From positions 62,001 through 126,000 of the forward strand of contig NIVC01000276.1 of NCBI GenBank assembly GCA_002269645.1: a DNA stretch of 64,000 nucleotides. Direction: 5' to 3'. The notes below the pieces were generated by a model, which saw nothing but the letters and a program-made list of their open reading frames with translations, made no database searches and had not been told where the DNA came from. Position numbers and translations under genes: made by a program. The DNA comes from Macrostomum lignano (lineage: Eukaryota). Below, piece by piece: positions 1 through 64,000 of the stretch (positions are counted from its first letter, which is position 1; each line of letters opens with the position of its first letter).

Positions 1-85
1 GAGAATCATATTCTAGATCTTGTCCCTGGAGAATCATATTCTAGGTCTTGTCCATGGAGAATCATATTCTAGGTCCAGTCTATTC
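1..85. repeat. ~28-bp tandem repeat at the window edge
   Basis: GAGAATCATATTCTAG(A/G)TC seen three times. Confidence 0.7.
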
Positions 86-206
86 TGTACCCCAAGTCTA
101 GTCTAGTTTACACGGGCTTCGGGCGCTACCGCCAAATAAAGGCGACAGTTGACCCGCAGCCGAAGTAGAGAAGATCCCTCGAACTTAGCGCTGAAACGCG
201 GTTGGC

Positions 207-912
207 TTATGAAATCGCCTTTCTACGATTTACCTTCTGTTGGTTCGTCAGAATATCCTGCTGTACTTTGAGCTCGGTAACGCTGATGTTGTTCTTCAAC
301 GCCTTCACGGCGTTCGACCTGGCGATGGGCTCTAGTGTTTGCTGGTAGCGAGAGTCGTCGAAAGTGGGCTTGCCAAAAGTCTGCGGACTGCAGAAGGAAT
401 TTTTACATTACGTACATGCAAGTTATTGTAAAACCAAAATCGTTATTTCAGTGTATTAAAGCCTGCTGTACTACCTTCTGCGAGTCAGAGTTTCGTACAA
501 CTGATTAACCAAAGCAACTGCGGCATCCTCCTTGCAGTGAATCGTTCCCTCGATTATTTCTTCAGGAATGTTGAATTCGTGCCTTTTGAAGCACTCTTTC
601 AGTAAGTGCCAGTTTTTTAGTTTCGTTTCAATTGACTTTCCATTATAAAATGAATGCATTGTTATTTCGCTTGAGAAATACCAGTACAGTATTTCAGCCA
701 CGAGGTAGCCGTTCGAAAAATCCCTGAAACAAATCAAAAGATGTCCGGTGTAAAAGTAAATGCGTAAAAACTTTCTTTAAAGATTACCACGAAACGAAAC
801 AAACAACAAACATGACTAAAAGAACGTACCATTTAGGATTCTTAACTTGCCACGACAAGTCTAAACTCTGAAGCCACTTAACTACGTCCCTGCTCAGATT
901 TGTTGCTGGCAT
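207..912 (-). CDS. SPATA4: Spermatogenesis-associated protein 4-like (SPEF1/SPATA4 CH-like domain), spliced; 3' end uncertain
   Basis: Exons 912-830, 723-475, 387-234 join with GT-AG and matching phases: MPATNLSRDVVKWLQSLDLSWQVKNPKW|DFSNGYLVAEILYWY...KLKNWHLL...GTIHCKEDAA...LYETLTRR|SPQTFGKPTFDDSRYQQTLEPIARSNAVKALKNNISVTEL, matching the SPATA4 pattern (WLQxLDL, DFSNGxLxAEI, GTIHCK). An upstream in-frame ATG lies at 987. After 234 either read-through to TAA at 209-207 or a further exon. Confidence 0.85.
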
Positions 913-3199
913 GTTTATAGCATAACTCGCAAATACGGCATCGAAGAGATTCTTTTCTGGGGTCAACGATAAATTAGTTTCGTGCATTTCGAATTCAAAT
1001 GATTCTTGTAACTAGGCAAAGTAATACTTTTAACAAAGCAATGCCAAGCTAAAAGAATAATTTTGGATAATGCAGCAAATGCTATTTTACTATGCTTAAA
1101 TAGTTTTTATAAATGTTCGCTAGAGATATTTTTAAAGAAACAAGTTATATATTAGAAATGGTAACATTTTAAATTCACCCTTTTTCCAAGAACTCACAGA
1201 TTTTTTTCGAAAAAAGATGTAAAACCAGAAAAAACTAATAAGTCCACTCTATGCTAGCAGGATAGGATTTAGAAAACCATTAAAAAAATAATGAAATATT
1301 TTCACTTGGTATGGCTTTCTAATTTAACTAATTTAAACAAAACAGCTTCAATTCTTCTGAAATAAACCTCTACTCTAGGCCAGGCCATGGCCTGGCTAAT
1401 GTATGTAGGGCTTATATTTTATAATTATAAATATAATTATAATTAAATATAATATAATTATAATTATATATTTTATAATTATAAATATAAGCTAGTGCTT
1501 ATTTCATAAAAAGGACAGATTTCTATTAGTTCAAAGTTTTTGTGCTAACTTTTAGAATACTTTAATTATTTGCTACTAAAACTGTTTTTATTAAAAATAG
1601 TAAATACTCAACATATAGGGTTACAATATATATAGTCAGGAAAATCTTGGAATAATCTTGGAATATTTCAATGGAAATATTGAATAATCTAAGGACAATA
1701 ATACAGAGATCTGGAATTTTTGTTAATATTTGGGCTTTCCTTTTATATTTTATTGACTAAATCAAATGGTAAAGATACTAAATAAAGGTCAGTTTTTACT
1801 AGTCCCATCCTAGTATTATATGGGATTATTGTCACACTATTCAAGGCAAATTTATTGCAATACCAATCAATCAATCAAGCCTTAAAAAGTTATAAAGCCA
1901 AAGGAATGAAATGAAAAACAAAAAAGTAAAAAACTGAATCAACAAAACAAAAAAATACAAAAAATACAAGGGAAATTATTGAAAAAGGCTTTTTACATAA
2001 CTATACTATAGTGAGAATAAAGCCATGTTGCAAAAAACTCCTTATATAAATATAAATATATTGCACTTTTAAAGAAAACTAGTATACTAACCAATTAAAT
2101 TTAGGTTATATATATTAGTCTAAATCATTAGTCTAAAAAAGCATTCAGCATTAAGCAATAATAAGCATTAATAATTGTCTATATATTAGATTTTTTTTTT
2201 AGAATTTATAAGTGGTCCCTTTCAAATATTTTTTTAAATATCTAAATTGGGACATCCACATAACTGTGAATTTTATAAGTAGTTATATATTATAATAGTT
2301 ATATTAGAAATAGAAATTCTAAAAAGTTTAAATTTCTACAATTCAATGCCTAATAAATTCTATATTTAATTTAAGTTTGTAATCAGTATTAATCAATATT
2401 AAATTATAAATATATTTATAATTATAATGTTATTACTTTTGTGATGATGATATTTTAAATGCTTTAACTTTATTTCTTATAGTTATTAAAAGTATAGAAT
2501 CATAGAAAAGTTGCTTAGACCTAGTTAAAAGATAAATGATGTATATAAGATCAATCAAATCAATGAAAGTTTATAAAATTCAATTTATAGCATTTAATAT
2601 AAGTTTTTAGTCCTATTCAAATTATGTTTCTTTGAATATATGAGTATTTAGGCTATTTATCTTGATATAATATTAATAATAGTTCTATAATGATTATAAT
2701 TGACTATGAATTCACTATAAAATATACTTAAAACTTTTGCAAATATTGAAAAAGTTAAAATCAATTAATATATTTGGAGCTCTTGTGGTTGCTGCTTTGT
2801 TTCTCATAAAGGTAGAAAAAATCAATTTTTTTAATACAAAGCAACTTGGCAATTTATGTTCATTTTTGTCATTAAAGTATTTATTTGAATAGCTCAAGTA
2901 AAAAGCAAATCAATATTTCATAAAACTTCTCAATAATTTATAGAGCACCCATTATTATCCTTTTAGACCTATGATAATAGGGTAATAATTTATGCATAAT
3001 TATTTCAATATCCAATGTTTTGAAAAGCCTGTGGCACGAGGAACCTAGTGAACAATATTATTATATGCTGACGGTATTGACTTTCATGATATTATTTGAG
3101 GCAACTAATTAATATAGCAAAAAGGTGAATACAAAGAGATAGTGAATAAAAATGTTTTTTTAGCAACATAATGGGAGTTTAAATCTTGAGTGTTCAAGC

Positions 3200-3540
3200 T
3201 TTTTGTGAGGGCTCAGGGCATTTGCATTCCAGCTTTTCTTTGATAATTTTTACTAGTATTTTCATTACATCTCCATGTTCTTGAGTGATTAGGTAAAATA
3301 CTTATCCTCTGCAGTAAGGTTTTTAGTAAAATTTCTGAATTCTGAGTTTTCTAGTTCAAATTTATCATGGGCAGCACTGTGAAAGTTGCAACTGCACTTA
3401 AACAGGAAGTAAACTTCACTTTCTACTCCTACATACCACTTTAAGCGGTCCTATTCTCCTAAGGGATCTTTGATCTCGCAGTCCACATACTCGTAGATGC
3501 ATTGAGTCAAGGCAGACTTCTAGAAATTTGTCCCAATATT
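3200..3540 (-). pseudogene. Possible decayed ORF relic (mobile-element-like) in the AT-rich spacer
   Basis: About 110 codons in one minus frame read protein-like (SALTQCIYEYVDCEIKDPLGE*DRLKWYVGVESEVYFLFKCSCNFH...) with scattered stops; no family recognised. Confidence 0.3.
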
Positions 3541-4042
3541 GGCGAGTATCTGCTCTTAAGTCGTCCTAAACAATTGTTCTTAAAAATGTTTTTTTTTTAA
3601 CCTCAGTTCATGTCTTTAAAGAATTTTTTCGAAACTTCAACATTGGGGGAGAGTTAGAGAGGGGAGGGAGCAACATGGAATTCCAGCGCTTTAGTTGTCA
3701 GTTGATGTTATCTGCCGGCCATTTAGTTAAAAAAACTGTCTTGTAGGAAAACTGAATCTTAGCCCACACTGCGGTGCCAGAGCTCAGCTCATGTTGTTGC
3801 TAAATTCAATCAGCATTAGCTGATAAGGATTGCCAGATAAGCCAGATAAGGCCGCTGCCAGTATTTAAGTGCGCAGCGCTGCGCCAGAAAGCGCCAGCCC
3901 CGTTTTAAGACGCGATTTTTTCCTCAATTCAGATTTGCTCCGCACCGCGACTTGCTCGCTCGGTTCTCTTGCTGCACAGAGTCGGAGGCAGACGGGACTT
4001 TCTACAATAATTGACAAAGATTGTTTTGAATTGGCTCAAACA

Positions 4043-7000
4043 ATGAATGCCAACGGTTGGCCCGTAGACGAGCTGGTTGATCGGGGCTTGGCGAGCCACC
4101 TCGACTGCTCCCTGACCGGGTTCAGCAGCCTGGACCTGTCCTCCGCCAGCTTCAACATCGGACCGGCTTCTCCCGATTGTGGCAGCAGAGCTCTGCCAAC
4201 TGGCGCTGCCAGCGGCTCGCCCAGCTACTCCCTGTTGGAGCGGCAGCTCGGCCTCGGCTCTCTGGGGCAGGCCGACCTCTCGGCAGCGGCCAGTCGGGAT
4301 CCGCCGGCTGGAGGCGAGCGGCTGAAGTTCTCGCTGTCTGCCGGCACGTCGCCCGCTGTACGGATTAACGAGGAGCCGCTGACCTACTTGAACCAGGGTG
4401 AGCGCGACCGGTGTGGGCGCGGGTTCGCTTCCGTGTCTTTGACGGGGTTTGGGACTCGGGCTGTTTGGATTTCGGGACTTGGACTGTTTGGATTTTGGGA
4501 CTTGGACTGTATAGAATTCGGGACTTGGACTGTTTAGATTTCGGGACTTGAACTGTATGGAATTCGGGACTTAGCTCATTCGGGGGGGGGGCACTTTCAT
4601 TTAGGGCTTGTGCACGAAAATAAAATCGGCCTAAAGAGGGCCGACCCTCAAAGCACAGGGAGTGTACATGTCTGACGGATGGGCAGAGTTGCCTCAGCGC
4701 TGGTTGTGGGACCGTGTCGCCGAAAGCTTTGCGTCAGGGGGCCCCGCAGCCTCCCGGGACTTCTATTCGTTTTTCGGCCATTCAGAATTTGGGATTTCGT
4801 AGCAATGCGGCATTCGGAATTGGGATTTTATCCAGTTGCAAACAACTGCCATTTTCAGGGCCACTAAAGTGAGCCGCTTTTAAACCATTAAAAACTGATG
4901 ATTGGTTTTAAGCGGGCAGATTGCGATCGCTCTGAGTGACAGTTGGCTGACTTTTACTTTTTGGTTTCCCGTCTGCGCGCCACTTCAATGCAGGCCAGGC
5001 CTACGAGGTCAAGCTCACGTACTGCCCGCTACCGCAGGAGAAGCCCAGGCTGCTCCGGGTGAGTGAATTGGGAACTTGGGCGTGTGTGTGCTGCCGGCCC
5101 TGCTGGCACTGATAGTTGGGGAGACCTGTGATTAATATCATGCTGAGATTGAGATGACATTAGAGATAGAAATAGAGATGAGATTCAGATGCGACTGTGC
5201 TAAGATCAAGATGAGATATAGGTTGGGTGAGATTTAGATGAGATAGAGATAAGATTACGATCTCGTAAGATGAGGTTGATATGCAATAAATGAGATAGAG
5301 ATAAGATTGAGATACTTAGATTTATATGATATTGAGATGAAATGGATGAATTAGAGATGAGATAGATACGATTGAGATAAGATTGAGATGGGATCGAGAT
5401 GAGATTGAGATGAGATAGATAAGATAGAGAAGATTGAGATTAGATTGGGATGAGATTGGGATAATGTTGATGTGGGGTGAAATATAGATTCGTGTGATTT
5501 ATGATTTAGATGATTATGATATAGATTTATGTGAGATGAAATAGAGATTAGAGATTGAGATGTAGTTTAGGTAAGATGGAGAAGGCCTCGAGATGGGGTT
5601 GAGGTTTGGTTGAGATAAGATGAAGATGAAATGGAGCTGAGTTGAAGATGATATTGAGGTGAAACGGAGGTGAGGTGGATACGAGATTGGTGTGAGGTGA
5701 AGATTGGTGCGAGTTCAGTGTGATGCAGGGACTTTCTGAGTGGAACAGTGAGGTGAAACAACCGAAGCTGCTTGCTGCACAGGGAGATTTCCCGAGATTA
5801 GAGAAAGCGAGCGAGCGGTTCGCCAATAACGCGGCAATCCCTCAGAGCGTATTCCGGGTCAGCTTTCACGAGCGGCGAATGCAGTTCATGGAGAGGGAGC
5901 ACCTGGACTACTGGCGCCACAGCCGGCCTGGCGAGCGCATCCTGGACGCTGACGCTGCGCTGTCCTACGGCCTTCGCGATCTCCAAGCCTCTCAGGCGGA
6001 CATCAGCACTGTGGAGGCCGTCTGGGAGGGCGGTGGCGAGGGGTGGGTTGCGGTGATGGGGTTCTGGAGGTCCGCTGTGTGTTTGCTGGGTGTTTCAGTG
6101 AGGTCTGTTGTGTGTTTCAGTGGGTCTGCTGTGTGTTTCAGTGGGTCTGTTGTGTGTTTCAGTGAGGTCTGTTGTGTGTTTCAGTGAGGTCTGTTGTGTG
6201 TTTCAGTGGGGTCTGTTGTGTGTTTTAGTGGGGTCTGCTGTGTGTTTCAGTGGGGTCTGTTGTGTGTTTCAGTGGGGTCTGTTGTGTGTTTCAGTGGGGT
6301 CTGCTGTGTGTTTCAGTGGGGTCTGCTGTGTGTTTCAGTGGGTCTGTTGTGTGTTTCAGTGGGGTCTGTTGTGTGTTTCAGTGAGGTCTGTTGTGTGTTT
6401 CAGTGGGTCTGCTGTGTGTTTCAGTGGGTCTGTTGTGTGTTTCAGTGGGTCTGCTGTGTGTTTCAGTGGGTCTGTTGTGTGTTTCAGTGGGTCTGTTGTG
6501 TGTTTCAGTGGGTCTGTTTTGTGTTTCAGTGGAGTCTGTTGTGTCTTTCACTGTTTAAGGGTCCAGTCGTGTGTTTCAGGGGTCCAGTCTTATTTTAGGG
6601 GTCCAGTCGTGTGTTTCATGGGTCCAGTCATGTGTTTCAGTGAGGTCTGTTGTGTGTTTCAGTGAGGTCTGTTGTGTGTTTCAGTGAGGTCGGTTGTGTG
6701 TTTCAGTGAGGTCTGTTGTGTGTTTCAGTGGGTCTGCTGTGTGTTTCAGTTAGGTCTGTTGTGTGTTTCAGTGAGGTCTGTTGTGTGTTTCAGTGGGTCT
6801 GTTGTGTGTTTCAGTGGGTCTGTTGTGTGTTTCAGTGGGTCTGTTGTGTGTTTCAGTGGGTCTGCTGTGTGTTTCAGTGGGTCTGTTGTGTGTTTCAGTG
6901 GGTCTGTTGTGTGTTTCAGTGGGGTCTGTTGTGTTTCAGTGGGGTCTGTTGTGTTTCTGTGGGGTCTGTTGTGTTTCAGTGGGGTCTGCTGTGTGTTTGT

Positions 7001-10000
7001 TGTGTGTTTCAGTGAGGTCTGTTGTGTGTTTCAGTGGGTCTGCTGTGTGTTTCAGTGAGGTCGGTTGTGTGTTTCAGTGAGGTCGGTTGTGTGTTTCAGT
7101 GAGGTCTGTTGTGTGTTTCAGTGGGGTCTGTTGTGTGTTTCAGTGGGTCTGTTGTGTGTTTCAGTGGGTCTGCTGTGTGTTTCAGTGGGTCTGTTGTGTG
7201 TTTCAGTGGGGTCTGTTGTGTGTTTCAGTGGGGTCTGTTGTGTGTTTCAGTGGGGTCTGTTGTGTGTTTCAGTGAGGTCTGCTGTGTGTTTCAGTGGGTC
7301 TGTTGTGTGTTTCAGTTAGGTCTGTTGTGTGTTTCAGTGAGGTCTGTTGTGTGTTTCAGTGGGGTCTGTTGTGTGTTTTAGTGGGGTCTGCTGTGTGTTT
7401 CAGTGGGGTCTGCTGTGTGTTTCAGTGGGTCTGTTGTGTGTTTCAGTGGGGTCTGTTGTGTGTTTCAGTGGGGTCTGTTGTGTGTTTCAGTGGGGTCTGC
7501 TGTGTGTTTCAGTGGGGTCTGCTGTGTGTTTCAGTGGGTCTGTTGTGTGTTTCAGTGGGGTCTGTTGTGTGTTTCAGTGAGGTCTGTTGTGTGTTTCAGT
7601 GGGTCTGCTGTGTGTTTCAGTGGGTCTGTTGTGTGTTTCAGTGGGTCTGCTGTGTGTTTCAGTGGGTCTGTTGTGTGTTTCAGTGGGTCTGTTGTGTGTT
7701 TCAGTGGGTCTGTTTTGTGTTTCAGTGGAGTCTGTTGTGTCTTTCACTGTTTAAGGGTCCAGTCGTGTGTTTCAGGGGTCCAGTCTTATTTTAGGGGTCC
7801 AGTCGTGTGTTTCATGGGTCCAGTCATGTGTTTCAGTGAGGTCTGTTGTGTGTTTCAGTGAGGTCTGTTGTGTGTTTCAGTGAGGTCGGTTGTGTGTTTC
7901 AGTGAGGTCTGTTGTGTGTTTCAGTGGGTCTGCTGTGTGTTTCAGTTAGGTCTGTTGTGTGTTTCAGTGAGGTCTGTTGTGTGTTTCAGTGGGTCCGTTG
8001 TGTGTTTCAGTGGGTCTGTTGTGTGTTTCAGTGGGTCTGTTGTGTGTTTCAGTGGGTCTGCTGTGTGTTTCAGTGGGTCTGTTGTGTGTTTCAGTGGGTC
8101 TGTTGTGTGTTTCAGTGGGGTCTGTTGTGTTTCAGTGGGGTCTGTTGTGTTTCTGTGGGGTCTGTTGTGTTTCAATGGGGTCTGCTGTGTGTTTGTTGTG
8201 TGTTTCAGTGAGGTCTGTTGTGTGTTTCAGTGGGTCTGCTGTGTGTTTCAGTGAGGTCGGTTGTGTGTTTCAGTGAGGTCGGTTGTGTGCTTCAGTGAGG
8301 TCTGTTGTGTGTTTCAGTGGGGTCTGTTGTGTGTTTCAGTGGGTCTGTTGTGTGTTTCAGTGGGTCTGCTGTGTGTTTCAGTGGGTCTGTTGTGTGTTTC
8401 AGTGGGTCTGCTGTGTGTTTCAGTGGGTCTGTTGTGTGTTTCAGTGAGGTCTGTTGTGTGTTTCAGTGAGGTCTGTTGTGTGTTTCAGTGAGGTCTGTTG
8501 TGTGTTTCAGTGAGGTCTGTTGTGTGTTTCAGTGAGGTCTGTTGTGTGTTTCAGTGAGGTCTGTTGTGTGTTTCAGTTAGGTCTGTTGTGTGTTTCAGTT
8601 AGGTCTGTTGTGTGTTTCAGTGAGGTCTGTTGTGTGTTTCAGTGAGGTCTGTTGGGTGTTTCAGTGAGGTCTGTTGTGTGTTTCAGTGGGTCTGTTGTGT
8701 GTTTCAGTGGGTCTGCTGTGTGTTTCAGTGGGTCTGTTGGGTGTTTCAGTGGGGTCTGTTGTGTGTTTCAGTTAGGTCGGTTGTGTGTTTCAGTGAGGTC
8801 TGTTGTGTGTTTCAGTGGGTCTGTTGTGTGTTTCAGTGGGGTCTGTTGTGTTTCAGTGGGGTCTGTTGTGTTTCTGTGGGGTCTGTTGTGTTTCAGTGGG
8901 GTCTGCTGTGTGTTTGTTGTGTGTTTCAGTGAGGTCTGTTGTGTGTTTCAGTGGGTCTGCTGTGTGTTTCAGTGAGGTCGGTTGTGTGTTTCAGTGAGGT
9001 CGGTTGTGTGTTTCAGTGAGGTCTGTTGTGTGTTTCAGTGGGGTCTGTTGTGTGTTTCAGTGGGTCTGTTGTGTGTTTCAGTGGGTCTGCTGTGTGTTTC
9101 AGTGGGTCTGTTGTGTGTTTCAGTGGGGTCTGTTGTGTGTTTCAGTGGGGTCTGTTGTGTGTTTCAGTGGGGTCTGTTGTGTGTTTCAGTGAGGTCTGCT
9201 GTGTGTTTCAGTGGGTCTGTTGTGTGTTTCAGTTAGGTCTGTTGTGTGTTTCAGTGAGGTCTGTTGTGTGTTTCAGTGGGGTCTGTTGTGTGTTTTAGTG
9301 GGGTCTGCTGTGTGTTTCAGTGGGGTCTGCTGTGTGTTTCAGTGGGTCTGTTGTGTGTTTCAGTGGGGTCTGTTGTGTGTTTCAGTGGGGTCTGTTGTGT
9401 GTTTCAGTGGGGTCTGCTGTGTGTTTCAGTGGGGTCTGCTGTGTGTTTCAGTGGGTCTGTTGTGTGTTTCAGTGGGGTCTGTTGTGTGTTTCAGTGAGGT
9501 CTGTTGTGTGTTTCAGTGGGTCTGCTGTGTGTTTCAGTGGGTCTGTTGTGTGTTTCAGTGGGTCTGCTGTGTGTTTCAGTGGGTCTGTTGTGTGTTTCAG
9601 TGGGTCTGTTGTGTGTTTCAGTGGGTCTGTTTTGTGTTTCAGTGGAGTCTGTTGTGTCTTTCACTGTTTAAGGGTCCAGTCGTGTGTTTCAGGGGTCCAG
9701 TCTTATTTTAGGGGTCCAGTCGTGTGTTTCATGGGTCCAGTCATGTGTTTCAGTGAGGTCTGTTGTGTGTTTCAGTGAGGTCTGTTGTGTGTTTCAGTGA
9801 GGTCGGTTGTGTGTTTCAGTGAGGTCTGTTGTGTGTTTCAGTGGGTCTGCTGTGTGTTTCAGTTAGGTCTGTTGTGTGTTTCAGTGAGGTCTGTTGTGTG
9901 TTTCAGTGGGTCCGTTGTGTGTTTCAGTGGGTCTGTTGTGTGTTTCAGTGGGTCTGTTGTGTGTTTCAGTGGGTCCGTTGTGTGTTTCAGTGGGTCTGTT

Positions 10001-13000
10001 GTGTGTTTCAGTGGGTCTGTTGTGTGTTTCAGTGGGTCTGCTGTGTGTTTCAGTGGGTCTGTTGTGTGTTTCAGTGGGTCTGTTGTGTGTTTCAGTGGGG
10101 TCTGTTGTGTTTCAGTGGGGTCTGTTGTGTTTCTGTGGGGTCTGTTGTGTTTCAATGGGGTCTGCTGTGTGTTTGTTGTGTGTTTCAGTGAGGTCTGTTG
10201 TGTGTTTCAGTGGGTCTGCTGTGTGTTTCAGTGAGGTCGGTTGTGTGTTTCAGTGAGGTCGGTTGTGTGCTTCAGTGAGGTCTGTTGTGTGTTTCAGTGG
10301 GGTCTGTTGTGTGTTTCAGTGGGTCTGTTGTGTGTTTCAGTGGGTCTGCTGTGTGTTTCAGTGGGTCTGTTGTGTGTTTCAGTGGGTCTGCTGTGTGTTT
10401 CAGTGGGTCTGTTGTGTGTTTCAGTGAGGTCTGTTGTGTGTTTCAGTGAGGTCTGTTGTGTGTTTCAGTGAGGTCTGTTGTGTGTTTCAGTGAGGTCTGT
10501 TGTGTGTTTCAGTGAGGTCTGTTGTGTGTTTCAGTGAGGTCTGTTGTGTGTTTCAGTTAGGTCTGTTGTGTGTTTCAGTTAGGTCTGTTGTGTGTTTCAG
10601 TGAGGTCTGTTGTGTGTTTCAGTGAGGTCTGTTGGGTGTTTCAGTGAGGTCTGTTGCGTGTTTCAGTTAGGTCTGTTGTGTGTTTCAGTGAGGTCTGTTG
10701 TGTGTTTCAGTGAGGTCTGTTGGGTGTTTCAGTGGGGTCTGTTGTGTGTTTCAGTTAGGTCGGTTGTGTGTTTCAGTGAGGTCTGTTGTGTGTTTCAGTG
10801 AGGTCTGTTGTGTGTTTCAGTGGGGTCTGTTGTGTGTTTCAGTGAGGTCTGTTGTGTGTTTCAGTGAGGTCTGTTGTGTGTTTCAGTTAGGTCTGTTGTG
10901 TGTTTCAGTGAGGTCTGTTGTGTGTTTCAGTGGGTCTGTTGTGTGCTTCAGTGAGGTCGGTTGTGTGTTTCAGTGAGGTCGGTTGTGTGTTTCAGTGAGG
11001 TCTGTTGTGTGTTTCAGTGGGTCGGTTGTGTGTTTCAGTGGTGTCTGTTGTGTGTTTCAGTGGGGTCTGCTGTGTGTTTCAGGTGTCCAGTCGTGTGTTT
11101 CATTGGTCCAGTCGTGTGTTTCAGGGGTCCAGTCTTGTGTTTCAGGGGTCCAGTCTTGTGTTTCAGGGGTCCAGTCTTGTGTTTCAGGGGTCCAGTCGTG
11201 TGTTTCAGGGGTCCAGTCGTGTGTTTCAGGCAGTTTTCGATCGGTCGGATTTCTAACAATGATTTTGCCGTTTTTACTTCAGAAACGAATTTCAGGCGCT
11301 ATTTAATAAATCCCCAGTAACTCTGTGAATATTTTTGGCTTTATTTGACACATTATGGAAGGCCATCGGTCAGGTGCGCCATGATTCTGCAGCCGGCGCC
11401 GCCCCCCACTCCGCTCACCGCCAGCTCCGTGTCCGGCTCGGACTGCGGACTGTTTCTCCGTTTGCACTGCGTCAGCACCGAGTTTACCGCCAGAAAGCAC
11501 GGCGGCGAGAAGGGCGTCCCGTTCCGCCTGCAGATTGACACCTCCGACCAGGTCACCGGCGAGCACCTGTGCACCTGCGCAGCCCAGGTGAAAGTCTTCA
11601 AGCCCAAGGGCGCCGACAGGAAGCACAAAACTGACAGGGAGAAGATGGAGAGGCGCGGCGACCACGGCGGCAAGTATCAGACTCCGCTGCCCTACACGCC
11701 TTTCCTGACGGTGGCCGCGGCCGACTCCCTTGAGCAGCAGACTGCGGCGCCTCCGACAAAGCAGCTGAGACAGCAGGGACCCATCGCTATGTGAGCCAAC
11801 GGTTATTTCTGCCAATCTGCCAACCCAACTGCCAATCTGCCCATCCAACTGCCAATCTACTCATCAAACCACCAATCTTCTCATCAAACTACCAATCTAC
11901 CCATCAAACTACCAATCTACTTATCAAACTACCAATCTACCCATCCAACTACCAATCTACCCATCAAACTACCAATCTACTTATCAAAATACCTATCTAC
12001 CCATCCAACTACCAATCTACCCATCCAACTACCAATCTACCCATCAAACTACCAATCTACCCATCCAACTACCAATCTACCCATCCAACTACCAATCTAC
12101 CCATCCAACTACCAATCTACCCATCAAACTAACAATCTTCAAACGATCCCTCGCTCGCCAGCTCGACCACACTCGCCCCTGGCAGCCACCCGCCCAGCGG
12201 GCCGGGCCGTCCACGCGGCGTCATCGTCAGCAACGGCGCAGCGCCCAGCCCACCGCTGTCGGGTTCGACCGCCTCGCCGAGAAGTCCTCAGTTGGAGCCC
12301 ACGCCGCCGCCGCCGCCGCCGCCGCCGCTCCCGCCTCCGCCGCCGCCGCAGCCGCTGAGCCAAGCAGAGCCGTCGGTGACGGAACTGACCGCGAACTGCT
12401 CGCCCCGCCAGGTGGCCGACTGGCTGCGCCGCCAGCGGTTCAACACGCTGACTGGCGTCTTCAAGAACTTCTCCGGCTACGACCTGCTGCGGCTGTCCCG
12501 CAATGACTTGACCGAAATCTGCGGCGTGGGGGAGGGCATCCGCCTGGCCAACGCCATCCTGCAGCGCCCCTGCCGCTCCCGGCTCGTCTTCTTCGTCAGC
12601 CAGGAGACTGACAGCGGTGAGCTCATGGCCTGACTCCCCTGCACCTGACTCCCCTATGCCTGACACCCCGCCGCCTGACTCCCCTCCGCCTGACTATCCT
12701 CCGCCTGACTCCCCTCCGCCTGACTATCCTCCGCCTGACTCCCCTCCGCCTGACTCCCCTCCGCCTGACTCCCCTCCACCTGACTCCCCTCCGCCTGACT
12801 CCCCTGCGCCTGACCCCCCCCGCCGCCTGACTCCCCTCCGCCTGACTCCCCACAGCCTGACTCCCGTCCTGACTCCTCCCCGCCTGACTCCCCTCCTCCT
12901 GACTGCTTCCCGCCTGACTCCCCTTCTGACTCCTCCCCGCCTGACTCCCCTCCTGACTCCTCCCCGCCGACTCCCCTCTACCTGACTCCCCTCCGCCTGA

Positions 13001-14875
13001 CTCCCCTCCGCCTGATTCCCCTCCGCCTGACTTCCCTCCGCCTGATTCCCCTCCGCCTGACTCCCCTCCGCCTGACTCCCCTCCGCCTGAGTTCCTCTAC
13101 CTAACTTGCCCCCAACCCTCTCGACTCCCACTCCTCTCCTCACCGCCTTACTCTTACAAATGTACCAACCTTCAGTTCACTGTACTGTTTTTTGGTATTT
13201 AAAGTTTATGTCTGTACTTGAAAAAGTTATGTTGTTTTTCAAACTCGAACAGCCGGACTTGTATAGTTTGTCTGCAAGTATTTCTCTATTCTCTTGTCTG
13301 CGTCAGCCCCCGGCTTTGACCAATAAGCTGGCCTTTCTTTGTGCGGCCACGAGTGTCCTATATGGGCCCAGGCCAGCCAATCCGTGTGCAAATTCTCAGC
13401 TGAGATAAGCCTGTTTAGCGACCTTTTCTGTGCGGCCAGGTGTGACGGATTGGGTGGCGCCACAGTCGGGCTTTTCGGCCCGAATAGCTAAATAGTTTTG
13501 GTACACTGGTTAGCCAGGATCGGTGCAAGTGGTGCCACGTTTTGTGCTAATAGTACACTTTGTGTCACACTGCCTGAGACTCCAGTCACACACTGCCTGA
13601 GACTCCAGTCACACTGCCTGAGACTCCAGTCACACACTGCCTGAGACTCCAGTCACACACTGCCTGAGACTCCAGTCACACACTGCCTGAGACTCCAGTC
13701 ACACACTGCCTGAGACTCCAGTCACACACTGCCTGAGACTCCAGTCACACACTGCCTGAGACTCTAGTTACACACTGCCTGAGATTTGTCCTACAACCCA
13801 CTGTTCTCAATCCCGCCCACTGCAGTGTTCCACCCAGTCTACCTGTCCCAGCTCACCTACGAGGAACTGTTCAACCGAATCACCAGCCTGTTTCAAGCTG
13901 ACGGCGACAAGATCTCTCAGGTGCTTGTCTATGGCCCAACCAGCATTGCCGTGTGCATTACAGATGAGGTGAGCCAGACTCGAAAGTGGTGGTGCTGCAA
14001 CTTATTTTACAAATAAAACGAAATCTTTATCTTCCCATCCATCTACCAATAGGCTCATCTATCTGCTAATTTACTTATATAAATGCAAATCTACTCACCC
14101 AACTGCCAATCTACTTATCCAACTGCCAATCTACTTATCCAACTGCCAATCTACTTATCCAACTGCCAATCTACTTATCCAACTGCCAATCTACTTATCC
14201 AACTGCCAATCTACTTATCCAACTGCCAATCTACTTATCCAACTGCCAATCTACTTATCCAACTGCCAATCTACTTATCCAACTGCCAATCTACTTATCC
14301 AACTGCCAATCTACTTATCCAACTGCCAATCTACTTATCCAACTGCCAATCTACTTATCCAACTGCCAATCTACTTATCCAACTGCCAATCTACTTATCC
14401 AACTGCCAATCTACTTATCCAACTGCCAATCTACTTATCCAACTGCCAATCTACTTATCCAACTGCTAATCTACTCATCCAACTGCCAATCTACTTATCC
14501 AACTGCCAATCTACTTATCCAACTGCCAATCTACTTATCCAACTGCCAATCTACTTATCCAACTGCCAATCTACTTATCCAACTGCCAATCTACTTATCC
14601 AACTGCCAATCTACTTATCCAACTGCTAATCTACTCATCCAACTGCCAATCTATTTATCGAGTACCGAGAAGAGCTTATCGGGTCTAAACATATAATATT
14701 TATTTCTCCACTCTCTCACCAGATGGTCGCACAGATGGAGAGCGAGTCAAAGTACACGCTGCATGTGCAGCCAGATCTGGCGGACCCCGGCCGCTTCCGC
14801 GTCTTCATGCGCGAGCGGCGCCACCACTGCGCTAAAGGCGGCAACAGCGGTGCGCAGGAGTCTTCGCCAGCCTAG
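4043..14875 (+). CDS. TFCP2: TFCP2/LSF/UBP1 (CP2/Grainyhead family, LSF subfamily with SAM domain) transcription factor, 7 exons, ~577 aa
   Basis: Exons 4043-4397, 4994-5058, 5846-6042, 11425-11790, 12162-12616, 13826-13968, 14723-14875 total 1734 nt in phase. Motifs: [84 protein letters not shown]-like WLRRQRF...[26 protein letters not shown], and C-terminal FHPVYL...[12 protein letters not shown]. Confidence 0.93.
4447..4572. repeat. ~23-bp tandem repeat, TFCP2 intron 1
   Basis: Units like GGACTTGGACTGTTTGGATTTCG. Confidence 0.75.
5140..5800. repeat. Degenerate GAGAT-rich low-complexity tract, TFCP2 intron 2
   Basis: Recurrent GAGAT/GAGATT/GATGAGAT words. Confidence 0.7.
6070..11230. repeat. 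5.2-kb 21/22-bp minisatellite with higher-order duplications, TFCP2 intron 3
   Basis: Unit CAGTG(A/G)GGTCTGTTGTGTGTTT; a unique marker CTTTCACTGTTTAAGGGTCCAG recurs at ~6545, ~7741 and ~9658. Confidence 0.97.
11810..12132. repeat. 20-bp minisatellite, TFCP2 intron 4
   Basis: Unit ACCAATCTACCCATCCAACT. Confidence 0.9.
12628..13105. repeat. 15-bp minisatellite, TFCP2 intron 5 (5' part)
   Basis: Unit CCTGACTCCCCTCCG, starting just after the donor at 12617. Confidence 0.9.
13572..13785. repeat. 23-bp minisatellite, TFCP2 intron 5 (3' part)
   Basis: Unit CTGCCTGAGACTCCAGTCACACA. Confidence 0.9.
14090..14660. repeat. 20-bp minisatellite, TFCP2 intron 6
   Basis: Near-perfect AACTGCCAATCTACTTATCC units. 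Confidence 0.95.
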
Positions 14876-14964
14876 CTGGAACTGTCCCTCTTCTCTTCGC
14901 GAATGCAATTTTGCTCTTTGTTTTATGAGTTTTGCTCTTTGTTTTATAACTTGGCGTTAAGGCG

Positions 14965-15520
14965 GTCCAGGGTTCTTCAGAGTTCCGCAAAGTTCTTCAG
15001 AGTTTCTCGGGGTTTTAGGTTCTTCAGGGTTCTTCAGGTTCTTTAGGGTTCTTCAGGGTTTTTCAGGTTCTTCAGGTTCTTCAGGGTTCTTCAGGTTCTT
15101 CAGGATTTTTCAGGTTCTTCAGGTTTCTTCGGGTTCTTCAGGGTTCTTCAGGTTCTTCAGGATTTTTCAGGTTCTTCAGGTTTCTTCGGGTTCTTCAGGG
15201 TTCTTCAGGGTTTTTCAGGTTCTTCAGGTTCTTCAGGGTTTTTCAGGTTCTTCAGGTTCTTCCGGGTTGTTCAGGTTCTTCAGGTTCTTCAGAGTTCTTC
15301 AGGGTTCTTCAGAGTTCTTCAGGGTTCTTCAGAGTTCTTCAGGGTTCTTCAGAGTTATTCGGGTTCTTTGGGTTCTTAAGGGTTCTTCAGGGTTTTTCAG
15401 AGTTATTCAGGTTCTTCGGGTTCTTCAGGGTTCTTCAGGGTTCTTCAGAGTTATTCAGGTTCTTCGGGTTCTTCAGGGTTCTTCAGGGTTCTTCAGGGTT
15501 CTTCAAGGTTCTTCAAGACC
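14965..15520. repeat. 9/10-bp GGGTTCTTCA tandem repeat
   Basis: Repeated (G)GGTTCTTCA downstream of the TFCP2 stop. Confidence 0.9.
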
Positions 15521-16032
15521 CTTCGAGTGTTTTTCGATCTGCCAGTTTTGCATATTCCAGTGTGTTTCATTGCGGTAGCAATATTTGAAGCCGTGTGAGC
15601 CAGGTCAGCAGCTCACTTAACGAATTTTTTGGCAACAAAAGAATTTTGCTTGCAATTAACAATGGAATGCTTGCAGCAGTTCAGACTGCAGATTGTGTCA
15701 TGTTGCCGGCTGCAATTTATTGCAATTTCTACACGCCTGTTAACATGTCTAAGGAAGATTTAAAAGTATAAGATAGTGAGTTATTTTTTAGATAACCTGT
15801 GGTCCCCGTTGGTATCATGCGCTGTAGCTCCAGCCTCACCATTCCCTATTCCACTGTCATTCACTTCATGTTTAATATTTTTTCTTCAATATTGTGTCAT
15901 ATTTCGTTCATCAGTAGATGCTTGCTCATATTCATAACTGTGTTTATCCAGCTTGCTGCGGCTGCGGCTAGGGTGTGAGGAATGTTGCTTTTGAACTGGA
16001 AGGAAATGCAAGCTCTCTGATAGTTTTAGTCA

Positions 16033-16782
16033 CCTGAGAATCGCCCTTAAATGACCTGAGAATCGCCCTTAAATGTCCTGAGAATCGCCCTTAAATGACC
16101 CGAGAATCGCCCTTAAATGTCCTGAGAATCGCCCTTAAATGACCTGAGAACCGCCCTTAAATGACCCGAGAATCGCCCTTAAATGACCCGAGAATCGCCC
16201 TTAAATGTCCTGAGAACCGCCCTTAAATGTCCTGAGAATCGCCCTTAAATGACCCGAGAATCGCCCTTAAATGACCTGAGAATCGCCCTAAATGACCTGA
16301 GAATCGCCCTTAAATGACCCGAGAATCGCCCTAAATGACCCGAGAATCGCCCTTAAATGACCCGAGAATCGCCCTAAATGACCTGAGAATCGCCCTAAAT
16401 GACCCGAGAATCGCCCTAAATGACCCGAGAATCGCCCTAAATGACCTGAGAATCGCCCTAAATGACCCGAGAATCGCCCTAAATGACCCGAGAATCGCCC
16501 TAAATGACCTGAGAATCGCCCTACATGACCCGAGAATCGCCCTTAAATGACCCGAGAATCGCCCTAAATGACCCGAGAATCGCCCTTAAATGACCCGAGA
16601 ATCGCCCTTAAATGACCCGAGAATCGCCCTAAATGACCCGAGAATCGCCCTTAAATGACCCGAGAATCGCCCTTAAATGACCCGAGAATCGCCCTAAATG
16701 ACCTGAGAATCGCCCTAAATGACCCGAGAATCGCCCTAAATGACCCGAGAATCGCCCTAAATGACCTGAGAATCGCCCTCAA
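16033..16782. repeat. 21/22-bp intergenic minisatellite
   Basis: Unit CC(T)TAAATGACC(C/T)GAGAATCGC. Confidence 0.95.
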
Positions 16783-17289
16783 ATTACCTCAGAATCTGGT
16801 TAACTCTTTCCACTTCTCCTTGGCTTCCAGCTGCTTATGAAGCGGCGACCACCGCATTTGGCCATCATTCTCAAACAGCTATTTGCTCTGTCATCACTAA
16901 GCAGGAATAGCAGAGATTCCATGCAGTCCCAGAATCCTCATGCTTGGACCGGAGCCTCGCCTTGTATTAGCTCATTATATAATTACTCATTAACATATAA
17001 TTGGCGTATTGCTGCATTGTGCACCAGCTTGCCAACAAATTTTCAAATAAAAAATTGATTAATTTTTTTTCCAGAGCCAATAGCAGAATTCCTTTTTACT
17101 AACTGCCGCTACTTCCGTCAGAACTTGGCGCTTGTTTTGAGTGGATATTTTTTCAGGTCTTTATCCTGTTTTTACTTGTAAATATACTCTTTGTAGGGCC
17201 AACCGTTTGCTAAAGAAAGCATCCTCTATACTGACTTTTATCTGAGCATTGAATTCTCTGCACTGATTCCTATGGCTAGCACACAAATA

Positions 17290-18420
17290 TCCCTCCTCTC
17301 CACCTGATTCCCCTCCTCTCCACCTGATTCCCCTCCTCTCCACCTGATTCCCCTCCTCTCCACCTGATTCCCCTCCTCTCCACCTGATTCCCCTCCTCTC
17401 TCCGCCTGATTCCCCTCCTCTCCACCTGATTCCCCTCCTCTCTCCACCTGATTCCCCTCCTCTCCACCTGATACCCCTCCTCTCCACCTGATTCCCCTCC
17501 TCTCCACCTGATTCCCCTCCTCTCCACCTGATTCCCATCCCCTCTCTACCTAATTCCCCTCCTCTCTCCACCTAATTCCCCTCCTCTCTCCACCTGATTC
17601 CCCTCCCCTCTCCACCTGATTCCCCTCCTCTCCACCTGATTACCCTCCTCTCCACCTGATTCCCCTCCTCTCTCCACCTGATTCCCCTCCTCTCTCCACC
17701 TAATTCCCCTCCTCTCTCTAGCTGATTCCCCTCCTCTCCACCTGATTCCCCTCCTCTCCACCTGATTCCCCTCCTCTCCACCTGATTCCCCTCCTCTCCA
17801 CCTGATTCCCCTCCTCTCTCCGCCTGATTCCCCTCCTCTCTCCACCTGATACCCCTCCCCTCTCCACCTGATTCCCCTCCTCTCTACCTGATTCCCCTCC
17901 TCTCTCCGCCTGATTCCCCTCCTCTCTCCACCTGATACCCCTCCTCTCTACCTGATTCCCCTCCTCTCCACCTGATTCCCCTCCTCTCCACCTGATTCCC
18001 CTCCTCTCTCCGCCTGATTCCCCTTCTCTCTCCACCTGATTCCCCTCCCCTCTACCTAATTCCCCTCCTCTCTCCGCCTGATTCCCCTCCCCTCTACCTG
18101 ATTCCCCTCCTCTCTCCGCCTGATTCCCCTCCCCTCTACCTGATTCCCCTCCTCTCTACGCCTGATTCCCCTCCTCTCCCCACCTGATTTCCCTCCTCTC
18201 TCCGCCTGATTCCCCTCCTCTCTACCTAATTCCCCTCCTCTCCCCACCTGATTCCCCTCCTCTCTCCACCTGATTCCCCTCCTCTCTCCACCTGATTCCC
18301 CTCCTCTCCACCTGATTCCCCTCCTCTCTCCACCTGATTCCCCTCCTCTCCACCTGATTCCCCTCCTCTCTCCGCCTGATTCCCCTCCTCTCTCCACCTC
18401 ATTCCCGCCTCTCTCCACCT
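17290..18420. repeat. 20/22-bp pyrimidine-rich minisatellite upstream of WASHC1
   Basis: Unit CCACCTGATTCCCCTCCTCT(CT). Confidence 0.95.
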
Positions 18421-18584
18421 AGTTCCCTCTCTCCACGACAGTATTTTTGGTTGAGAAGCAGTTAAAATCTTTCAAAATGTCAGATGGCGTCACTGAGACA
18501 ATAAAAATGCTGAAAGGCCAAAATAGGAACTAAAGCTGAGCAGTGTAGTTAATCCCATGCTCAATCCCGCAGCCCAGCGATTCA

Positions 18585-20380
18585 ATGCCAGCTCAGCCGC
18601 TGCAGGTGCGCCCGCCATCGGCCGATCTGCGCCACGAAGAGCTGCTGGTGCAGTCTGCTGACTCGCTGGCCGAGGTGGCCGGGGTGGCCGAGGCCGTGTT
18701 CGACAGGCTGGGCAGCCGGCTGGCTGAGCAGCGGGCCGAGTGCGACCGCCTGCGGCGCAGAGCCGCCGACTGCCAGGCCAAGATCGACTTTTTGAAGGGG
18801 ACGACTCGGGCTGTGCAGGTGCGGGGGAGTCAGGTGCTGGGAATGAGAGTCAGGTGTTGGGAATGAGAGTCAGGTGCTGGGAATGAGATTCAGGTGTTGG
18901 GAATGAGAGTCAGGTGTTGTGAATGAGAATCAGGTGTTGGGAATGAGAATCAGGTGTTGGGAATGAGAGTCAGGTGTTGGGAATGAGAGTCAGGTGCTGG
19001 GAATAAGAGTCAGGTGCTGGGAATGAGAATCAGGTGTTGGGAATGAGAGTCAGGTGTTGGGAATGAGAGTCAGGTGTTGTGAATGAGAATCAGGTGCTGG
19101 GAATAAGAGTCAGGTGTTGGGAATAAGAGTCAGGTGTTGGGAATGAGAGTCAGGTGTTGGGAACGAGAGTCAGGTGTTGGGAATGAGAGTCAGATGATGG
19201 GAATGAGAGTCAAGTGATAAGGAGACTCAGGTCATTTGCGAGCTATTGGGATAAAAATGCCATCCAAATGATCCCGCAGGTGTTTGCGGTCCCGAAATTT
19301 CCCGCCGGAGGCGACTCGGCGCCAGCTTTTCTGTCGCCCTTCGCGCCGGAAGGCGAGGGCGCTGCCGCGACTGCTGCAGTGGGGGAGGTCCAGACGGCGG
19401 TCCGTCGTGTGGCCGCCCAGCACGAGGCGCTGACGGAGGCGCTGCTGGCCGAAAAGCGGCACTACATGATGCTGCCGCTGCGCCCTCCCGGCGCCAAGCG
19501 CGCGGCAGCCGCCGAAGGCCTCGGCCGGCCGCCGCCGGGGCTGCGGTCGCTCAGCGGCCTGTTGCTGTTCAACACTGCCGAGAATCCCTACCGGAAGTAC
19601 AGCCTGCTGGATCCGCTCGGCGTTGTCCACCGAGTTCGAGCCGTTCAATCCGACGACTCCAGCGGCGGCGGCGGCGCCACGCCCGGCCAGGCGCCCGACA
19701 GCATCCTGCTGGGCGACCGCCTGGAGGCGCCTGGCGCCGATTCCCTGCTGTACGTGCCCACCCTTGGCGCCGTGCCCGACATGGAGAGCCTGCCGGCCCG
19801 CCTGCCCCAGCTGGCCGGGGTGGCCGAGAATGTCCAATACCTCGGCGACCTCGGGCCCGGCATCGCCCCGTCCGCTGCCGACAACATCCTCAGCAGCCTC
19901 GGCGACCTACCCAGCGCTCCGCCGCCTCCGCCTGCCTCCGCTGCGGCTTCTGAGCCGGCCCCTCCTCCGCCTCCTCCGCCCCCTCCGCCCCCTCCGCCCC
20001 CTCCACCGCCTCCGCCTCCGCCTTCCGCTGGCGTGCCGCCGCCTCCCCCTCCGCCGCCCCTCCGCCTCCCCCTCCGCCTCCTCCGCCACCGCCGCCTCCG
20101 CCACCTCCGCCTGGCGATCTGCCTGGCGCCGTGGCGGCGCCGGACGCGTCTCGCGCCAGTCTGTTGGACGCCATTCGACAGGCTGGCGGCGCCGGAAAAG
20201 CCAAGCTGAAGTCCGTGAAGGAGCGAAAACTCGAACGGAAACGTCGGATTCGCGACGATCGGGAAACCGCCGACGCTGGCGCCGACGATGGTGGGGGCGC
20301 GGCGGTGGCGGAGCGGAGGCCGGCGGCATGGACATGATGGCGCAGTTGAAGATGCGGCTGAGTAAGCGGCGACAGGGCAT

Positions 20381-20413
<33 letters not shown>

Positions 20414-20555
20414 TGGTGGCAACGGCAATGGCGGAGGCAGCGGCGGCACGGGCAACTCGATGTTCGACACCGTCAGTGCGATGATTGCTCAGGAGGCCGC
20501 TGAGACGGCAGCCGGTGACGGCAGCGATGGTGACGATCAGGACTGGCTGGACTGA
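18585..20555 (+). CDS. WASHC1: WASH complex subunit 1 (WASH1), 2 exons, ~503 aa after correcting two 1-nt homopolymer deletions
   Basis: Exon 18585-18818 (DLRHEE...QAKIDFLKG...AVQ) joins 19280-20555 (VFAVPKFP; [20 protein letters not shown]; [24 protein letters not shown]; poly-Pro; WH2 [26 protein letters not shown]; [20 protein letters not shown]; acidic end GDDQDWLD*). The frame shifts at ~20058 (C run) and ~20295 (G run); exon 2 is 1276 nt and adding 2 nt restores a multiple of 3. Confidence 0.92.
18826..19213. repeat. 20-bp minisatellite filling WASHC1 intron 1
   Basis: Unit CAGGTGTTGGGAATGAGAGT. Confidence 0.95.
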
Positions 20556-20915
20556 ATTAGGGACTTCTAGATAGCTCTTGGACTAGTTGGATCGAATCAG
20601 GGACTTCTAGATAGCTCTTGGACTGGCTGGACTGAATTAGGGACTTCTAGATAGCTCTTGGACTGGCTGGACTGAATTAGGGACTTCTAGATAGCTCTTG
20701 GACTGGCTGGACTGAATTAGGGACTTCTAGATAGCTCTTGGACTGGCTGGACTGAATTAGGGACTTCTAGATAGCTCTTGGACTGGCTGGACTGAATTAG
20801 GGACTTCTAGATAGCTCTTGGACTGGCTGGACTGAATTAGGGACTTCTAGATAGCTCTTGGACTGGTTAAGCTGAATCAGGGACTTCTACATAGCTCTTG
20901 GACTGGCTGGACTGA
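20553..20915. repeat. 40-bp tandem repeat starting at the WASHC1 stop codon (copy 1)
   Basis: Unit GACTGAATTAGGGACTTCTAGATAGCTCTTGGACTGGCTG, head to tail with no spacers; repeated at ~22459-22821. Confidence 0.93.
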
Positions 20916-21399
20916 ATCAGGGAATTAACAGGTTTTACGACCTATAAAAATCCAAAATTGGTAAACCCTGGATAAAGCCTGGAGTTCTGGGGGTTGATTT
21001 GCTTACAATTTGCAGCATTCATTTTATTTTTTTATTAGCGCTGTTTGATGCCCTGTTTAATTATTCTGATAAATATTGCAGTAATAAGGAACGCATCAAT
21101 TTTTATTCAAATCTGATTCGAGCAGTTTTCTATCATTGTATCATTTTTACTAAAGCTAGGGTTCTTCCATTTTATGATTTTTTAAATCAAATTGGCTCAA
21201 TTTTTTCTATACAGAAGCATTCCCCAGATCCTACTGCAGTGCAATCGATTGAAATACATTTGTTATTTTAAACACTTTTAATGACTGTCTTTCTTTTATT
21301 ATAGACAATTAATCTTATCACAGGAACTGGAGTAGCAGATAATTAAGGAACTCAGAATTTGCATTCATCCTAACCCGCTACCCTCAGCTCTGATCATCC

Positions 21400-21546
21400 A
21401 TGGCCGAGTCCCTGGCCCGCCGGCTGGCCGAGCCCGGCTGCTCCGGCCAGAACGCACTGGTCAGCCTCAGCCAGCACGTGACCCGTGGCGACCAGGCGCA
21501 CAGGCAGGAGGTCGGCCAGCAGGCCGTGCGGGCGCAGCAGCTGCAG
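21400..21546 (+). pseudogene. Duplicated orphan PEX5 exon 1
   Basis: Identical to 23306-23452, but followed by a truncated intron repeat and the WASH 3' fragment. Confidence 0.8.
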
Positions 21547-22112
21547 GTTCGCGGAGGATTGGGAAGGGTGGAGGATTGGGGAGGGTGGAGGATTGGGGAG
21601 GGTGGAGGATTGGGGAGGGTGGAGGATTGGGGAGGGTGGAGGATTGGGGAGGGTGGAGGATTGGGGAGGGTGGAGGATTGGGGAGGGTGGAGGATTGGGG
21701 AGGGTGGAGGATTGGGGAGGGTGGAGGATTGGGGAGGGTGGAGGATTGGGGAGGGTGGAGGATTGGGGAGGGTGGAGAATTGGGGAGGGTGGAGGATTGG
21801 GAAGGGTGGAGGATTGGGGAGGGTGGAGGATTGGGGAGGGTGGAGGATTGGGAAGGGGAGGGTGGAGGATTGGGGAGGGTGGAGGATTGGGGAGGGTGGA
21901 GGATTGGGGAGGGGAGGGTGGAGGATTGGGGAGGGTGGAGGATTGGGGAGGGTGGATGATTGGGAAGGGTGGAGGATTGGGGAGGGTGGAGGATTGGGGA
22001 GGGTGGAGGATTGGGGAGGGGAGGGTGGAGGATTGGGGAGGGAGGGTGGAGGATTGGGGAGGGGAGGGTGGAGGATTGGGGAGGGTGGAGGATTGGGGAG
22101 GGTGGAGGATTG

Positions 22113-22286
22113 GAAGTCCGTGAAGGAGCGAAAACTCGAACGGAAACGTCGGATTCGCGACGATCGGGAAACCGCCGACGCTGGCGCCGACGATGGTGGG
22201 GGGCGCGGCGGTGGCGGAGCGGAGGCCGGCGGCATGGACATGATGGCGCAGTTGAAGATGCGGCTGAGTAAGCGGCGACAGGGCAT

Positions 22287-22319
<33 letters not shown>

Positions 22320-22461
22320 TGGTGGCAACGGCAATGGCGGAGGCAGCGGCGGCACGGGCAACTCGATGTTCGACACCGTCAGTGCGATGATTGCTCAGGA
22401 GGCCGCTGAGACGGCAGCCGGTGACGGCAGCGATGGTGACGATCAGGACTGGCTGGACTGA
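22113..22461 (+). pseudogene. Duplicated WASHC1 3' fragment (end of WH2, central, acidic)
   Basis: [13 protein letters not shown]...[20 protein letters not shown]...DQDWLD*; has 6 G at ~22198-22203 (in frame) where copy 1 has 5. Confidence 0.85.
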
Positions 22462-23305
22462 ATTAGGGACTTCTAGATAGCTCTTGGACTAGTTGGATCG
22501 AATCAGGGACTTCTAGATAGCTCTTGGACTGGCTGGACTGAATTAGGGACTTCTAGATAGCTCTTGGACTGGCTGGACTGAATTAGGGACTTCTAGATAG
22601 CTCTTGGACTGGCTGGACTGAATTAGGGACTTCTAGATAGCTCTTGGACTGGCTGGACTGAATTAGGGACTTCTAGATAGCTCTTGGACTGGCTGGACTG
22701 AATTAGGGACTTCTAGATAGCTCTTGGACTGGCTGGACTGAATTAGGGACTTCTAGATAGCTCTTGGACTGGTTAAGCTGAATCAGGGACTTCTACATAG
22801 CTCTTGGACTGGCTGGACTGAATCAGGGAATTAACAGGTTTTACGACCTATAAAAATCCAAAATTGGTAAACCCTGGATAAAGCCTGGAGTTCTGGGGGT
22901 TGATTTGCTTACAATTTGCAGCATTCATTTTATTTTTTTATTAGCGCTGTTTGATGCCCTGTTTAATTATTCTGATAAATATTGCAGTAATAAGGAACGC
23001 ATCAATTTTTATTCAAATCTGATTCGAGCAGTTTTCTATCATTGTATCATTTTTACTAAAGCTAGGGTTCTTCCATTTTATGATTTTTTAAATCAAATTG
23101 GCTCAATTTTTTCTATACAGAAGCATTCCCCAGATCCTACTGCAGTGCAATCGATTGAAATACATTTGTTATTTTAAACACTTTTAATGACTGTCTTTCT
23201 TTTATTATAGACAATTAATCTTATCACAGGAACTGGAGTAGCAGATAATTAAGGAACTCAGAATTTGCATTCATCCTAACCCGCTACCCTCAGCTCTGAT
23301 CATCC

Positions 23306-26300
23306 ATGGCCGAGTCCCTGGCCCGCCGGCTGGCCGAGCCCGGCTGCTCCGGCCAGAACGCACTGGTCAGCCTCAGCCAGCACGTGACCCGTGGCGACCA
23401 GGCGCACAGGCAGGAGGTCGGCCAGCAGGCCGTGCGGGCGCAGCAGCTGCAGGTTCGCGGAGGATTGGGAAGGGTGGAGGATTGGGGAGGGTGGAGGATT
23501 GGGGAGGGTGGAGGATTGGGGAGGGTGGAGGATTGGGGAGGGTGGAGGATTGGGGAGGGTGGAGGATTGGGGAGGGTGGAGGATTGGGGAGGGTGGAGGA
23601 TTGGGGAGGGTGGAGGATTGGGGAGGGTGGAGGATTGGGGAGGGTGGAGGATTGGGGAGGGTGGAGGATTGGGGAGGGTGGAGGATTGGGGAGGGTGGAG
23701 GATTGGGGAGGGTGGAGGATTGGGAAGGGGAGGGTGGAGGATTGGGGAGGGTGGAGGATTGGGGAGGGTGGAGGATTGGGAGGGTGGAGGATTGGGGAGG
23801 GTGGAGGATTGGGGAGGGTGGAGGATTGGAAAGGGTGGAGGATTGGGAAGGGTGGAGGATTGGAAAGGGTGGAGGATTGGGGAGGGTGGAGGATTGGGGA
23901 GGGTGGAGGATTGGGGAGGGTGGAGGATTGGGGAGGGGAGGCTGGAGGATTGGGGAGGGTGGAGGATTGGGAAGGGGAGGGTGGAGGATTGGGGAGGATG
24001 GAGGATTGGGGAGGGTGGAGGATTGGGGAGGATGGAGGATTGGGGAGGATGGAGGATTGGGGAGGATGGAGGATTGGGGAGGGTGGAGGATTGGGAAGGG
24101 TGGAGGATTGGGAAGGGTGGAGGATTGGAAAGGGTGGAGGATTGGAAAGGGTGGAGGATTGGAAAGGGTGGAGGATTGGAAAGGGTGGAGGATTGGGGAG
24201 GGTGGAGGATTGGGGAGGGTGGAGGATTGGGGAGGGTGGAGGATTGGGGAGGGTGGAGGATTGGGGAGGGTGGAGGATTGGGGAGGGTGGAGGATTGGGG
24301 AGGGTGGAGGATTGGGGAGGGTGGAGGATTGGGGAGGGTGGAGGATTGGGGAGGGTGGAGGATTGGGAAGGGGAGGGTGGAGGATTGGGGAGGATGGAGG
24401 ATTGGGGAGGGTGGAGGATTGGGGAGGATGGAGGATTGGGGAGGGTGGAGGATTGGGAAGGGTGGAGGATTGGGGAGGGTGGAGGATTGGGGAGGGTGGA
24501 GGATTGGGGAGGGTGGAGGATTGGGAAGGGGAGGGTGGAGGATTGGGAAGGGGAGGGTGGAGGATTGGGGAGGATGGAGGATTGGGGAGGGTGGAGGATT
24601 GGGGAGGATGGAGGATTGGGGAGGGTGGAGGATTGGGAAGGGTGGAGGATTGGGGAGGGTGGAGGATTGGGAGGGTGGAGGATTGGGGAGGGTGGAGGAT
24701 TGGGGAGGGTGGAGGATTGGGGAGGGTGGAGGATTGGGGAGGGTGGAGGATTGGGAAGGGTGGAGGATTGGGGAGGGTGGAGGATTGGGGAGGGTGGAGG
24801 ATTGGGAAGGGTGGAGGATTGGGGAGGGTGGAGGATTGGGAAGGGTGGAGGATTGGGGAGGGTGGAGGATTGGGGAGGGTGGAGGATTGGGGAGGGTGGA
24901 GGATTGGGGAGGGTGGAGGATTGGGGAGGGTGGAGGATTGGGGGCTGGGGGTTGAGAGGCTGAGGGTTGAGAGGCTGAGGGTTAAGGGGCTGAGGGTTGG
25001 GAGGCTGAGGGTTGGGAGGCTGAGGGTTGGGAGGCTGAGGGTTGGGAGGCTGAGGGTTGGGAGGCTGAGGGTTGAGAGGCTGAGGGTTGAGGGGCCGAGA
25101 ATTGGGGTTGGATGATTGAAGGGCCGAGGATTAGGGTGGAGGATTTGGGTGCAGCATGCAGCTCACCAAGCTCAAAAACCCCCCGCTCACCAGGGTGCTA
25201 CGGCGGCGACTGCGGCCCCGCAGACGTTCAACATGCAGGCTCTGCTGGCTGAAGCGCTCGCCTTCTCTGCCGCCTCGTCTGTGCCGGCAGCCGCCGCAGC
25301 AGCAGCGACATCCTCGCTGCCTCCGCCGCCTCTGCGTTTCACGTGTCCGCGTCCACACCTTCTCTGCCGTCAGCGGCCACCGGTGAGGCTTGGCTGGGAT
25401 GGTGTGGTGAGATTATCAGAAAGGCTGAGATAAGGTTGGAACAATGGTGTGATATGAGACAGCTAGAATGATGAAATATGATTGCCCGAGATGGTTAGAT
25501 TAGATAATAGATGGTCTATTATTCCTTTAATCATAATATTAAAAATGCGGGTTGAGATTGGATTAAGGAAGGGGTGAGATTAGACCGAGAAGGGTGAGAT
25601 TAGATTGAGAAGGGTGAGATTAGACCGAGAAGGGTGAGATTAGATTGAGAAGGGTGAGATTAGACCGAGAAGGGTGAGATTAGATTGGGAAGGGTGAGAT
25701 TAGATCGATAAGGGTGAGATTAGATTTCGATAGGGAATATCAAGCTGGCAAGTCAACAGAATGTCTGGCCAATCCTCAGCTGCGGCCGCGCCGCAGTCGC
25801 TGGGCCTCCCCCTGATGATGCTGCGCGGGCCCTCCGCCCCGATGCTGCTGCCGGCCGCGCCGCCGGCCGCCGCCTCCGTGCAACAGCCGAGCTGGGGCGC
25901 CAACTTCCTGGCCGAGCGGGACCACCTGCTGCTGCCGGCCGACTCCGCCCAACTGACCGACGACATGGACACTGACATGGACCACCAGCCCGAGGAGCGG
26001 CTGGCCAGCGCTCTGGAGCAGCTGCGGTCCGGCACCTACACGGAGACTGACGCCGAGAAGGACCGCTTCTGGGAGGACCTGTCCCGCACCTGGTCCCAGT
26101 ACCTGGACGACGACACCCTGGGAGCGGCCGGCGCCGCCTCTGCCACTGCGTCCGCCAGTGAGACGAAACGTGAATACGTCTTTCAGGTGAGCCTGTCCAG
26201 ATGCTCTGGCCACTGTCACCTTTACAGATCCTCAGGCTGGGCTACTATCTTCTCAGCTCCTCAGGGACACCCACAGATCCTCAGGCTGGGCTACTGTCTT

Positions 26301-28999
26301 CTCAGCTCCTCAGGGACACCCACAGATCCACAGGCTGGGCTACTGTCTTCTCAGCTCCTCAGGGACACCCACAGATCCTCAGGCTGGGCTACTGTCTTCT
26401 CAGCTCCTCAGGGACACCCACAGATCCTCAGGCTGGGCTACTGTCTTCTCAGATCCTCAGGGACACCCACAGATCCTCAGGCTGGGCTACTGTCTTCTCA
26501 GATCCTCAGCCACCCTCACAGATCCTCAGCCACTCTCACAGATCCTCAGCCACCCTCACAGATCCTCAGCCACCCTCACAGATCCTCAGCCACTCTCACA
26601 GATCCTCAGCCACCCTCACAGATCCTCAGCCACTCTCACAGATCCTCAGCCACCCTCACAGATCCTCAGCCACTCTCACAGATCCTCAGCCACCCTCACA
26701 GATCCTCAGCCACCCTCACAGATCCTCAGCCACCCTCAAAGATCCTCAGCCACTCTCACAGATCCTCAGCCACCCTCACAGATCCTCAGCCACCCTCACA
26801 GATCCTCAGCCACTCTCACAGATCCTCCCCCCCCCCCAGGCCGACAACCCGCACGCGGAGGAGGCGGACCCGCTGGGCGCAGGGCTGGCCGCGATGCGCC
26901 AAGGCCGCGTGCCCGAAGCCGTCCTGCTGTTTGAGGCGGCCGCCGCCCGGGCCCCGGACAGCGCGGAGGCGTGGCGCCACCTGGGCATCAGCCTGGCCGA
27001 GGCGGAGCGCGAGCCGGACGCCATCACCGCCTGCCAGCGCTGCCTGTCTCTGTCGCCGCAAGACCGCCCGGCCCTGCTGTCGTTGGCGCGCAGCTTCACC
27101 AACGAGCTGCGCAACTCCGAGGCCGTCCACGCCCTGCTGTCCTGGCTGGCCGCCAATCCCGCCTACTCCGACCTGCTGGCCGGTGCCTCCGCCGACTCCG
27201 CCGAAGCCGCCGCGCCAACCGTTGGCGGGTTCGCCACCTACGCGGAGTTCTCCCGCTGCGAGCGGCTGCTGCTGGCCGCGGCGGCGAGGCAGACGGCCGG
27301 CTCGCCCGACCCGGAGCTGCAGCTGGCGTTGGGTGTGCTGTACAACCTGCACGGCGACTTCCAGCGGGCTGTGGACTCCTTCAAGGCTGCGCTGCAGGTG
27401 AGAATGATTTGCACTGGCACTGGGTGAGGCTTAGACGCGTGCCAAATGGCATAGCAAATTGGTAGTTTGGTAGCGCCAATACTGCACTTATACACGCGCT
27501 CACACAGGGTTTACAGCGGCACATGACTTTCGTCAGGCAAATGCACTCTCGCGTACTAACCGCAGCCAGTCAGCTTAACTTTTAGTCAATAGGCTAGCCC
27601 AGCCGGTTAGGTAGTAGTTAATATAGGAATCTGATATTTCACCACTCTCACAGGTGCAGCCAGATGACTATCTAAGCTGGAATAAGCTGGGCGCCACTCT
27701 GGCTAACAGTGGCCGTCACGAGGAGGCTGTGCAGGCCTACAGGCGCGCCCTCAGCCTGGCGCCCGGCTTTGTGCGCGCCCGCGCCAATCTGGGCATCGCC
27801 TGCCACAGTCTGCGCGCCTACGACCAGGTTTGAGATAATTGACTTAGCTAATAATTAGGCTGCAGTCTGAGCTAATAATTAGGCTACAGTCTGGGCTAAT
27901 AATTAGGCTACAGTCCGGGCTAATAACTAGGCTGCAGTCTGAGCTAATAATTAGGCTACAGTCTGGGCTAATAATTAGGCTACGGTCCGGGCTAATAACT
28001 AGGCTGCAGTCTGAGCTAATAATTAGGCTACAGTCTGGGCTAATAACTAGGCTGCAGTCTGAGCTAATAATTGGGCTGCAGTCTGAGCTAATAATTGGGC
28101 TGCAGTCTGAGCTAATAATTAGGCTGCAGTCTGAGCTAATAATTGGGCTACAGTCTGAGCTAATAATTGGGCTACAGTCTGAGCTAATAATTAGGCTGCA
28201 GTCTGGGCTAATAATTAGGCTACAGTCTGAGCTAATAATTAGGCTGCAGTCTGGGCTAATAATTAGGCTGCAGTCTGAGCTAATATTAAGGCTACAGTCT
28301 GAGCTAATAATAAGGCTACAGTCTGAGCTAATAATTAGGCTACAGTCTGAGCTAATAATTAGGCTACAGTCTGAGCTAATAGTTAGGCTACAGTCTGAGC
28401 TAATGGTTAGGCTACGGTCTGAGCTAATAGTTAGGCTACAGTCTGAGCTAATAGTTAGGCTACGGTCTGAGCTAATAGTTAGGCTACAGTCTGAGCTAAT
28501 AGTTAGGCTACAGTCTGAGCTAATAACTAGGCTACAGTCTGAGCTAATAACTAGGGTACAGTCTGGGCTAATAATTAGGTTGCAGTCTGAGCTACCAGTA
28601 ATAACTAGGCTACAGTCTGAGCTAATGGTTAGGCTACGGTCTGAGCTAATAGTTAGGCTACAGTCTGAGCTAATAACTAGGCTACAGTCTGAGCTAATAA
28701 TAAGGCTACAGTCTGAGCTATTTTTTAACATTTCTACGAAAAAAACAGCGTATTTTCCTTCATAACTCGCGCAGGCCCTCAGCAACTACGCTTCTGCCCT
28801 GCGGCTGCTGCAGCCTGGCCGTCAGTCCGACAGCTCGGTGTGGAACCTCGCCAGACAGACCGTGGCTCGGATGGCCTTCGAACCATCGTCCACTTCGTCA
28901 ACTGGCGACCGCGTGACGGCCCTGAAAGCGCTGGTTGAGGCGCGCGACCTGCCCGGCTTTTGTCGGGCGGTCGGCGTGGCCCAGTCGGACTCCAGCTAG
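23306..28999 (+). CDS. PEX5: Peroxisomal PTS1 receptor PEX5, 6 exons, ~560 aa
   Basis: Exons 23306-23452, 25194-25382, ~25797-26186, 26840-27397, 27654-27827, 28775-28999. N-terminus [18 protein letters not shown] (conserved ubiquitinated Cys), [26 protein letters not shown], and TPRs AVLLFEAA...[67 protein letters not shown]. The exon 2/3 junction is ambiguous (alternative acceptor 25780 in phase 1). Confidence 0.93.
23458..25130. repeat. G-rich 17-bp minisatellite then a 15-bp array, PEX5 intron 1 (partial copy at 21552-22112)
   Basis: GGGTGGAGGATTGGGGA units to ~24945, then GCTGAGGGTTGGGAG units. Confidence 0.95.
25570..25735. repeat. 20-bp repeat, PEX5 intron 2
   Basis: Unit GATTAGACCGAGAAGGGTGA. 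Confidence 0.85.
26225..26825. repeat. Compound ~50-bp and 20-bp arrays, PEX5 intron 3
   Basis: CAGATCCTCAGGCTGGGCTACTGTCTTCTCAG... units, then CAGATCCTCAGCCAC(C/T)CTCA units. Confidence 0.9.
27845..28720. repeat. 24-bp minisatellite, PEX5 intron 5
   Basis: Unit CTGAGCTAATAATTAGGCTACAGT. Confidence 0.95.
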
Positions 29000-31556
29000 T
29001 GCAGCCGGTGCTTTCAGCCTACTTGTAGTAGAGATGCAAGGATTGATCGCAATCGAGTAACAATCCCGATTTCTGCGTGAGCGCAACAGTTTTGCTCGCT
29101 AGAGCTTGCCATCTGCTTAGCTTTAACTCTCTGGTCAGCGGACTTTCGACAGGAAAGCTTTGTTTTTTGTAGGAACTCTTCGTATCGATTTTTACTTTGA
29201 CAGTTTTCCTGCTTGAAGGTTTCATGCTGTTTTGCCTCTATGATGTTATTGATTGTAACTGAAAACTCAAAAATACATAAGCACAGAAGCCGCTAACAGT
29301 TTCAAATTGTTACATAATAAACTTCAGAGTTGAATAATTTCATAAAAGTAGAGTTTTGCCTTAGTTTTTTGTGTCGCACGACTTGCAATCGTATTTCACT
29401 GGCGTCAAAAACAAGACATTGAAATACACCTAGTTGAATTTATCATCTCGTCGAATCAGTTAGGTACACACAAAAAATATACTCGTGTAATATGTCTGAT
29501 ACTATAAGAATGAGAACCTACGCGTTTTTTGGCCTTCATGTAACAATTATAAACCTAAACGTAAACCTAACTGCACGAACGAAAATAAGTACATGTGTAT
29601 GCAATAAAATCTCTAACAACTCAACTTATAGTTCCATTTCCCAAACCAACAAGATTCTCAAATTAAATGGAAAAAACTTGCATTAGACTGCTGTCTGCCT
29701 TTATTAGTCGGTACGAGTATGATCAAAGCGCTTTTCTCGGAGCTCACCAATTTTCATATTATTACGAAACTCCGTTATAACAAAGTAGAGCGCAGTAATA
29801 ACAGTTCTTGCCCGCATCTTTAATCATATTACCCCAAAAATGCTTTCATATACGCTTTAGTGCGCCATAATCAATTACAAAGGCCTTTTTAAGACACTGT
29901 ATGGCTTCCCTTCGATAATTTGATCTTGATACCTTGACTGTACCTAAAAATAATAAATCTATTACATAGTACTAAGACTAAAATACTGGACAAAACATGT
30001 CTTAGAGATTTAGTGTATTGTGAATACAATAATCATATATCAAATACCTCTTTGTCAGAGCGTCAGCATAATCTGAAACTGAAACACTCTTTTATATGAT
30101 TTTTTGGCATTAAAATGTAAACTCAGCGAAAGAAATTCTGCGAGAAAGTTATTCAATAATTAATAAATGTTATTTACTTTTACATTAAGACTTTTTGGTC
30201 GCGACTCGCGACTCTCTTCATAATCATGAAAGCAGAAGTTAGACGACTTCCTTAACTTCGAATATCTACTTTCATTCAATTTATATTATATTTTAACAGA
30301 ATCCATCTCATATACATATGGTTTCTTTATAAGTGTGTATTATTAGGAATTCGCATATTCATGGTCTATGTGTATTCTCTTTAAAGCATAAAAATAAATT
30401 CATTATTCATAATCATGTTTTGTTTTTTCTTTGACTGATATTTAAGCGCCACTAGTCGATACTAGGGCAAACTTAACTCGAATATAAAGTAGTACTAGCA
30501 CTAGGTGTTATAGCTATCTATTTATTAGAATAGGAGCACAGTATGCCTAATAAAAAATTAATTTTATCAACTTGTTTTTTTAATTAGGAATTGAAAAGAA
30601 AGGTATCAACAAAATTATCAATTGTAACATAGCAAAAATTATTTTTGTACAGGTGCATCTAATAGGCCTATTCTTTTATTGATTATTTTATTGCTTAAAT
30701 TCATATGGTAACCTTAGAAAATGCATTTTTTCACAGCTAAATCTCAATTTAAAAAATATTTTTAGAATTCAAATAAAAATTTTGAATCAGAATTAAATTT
30801 TTGTATGACAAAAGAATTCATTAGAGACTAGCATTAGTTTGTTAATTAATTTTTATAAAGTTTTTGTGTACTTTTCAAGTCATTTCCCTTCACATTTGTA
30901 TGCATTCATGCTGATTTTTTTACTATTTTAATGCTCTAATCAGAAGTATTTGAATTTCTATGACTCTTTGTATTCCCTGCATTGAGTTTTAATGCAATCG
31001 ACATTAGCAATCTATTCTTGAAAATAAAGGGCAGCCTAGGCTGCCACAATGTATTAAATTAGATTAGTGGTGGGTCCAGTGTGGGTGGCCGAGGCCAAGA
31101 GCCTCGGAGTTCTTGAGTCTTGTCGGAGCTGCAAACCAGAATGTCCGTTTAATTATTCGCTTAATGCAACGTCTGTTAAGACTCGGGGTGGGTGGCTTTG
31201 TCAGACTGGGCTGTTGTGAGCTTGTTGGAGCATGCCAGTCTCTAAGCCCCGGCTTACTGCTCTCAATGCAATTCAAGGGGTCTCTGCTGTCTCGGCTGGC
31301 TGTATGGCGCTTCATAAACATTTCCAGACTGTGTATTGAGTAGCCGAGAGCATGGCTAAGGGTCAGGTGGTTCCATTGTTCTCTGCCCTGCTCTGACTGT
31401 CGGCGTGCGAACTGAGCTCGTCCCGCCTCACGCCTCAGTTCATTTGCGCTTAGCCTCAGGCTTCTATTTTTAGCTCGCTTGGCGCAATAAAACTGCTTGT
31501 ACTCGTAGCTGTAGCTCTTGCCGGTTTTACACATTTACAGTTGCTATGGCTTTATG

Positions 31557-31581
31557 ACCTGTGTCTGTCTGTCTGTCTGCC

Positions 31582-31625
<44 letters not shown>

Positions 31626-31645
31626 AGTCTGCCTGTCTATCTGTC
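31557..31645. repeat. (TGTC)n microsatellite
   Basis: Direct reading. Confidence 0.95.
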
Positions 31646-31673
31646 TAAGTCGCTAACCGCAAACGAACTTCAG

Positions 31674-34600
31674 GACTGTCGCACTTCTCGACTGCCTCAG
31701 CCAGGCAGCGTCTCCACCGTCTCCGGCAGCAGCAACGGCAGCGGCAGCGGGTTGGTGTCCCCCTTGCGCATGCAGCACCCCAACAAGGTGTTCGTGCCGG
31801 CCAGCCCGCCCGACCCCGCCGCCGGTCGCAGCGGCCAGTCAGAGTCCAGCTGCTCGCCAAACTCCGGGACAGAGCTGTCCGTCGGCTACCCCGGCAAGAA
31901 GTCGCGCCTCACCCTGCCGTCGGCACCGTCCGGAGTTCGAGTCCTGGCGCCTTCGTCGGCTTCGTCAAAGCTGCGGACAGTCTCGGCGCAGAAGGCGGTA
32001 CCCGCGGAGAATCCGCCGCAGCCCGCGGCCGCCGACGCCACCGCTGCTGACGCCAACTGCAGCGACGAGGACGGCGACGCTGCAGCGACCACGCCTCGCC
32101 AACGGCAGCGGCGCAACACCTTCAGCCTCGAGCCGCCGGAGCCGCCCAGCGACGCCGACTTTCACGACATCATTGTCGCTGAGGCGGCCGCGGTGGCTGC
32201 CGCGGTGGCCGAAATGGAGGGAGCCGCCGACAGCGCCGATACGGGTGCGCTGGGGGCCTGCAGGCTTTGAGACACCCCACAGACCACCCTGTAGACACCC
32301 TGCAGACTCTGAGACATACTGCAGATACTGAGACACTCTGCAGACACAAACACCATGCAGACTTTAAGACACCCTGCACACTCTAAGACACCCTGCAGAC
32401 ACCCTGCAGACTTTAAGACACCCTGCAAACTCTGAGACACCCTGCAGACACCCTGCAGACACTCAGCAGACTCTGAGACAACCTGCAGACACCGTGCAGA
32501 CACCCTGCAGACTTTGAGACACCCTGAGACACCCTGAGACACATGCAGACATCCTGCAGAACACCCTGCAGATTTTTAAGGCGCTATTTTATCATATTTT
32601 ACCATTCTCAATCTTCAGGCTACTGCCCTACAGAATCGGATGACAGGACCACTCGCACCACAGCTGACAGCTTTGAATCCACCCCAGCACCTGCGCCAGC
32701 ACCCGCGTCAGCGCCCGCGCCAGCGCCCGCGCCAGCGCCCGCGCCAGCGCCCGCGCCAGCGCCAGCACCTGCGCCAGCGCCAGCAACCTCGCTAAAAACC
32801 CCTACGGGACTGCGAAAGCCGCAGACGGTGACGCCGGTGACGCCAAAATCGACCAAAACGTCGGCGGCAGCTGTGGCGTCCCCGACTGTCACTTCGTCAC
32901 CGTCGCCGGCAGCAAGGCGGTCCAGCGGCCTTCCGCCTCCCTCGTCTGTCGGCGGGGCCAGACCGGCAGCGGTTGCTAGGCAAGCAGCAACAGCGGCAGC
33001 TTCAAAGCCACCGAATTTGAAGACGCCGACTTCGAATGCTTCAAGTTCGAATTCAAATCGGCGCGCCAGCGTGCCGGCCTCCGAAGCTGCCAGCGCCGCC
33101 AGCACCGCCGCGTCTGCCGCTGCGACTAAGAGTTCAACGACCGCGTCGTCAAGGCGACAGTCGGCCCTGCCGACTCCGTCAACTGCAACAGCGCCGACAA
33201 AGCTGAAGTCGCTGCCTCAGGCGGTCGGCAGCCAGCCAGTCAAGCGGGCGGTCCCGACGGCAGCTGCCTGTGCCTCGTCATCGCTGGCCAGACCTGGCGG
33301 TGAGCGACTTTCGACTGGATAACAAGGAAAATGGGGATTAAAAAGAGTGGGATAAACAACCCAGTGTAGCCATGAAATCGCGCTTGTTTCTTACTGAGCA
33401 TTTCAAGAGTATTTTTTAGAAGAATGAACTTTTTTAAGTTAGCTGGCTATGGTTGTTCATTGCACTCTGCGAAACTTTATCGGCGTAAAAGCAAGCCGGT
33501 GCATAGGCGGAGCCTGTCAGTCTAAAAATAGATCTAACTGGCAGGGCGTAATACAGCAAATGTGCGCATTTCCTACTGTCAGTAGGAGTTTGGCGTATTG
33601 CAGCTATATTGGTGATTGGAATTCCCAAGTAAAAAGTTTATGATGAAGTGGTCAAATTAAATGCAACAAAAAGTTTCGATTTGTCAGCGGGCCTGTAGTC
33701 TCAGTTGGTTAGAAAGTTGGATTTAAAATCCAAAGGTCGCGGGTTCGAGCCCCGCCAGGTCCACTTTTTTTCCCAATTGAAAATTCGAAAAAATCTATTT
33801 GAAGACCGTTGTTAAACTCCAAAAAATGCCCCATGCCCGCTGCAGTTCGGCCGTCAGGGGTTCCGCAGCAGTCGCGTCTGGTTGCCAAGGCAACCGGCTC
33901 CCCCGTCACGGCGGTCTCCTCAACTTCGTCAGTGGCTTCCTCGAGCCGCAGCGGCGCCGCCGGGGTCGCTAAAAAGTTGTCGAAGGTTTGTCAGAGTTGT
34001 TAAATTCTGCGTGAATATTTTTTCAGTGTGAAACTTTTGCCTTACCTTATTATGAGCTCTGGTGGTGCTGTTTTAGACTAACGGGACCTATCCTTCGATC
34101 CAGGTAGAGAGCTTCTATGTTCCCATTGTCCTCACTGTTTGCTCAAATATTTCCTTTTGATTAATATTTAAGCACGCTGCATACTACTAGTGGTAGTGGC
34201 TATCAGTAGCTAGTTCCGTGATTTCGTGAACGTAAAAATGTTTTTATAGATTCGGCGACATTTTCTTATTTGCTAATCATCAAATCCTATTGGTAATTTC
34301 AACTGATTCTGTCAAAATATTTTGTACAAACCTTTTAAAATCTCCCCTGTACACCTCTGCACACCTCTGCACACCTCTGCACACCTCTGCACACCTCTGC
34401 ACACATCTGCACACCTCTGCACACCTCTGCACACCTCTGCACACCTCTGCACACCTCTGCACAACTCCGCACACCTCTGCTGCACAACTCTGCACACCTC
34501 TGCACACCTCTGCACACCTCTGCACAACTCTGCACACCTCTGCACAACTCTGCACACCTCTGCTGCACTACTCTGCACACTTCTGCACACCTCTGCACTA

Positions 34601-37600
34601 CTCTGCTGCACAACTCTGCACACCTCTGCACATATCTGCACACCTCTGCTGCACAACTCTGCACACATCTACACAACTCTGCACACCTCTGCACTACTCT
34701 GCTGCACAACTCTGCACACCTCTGCACAACTCCGCACACCTCTGCTGCACAACTCTGCACACCTCTGCTGCACTACTCTGCACACCTCTGCACACCTCTG
34801 CACACCTACCTTGCAGACACTCAAATCCCACCTGGCATCCTCACAGAGCCCCGCCAACCCCTCTCAGGCCGCACCGTCAGCCCCGGGTCGGGCGCGGCCG
34901 CCTCCTTCGGCCGTCAGTGCCGGACGCCGCGGCTCGATCGCCAACAGTTCGAAGGCCTCGTCTGGCTGCAGCTCCCCGGCCGGCGGCTCCCAGCATCACC
35001 TGACTCAGCAGCATCACGGAGGCGTCCTGCAGCACCGGCGGCCCACCATCGTGGAGCTCGCATCGGCCAGGGCTCAGCTGGACTCCGTGCAGCAGACCGC
35101 CTGCGACCTGCAGGTGACGGTGGCGCGGTGGGACTGGGGATGGGGTGGGGCTGGAGTTGCGATGGGGGCCTGAGGATTCCGATGTGGAACCTGAGGATTC
35201 CGATTTAGAACCTGAGGATTCCGATGTGGAACCTGAGGATTCCGATTTAGAACCTGAGGATTCCGATGTGGAACCTGAGGATTCCGATGTGGAACCTGAG
35301 GATTCCGATGTGGAACCTGGGGATTCCGATGTGGAACCTGGGGATTCCGATGTGGAACCTGAGGATTCCGATGTGGAACCTGGGGATTCCGATGTGGAAC
35401 CTGGGGATTCCGATGGGGAACCTGAGGATTCCGATGTGGAACCTGGGGATTCCGATGTGGAACCTGAGGATTCCGATGTGGAACCTGGGGATTCCGATGT
35501 GGAACCTGAGGATTCCGATGTGGAACCTGAGGATTACGATGTGGAACCTGAGGATTACGATGTGGAACCTGAGGATTCCGATGGGGAACCTGAGGATTCC
35601 GATGGGGAACCTGAGGATTCCGATGTGGAACCTGAGGATTCCGATGTGGAACCTGAGGATTTCGATGTGGAACCTGAGGATTCCGATGTGGAACCTGAGG
35701 ATTCCGATGTGGAACCTGAGGATTCCGATGTGGAACCTGAGGATTCCGATGAAGATGGGCAAGGCTCTACATACAAGGCTGCAAGTTAAACGCTGTATTC
35801 TCTGGACTCTGCCGCAGGTGCTGCTGGCGGACAAGGAGGTCAGTCTGGACGCCGCCATGGCAGAGCAGCGCCGTCTCCTGCTGGCCTTCGACGCCCTGGC
35901 GGTGGTGTGCGGCCGGGCGGCCCAGCTGGACGGCTTTTCGGCTCCTCGGCTGCGCCGGGAGGCGGAGCGGCAGCGGCGGCGGGCCGAGGCGGCCGAGGCA
36001 AGCGAGGCGGAGGCGCGGAGTCGCTTCGCCGAACACCTGGCGGAGCGGGACCGCTGCCAGCGGGCTGAGCTGGCCGCTGCCAGGGAGGCGCAGATCCGGG
36101 AGGTCCGCAACACTCGCCTGATGATCGAGAAGGAGAGGGACGAGGCGCTGAGTCGGCTGGCGGAGCAGCACCGCAAACAGATGGAGGCTGTGGAGAGCAC
36201 GCACCAGGCCCAGGTGAGCTGCGGCTGTCAGCGCTGAGTAGAGGGAGACAGGTAGACAAAGAAGGGTAGGTAGAAATGGAGACAGAGAGGAAGACAGAGA
36301 GGTAGACAGAGAGGGAGACAGAGAGGGAGACAGAGGGAGACAGAGAGGGAGACAGAGAGGGAGATAGAGAGGGAGACAGAGGGAGACAGATATAGGGAGA
36401 TAGAGAGGGAGGCAGAGAGGAAGACAGAGGGAGACAGAGAGGTAGATAGAGAGGGAGACAGATAGGTAGACAGAGAGGGAGACAGAGGGAGACAGAGAGG
36501 TAGACAGAGAGGTAGACAGAGAGGGAGACAGAGAGGAAGACAGAGGGAGACAGAGAGGAAGATAGAGAGGGAGACAGAGAGGGGAACAGAGGGAGACAAG
36601 GAAGCCAGAATCGGTCAGGAAGGCAAGCGAAGGGCAGATGGGGAACAGACAGCGGCTCAGAGGCCCCACCGCACTGGCCGCCACCCGCCGCCAGCTGAGG
36701 CACCGGTCCAGCGTGGACGACGCGCACCAGACGGCCTCGGAGAAAGTCACGGACAAGCGGCTTGAACAGTGCAAACTGCAGCACCGCCTGGCCATGGAAG
36801 GTTAACTAATTATCATAATTAATGAGCCAGTTTTCTAACCGAACCGTTTGCCGCTAACTGTTTGACAGTGTGAGATTAAACTCATTAGCCATCACCTGCT
36901 GGGTAGCCCCCCTCCGGCACTGCGCTTAATGACTGACCCCCGGCCTGACCCCCCACTGCCGCCCCGCTTGCAGCTGTCGGCGGTTGCGGAGTCCCGGCAG
37001 GACGAGCTCGACGAGGAGCGACAACGGCACGATGAAGAACTGGCGGCTGCGCAGCGGCAGCTGGCAGAGCTGGAGCAAGGTGTCCGCACTGACTGACAGC
37101 TGCCTCTGGGATACTGCTTTGCCCCCCCCCCTAGCTTGCGCACATTGAATCCAAAATCTGGCTTGCTGTGGCTAACTGGACTTCTCACTCACACCTGTCT
37201 CCCTCTCTGCCTCCCTCTCTCCCTCTGTCTCCCTCTGTCTCCCTATCTCCCTCTGTCTCCCTCTCTCCCTCTGTCTCCCTCTCTCCCTCTGTCTCCCTCT
37301 CCCCCTCTGTCTCCCTCTCTCCCTCTGTCTCCCTCTCTCCCTCTTTCTCCCTCTCTCCCTCTGTCTCCCTCTCTCCCTCTTTCTCCCTCTCTCCCTCTGT
37401 CTCCCTCTCTCCATCTGTCTTTCTCTCCCTCTCTGTCTCCCTCTCTGTCTTCCTCTCTCCCTCTCTGTCTCCCTCTCTGTCTCCCTCTCTGTCTCCCTCT
37501 CTGTCTCCCTCTCTCCCTCTCTGTCTCCCTCTCTTTCTCTCTTTCTCTATCTCTCCCTCTGTCTCTCCATCTGTCTTTCTCTCCCTCTCTGGCTCCCTCT

Positions 37601-40600
37601 CTGTCTCCCTCTCTCCCTCTGTCTCCCTCTCTCCCTGTCTCCCTCTCCCCTTCTGTCTCCCTCTCCCCTTCTGTCTCCCTCTCCCCTTCTGTCTCCCTCT
37701 CCCCTTCTGTCTCCCTCTCTCCCTCTGTCTCCCTCTCTCCCTCTGTCTCCCTCTCCCCCTCTGTCTCTCTCTCTCCCTCTCTCCCTCTGTCTCCCGCTCC
37801 CCTTCTGTCTCCCTCTCTCCCTTTGTCTCCCTCTCTCCCTCTGTCTCCCTCTCTCATTCTGTCTCCCTCTCTCCCTCTCCCTCCCTCTCCCTCTGTCTCC
37901 CTCTCTCCCTCTCCCTCCCTCTCCCCTTCTGTCTCCCTCTCTCCCTCTGTCTCCCTCTCTCCCTCTGTCTCCCTCTCTCCCTGTCTCCCTCTCCCCTTCT
38001 GTCTCCCTCTCCCCTTCTGTCTCCCTCTCTCCCTCTGTCTCCCTCTCTCCCTCTGTCTCCCTCTCTCCCTCTGTCTCCCTCTCCCCTTCTGTCTCCCTCT
38101 CCCCCTCTGTCTCCCTCTCCCCCTCTGTCTCCCTCTCCCCCTCTGTCTCCCTCTCCCCCTCTGTCTCCCTCTCCCCCTCTGTCTCCCTCTCCCCCTCTGT
38201 CTCCCTTTTTCTCTCCCTCTCTGCCTTCTCTGTTTCTTGTCCTTCTCTCTGTCTCTCTGATCCTCTCAGTCCAAATCTCCCTCTCTATCTACCCCTCCCT
38301 CTCGCCTCTCGCCCGCAGATCTGCAGCGCCAACACGAGGCCAAAGTCCGCGAGCTCGGCGTTCGATTCGACGCCATGAAGTCGCACCTCACCGTAAGCTG
38401 CTGATCGATTTTCCTGCCGCATAATCGAGTTGTGGTCTCAGCTGTCTCTAATCTGTCACTAGTCTGAATCTGTCACTAATCTGAATCTGTCACTAATCTG
38501 AATCTGTCACTAATCTGAATCTGTCACTAATCTGAATCTGTCACTAATCTGAATCTGTCACTAATCTGAATCTGTCACTAATCTGAATCTGTCACTAATC
38601 TGAATCTGTCACTAATCTGAATCTGTCACTAATCTGAATCTGTCACTAATCTGAATCTGTTACTAATCTGAATCTGTCACTAATCTGAATCTGTCACTAA
38701 TCTGAATCTGTCACTAATCTGAATCTGTCACTAATCTGAATCTGTCACTAATCTGCCACTAATCTGTCACTAATCTGTCACTAATCTGTCACTAATCTGT
38801 CACTAATCTGTCACTAATATGTCACTAATCTGTCACTAATCTGCCACTAATCTGTCACTAATCTGTCATTAATCTGTCACTAATCTGCCACTAATCTGCC
38901 ACTAATCTGTCACTAATCTGTCACTAATCTGTCACTAATCTGCTTCTTTCAGAAAAAGCTGCAGGATTTGCAGGCCGCCTACGCTGAGCTCAAGATAAGG
39001 AGTGGCTTCAGCGACAGCTCAGATGCCAAGGTCTGTTTGCCATTCCCCCATCCCCACTTCCCCATCCCTACTTCCCCATCCCCACTTCCCATCCCCACTT
39101 CCCCATCGCCACTTCCCCATCCCTACTTCCCCATCCCTACTTCCCAATCCGCACTTCCCCATCCCCACTTCCCCATCCCCACTTCCCAATCCCCACTTCC
39201 CATCCCTACTTCCCCATTCCCACTTCCCATCCCCACTTCCAATCCCTACTTCCCCATCCCTACTTCCCAATCCCCACTTCCCATCCCTACTTCCCCATCC
39301 CTACTTCCCAATCCCCACTTCCCCATCCCTACTTCCCCAATCCCTACTTCCCCATCCCTACTTCCCCATCCCCACTTCCCCATCCCCACTTCCCCATTCC
39401 TACTTTCTCATCCCCACTTCCCCATCCCCACTTCCCCATCCCTACTTCCCCAATCCCTACTTCCCCATCCCTACTTCCCCATCCCCACTTCCCCATCCCC
39501 ACTTCCCCATCCCTACTTTCTCATCCCCACTTCCCCATCCCTACTTCCCTAATCCCTACTTCCCCATCCCTACTTCCCCATCCCCACTTCCCCATCCCCA
39601 CTTCCCATCCCTACTTTCTCATCCCCACTTCCCCATCCCTACTTCCCTAATCCCTACTTCCCCATCCCTACTTCCCCATCCCCACTTCCCCATCCCCACT
39701 TCCCATCCCTACTTTCTCATCCCCACTTCCCCATCCCCACTTCCCCATCCCTACTTTCCCATCCCCACTTCCCCATCCCCACTTCCCCATCCCCACTTCC
39801 CATCCCTACTTTCTCATCCCCACTTCCCCATCCCCACTTCCCCATCCCTACTTTCCCATCCCCACTTCCCCATCCCCACTTCCCCATCCCCACTTCCCCA
39901 TCCTCAATTTCCCTTCCTTAGGTCTCCAACGCCGCCACCAAGAATAAATACCGTTACCCATTTCGCCCCTTCCCTCAAATCCCCATTCGCAATCCCATTT
40001 CCCAGTCGCCAGACGGGGAGTCGCCATTCCGGCCGACTTCAACGAGCTCAGGCGAGGCGTGCGCCAGTCCGTCCTCCACCGTGTCGCACGACGATCGAGT
40101 CGTGTCGCCGGGCAACCTGCAGCTGCTGCACTCGCAGTTCGCCTCGCTGACTGAGGACAGCACAGGGCAGGTCTGAATATTTTCATTCTTCTGAAACAAA
40201 AATGTTCCATCGTTTTTACTTACAGTAATATAAAAAGCAGATTTTTAAGCAGAATTTAAGCAGAATTTTCATGCCTGACCAAACTGATCCCCAACCTGAC
40301 CAAACTGATCCCCAACCTGACCAAACTGATCCCCAACCTGACCAAACTGATCCCCAACCTGACCAAACTGATTCCAACCTGACCAAACTGATCCCCAACC
40401 TGACCAAACTGATCCCCAACCTGACCAAACTGATTCCAACCTGACCAAACTGATCCCCAACCTGACCAAACTGATTCCAACCTGACCAAACTGATCCCCA
40501 ACCTGACCAAACTGATCCCCAACCTGACCAAACTGATTCCCAACCTGACCAAACTGATTCCAACCTGACCAAACTGATCCCCAACCTGACCAAACTGATC

Positions 40601-43600
40601 CCTAACCTGACCAAACTGATCCCCAGCATGACCAAACTGATCCCCAACCTGACCAAACTGATCCCCAGCCTGACCAAACTGATCCCCAGCCTGACCAAAC
40701 TGATCCCCAACCTGACCAAACTGATCCCCAGCCTGACCAAACTGATCCCCAGCCTGACCAAACTGATCCCCAACCTAACCAAACTGATCCCCAACCTGAC
40801 CAAACTGATTCCCAAACTTATCCCAGCCTGACCAAACTGATTCCCAACCTGACCAAACTGATTCCCAGCCTGACCAAACTGATCCCCAGCCTGACCAAAC
40901 TGATCCCCAACCTGACCAAACTGATCCCCAACCTGACCAAACTGATTCCAACCTGACCAAACTGATCCCCAACCTGACCAAACTGATCCCCAACCTGACC
41001 AAACTGATTCCAACCTGACCAAACTGATCCCCAACCTGACCAAACTGATTCCAACCTGACCAAACTGATCCCCAACCTGACCAAACTGATCCCCAGCCTG
41101 ACCAAACTGATCCCCAACCTAACCAAACTGATCCCCAACCTGACCAAACTGATCCCCAACCTGACCAAACTGATCCCCAACCTGACCAAACTGATTCCCA
41201 ACCTGACCAAACTGATTCCCAACTGACCAAACTGATCCCCAACCTGACCAAACTGATCCCCAACCTGACCAAACTGATCCCCAGCCTGACCAAACTGATC
41301 CCCAGCCTGACCAAACTGATCCCCAACCTAACCAAACTGATCCCCAACCTGACCAAACTGATTCCCAAACTTATCCCAGCCTGACCAAACTGATTCCCAA
41401 CCTGACCAAACTGATTCCCAGCCTGACCAAACTGATCCCCAACCTGACCAAACTGATTCCCAACCTGACCAAACTGATCCCCAACCTAACCAAACTGATC
41501 CCCAACCTGACCAAACTGATCCCCAGCCTGACCAAACTGATCCCCTGCCTGACCAAACTGATTCCCAACCTGACCAAACTGATTCCCAACCTGACCAAAC
41601 TGATTCCCAACTGACCAAACTGATTCCCAACCTGACCAAACTGATCCCCAGCCTGACCAAACTGATTCCCAGCCTGACCAAACTGATCCCCAGCCTGACC
41701 AAACTGATCCCCAACCTGACCAAACTGATTCCCAACCTGACCAAACTGATCCCCAACCTGACCAAACTGATCCCCAGCCTGACCAAACTGATTCCCAACC
41801 TGACCAAACTGATTCCCAACCTGACCAAACTGATCCCCAACCTGACCAAACTGATTCCCAACCTGACCAAACTGATCCCCAACCTGACCAAACTGATTCC
41901 CAGCCTGACCAAACTGATCCCCAGCCTGACCAAACTGATCCCCAGCCTGACCAAACTGATTCCCAACCTGACCAAACTGATTCCCAACCTGACCAAACTG
42001 ATCCCCAGCCTGACCAAACTGATCCCCAGCCTGACCAAACTGATCCCCAGCCTGACCAAACTGATCACCGGCCTGACCAAACTGATCCCCAGCCTGACCA
42101 AACTGATCCCCAGCCTGACCAAACTGATTCCCAACCTGACCAAACTGATTCCCAACCTGACCAAACTGATTCCCAACCTGACCAAACTGATTCCCAACTG
42201 ACCAAACTGATCCCCAACCTGACCAAACTGATCCCCAGCCTGACCAAACTGATTCCCAACCTGACCAAACTGATTCCCAACCTGACCAAACTGATTCCCA
42301 ACCTGACCAAACTGATTCCCAACCTGACCAAACTGATTCCCAACTGACCAAACTGATTCCCAACCTGACCAAACTGATCCCCAACCTAACCAAACTGATC
42401 CCCAACCTGACCAAACTGATTCCCAACCTGACCAAACTGATCCCCAGCCTGACCAAACTGATCCCCAACCTAACCAAACTGATTCCCAGCCTGACCAAAC
42501 TGATCCCCAGCCTGACCAAACTGATCCCCAACCTGACCAAACTGATCCCCAGCCTGACCAAACTGATTCCCAACCTGACCAAACTGATCCCCAGCCTGAC
42601 CAAACTGATCCCCAACCTGACCAAACTGATTCCCAACTGACCAAACTGATCCCCAACCTGACCAAACTGATTCCCAAACTTATCCCAGCCTGACCAAACT
42701 GATTCCCAACCTGACCAAACTGATTCCCAGCCTGACCAAACTGATCCCCAACCTGACCAAACTGATTCCCAACCTGACCAAACTGATTCCCAGCCTGACC
42801 AAACTGATCCCCAACCTGACTAAACTGATCCCCAACCTGACCAAACTGATCCCCAGCCTGACCAAACTGATCCCCAACCTGACCAAACTGATTCCCAGCC
42901 TGACCAAACTGATCCCCAGCCTGACCAAAATGATTCCCAACCTGACCAAACTGATCCCCAACCTGACCAAACTGATTCCCAGCCTGACCAAACTGATCCC
43001 CAACCTGACCAAACTGATTCCCAACCTGACCAAACTGATTCCCAGCCTGACCAAACTGATCCCCAGCCTGACCAAACTGATTCCCAGCCTGACCAAACTG
43101 ATCCCCAGCCTGACCAAACTGATCCCCAACCTGACCAAACTGATTCCCAACCTGACCAAACTGATCCCCAGCCTGACCAAAATGATTCCCAACCTGACCA
43201 AACTGATCCCCAACCTGACCAAACTGATTCTGATCCCCAGCCTGACCAAACTGATCCCCAACCTGACCAAACTGATCCCCAACCTGACCAAACTGATTCC
43301 CAGCCTGACCAAACTGATCCCCAGCCTGACCAAACTGATCCCCAGCCTGACCAAACTGATCCCCAACCTGACCAAACTGATCCCCAGCCTGACCAAACTG
43401 ATTCCCAACCTGACCAAACTGATCCCCAACCTGACCAAACTGATCCCCAACCTGACCAAACTGATTCCCAACCTGACCAAACTGATTCCCAACCTGACCA
43501 AACTGATTCCCAGCCTGACCAAACTGATCCCCAGCCTGACCAAACTGATTCCCAACCTGACCAAACTGATTCCCAGCCTGACCAAACTGATCCCCAACCT

Positions 43601-46600
43601 GACCAAACTGATCCCCAACCTGACCAAACTGATCCCCAGCCTGACCAAACTGATCCCCAACCTGACCAAACTGATTCCCAACCTGACCAAACTGATCCCC
43701 AACCTGACCAAACTGATTCCCAACCTGACCAAACTGATTCCCAACCTGACCAAACTGATTCCCAACCTGACCAAACTGATCCCCAGCCTGACCAAACTGA
43801 TTCCCAACTGACCAAACTGATTCCCAACCTGACCAAACTGATTCCCAACCTGACCAAACTGATTCCCAACCTGACCAAACTGATTCCCAACCTGACCAAA
43901 CTGATTCCCAGCCTGACCAAACTGATCCCCAACCTGACCAAACTGATTCCCAGCCTGACCAAACTGATCCCCAGCCTGACCAAACTGATCCCCAGCCTGA
44001 CCAAACTGATCCCCAGCCTGACCAAACTGATCCCCAGCCTGACCAAACTGATCCCCAGCCTGACCAAACTGATCCCCAACCTGACCAAACTGATCCCCAA
44101 CCTAACCAAACTGATCCCCAACCTGACCAAACTGATTCCCGACCTGACCAAACTGATCCCCAGCCTGACCAAACTGATCCCCAACCTAACCAAACTGATC
44201 CCCAACCTGACCAAACTGATCCCCAACCTGACCAAACTGATCCCCAACCTGACCAAACTGATTCCCAACCTGACCAAACTGATTCCCAACTGACCAAACT
44301 GATCCCCAACCTGACCAAACTGATTCCAAACTGACCAAACTGATCCCCAACCTGACCAAACTGATCCCCAACCTGACCAAACTGATTCCCAACTGACCAA
44401 ACTGATTCCCAACCTGACCAAACTGATTCCCAACCTGACCAAACTGATTCCCAACCTGACCAAACTGATTCCCAACCTGACCAAACTGATTCCCAACCTG
44501 ACCAAACTGATCCCCAACCTAACCAAACTGATCCCCAACCTGACCAAACTGATCCCCAGCCTGACCAAACTGATTCCCAACCTGACCAAACTGATTCCCA
44601 ACCTGACCAAACTGATTCCCAACCTGACCAAACTGATTCCCAACTGACCAAACTGATTCCCAACCTGACCAAACTGATCCCAGCCTGACCAAACTGATTC
44701 CCAACCTGACCAAACTGATTCCCAACCTGACCAAACTGATTCCCAACCTGACCAAACTGATTCCCAACTGACCAAACTGATCCCCAACCTGACCAAACTG
44801 ATCCCCAGCCTGACCAAACTGATTCCCAACCTGACCAAACTGATTCCCAACCTGACCAAACTGATTCCCAACCTGACCAAACTGATTCCCAACCTGACCA
44901 AACTGATTCCCAACTGACCAAACTGATTCCCAACCTGACCAAACTGATCCCCAACCTAACCAAACTGATCCCCAACCTGACCAAACTGATTCCCAACCTG
45001 ACCAAACTGATCCCCAGCCTGACCAAACTGATCCCCAACCTAACCAAACTGATTCCCAGCCTGACCAAACTGATCCCCAGCCTGACCAAACTGATCCCCA
45101 ACCTGACCAAACTGATCCCCAGCCTGACCAAACTGATTCCCAACCTGACCAAACTGATCCCCAGCCTGACCAAACTGATTCCCAACCTGACCAAACTGAT
45201 TCCCAACCTGACCAAACTGATTCCCAACTGACCAAACTGATCCCCAACCTGACCAAACTGATTCCAACCTGACCAAACTGATCCCCAACCTGACCAAACT
45301 GATCCCCAACCTGACCAAACTGATTCCCAACTGACCAAACTGATTCCCAACCTGACCAAACTGATTCCCAACCTGACCAAACTGATTCCCAACCTGACCA
45401 AACTGATTCCCAACCTGACCAAACTGATTCCCAACCTGACCAAACTGATCCCCAACCTAACCAAACTGATCCCCAACCTGACCAAACTGATCCCCAGCCT
45501 GACCAAACTGATTCCCAACCTGACCAAACTGATTCCCAACCTGACCAAACTGATTCCCAACCTGACCAAACTGATTCCCAACTGACCAAACTGATTCCCA
45601 ACCTGACCAAACTGATCCCCAGCCTGACCAAACTGATCCCCAACCTGACCAAACTGATTCCTAACCTGACCAAACTGATCCCCAACCTGACCAAACTGAT
45701 CCCCAGCCTGACCAAACTGATCCCCAACCTGACCAAACTGATCCCCAACCTGACCAAACTGATCCCCAACCTAACCAAACTGATCCCCAACCTGACCAAA
45801 CTGATTCCCAACCTGACCAAACTGATTCCCAACTGACCAAACTGATTCCCAACCTGACCAAACTGATTCCCAACTGACCAAACTGATCCCCAACCTGACC
45901 AAACTGATTCCCAACTGACCAAACTGATCCCCAACCTGACCAAACTGATCCCCAACCTAACCAAACTGATCCCCAACCTGACCAAACTGATTCCCAACCT
46001 GACCAAACTGATCCCCAACCTGACCAAATTCATTATTATCCCCACTCCCATCCCTCCCAGTCGAGTCGCCGCCATCTGCCTGACGAGATCAGCTCGCTGA
46101 GCTCGATGCTGGAGCTCCGCAACGCCGAGCTGGCGGATTTGAGGCGCCGCCTGGCCGAATCGGACGAGGAACTGCAGGCGCTGCGGGACACGCGGGAGCG
46201 GAACGCCCTGCTGCAGCGCCGGCTGGAGAACCTGGAGGCCGTCGTCGCGCAGAAGACCGAAAATGAGAAGTGAGGATGGGGAATGGGGTGTTAGGATGGG
46301 GAAGGGGGGTAGGATGGGGAAGGGAGGGTAGGATGGGGAAGGGAGGGTAGGATGGGGAAGGGGGGTAGGATGGGGAAGGGAGGGTAGGATGGGGAAGGGA
46401 GGGTAGGATGGGGAAGGGGGGTAGGATGGGGAAGGGAGGGTAGGATGGGGAAGGGAGGGTAGGATGGGGAAGGGGGTAGGATGGGGAAGGGAGGGTAGGA
46501 TGGGGAAGGGAGGGTAGGATGGGGAAGGGGGGTAGGATGGGGAAGGGAGGGTAGGATGGGGAAGGGAGGGTAGGATGGGGAAGGGAGGGTAGGATGGGGA

Positions 46601-47652
46601 AGGGAGGGTAGGATGGGAAGTCTCTCGAGGGTGGTGAAGATGCAGATAGTGGGGAAGGTCTGGGAGAGGGTGGTGGAGGTCTGGGAGAGGGTGGTGGAGG
46701 TCTGGGAGAGGGTGGTGGAGGTCTGGGAGAGGGTGGTGGAGGTCTGGGAGAGGGTGGTGGAGGTCTGGGAGAGGGTGGGGAAGGCGTGGGAGAGGGTGGG
46801 GGAGTTCTGGGAGAGGGTGGGGAAGGTCTGGGAGAGGGTGGGGAAGGTCTGGGCGAGGGTGGGGAAGGCGTGGAAGAGGGTGGGGGAGTTCTGTTAGAGG
46901 GTGGGGAAGACCTGGGAGAGGATGGGGAAGGTCTGAGAGGGTCTGGAATCAGATAAGAGAAGTCCGGGTAGGCTTAGTGCATGGCGGAAGAGGCCATCAC
47001 GTCTGCCAGCAGTTGAGCAACCCGACTCTGCCGCTCGCAGGAGCCTGCACGATCGCTACCAGCAGCTGGTGAAGCGGCTGGACCAGGAGAACAAGGCCAA
47101 AAGCAAGATCAGCATGAATTATGACGAGTTGAAGTTCAAACTTGAGTCCATCGAGCGGGCCCAGAGCATGGCGGACTTGTGAGCACTTATTAACCATTGA
47201 AGCATATCATTGTGAAATTGGTTAGTTGGGTCCAGTTGACTGCCTCCTTCAACCGATGCTGGCTGATTGGATTCCCCAATATTTTACCACCCGTTTCCAA
47301 ATTTAGAAGCTTGTCGGTGACTTCTCCGCGAGGCTTCTCAACCTTGGGCGGCGGGCCGGCCTTCTCCGGGCCCGAGGGCCGCGGCGGCGGCAGCAGCGGG
47401 GCGGAAGACAGCGACTCCGCTGCCGGCTCCTCGCTGATGTCGCGTTCGATGTACGTGCCAAGCAGCGGCGGCACCAGCGGCGGCGGCGGTGGCAGCGGTA
47501 GCGCAGCTCGTCGCCGCGGCCTGCAGCACGACCGGAACAAGCGGCGCACCATTTCAACGGCTGGCGACGGCGGGGCGCGCGATTCCGCGGTGGTGGCCGC
47601 GGCTGCTGCGGCCTTCTCGGCGGCGCTGATGGACGGCGACGATAACGAATAG
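31674..47652 (+). CDS. MTUS1/MTUS2 (ATIP3/TIP150)/CCDC69-like coiled-coil protein, ~1066 aa, 5' end not found
   Basis: Exons 31674-32244, 32619-33299, 33846-33985, 34817-35113, 35818-36213, [36695-36800 or 36974-37079], 38319-38392, 38953-39030, 40006-40170 (alternative acceptor 39922), 46061-46269, 47041-47178, 47307-47652 total 3201 nt in phase. A long S/P/A-rich disordered N-half is followed by coiled coil containing AFDALAVV, LPDEISSLSSMLELRN and LDQENKAKSKISMNYDELKFKL, recalled as resembling MTUS GFEALxVV, ESLKxVLExKN and ESKVNKRLSMENEELLWKL. Confidence 0.75.
32268..32575. repeat. Degenerate GACACCCTGCA repeat, MTUS-like intron
   Basis: Recurrent ACACCCTGCAGA / CTCTGAGACA words. Confidence 0.8.
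33689..33763 (+). tRNA. Intronic tRNA-like gene or pseudogene: class I body, anticodon TAA
   Basis: Acceptor stem GGGCCTG/CAGGTCC plus A73; D region GTCTCAGTTGGTTAGAAA (imperfect, one extra nt); anticodon stem TTGGA/TCCAA with loop TTTAAAA; variable region AGGTC; T arm GCGGG-TTCGAGC-CCCGC; T7 run at 33765-33771. Confidence 0.75.
33765..33771 (+). terminator. Pol III oligo-T terminator candidate
   Basis: TTTTTTT two nt after the discriminator base of the tRNA-like gene. Confidence 0.6.
34350..34805. repeat. 10-bp CTGCACACCT repeat, MTUS-like intron
   Basis: Direct reading. Confidence 0.92.
35170..35750. repeat. 21-bp minisatellite, MTUS-like intron
   Basis: Unit GAACCTGAGGATTCCGATGTG, between donor 35114 and acceptor 35817. 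Confidence 0.95.
36240..36600. repeat. Purine-rich (GAGAGGGAGACA)-type tract
   Basis: Intron upstream of exon 36695. Confidence 0.9.
37195..38235. repeat. Pyrimidine-rich (TGTCTCCCTCTC)-type tract
   Basis: Intron downstream of exon 37079; reverse complement of the 36240-36600 tract. Confidence 0.92.
38452..38942. repeat. 17-bp array changing to an 11-bp array
   Basis: CTAATCTGAATCTGTCA units, then CTAATCTGTCA units, up to the acceptor at 38952. Confidence 0.95.
39040..39905. repeat. 13/14-bp C-rich minisatellite
   Basis: Unit CTTCCCCATCCC(C/T)A. Confidence 0.92.
40275..46027. repeat. 5.75-kb 20/21-bp minisatellite filling one MTUS-like intron
   Basis: Unit CCTGACCAAACTGAT(C/T)CCCA(A/G), between donor 40171 and acceptor 46060. 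Confidence 0.97.
46272..46930. repeat. G-rich 19-bp array followed by a 21-bp array
   Basis: GGATGGGGAAGGGAGGGTA units to ~46615, then GGTCTGGGAGAGGGTGG(T/G)G(G/A)A units. Confidence 0.93.
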
Positions 47653-47774
47653 AGTGCAGCTGGCTTCCCCAGAAACTTGGGGATTCCCCTGGATTCCCCG
47701 AAAATTTGATATTCCCACCGGAAACAAGAAATTCTCCTGCAAAAATTTCCCTAATACGAGCTAGCTTAAGTTCC

Positions 47775-48008
47775 CTGGAAACGAGAGATTCCCCTGGAAA
47801 CGAGAGGTTCCCCTGGAAACGAGAGGTTTCCCTGGAAACGAGGGGTTCCCCTGGAAACGAGAGGTTTCCCTGGAAACGAGAGGTTCCCCTGGAAACGAGA
47901 GGTTCCCCTGGAAACGAGAGGTTCCCCTGGAAACGAGAGGTTCCCCTGGAAACGAGAGGTTCCCTGGAAACGAGAGGTTCCCCTGGAAACGAGAGGTTCC
48001 CTGGAAAC
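47775..48008. repeat. 18/19-bp tandem repeat
   Basis: Unit CCCTGGAAACGAGAGGTT(C). Confidence 0.9.
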
Positions 48009-48619
48009 GTGCTATTCTCCTTTAAATGGAGATTCCCTTCAGAACTTTCCTTGATAACTTTTGGGATTCCCTATTCCATTTTGGGATTCCCTTTGAGAGT
48101 CCCTCAAAAGCTTATTGGATTCCCCTGGAGGATATTTTAAAGGAGAACGATGACATTTCCCTAAAAACTTTGAGATTCCCCTATAAAAAGTGGAACTAAC
48201 CTATAAAATAGAGTTCCTTTAGACCGCCTAGCAACCTGACGTTTCCTTGCTGTTGTTGAATCCCCTAGCAACATAGGATCCCTGGTTTGCTGCTGTTATA
48301 TCCTGAAACTCTTCCGCATGAATCAAATTGCCAAATTGTTTCCCTGCTAACTTCATGGCGCTTTCTGCGACCCTTTGTTGCCTTTTTTTGTAATGTTTCC
48401 GTTTTCCCATTAGTATTTCTTTGCTTTGTGTTTTGACGTTTTTATGGCTTTTACTGATTCCATTCTTCCGACAACTTAAGTTTTCTTCAGCTTGCATGTT
48501 GAGCAGCTGCTGCTGATTGATCAGATTTTATTCTGTACCAGCACCTGCTGATCTGCAATTCAATTTGTTTGCTGCAGATTTACTTTACAATAGGGCAATC
48601 TGCGTCGTTTTCTAAAATA

Positions 48620-49495
<876 letters not shown>

Positions 49496-49974
49496 CATTG
49501 CCTAGTTTGTTGAGTGCTGCAAAAAGGCAGAATTTTCTATAATTTGAACATATATTTATAGATGTATACAAACCTAAATGATATGCTCTTGTTCCTATTT
49601 AAGATTAATTCACTGCTGCTACTTAGATTGACAGCTCCAATGACCGACGGCATTCCCAGGCATACACTGCCAGTTAACCAACCGCACTCGAGTGTCTCAT
49701 CCTTTATTGCTCACCGTATGAGTACAACACAGGCCAATCAGATTCAACTGTAAATTCAATTAGCACTGAACACTGTGCTATAATTTTTTTGCTTGCACAT
49801 ATTTTTCACATATAAATACATATGTGCTCGTACATAAATTTTGAGTTTTGAGTTTGAATATGCCATTCCTGCAGGTTTCAAGGAACCTGACACTTGTTTG
49901 GCATCGTTCCAAAGGAAATGTGCAGCTTCACTATTCTGACGAGTAACTTGATTTTGAGTGAGGGGCACTAGTGA

Positions 49975-52295
49975 TGGGGATTGGGGACACTCGAGGATGG
50001 GGATTGGGGACGCTAGAGGATGGGAATTGGGGGCGCTAGAGGATGGGGATGGGGACACTAGAGGATGGGGATTGGGGGCGCTAGAGGATGGGGATTGGGG
50101 ACACTAGAGGATGGGGATTGGGGGCGCTAGAGGATGGGGATTGGGGACACTAGAGGATGGGGATTGGGGACACTAGAGGATGGGGATTGGGGACACTAGA
50201 GGATGGGGATTGGGGGCGCTAGAGGATGGGGATTGGGACACTAGAGGATGGGGATTGGGGGCGCTAGAGGATGGGGATTGGGGGCGCTAGAGGATGGGGA
50301 TTGGGGGCGCTAGAGGATGGGGATTGGGACACTAGAGGATGGGGATTGGGGGCGCTAGAGGATGGGGATTGGGGGCGCTAGAGGATGGGGATTGGGGACA
50401 CTAGAGGATGGGGATTGGGGACACTAGAGGATGGGGATTGGGGACGCTAGAGGATGGGAATTGGGGGCGCTAGAGGATGGGGATTGGGACACTAGAGGAT
50501 GGGAATTGGGGGCGCTAGAGGATGGGGATTGGGGGCGCTAGAGGATGGGGATTGGGGACACCAGAGGATGGGGATTGGGGACACTAGAGGATGGGGATTG
50601 GGGACGCTAGAGGATGGGAATTGGGGGCGCTAGAGGATGGGGATGGGGACACTAGAGGATGGGGATTGGAGGCGCTAGAGGATGGGGATTGGGGACACTA
50701 GAGGATGGGGATTGGGACACTAGAGGATGGGGATTGGGGACACTAGAGGATGGGGATTGGGACACTAGAGGATGGGGATTGGGGACACTAGAGGATGGGG
50801 ATTGGGGACACTAGAGGATGGGGATTGGGACACTAGAGGATGGGGATTGGGGGCGCTAGAGGATGGGGATTGGGACACTAGAGGATGGGGATTGGGAGCG
50901 CTAGAGGATGGGGATTGGGACACTAGAGGATGGGGATTGGGGGCGCTAGAGGATGGGGATTGGGGGCGCTAGAGGATGGGGATTGGGACACTAGAGGATG
51001 GGAATTGGGGGCGCTAGAGGATGGGGATGGGGACACTAGAGGATGGGGATTGGAGGCGCTAGAGGATGGGGATTGGGGACACTAGAGGATGGGGATTGGG
51101 ACACTAGAGGATGGGGATTGGGGGCGCTAGAGGATGGGGATTGGGGGCGCTAGAGGATGGGGATTGGGGGCGCTAGAGGATGGGGATTGGGACACTAGAG
51201 GATGGGGATTGGGGACACTAGAGGATGGGGATTGGGGGCGCTAGAGGATGGGGATTGGGGGCGCTAGAGGATGGGGATTGGGGACACTAGAGGATGGGGA
51301 TGGGGACACTAGAGGATGGGGATTGGGGGCGCTAGAGGATGGGGATTGGGGACACTAGAGGATGTGGATTGGGACATTAGAGGATGCGGATTGGGACACT
51401 AGAGGATGGAGATTGGGGGCGCTAGAGGATGGGGATTGTGACACTAAAGGATGCGGATGTGGACACTAGAGGATGGGGATTGGGACACTAGAGGATGGGG
51501 ATTGGGGACACTAGAGGATGGGGATTGGGACACTAGAGGATGCGGATGGGGACACTAGAGGATGGGGATTGGGGGCGCTAGAGGATGGGGATTGGGAGCG
51601 CTAGAGGATGGGGATTGGGACACTAGAGGATGGGGATTGGGGATACTAGAGGATGCGGATGGGGACACTAGAGGATGGGGATTGGGGGCGCTAGAGGATG
51701 GGGATTGGGACACTAGAAGATGGAGATTGGGGACACTAGAGGATGGGGATTGGGACACTAGAGGATGCGGATGGGGACACTAGAGGATGGGGATTGGGGG
51801 CGCTAGAGGATGGGGATTGGGACACTAGAAGATGGAGATTGGGGACACTAGAGGATGGGGATTGGGGATACTAGAGGATGCGGATTGGGACACTAGAGGA
51901 TGGGGATTGGGGGCGCTAGAGGATGGGGATTGGGGACACTAGAGGATGGGGATTGGGGGCGCTAGAGGATGGGGATTGGGACACTAGAGGATGCGGATGG
52001 GGACACTAGAGGATGGGGATTGGGGGCGCTAGAGGATGGGGATTGGGACACTAAAGGATGGGGATTGGGGGCGCTAGAGGATGGGGATTGGGACACTAGA
52101 GGATGGAGATTGGGGACACTAGAGGATGGGGATTGGGGATACTAGAGGATGCGGATTGGGACACTAGAGGATGGGGATTGGGACATTAGAGGATGCGGAT
52201 TGGGACACTAGAGGATGGAGATTGGGGACACTAGAGGATGGGGATTGGGACATTAGAGGATGCGGATGTGGACACTAGAGAATGGGGATTGGGAC
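49975..52295. repeat. 2.3-kb 22/23-bp G-rich intergenic minisatellite
   Basis: Unit GGGGATTGGG(G)(ACA/GCG)CTAGAGGAT. Confidence 0.96.
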
Positions 52296-52584
52296 AGAAT
52301 GGGATAGAATGGGAGGACAGAGCAGGGAAGCCACAACTCGGGGCTCAAGCCAGAGTCAGCAAAGTCGGCAACAGGTCTCAAGTCAGCCGTGACGGAGCCG
52401 CGGGAACCCGCTGAGATATCTGCAGCCGATAAGCTTCAGAAATTTCCCACAAAATCGCGCTGACGAACAATCAGCCTCTCGCTCGGCTGACTTCTGGCAA
52501 AGAGATCCTATCGCTTTGGTGGGAAATTAATCCCCAAATAAAATATTCCCCTCACCCGCGGCTGCTCCGTACGTAACAACCGGC

Positions 52585-55123
52585 ATGAAGCCAGCGGTGC
52601 TGCTCAGAGCTGTGCTCACCCTGCTGCTGGCTGCTTCCGCCGGCTGCTGGCTGGCCGCCACCGTCTGGCCGAGCTGGGCCCGGCTGGCCGTTCAGCTGCG
52701 CCTGCCAACGCCGGCCAGTCCGGTGCTCAGCCTGGGCGTCTTCGTCGACCTCATGATTGATGGCGGCAGCGGCGCCGGGGCGACTCTGGCCGGTTAGTGG
52801 CTTCGGGATGCCGTGCTGAGGATGAGAGTCTTGTTTGTTAGGATTCGAGTTCTTTTTGGCGCCGATTATGAGTTCTGTTTGGCGCCGATTATGAGTTCTG
52901 TTTGGCGCCGATTATGAGTTCTGTTTGGCGCCGATTATGAGTTCTGTTTGGCGCCGATTATGAGTTCTGTTTGGCGCCGATTATGAGTTCTGTTTGGCGC
53001 CGATTATGAGTTCTGTTTGGCGCCGATTATGAGTTCTGTTTGGCGCCGATTTTGAGTTCTGTTTGGCGCCGATTATGAGTTCTGTTTGGCGCCGATTTTG
53101 AGTTCTGTTTGGCGCCGATTATGAGTTCTGTTTGGCACCAATTATGAGTTCTGTTTGGCGCCGATTATGAGTTCTGTTTGGCGCCGATTTTGAGTTCTGT
53201 TTGGCGCCGATTATGAGTTCTGTTTGGCACCAATTATGAGTTCTGTTTGGCGCCGATTATGAGTTCTGTTTGGCACCAATTATGAGTTCTGTTTGGCGCC
53301 GATTATGAGTTCTGTTTGGCGCCGATTATGAGTTCTGTTTGGCGCCGATTATGAGTTCTGTTTGGCGCCGATTTTTAGTTCCGTTTGGCGCCGATTATGA
53401 AATCCGTTTGGCGCCGATTATGAAATCCGTTTGGCGCCGATTATGAGATCCGTTTGGCGCCGATTATGAGATCCGTTTGGCGCCGATTATGAGTTCTGCT
53501 TGGCAACGATTATGAGTTCCGTTTGGCACCGATTATGAGTTCCGTTTGGCAACGATTATGAGTTCTGTTTGGCACCGATTATGAGTTCTGTTTGGCACCG
53601 ATTATGAGTTCTGTTTGGCACTGATGAGAAGCAAAAAGAACTCAAAACAAATTTCGAACGCGCACATTCCATTTCCAGTCCTGCAGCTCGCCTGCCAGGT
53701 TCTCTCCGTATCGGCCGTCCTGGCGTCCGCAGTCTCCGTGGCTCTGCAGGCCGCATCCGCTGTCAGGCTGGCAGCCCGGAAGCCCAGATGCCTCGCCGGC
53801 TGCGGCTGCTGCTGCGGCGAGAGACTCGACCCCCTGCTGTGCGCCTCTGCCGCTGCGTCCGGAGTGGCAGGTACAGCTGATGGGGATTGTTGGGATGCTG
53901 GGCGGCTGGGATCGCGCTCATGATGGGGATCTTCGGGGCTGGGGATTTCTGGGATCGTAGTGATGATAATGGCTACGGGATGCTGGATACTTTGGATCAG
54001 GTTGATTGATGATGGGGATGCTGGGTCACTGGGATCAGGTTGATTGATGATAGGGATGCTGGGTCACTGGGATCAGGTTGATTGATGATGGGATGCTGGG
54101 TCACTGGGATCAGGTTGATTGATGATGGGGATCGTGGGGATGCTGGGTCAATCGGATCATGTTGATTGATGATGGGATGCTGGGTCACTGGGATCAGGTT
54201 GATTGATGATGGGGAATCATGGGGATGCTGGATTTTACGGAATATGCTTGCAAGACCGGGATTAGGGAGGCTGCAATATCCTTCACACGCTCGGTCCCGC
54301 AGCGGCCTGCGGGTTCGCTCTCTGCTGCCTGATGCTCCACCTGTTCGCTGCCTGGTCCGAGGCGGTCGCAGCGGCCTCGGCTGGCCTGGCCGGCCACCAG
54401 AGCGGCTTTCTCGACTTGGCGTTCGGCCTGGCAGCGGCCGCTCTGATTGGCCAGCTCGTTGCCGCGGCGATTTCGCTACTCACCCTCCGACTTGAGTGGT
54501 CGGCGGCGGCCACCAAGGCAGCGATTGGAGCCGGAGCTGCTTCCGTGGCGTCCACGTCCGAAACTTCCACCGGCCGGCCGGTGAGGCTCGTGGCCAGCAG
54601 GGCCCGGGGCTCCGGTGCAGACTTGCAGACTGAGATAGACGATAAGTTTCACCCAGGCCTTCAACTGCCAGGGGCGACAGCCAATCAGGAAGCGAGTGTA
54701 AAAAATGACCTTGAGAATACGCGATGCCCAGCCAATCAGCGACCGAGTGACCTTGGGAAGAAACTGAAAGCCACAACCAATCGGAATACGATTGACCTTC
54801 AGGCAACACACCGCGCAGCCAATCAGAAAACAAATGACCTTGAGAAAGTACAACACCCAGCCAATCAGAAAAGAAGTGACCTTGAGAAATTACGTCACCC
54901 AGCCAATCAGAAAACAAATGACCTTGAGAAAGTACAACACCCAGCCAATCAGAAAAGAAGTGACCTTGAGAAATTACGTCACCCAGCCAATCAGAAAAGA
55001 AGTGACCCTGAGTTACCGAGAGCTACATCAAATCGAAAAATGATTGACCTTGAGATGCAGAAAACTGGAGTCCCTGAAGAGACCAACTGTTCTCTCAATA
55101 TCATGTACACCTACTATCTTTAA
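52585..55123 (+). CDS. Four-transmembrane claudin/PMP22-superfamily-like protein with a repetitive C-terminal tail, ~406 aa
   Basis: Exons 52585-52792, 53679-53870, 54303-55123 in phase (1221 nt). Four hydrophobic segments; a W after TM1 (ATVWPSW) and SLGVF resembling the claudin W...GLW signature; Cys-rich intracellular loop (GCGCCCG); TM4 FLDLAFGLAAAALIGQLVAAAISLL. A possible donor at 54581 would remove the repeat tail. Confidence 0.6.
52855..53620. repeat. 23-bp minisatellite, intron 1 of the claudin-like gene
   Basis: Unit TTGGCGCCGATTATGAGTTCTGT. Confidence 0.95.
53990..54230. repeat. ~38-bp repeat, intron 2 of the claudin-like gene
   Basis: GATGCTGGGTCACTGGGATCAGGTTGATTGATGATGGG-like units. 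Confidence 0.85.
54679..55054. repeat. 42-bp frame-preserving repeat containing CCAAT and TGACCTTGA
   Basis: CCAAT at 54681, 54732, 54777, 54819, 54861, 54903, 54945, 54987; translates to xPANQKxxDLEKxx. Confidence 0.88.
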
Positions 55124-55569
55124 TAAATCTCTTTGACATTAATTAATCTACATGTCGCTCGAAACAGTTAGAACACGGGGGAAATGAAACATCCCACTCG
55201 GACAAGGACATAACGCCTTTTAAATCAGGCAGTTATCCTCAGAAACATAAATCAGAGACGGTTGGCTCGCTACCTTGTGCTGTCATTTCCTGCACAGCCC
55301 CCCAGCCTCATTTCCCAGTGGCTCGGACGCGTTCTTCCTGCAGAGAGCAGGCAATGCGGGTACATGCTGGCGCAGCATCTGCTGCTCCCGCTTCTTTAGC
55401 AACAGGTTTATTTGCTTTTCACTGCAGCTTGGCGCACAAGTGAAAAATTGAGTAACTGGATAAGCATTATTGGTTCAGCTGAGGACTTCGGCTTGTTTAT
55501 GGACAATGTCAGAATGCCATTTCTTCTCTGCCACTTTCTTTATCTCGCTCTCTCAGTCTCAACCTTTCT

Positions 55570-56380
55570 CCCAGTCCCTCAGTCTCTTGATCTCACCTTC
55601 TCACTCTCTCACTCTCAGTCTCTCAGTCTCTTGATCTCACCTTCTCACTCTCTCACTCTCAGTCTCTCAGTCTCTTGATCTCACCTTCTCACTCTCTCAC
55701 TCTCAGTCTCTCAGTCTCTTGATCTCACCTTCTCACTCTCTCACTCTCAGTCTCTCAGTCTCTTGATCTCACCTTCTCACTCTCTCACTCTCAGTCTCTC
55801 AGTCTCTTGATCTCACCTTCTCACTCTCTCACTCTCAGTCTCTCAGTTTCTTGATCTCACCTTCTCGCTCTCTCACTCTCTCAGTCTCAGTCTCTCAGTC
55901 TCCCAATCTCACTTTCCCAATCTCACTTTCCCAATCTCACTCTCCCAATCTCACTCTCTCACTCTCAGTCTCTCACTCTCAGTCTCTCACTATTAGTCTC
56001 TCACTCTTAGTCTCTCACTCTTAGTCTCTCACTCAGTCTCTCACTCTCAGTCTCTCACTCTCAGTCACTCACTCTCACTTTCTCACTCTCTTGATCTCAC
56101 CTCACTCTCTCACTCTCACTCTCCTAATCTCACCTTCTCACTCTCCCACTCTCCCAAACTCACTCTCCCAATCTCACTCTCCCAATCTCACTCTCCCAAT
56201 CTCACTCTCCCAATCTCACTCTCCCAATCTCACTCTCCCAATCTCACTCTCCCAATCTCACTCTCCCAATCTCACTCTCCCAATCTCACTCTCCCAATCT
56301 CACTCTCCCAATCTCACTCTCCCAACCTCACTCTCCCATTCTCACTCTCCCAATCTCACTCTCCCAATCTCACTCTCTAC
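55570..56380. repeat. CT-rich compound tandem repeats
   Basis: CTCAGTCTCTCAGTCTCTTGATCTCACCTTCTCACT units, then CTCTCCCAATCTCA units. Confidence 0.9.
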
Positions 56381-56395
56381 ACTAGTTTCAAATGT

Positions 56396-58268
<1,873 letters not shown>

Positions 58269-58335
58269 GGCTCAGCAGCGGCTCGAGAACAGCTCGCGGA
58301 CTTCACCAGCAGCCCCGGGCGTGGCTCTCTGATTC

Positions 58336-58345
58336 TTTATATATA
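58336..58345 (-). promoter_or_regulatory. Candidate TATA box of the globin gene
   Basis: Minus strand reads TATATATAAA about 70 nt upstream of the ATG at 58268. Confidence 0.5.
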
Positions 58346-58634
58346 GACAGACAGCCTTCCATTGTTCATAAGCTTTTTGAGGCATTGGACGAGAAAATTG
58401 TTAAGCCATACACTAGCCGAACTACTTTCTTCAGTAGAAAGCTTCTTTTAATTTGCACTTTTGTTCTACTGCCGCAATTTTCTGATTTCACCAACTTAAA
58501 GTGTGTTTCACAGTGTCAGCAATACGTCACATTTAAAGAATGTTGAAAAATACAGATCTCAGTTTAATAGCTTATTCTCAACTACACTTCTCATACTCTT
58601 TTCACTCTTCAGTCTCATCCTGTTGTCACGTTCT

Positions 58635-59720
58635 CATTCTGGCATCATTCTGGCATCACTCTGGCATCATTCTGGCATCACTCTAGTGTCACTCTGGCAT
58701 CACTCTGGCATCATTCTGGCATCACTCTAGTGTCACTCTGGCATCACTCTGGCATCACTCTCGTGTCACTCTGGCATCATTCTGGCATCACTCTAGTGTC
58801 ACTCTAGCATCACTCTGGCATCACTCTGGCATCACTCTGGCATCACTCTAGTGTCACTCTGGCATCACTCTGGCATCACTCTGGCATCACTCTAGTGTCA
58901 CTCTGGCATCACTCTGGCATCACTCTAGTGTCACTCTGGCATCACTCTGGAATCACTCTGGCATCACTCTGGCATCACTCTGGCATCACTCTAGTGTCAC
59001 TCTGGCATCATTCTGGCATCACTCTAGTGTCACTCTGGCATCACTCTTGCATCACTCTGGCATCACTCTGGCATCACTCTAGTGTCACTCTGGCATCACT
59101 CTCGCATCATTCTGGCATCACTCTGGCATCACTCTCGCATCATTCTGGCATCACTCTAGTGTCACTCTAGCATCACTCTTGCATCACTCTGGCATTACTC
59201 TCGCATCATTCTAGTGTCACTCTGGCATCATTCTGGCATCACTTTAGTGTCACTCTAGCATCACTCTAGTGTCACTCTGGCATAGTGACTCGCATCACTC
59301 TGGCATCACTCTGGCATCACTCTAGTGTCACTCTGGCATCACTCTAGCATCATTCTGGCATCACTCTAGTGTCACTCTGGCATCATTCTGGCATCACTCT
59401 GGCATCACTCTATTGTCACTCTGGCATCACTCTGGCATCACTCTGGCATCACTCTATTGTCACTCTGGCATCACTCTGGCATCACTCTGGCATCACTCCG
59501 GCATCACTCTGGCATCACTCTAGTGTCACTCTGCAATTACTCTGGCATCACTCTGGCATCACTCTAGTGTCACTCTGCAATTACTCTGGCATCACTCTGG
59601 CATCACTCTGGCATCACTCTAGTGTCACTCTGCAATTACTCTGGCATCACTCTGGCATCACTCTGGCATCACTCTAGTGTCACTCTGCAATTACTCTGGC
59701 ATAACTCTGGCATCACTCTG
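58635..59720. repeat. 11-bp two-variant minisatellite
   Basis: Interleaved CTGGCATCACT and CTAGTGTCACT units. Confidence 0.93.
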
Positions 59721-60145
59721 GTGTCATTTGGCAAGCAGCAAGACTGGGTGCTGACTCTCACTGCTCTTACAGATTGTGAGACAAAGCCGGCTGGTCCGGC
59801 TGAACAACAACTCTAATGTCACTCAGGCATTGCTCTTCAGTCACTCTGTTGTCACTCTCATTCAGTCAAGTACTTCAGTCACATTGGATTTCAAATAGAA
59901 TTTTATAGAACATATTGTAAAGACTAATTTTACAAACCAGCCAATAAATATTTAGCGACTAAAAAAAAACTCATCCAACTTAAAAAGCGGCTACTCTGCC
60001 ACTGCTAATAAGTACTTCAGACTTAAAACGAGGCAGTGTCGCGGATTTCTTGGCATTGCAAATGCATTCAATGGCGGTGCTTCAAACTGCGAATTAAAAT
60101 CGTGTTTTATAAAAAATTACAAAAATAATAAAAAAAGATTCGACG

Positions 60146-63014
60146 TCACAGCGGGTCAACTGGCACGTCAAGCACCAGCTGCTGGCCAATGGCGGCGGAG
60201 GTCACGTGACCTCCGGCGCCGCTGCTCATCGCCGAGTCGCCGGACTCCGCCCACATCTCCATCTCGGTCTTGGCCGGGCACGGCAGTGTCGGCGGCCGCA
60301 GCCAGCGCGGATGCAGCGGAATCGCGGTCGTGACGGGCTTTTTGGTGTCCGGCTCGTCGGGCTTCAGCCGTCGGCCCAGTGGGATGAGGCTCCACCAGAT
60401 GAAGCTGGCCACCGTGGGGTCCAGAGCGGCCAAGCTGGACGGCGCCAGGGGCGGCTGGTCCCAGGCCCGGCGCAGCGTCCGCCGCTCTAGGGCCTGCAGA
60501 TTCTGGCCGAGCCGCACCGCCTGAAGCGCCGGCTGCACCGCGGAAGAGCAGTTCAGGAGGCCGCTTTCGCTGTCCGCAGAGTCCTGCTGCACCGAGCAGG
60601 TGGACACCACGCTGCTGGCCCGGCAGGCGGTCTCCTGGACCAGCAGAGCCGCGCTCTCCTCCAGCCGAACGATGCACCGTCGGGCGTAGTACGTCCGGCG
60701 TCTCCGGTGACTGTCCACAGCGCCTTCGCCACAGCCGACGTCTGCGTTGTTGTTTGCCGTCCGGCCGAGCGCGCTGCTTGGCGTGACGAAGTACGAATGG
60801 CTGTTGCCGCTGCCGCTGCTGCTGCTGCTGCAGACGCTGTTGATGCTGTTGACGTCATCGGAGCGGCTAGCGGCGAACTCGCTGTCCGTAGCGCTGCTGG
60901 AGATTCCGCCATCAACGCCGCTGGCAGCGCCGAAAGAATAGAAACGCGACGATGTCGGCGAGTGGCACGGACTGGGCTGCAGCGCCGTCAGCATATCGTC
61001 GATTTCGTCCCGGCGTCGGAGCAGATCTTCGAGCAGGTCGCATCGTCGGCGGCAGAAGCCGTTCCGACAGCTGTCGCCGCCGGTCGGTGCACCGACGAAC
61101 TCCGTGTCGCTAGGCTTTCGGCGCATTTGCATCACCTGCACCATCCGGCGAAGCTGCCGCTGCTGCTGGAGTTTTTCGCGCCCGACAGACGCCGTGACGC
61201 CGCTCGATCGAGCGCAGCCACCGCTGCTGCTGCTGGCAGAGGCAGCCGTCTGCGAGCTGGGCGATCCAATTAGCGAGCCGGCGGGCGGCGGCGGCCATCG
61301 GTACAGCGGCGGCTGTGACTGCTGGAACCCGGCTGTGGCCGATGTGTCATGGCGCCAAAAGACGGGCACCGCTGGCGGAGCGGTGGCCTTCACGGGCTCC
61401 GGCGCCGATGCAGCTGCGGTGACGAATCGCAGTGCGGTCTGCGGATCCGGTGACGTCACCAGCAGAGGCCAACGGGCAGCGGTGGAGGCGGCTTCCATGG
61501 CGGCCGCCTGTCTGAGGCTCATCGTCGGGCCGACTTGTTCGAAGACAAGCCAGCAGTGTAGCGGCTCCAGGAGCTCCTCTGGTGGTTGTCTGCCGCCGGT
61601 CCCAACGAACAGCCACTGGCTGCACGCCCGGCTGCAACGAGAGGCGCTGCGGCCCAGGCCGGACTTTGCCCAGGCGAAGCGACCGTCGGTTGCCATGCAA
61701 AGACGCTGAGATGCCACTGCAACGCAGCAGTTGCGGGAATTCCTGCTTCGCCGCTGCTGGCCGGAGTGCGGCTGCTGCTGCTGCTCGATGATTTGATGCT
61801 GACGGCGCGGTCGCTGAGTTGGAAGAGCGCGCACCACATCGGCTGGTGGGGCCAGCAGCGTCTGCACCGGCGCTGGCGGCAACATCAGCAGGAGCCGCTT
61901 CGGCTGTTCCACCTTACCGCCGAGTTGCTTCTCCAGGATTGGCTGCTGCTGCTGCTGCTGCAGCTCGTCCTCCAACGGACTGGCCAGGGACTCGACTGGC
62001 GATTCCGTGTAGGAAAATGTTGAGTCGTCGGCTGAAAACTCCATGGTGACATGCGTGTTTTGGCTGGTGAGCAGAGAGTCCGAGCTGAAGTTGTTTACAG
62101 GCTCTGGTTGCAACGACGTCTCTTGATGGCTGTGAAGCTTCCGACGCTGCTGACTCGGCGAATGAGTGGCGCCAAAGTGAGACGACAGGCTGGAGCAGCG
62201 CCTGGAATGGCATTGACATTTGCTAGAGGGAACTATGGAGTCGCGACCTTCTAAAGCGTCTCCTAAAAACTTGGCCACGTTTCAGCGTTGATTTGACTGG
62301 TTGTAAAATTTTGTAAAGCCCAGGTGAAATTTTTTACCTGGTTTCCGCCTGCTGCTGCCATTGCACTGCAGTCGTTGCTCTGACGGCACTTTGCGGCACA
62401 AAGAGTCGCGCTGAGAAGTCCGACTGCCACGGGGATGACGAAGATAGCTCTTCCGGATGAGCGACCAGACATCCGGGAGGATTCATCCGGGCAGGTGGCG
62501 GCGGGTACCGACTCCTACAGCAGGCCTGCCTGTCGACATCCTGCGACAACGTTGACGAATCTGGCTCCTCCTCAGTCGGCGCTGCCATCGACGTTGGTGA
62601 CAGACGCGCCGCTTTCATGGAGTGGCGCCTCCTTTGCGCGTCGCGGCGCTCTACGCTGCGGCGGAAGCGGCCAACCACAGTCTGCAGCCGGCGATAGGCC
62701 AGGCTGGCCCGACGCAGCGCGCTGACCTGCTGTCGGTAGTAGGCTGCCGAAGGTGACGGCTTCGGACCTACTCGCCCGTCCGGTTTTGGCCACAAAGGAA
62801 GTTGAACCTGTGGATTTTCAAATTTCTCATGGAGAGGCTTGGAGTGCACGTCATATCGTTGCGGCTGGCCCCGACGGCTGTTGTTCCCGTTGCAGTCGAG
62901 CAGTGACTCCCAGAGTTGTTTGTCGAAGGCGTTTAGCGTCACCGGGCCGAGGCAGGGTAAGTCGTCCAGCCACTTGCAGGTGACATCGCTGTGGCTGGCA
63001 TCGCAGGCGCTCAT
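60146..63014 (-). CDS. Uncharacterised low-complexity protein, 2 exons, ~917 aa
   Basis: Two long non-repeat GC-rich ORFs joined by a phase-2 intron (donor AG|GTAAAA at 62337, acceptor CCCTCTAG|C at 62223). Exons 63014-62338 and 62222-60146 total 2754 nt. No domain recognised. Confidence 0.55.
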
Positions 63015-64000
63015 GGCATGGCTTGGTGAATGGCTGGGTATGACGCCAGCAAAGCACAAAGGAGCTGATTCCTTCCACTAGCGCTGAATTAATTTTCCAA
63101 CTTTTTTGTTGTCCGTCGAATCAACAACTGAGCCACCAAAACAGCAAACTGCAGCAAATTATGTTTTATTATAAATATTCATGTTACTAAATTTAGCTTA
63201 CTCTATTTTTGCTCGATTGTATGAAAACATAGTTTTACCATAGATTTAAGATCGAGATTTACAAAATAAGGATTGATCAACCTCCGATTTTTTATCAAGA
63301 CAGCAATGCTCTATAGCAGATGACATATCATAAACATAATATGCATTCTTAGTCGAAATTTTAGTGTATAGGAAGAACTTGTTTTTAAATTTTTAAAGTA
63401 TACTGTATAAGCCAAAAATTTTTAGCTAGTCCTAACTACCACATCTCATCCACTTTCATTCGAGTCGAGTCTTGTCTATAACAAATATCGTTGATATAGC
63501 TAGGTGAGTAAAAGCCCTTATATATTTAATTTCAGAAGATAAACTGAAGAAATCATAGCTTCAATCTCTGAGTCGATTTCATTGCATTTATAAATACAAT
63601 TTAGAATATAGGATTTATTCTTTAGATTTTTAGAAAGTAAGATTATTCAGCATAATTAATGAAATAATCGTTGTAACTGATATGGTTTCAGTCAAAAGTT
63701 ATTTTTGCAATATTTAATTGGTATCCAAAACTTATATGGTCGTCAAATAATGGCTAAAATAAAATTTAATGTAACAAACTTTAACGGCATGGAGCGAGTA
63801 CGCCGTGACGCGGCGAAAACTAATATTAATACGGTTTTCAAATCAATGTTTTTTTCGAAGAAAAAAGTTGAAATTCTAGTCAATTGTACACCGAGACAAT
63901 TTTTTTACAAACATGGTGTGACTGTAAGCTGGACTGTATTTTTTAGAAAATAGTCTCCGTAGATGGTAATTATTTATTTATAACCAGTGTCAAATGACAA

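Follow-up and report, generated by a model that had tools for sequence, protein, structure and literature searches.

A candidate pair of mutually exclusive, non-homologous exons in a coiled-coil protein gene of Macrostomum lignano

Exon map of the locus and the satellite arrays around F and G

The gene at this locus encodes a coiled-coil protein of Macrostomum lignano, and the window (the whole stretch of DNA that was analysed, 64,000 nt in length) contains its 3' exons, which we designate D to M (Table 1). Exon E scores +0.74 bits per codon in a leave-one-out codon log-odds analysis, and the junction between D and E (TACDLQ/VLLADKEV, with a slash marking exon borders here and below) is found in the M. 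lignano gene model P0002. For exon H, the bounds given in a first-pass annotation of this DNA had to be amended to the end point and length listed in Table 1. Searches of Pfam and PDB with the protein encoded by the gene yielded no significant match. We take the MTUS1/MTUS2-like microtubule-associated coiled-coil family to be no more than a lead and do not claim membership for this gene.

Table 1. Positions of exons, repeat arrays, stop codons and sequence motifs in the window
Feature	Position	Strand	Description
Exon D	34862-35113	+	
Exon E	35818-36213	+	396 nt, phase 0 to 0, coiled-coil region, donor CAG/gtgagc
Upstream tandem array	36246-36609	+	(GGAGACAGAGAG)n, in intron E-F, upstream arm of inverted satellite pair, detected by TRF
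Candidate exon F	36695-36800	+	106 nt, phase 0 to 1, LRHRSSVDDAHQTASEKVTDKRLEQCKLQHRLAME+G
TAA	36803-36805	+	in frame if the F donor is unused (...LAMEG*), read from the sequence, basis of a terminal-exon alternative
ATTAAA hexamer	36875-36880	+	within the first, AT-rich half of intron F-G; might serve as poly(A) signal of a truncated isoform, weak and conjectural
CTGAC motifs (two)	36933-36937, 36945-36949	+	branch-point-like, preceding the G acceptor by 37 and 25 nt, >130 nt away from the F donor
Exon G	36974-37079	+	106 nt, phase 0 to 1, LSAVAESRQDELDEERQRHDEELAAAQRQLAELEQ+G, ancestral exon (by paralogue comparison)
TGA	37033-37035	+	reached upon F+G double inclusion
Downstream tandem array	37195-38206	+	(CTGTCTCCCTCTCTCCCT)n, between exons G and H, reverse-complementary to the upstream array, detected by TRF
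Exon H	38319-38392	+	74 nt, phase 1 to 0, (D)LQRQHEAKVRELGVRFDAMKSHLT, donor ACC/gtaagc, in P0001, homologous to P0003 DSEQRHEVKL
TGA	38376-38378	+	reached upon F/G double skip (E joined to H)
Exon I	38953-39030	+	
Exon J	40006-40170	+	
Exon K	46061-46269	+	
Exon L	47041-47178	+	
Exon M	47307-47649	+	

Candidate exon F and exon G are separated by an intron of 173 nt and are bracketed by two satellite arrays in inverted orientation. Exact 12-mer matches to the upstream array occur only at its own site and, inverted, downstream of G. The inverted arms are 362 nt long with ~70% complementarity, and RNAduplex analysis of positions 36278-36598 against 37195-37600 gave -510.6 kcal/mol (z=-17), with strong pairing restricted to these two arrays.

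Exon F is bordered by gccgccag/CTGAGG and ATGGAAG/gttaac, and exon G by gcttgcag/CTGTCG and GAGCAAG/gtgtcc. The acceptor of G (ccgccccgcttgcag/) is strong, and the donors of both F (AAG/gttaac) and G (AAG/gtgtcc) are weak, each matching the consensus at 6/9 positions. The donor of exon E (GTGAGC) matches at 8/9; the F and G donors are weaker and lack a G at +5. Weaker donors are typical of regulated exons. The branch-point-like motifs that lie upstream of G (Table 1) have no clear counterpart in the sequence upstream of F.

Reading frames and coding signal of F and G

The first-pass annotation proposed that F and G are two exons of 106 nt, each running from phase 0 to phase 1, that either can link E to H in frame, and that the two cannot be joined to one another or skipped together without loss of frame. 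Recomputation from the sequence bears out each of these points and shows AG and GT at the bounds of both. The paths D-E-F-H-I-J-K-L-M and D-E-G-H-I-J-K-L-M are both 1761 nt long and open throughout with no frame corrections, so E-F-H and E-G-H are both open. Splicing of F to G shifts the frame into one TGA, and joining E directly to H shifts it into another (Table 1); six exon junctions lie downstream of the former stop and five downstream of the latter. With 106 nt (1 mod 3) in each of the two, exactly one must be included for a full-length protein to result. If a single base is deleted at the end of F, E-F-G-H is open.

Both segments have the appearance of coding sequence. The GC content at the first, second and third codon positions is 0.69/0.37/0.86 for F and 0.94/0.34/0.74 for G, with 0.82/0.48/0.89 for E, such that F and G show periodicity like that of the secure exons. 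Codon log-odds are positive in the proposed frame only, both for F (+29.6, -30.9 and -34.0 bits in the three frames) and for G (+21.4, -5.8 and -57.4 bits). In a null made up of non-repetitive 105-nt segments from the window's + strand, real exons included, only 1.1% score as high as F and 2.6% as high as G. The positive signal of F begins at ~36671-36700, near the proposed acceptor, and codon log-odds remain positive in its 3' half. F is an extra segment, present in one copy 173 nt upstream of G, and its codon usage is of exon grade. Its boundaries were chosen among several possible in-frame acceptors. The GC-rich sequence around F has few stops and several open frames, and 36560-37200 contains 232 possible in-frame AG/GT combinations.

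The first-pass annotation also described the pair as exchanging a basic for an acidic coiled-coil segment of equal register, and this description holds only in part. The segment encoded by G is indeed acidic (net -7), but that encoded by F is near neutral (net +1, with 3 His) rather than basic. Arithmetically, 35 aa correspond to five heptads, but a clear heptad pattern is present only in the second half of G and is absent from F. The scan was crude and too coarse to decide the matter; it indicates no more than a greater regularity of G relative to F.

Relatives of the protein and the ancestry of F and G

The only protein relatives found were five UniProt gene models, all from M. lignano. An exhaustive protein search with exon E returned four M. 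lignano models (P0001-P0004) and none from other species, and a profile search with K+L returned one M. lignano fragment and nothing else. A homologue search with the E+F+G+H protein found nothing among 8000 low-complexity candidates, and one with the F+H+I+J protein found nothing among 26 candidates. A look-up of contigs encoding P0001 or P0005 found none on record.

One of these models, P0003 (A0A1I8GIK3), is a paralogue with 38% identity and an E-G-H arrangement. Exon G aligns without gaps to LSALAQQHQTTLDQQQALHSQELQSIAEQNSKAMH of P0003, with 11/35 residues identical and a BLOSUM62 score of 52 (z=5.0; 0/20000 shuffles reach it). This is the best placement of G along the whole of P0003, and it directly precedes the H-like DSEQRHEVKL. 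The E-G junction is conserved as well (THQAQ/LSAVAE vs AHAEQ/LSALAQ in the paralogue); there, the homologues of the end of E and the start of G are contiguous, with no room for F. F itself has no homologous segment in P0003 (z=1.5). This sequence comparison identifies G as the ancestral exon and E-G-H as the path that is conserved.

F and G do not resemble each other. At the DNA level they are identical at 31/106 positions, vs 30.2+-4.6 for shuffles, and at the protein level their Smith-Waterman score is 21, vs 24.3+-4.6 for shuffles, 79% of which equal or exceed it. We therefore rejected an origin of the pair by exon duplication, as similarity is at chance level in both DNA and protein. A resemblance of the tail of F to the residues EKERDEALSRLAEQHRKQME of exon E (9/20 identical, z=1.6) was not significant.

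Another UniProt model, A0A1I8FDR9, joins the last 26 aa of F directly to H (...QHRLAME/DLQRQHEAKV...) and omits G. This model comes from another gene copy, which differs by amino-acid substitutions, indicating that F ends in phase 1 in that copy too. A0A1I8FDR9 is an ab initio-style model, with intronic tandem repeats translated and repeated frame switches, and does not constitute evidence of expression. Each single-exon path nevertheless has some support from outside the window, E-G-H from A0A1I8GIK3 and F-H from A0A1I8FDR9.

A frame-enforced exon choice and its alternatives

Our leading reading, which we hold tentatively, is that F and G are mutually exclusive exons without homology to each other, the choice between them being enforced by the frame. 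By default E-G-H would be made, and in the alternative form F would be spliced and joined to H, such that E-F-H would replace the acidic (net -7), well-heptad-patterned 35 aa of G with a near-neutral, His-rich, less regular stretch. The AG and GT that bound F match the length and phases of G exactly, and the F+G and double-skip products, with their premature stops, would presumably be removed by nonsense-mediated decay (NMD). Features of the sequence that argue against an either-or choice are the absence of a counterpart of F in the paralogue, the poor heptad pattern of F, its lack of similarity to G, and the range of in-frame acceptors from which its boundaries were chosen. The first-pass annotation had called the arrangement a classic signature of mutually exclusive exons; that label suits the geometry, the stops and the coding appearance, but not the lack of homology or of a visible mechanism beyond the frame.

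Of the mechanisms considered, only the reading frame, presumably together with NMD, appears able to enforce exclusivity. Steric hindrance is contradicted by the 173-nt length of the F-G intron and by the distance of the CTGAC motifs from the F donor; this intron looks spliceable, and nothing but the frame would therefore prevent double inclusion. We also rejected U2/U12 incompatibility, as the donors are gttaac and gtgtcc, the acceptors are cag, and the U12 consensus (/ATATCC or /GTATCC) is absent from these sites. For docking/selector pairing, RNAduplex comparisons between the unique intron pieces gave no complementarity above chance (z = 0 to -1.6 vs shuffles). Alternative splice sites formally allow F and G to coexist in 92 combinations. 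Among those with canonical sites, just one retains the G acceptor together with a sizeable portion of F. It has a 51-nt F (donor AAA/gtcacg), and we disfavour it, as the 3' half of F remains coding-like.

An unlikely alternative is that F is a real exon that truncates the protein, either as a poison cassette or as an alternative 3'-terminal exon, yielding a protein that lacks the conserved C-terminal part. As a poison cassette, F would be included in E-F-G-H, and the transcript, with its TGA at 37033, would be degraded by NMD or produce a short protein. Inclusion of both exons is indeed expected if F is recognised, given that the F-G intron looks normally spliceable, and F is absent from the paralogue. 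As a terminal exon, F would end by failure of its weak donor (gttaac, 6/9), with translation stopping at the in-frame TAA immediately past that donor and polyadenylation in the sequence beyond, the first 100 nt of which are AT-rich and contain ATTAAA. A single ATTAAA in AT-rich sequence, however, would arise fairly often by chance. Moreover, codon bias is not required of a poison exon, but F is biased along its whole length, and neither version explains why F is equal in length to G and has its GT in the phase that fits H. F thus resembles known poison cassettes and intronic-polyadenylation terminal exons in its position upstream of a conserved exon, in the premature stop that follows from normal downstream splicing and in the stop just past a weak donor; it differs from them in having in-frame codon bias throughout and a length and phase with which it could be joined productively to H, a property that is dispensable in such exons.

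We likewise doubt that F is not an exon at all, i.e., that the gene has E-G-H and nothing more here, F being a GC3-rich stretch of unique intron sequence that is open by chance and was also picked by an ab initio predictor. The abutting homologues of E and G in the paralogue leave no room for F, stops are few in such GC-rich sequence and several frames are open around it, the 232 in-frame AG/GT combinations offer many ways to define an exon, no clear branch-point motif lies upstream, and the heptad pattern is poor. Against these points stand the coding score of F (+29.6 bits in frame vs about -31 and -34 bits out of frame), which is matched by 1.1% of non-repetitive windows, real exons included, the start of the coding signal near the proposed acceptor, and a donor at the one position that fits H.

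It is less probable still that F and G are both constitutive and that their frame clash reflects either a one-base assembly error (e.g., an extra G at 36800) or a real frameshift in a duplicated copy. Removal of one base from the end of F would open E-F-G-H, and indel errors abound in older assemblies of M. lignano, as the frame-hopping UniProt models show. The species has a hidden polyploid genome with gene copies of recent duplication (PMC10468722), and such copies could decay. However, all nine junctions over 1761 nt are in frame with no other correction, indicating that the assembly is locally clean, and the GG in question is not a long homopolymer. In addition, the F-H join in the model of the other copy requires a phase-1 end of F as well, the paralogue has no F-like segment and a contiguous E-G junction, and AAG/gt is a better donor context than GAA/gt. 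A spurious G at 36800, which the first-pass annotation had itself offered as an alternative, is therefore disfavoured.

One system to which a frame-enforced, mutually exclusive F/G pair can be compared is FGFR2, whose exons IIIb and IIIc (148 and 145 nt) are a mutually exclusive pair enforced by frame and NMD. In both cases two adjacent internal exons, each 1 mod 3, encode alternative versions of one stretch of protein, and inclusion of both or neither leads to a premature stop. The FGFR2 exons, however, are homologous, having arisen by duplication; their tissue-specific regulators are known, and transcripts prove the choice. The candidate pair F and G are unrelated in sequence, one ancestral and the other apparently new. 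WebScipio predicts tandem-duplicated mutually exclusive exons, such as those of myosin heavy chain, Dscam and others, from similar length, splice-site type and reading phase, and sequence similarity (Pillmann et al. 2011; PMC3228551). F and G agree in length, splice-site type and phase as such clusters do, but not in sequence, and non-homologous pairs are, as stated there, outside the predictive reach of that method (PMC3228551). We regard the F/G pair, in an uncharacterised gene, as a reasonable candidate. If it is real, this flatworm, a model that regenerates, would offer an instance of an either-or choice between exons unrelated in sequence, in which a new exon is tried out while the old one is kept and the reading frame alone acts as safeguard.

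In a more elaborate version, which we consider very improbable, F is a newly born exon recruited as a non-homologous exclusive partner of the ancestral G, with enforcement by frame only and a size fixed by coiled-coil geometry at exactly five heptads. The pair would lie in a loop closed by a ~320-nt duplex between the inverted arrays, which would regulate the block as a unit, either through its skipping or through back-splicing that yields a circular RNA of 212 nt. Circular-RNA loci can be flanked by inverted Alu elements, and here, too, reverse-complementary arrays bracket the F+G block and could form a duplex of ~320 nt in the pre-mRNA; the arms here, however, are satellite arrays and not dispersed elements. 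Pairing of the arrays would loop out F and G together, so the either-or choice is not explained by pairing alone.

For annotators of M. lignano, the conserved path through this region is, from the paralogue comparison, E-G-H. The current UniProt models of this gene (A0A1I8FDR9, A0A1I8JQF9, A0A1I8FKA1 and the fragment P0005) have misleading names, are fragmentary and contain broken reading frames. The M. lignano models matched in our searches bear unrelated automatic names.

Gene model and reading frames around candidate exons F and G

The window is eukaryotic DNA with GC-rich exons, and the coiled-coil gene containing the candidate alternative exons F and G was modelled from exon D to a TAG stop codon. 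The first-pass annotation gave F and G identical lengths and phases, which held when the boundaries were re-read; the end of exon H was corrected to 38392. Through either F or G, a 1761-nt coding sequence (D to M) is open from end to end with zero frame corrections. Inclusion of both exons leads to a TGA at 37033-37035 and omission of both to a TGA at 38376-38378. These two products have early stops with several downstream exon junctions, and NMD would be expected to clear them. E-F-G-H opens once one base is dropped from the end of F.

Features of the coiled-coil gene and the arrays flanking exons F and G (slashes mark splice junctions)
Feature	Position	Strand	Remarks
Exon D	34862-35113	+	gene model extended as far as stop codon
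Exon E	35818-36213	+	phase 0 at end, CAG/gtgagc
(GGAGACAGAGAG)n array	36246-36609		upstream of F+G block
Candidate exon F	36695-36800	+	106 nt, phase 0 to 1, gccgccag/CTGAGG…ATGGAAG/gttaac
F-G intron	between 36800 and 36974	+	173 nt
Candidate exon G	36974-37079	+	106 nt, phase 0 to 1, gcttgcag/CTGTCG…GAGCAAG/gtgtcc
Reverse-complement (GGAGACAGAGAG)n array	37195-38206		downstream of F+G block
Exon H	38319-38392	+	phase 1 to 0, then gtaagc
Exon I	38953-39030	+	extended gene model
Exon J	40006-40170	+	extended gene model
Exon K	46061-46269	+	extended gene model
Exon L	47041-47178	+	extended gene model
Exon M	47307-47649	+	extended gene model; TAG next

Eight secure exons (D, E and H-M) supplied the training set for codon frequencies, with their own off-frames as the reference. 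In the proposed frame F scored +29.6 bits (-30.9 and -34.0 in the remaining two) and G +21.4 bits (-5.8 and -57.4), equivalent to 0.84 and 0.61 bits per codon, with secure exons spanning +0.08 to +1.27 when left out one at a time. GC1/GC2/GC3 values (F, 0.69/0.37/0.86; G, 0.94/0.34/0.74) follow the pattern of E (0.82/0.48/0.89), and among non-repetitive 105-nt windows (+ strand, whole window), a null that still includes real exons, 1.1% reached the score of F and 2.6% that of G. Given this frame-specific signal, GC periodicity and rarity, both exons look like coding sequence in the frame continuing from E. Close to the proposed acceptor, around 36671-36700, the signal in the frame of F becomes positive, and it is still so in the 3' half of F. 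A C-rich tract accompanies the acceptor of F, and the donor GT of F sits at the sole position compatible with the phase of H.

Ancestry of G and origin of F

The main new result of our analysis concerns the ancestry of G. The paralogue A0A1I8GIK3 has the same architecture (38% identity, rising to 52% over K+L in the well-conserved C-terminal part). Aligned without gaps to the 35 paralogue residues just before the H-like DSEQRHEVKL…, G scores 52 (BLOSUM62; 11/35 identical; z=5.0), a value reached by 0 of 20000 composition-preserving shuffles and the highest of all G placements along the paralogue (runner-up, 31). F scores 5 at that site (z=1.5) and at best 20 anywhere on the paralogue, whose model contains no F counterpart. 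The E-G boundary is bridged gap-free (…EAVESTHQAQ/LSAVAES… in the window, …ESVRTAHAEQ/LSALAQQ… in the paralogue), and 24 of 80 residues are identical over the stretch spanning the end of E, G and H. Homology and gap-free boundary together indicate that E-G-H is the ancestral arrangement, and by sequence comparison G is clearly the conserved exon.

F and G do not resemble each other (DNA identity 31/106 versus 30.2±4.6 in shuffles; protein local alignment score 21 versus 24.3±4.6), and we rejected an origin by exon duplication. Homology between exons is one criterion for predicting mutually exclusive exons (Pillmann et al. 2011, PMC3228551); by those criteria F and G agree in length and phase and, given their dissimilarity, lack the homology. 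The pair is thus not of the "classic" duplicated-exon kind, and the basic-to-acidic swap of the first-pass annotation survives by half: G is acidic (net -7), but F, with three His and a net charge of +1, is close to neutral. The last 20 residues of F (EKVTDKRLEQCKLQHRLAME, ~36740-36799) match a segment close to the end of E (EKERDEALSRLAEQHRKQME, ~36127-36186) at 9 of 20 positions; the likeness falls short of significance after shuffling (z=1.6), and birth of F from a partial copy of E is possible but unproven.

Candidate either-or splicing of F and G

The first-pass interpretation holds in part: geometry, coding signal and two computational hints agree with splicing in which each productive mRNA carries exactly one of F and G, a reading to which we give slightly less than an even chance. 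If true, it would be a frame-enforced alternative exon choice, a known kind, in an uncharacterised flatworm coiled-coil gene. F could instead be a truncating exon: read-through of its weak donor gives GGT TAA immediately (…LAMEG-stop; TAA at 36803-36805, two bases past the donor), and an ATTAAA lies at 36875-36880, 70 nt past the TAA, within ~100 AT-rich nt; alternatively, F+G inclusion stops at 37033. The TAA and ATTAAA could mark an intronic polyadenylation isoform. A truncating F would leave its H-compatible phase and G-equal length unexplained, and we consider it unlikely. The AT-rich stretch contrasts with GC-rich surroundings. That F is no exon is consistent with the paralogue and with its poor heptad pattern but at odds with its codon signal, and is likewise improbable. 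The UniProt model A0A1I8FDR9 reads …AHQTASEKVTDKRLEQCKLQHRLAME/DLQRQHEAKV…, joining F to H and leaving out G; amino-acid substitutions elsewhere indicate that it stems from another gene copy, where the in-frame join, though only the predictor's choice, implies that F also ends in phase 1; this speaks against an isolated base error at 36800. A one-base error such as a spurious G there, or a genuine lesion in this copy, with both exons constitutive, is very doubtful, given clean frames elsewhere, that join and the gap-free E-G homology.

For the either-or choice, the reading frame is the only visible safeguard. Steric hindrance is unlikely, as F and G are separated by a 173-nt intron with CTGAC motifs 25 and 37 nt upstream of the G acceptor. 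No U12-type signals occur at the F and G splice sites, and complementarity between unique intron pieces is not above chance (z from 0 to -1.6). The donors of F and G (AAG/gttaac and AAG/gtgtcc) are weak, each matching the consensus at 6/9 positions and lacking G at +5 (E, 8/9), which fits regulated exons. Portions of F and G could share an in-frame mRNA through 92 formal donor/acceptor pairs, of which just one, with a 51-nt F ending AAA/gtcacg, has canonical sites and retains both the G acceptor and a substantial portion of F; it is disfavoured by the coding-like 3' half of F.

Repeats and protein relatives

Over half of the window (54%) lies under 11-mers present at least 3 times, mostly tandem arrays within introns. 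The 12-mer GGAGACAGAGAG has 16 copies, 9 on the + strand at 36278-36581 and 7 on the - strand at 37429-37608, and is absent from the rest of the window; with clusters on opposite strands, the F+G block sits between inverted arrays of one satellite family. Their predicted RNA duplex of roughly 320 nt (-510.6 kcal/mol, z=-17) could loop out F and G jointly, by skipping or as circular RNA; it hints at the two being skipped or back-spliced as a block and not at a choice between them.

Exon E, searched exhaustively with HMMER, matched four proteins only, all Macrostomum lignano UniProt gene models; a fifth (P0005), 100% identical across exon K, came from a K+L profile. A0A1I8FDR9, A0A1I8JQF9 and A0A1I8FKA1 are models of the present gene or near-identical copies; a hidden polyploid, M. 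lignano has undergone recent whole-genome duplication (PMC10468722). These three switch between frames, and A0A1I8FDR9 translates the intronic 21-mer array at 35169-35751, which marks them as ab initio predictions on an error-rich assembly and not as transcript evidence. All five public models are fragmentary. Pfam and PDB gave no significant match to the gene, and Pfam scans of A0A1I8FDR9, A0A1I8GIK3 and P0005 do not support the names that UniProt assigned automatically (kinesin motor, PHD-type, protein kinase, GOLGA2L5, HAP1 N-terminal). C-terminal motifs are reminiscent of MTUS1/2-type proteins, a lead only and not a family assignment.

The 21-mer array (CCTGAGGATTCCGATGTGGAA; 27.8 copies, 95% matches) lies in the D-E intron, and two of its frames are open (EDSDVEP… and NLRIPMW…); A0A1I8JQF9 splices D straight to E. 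The J-K intron is filled by a ~6 kb array (40229-46050; translations PDQTDPQ… and LTKLIPN…), and an upstream intron of the coiled-coil gene holds a tRNA-Leu(TAA) gene (33689-33764, +) on which ARAGORN and Rfam RF00005 (58 bits) agree.
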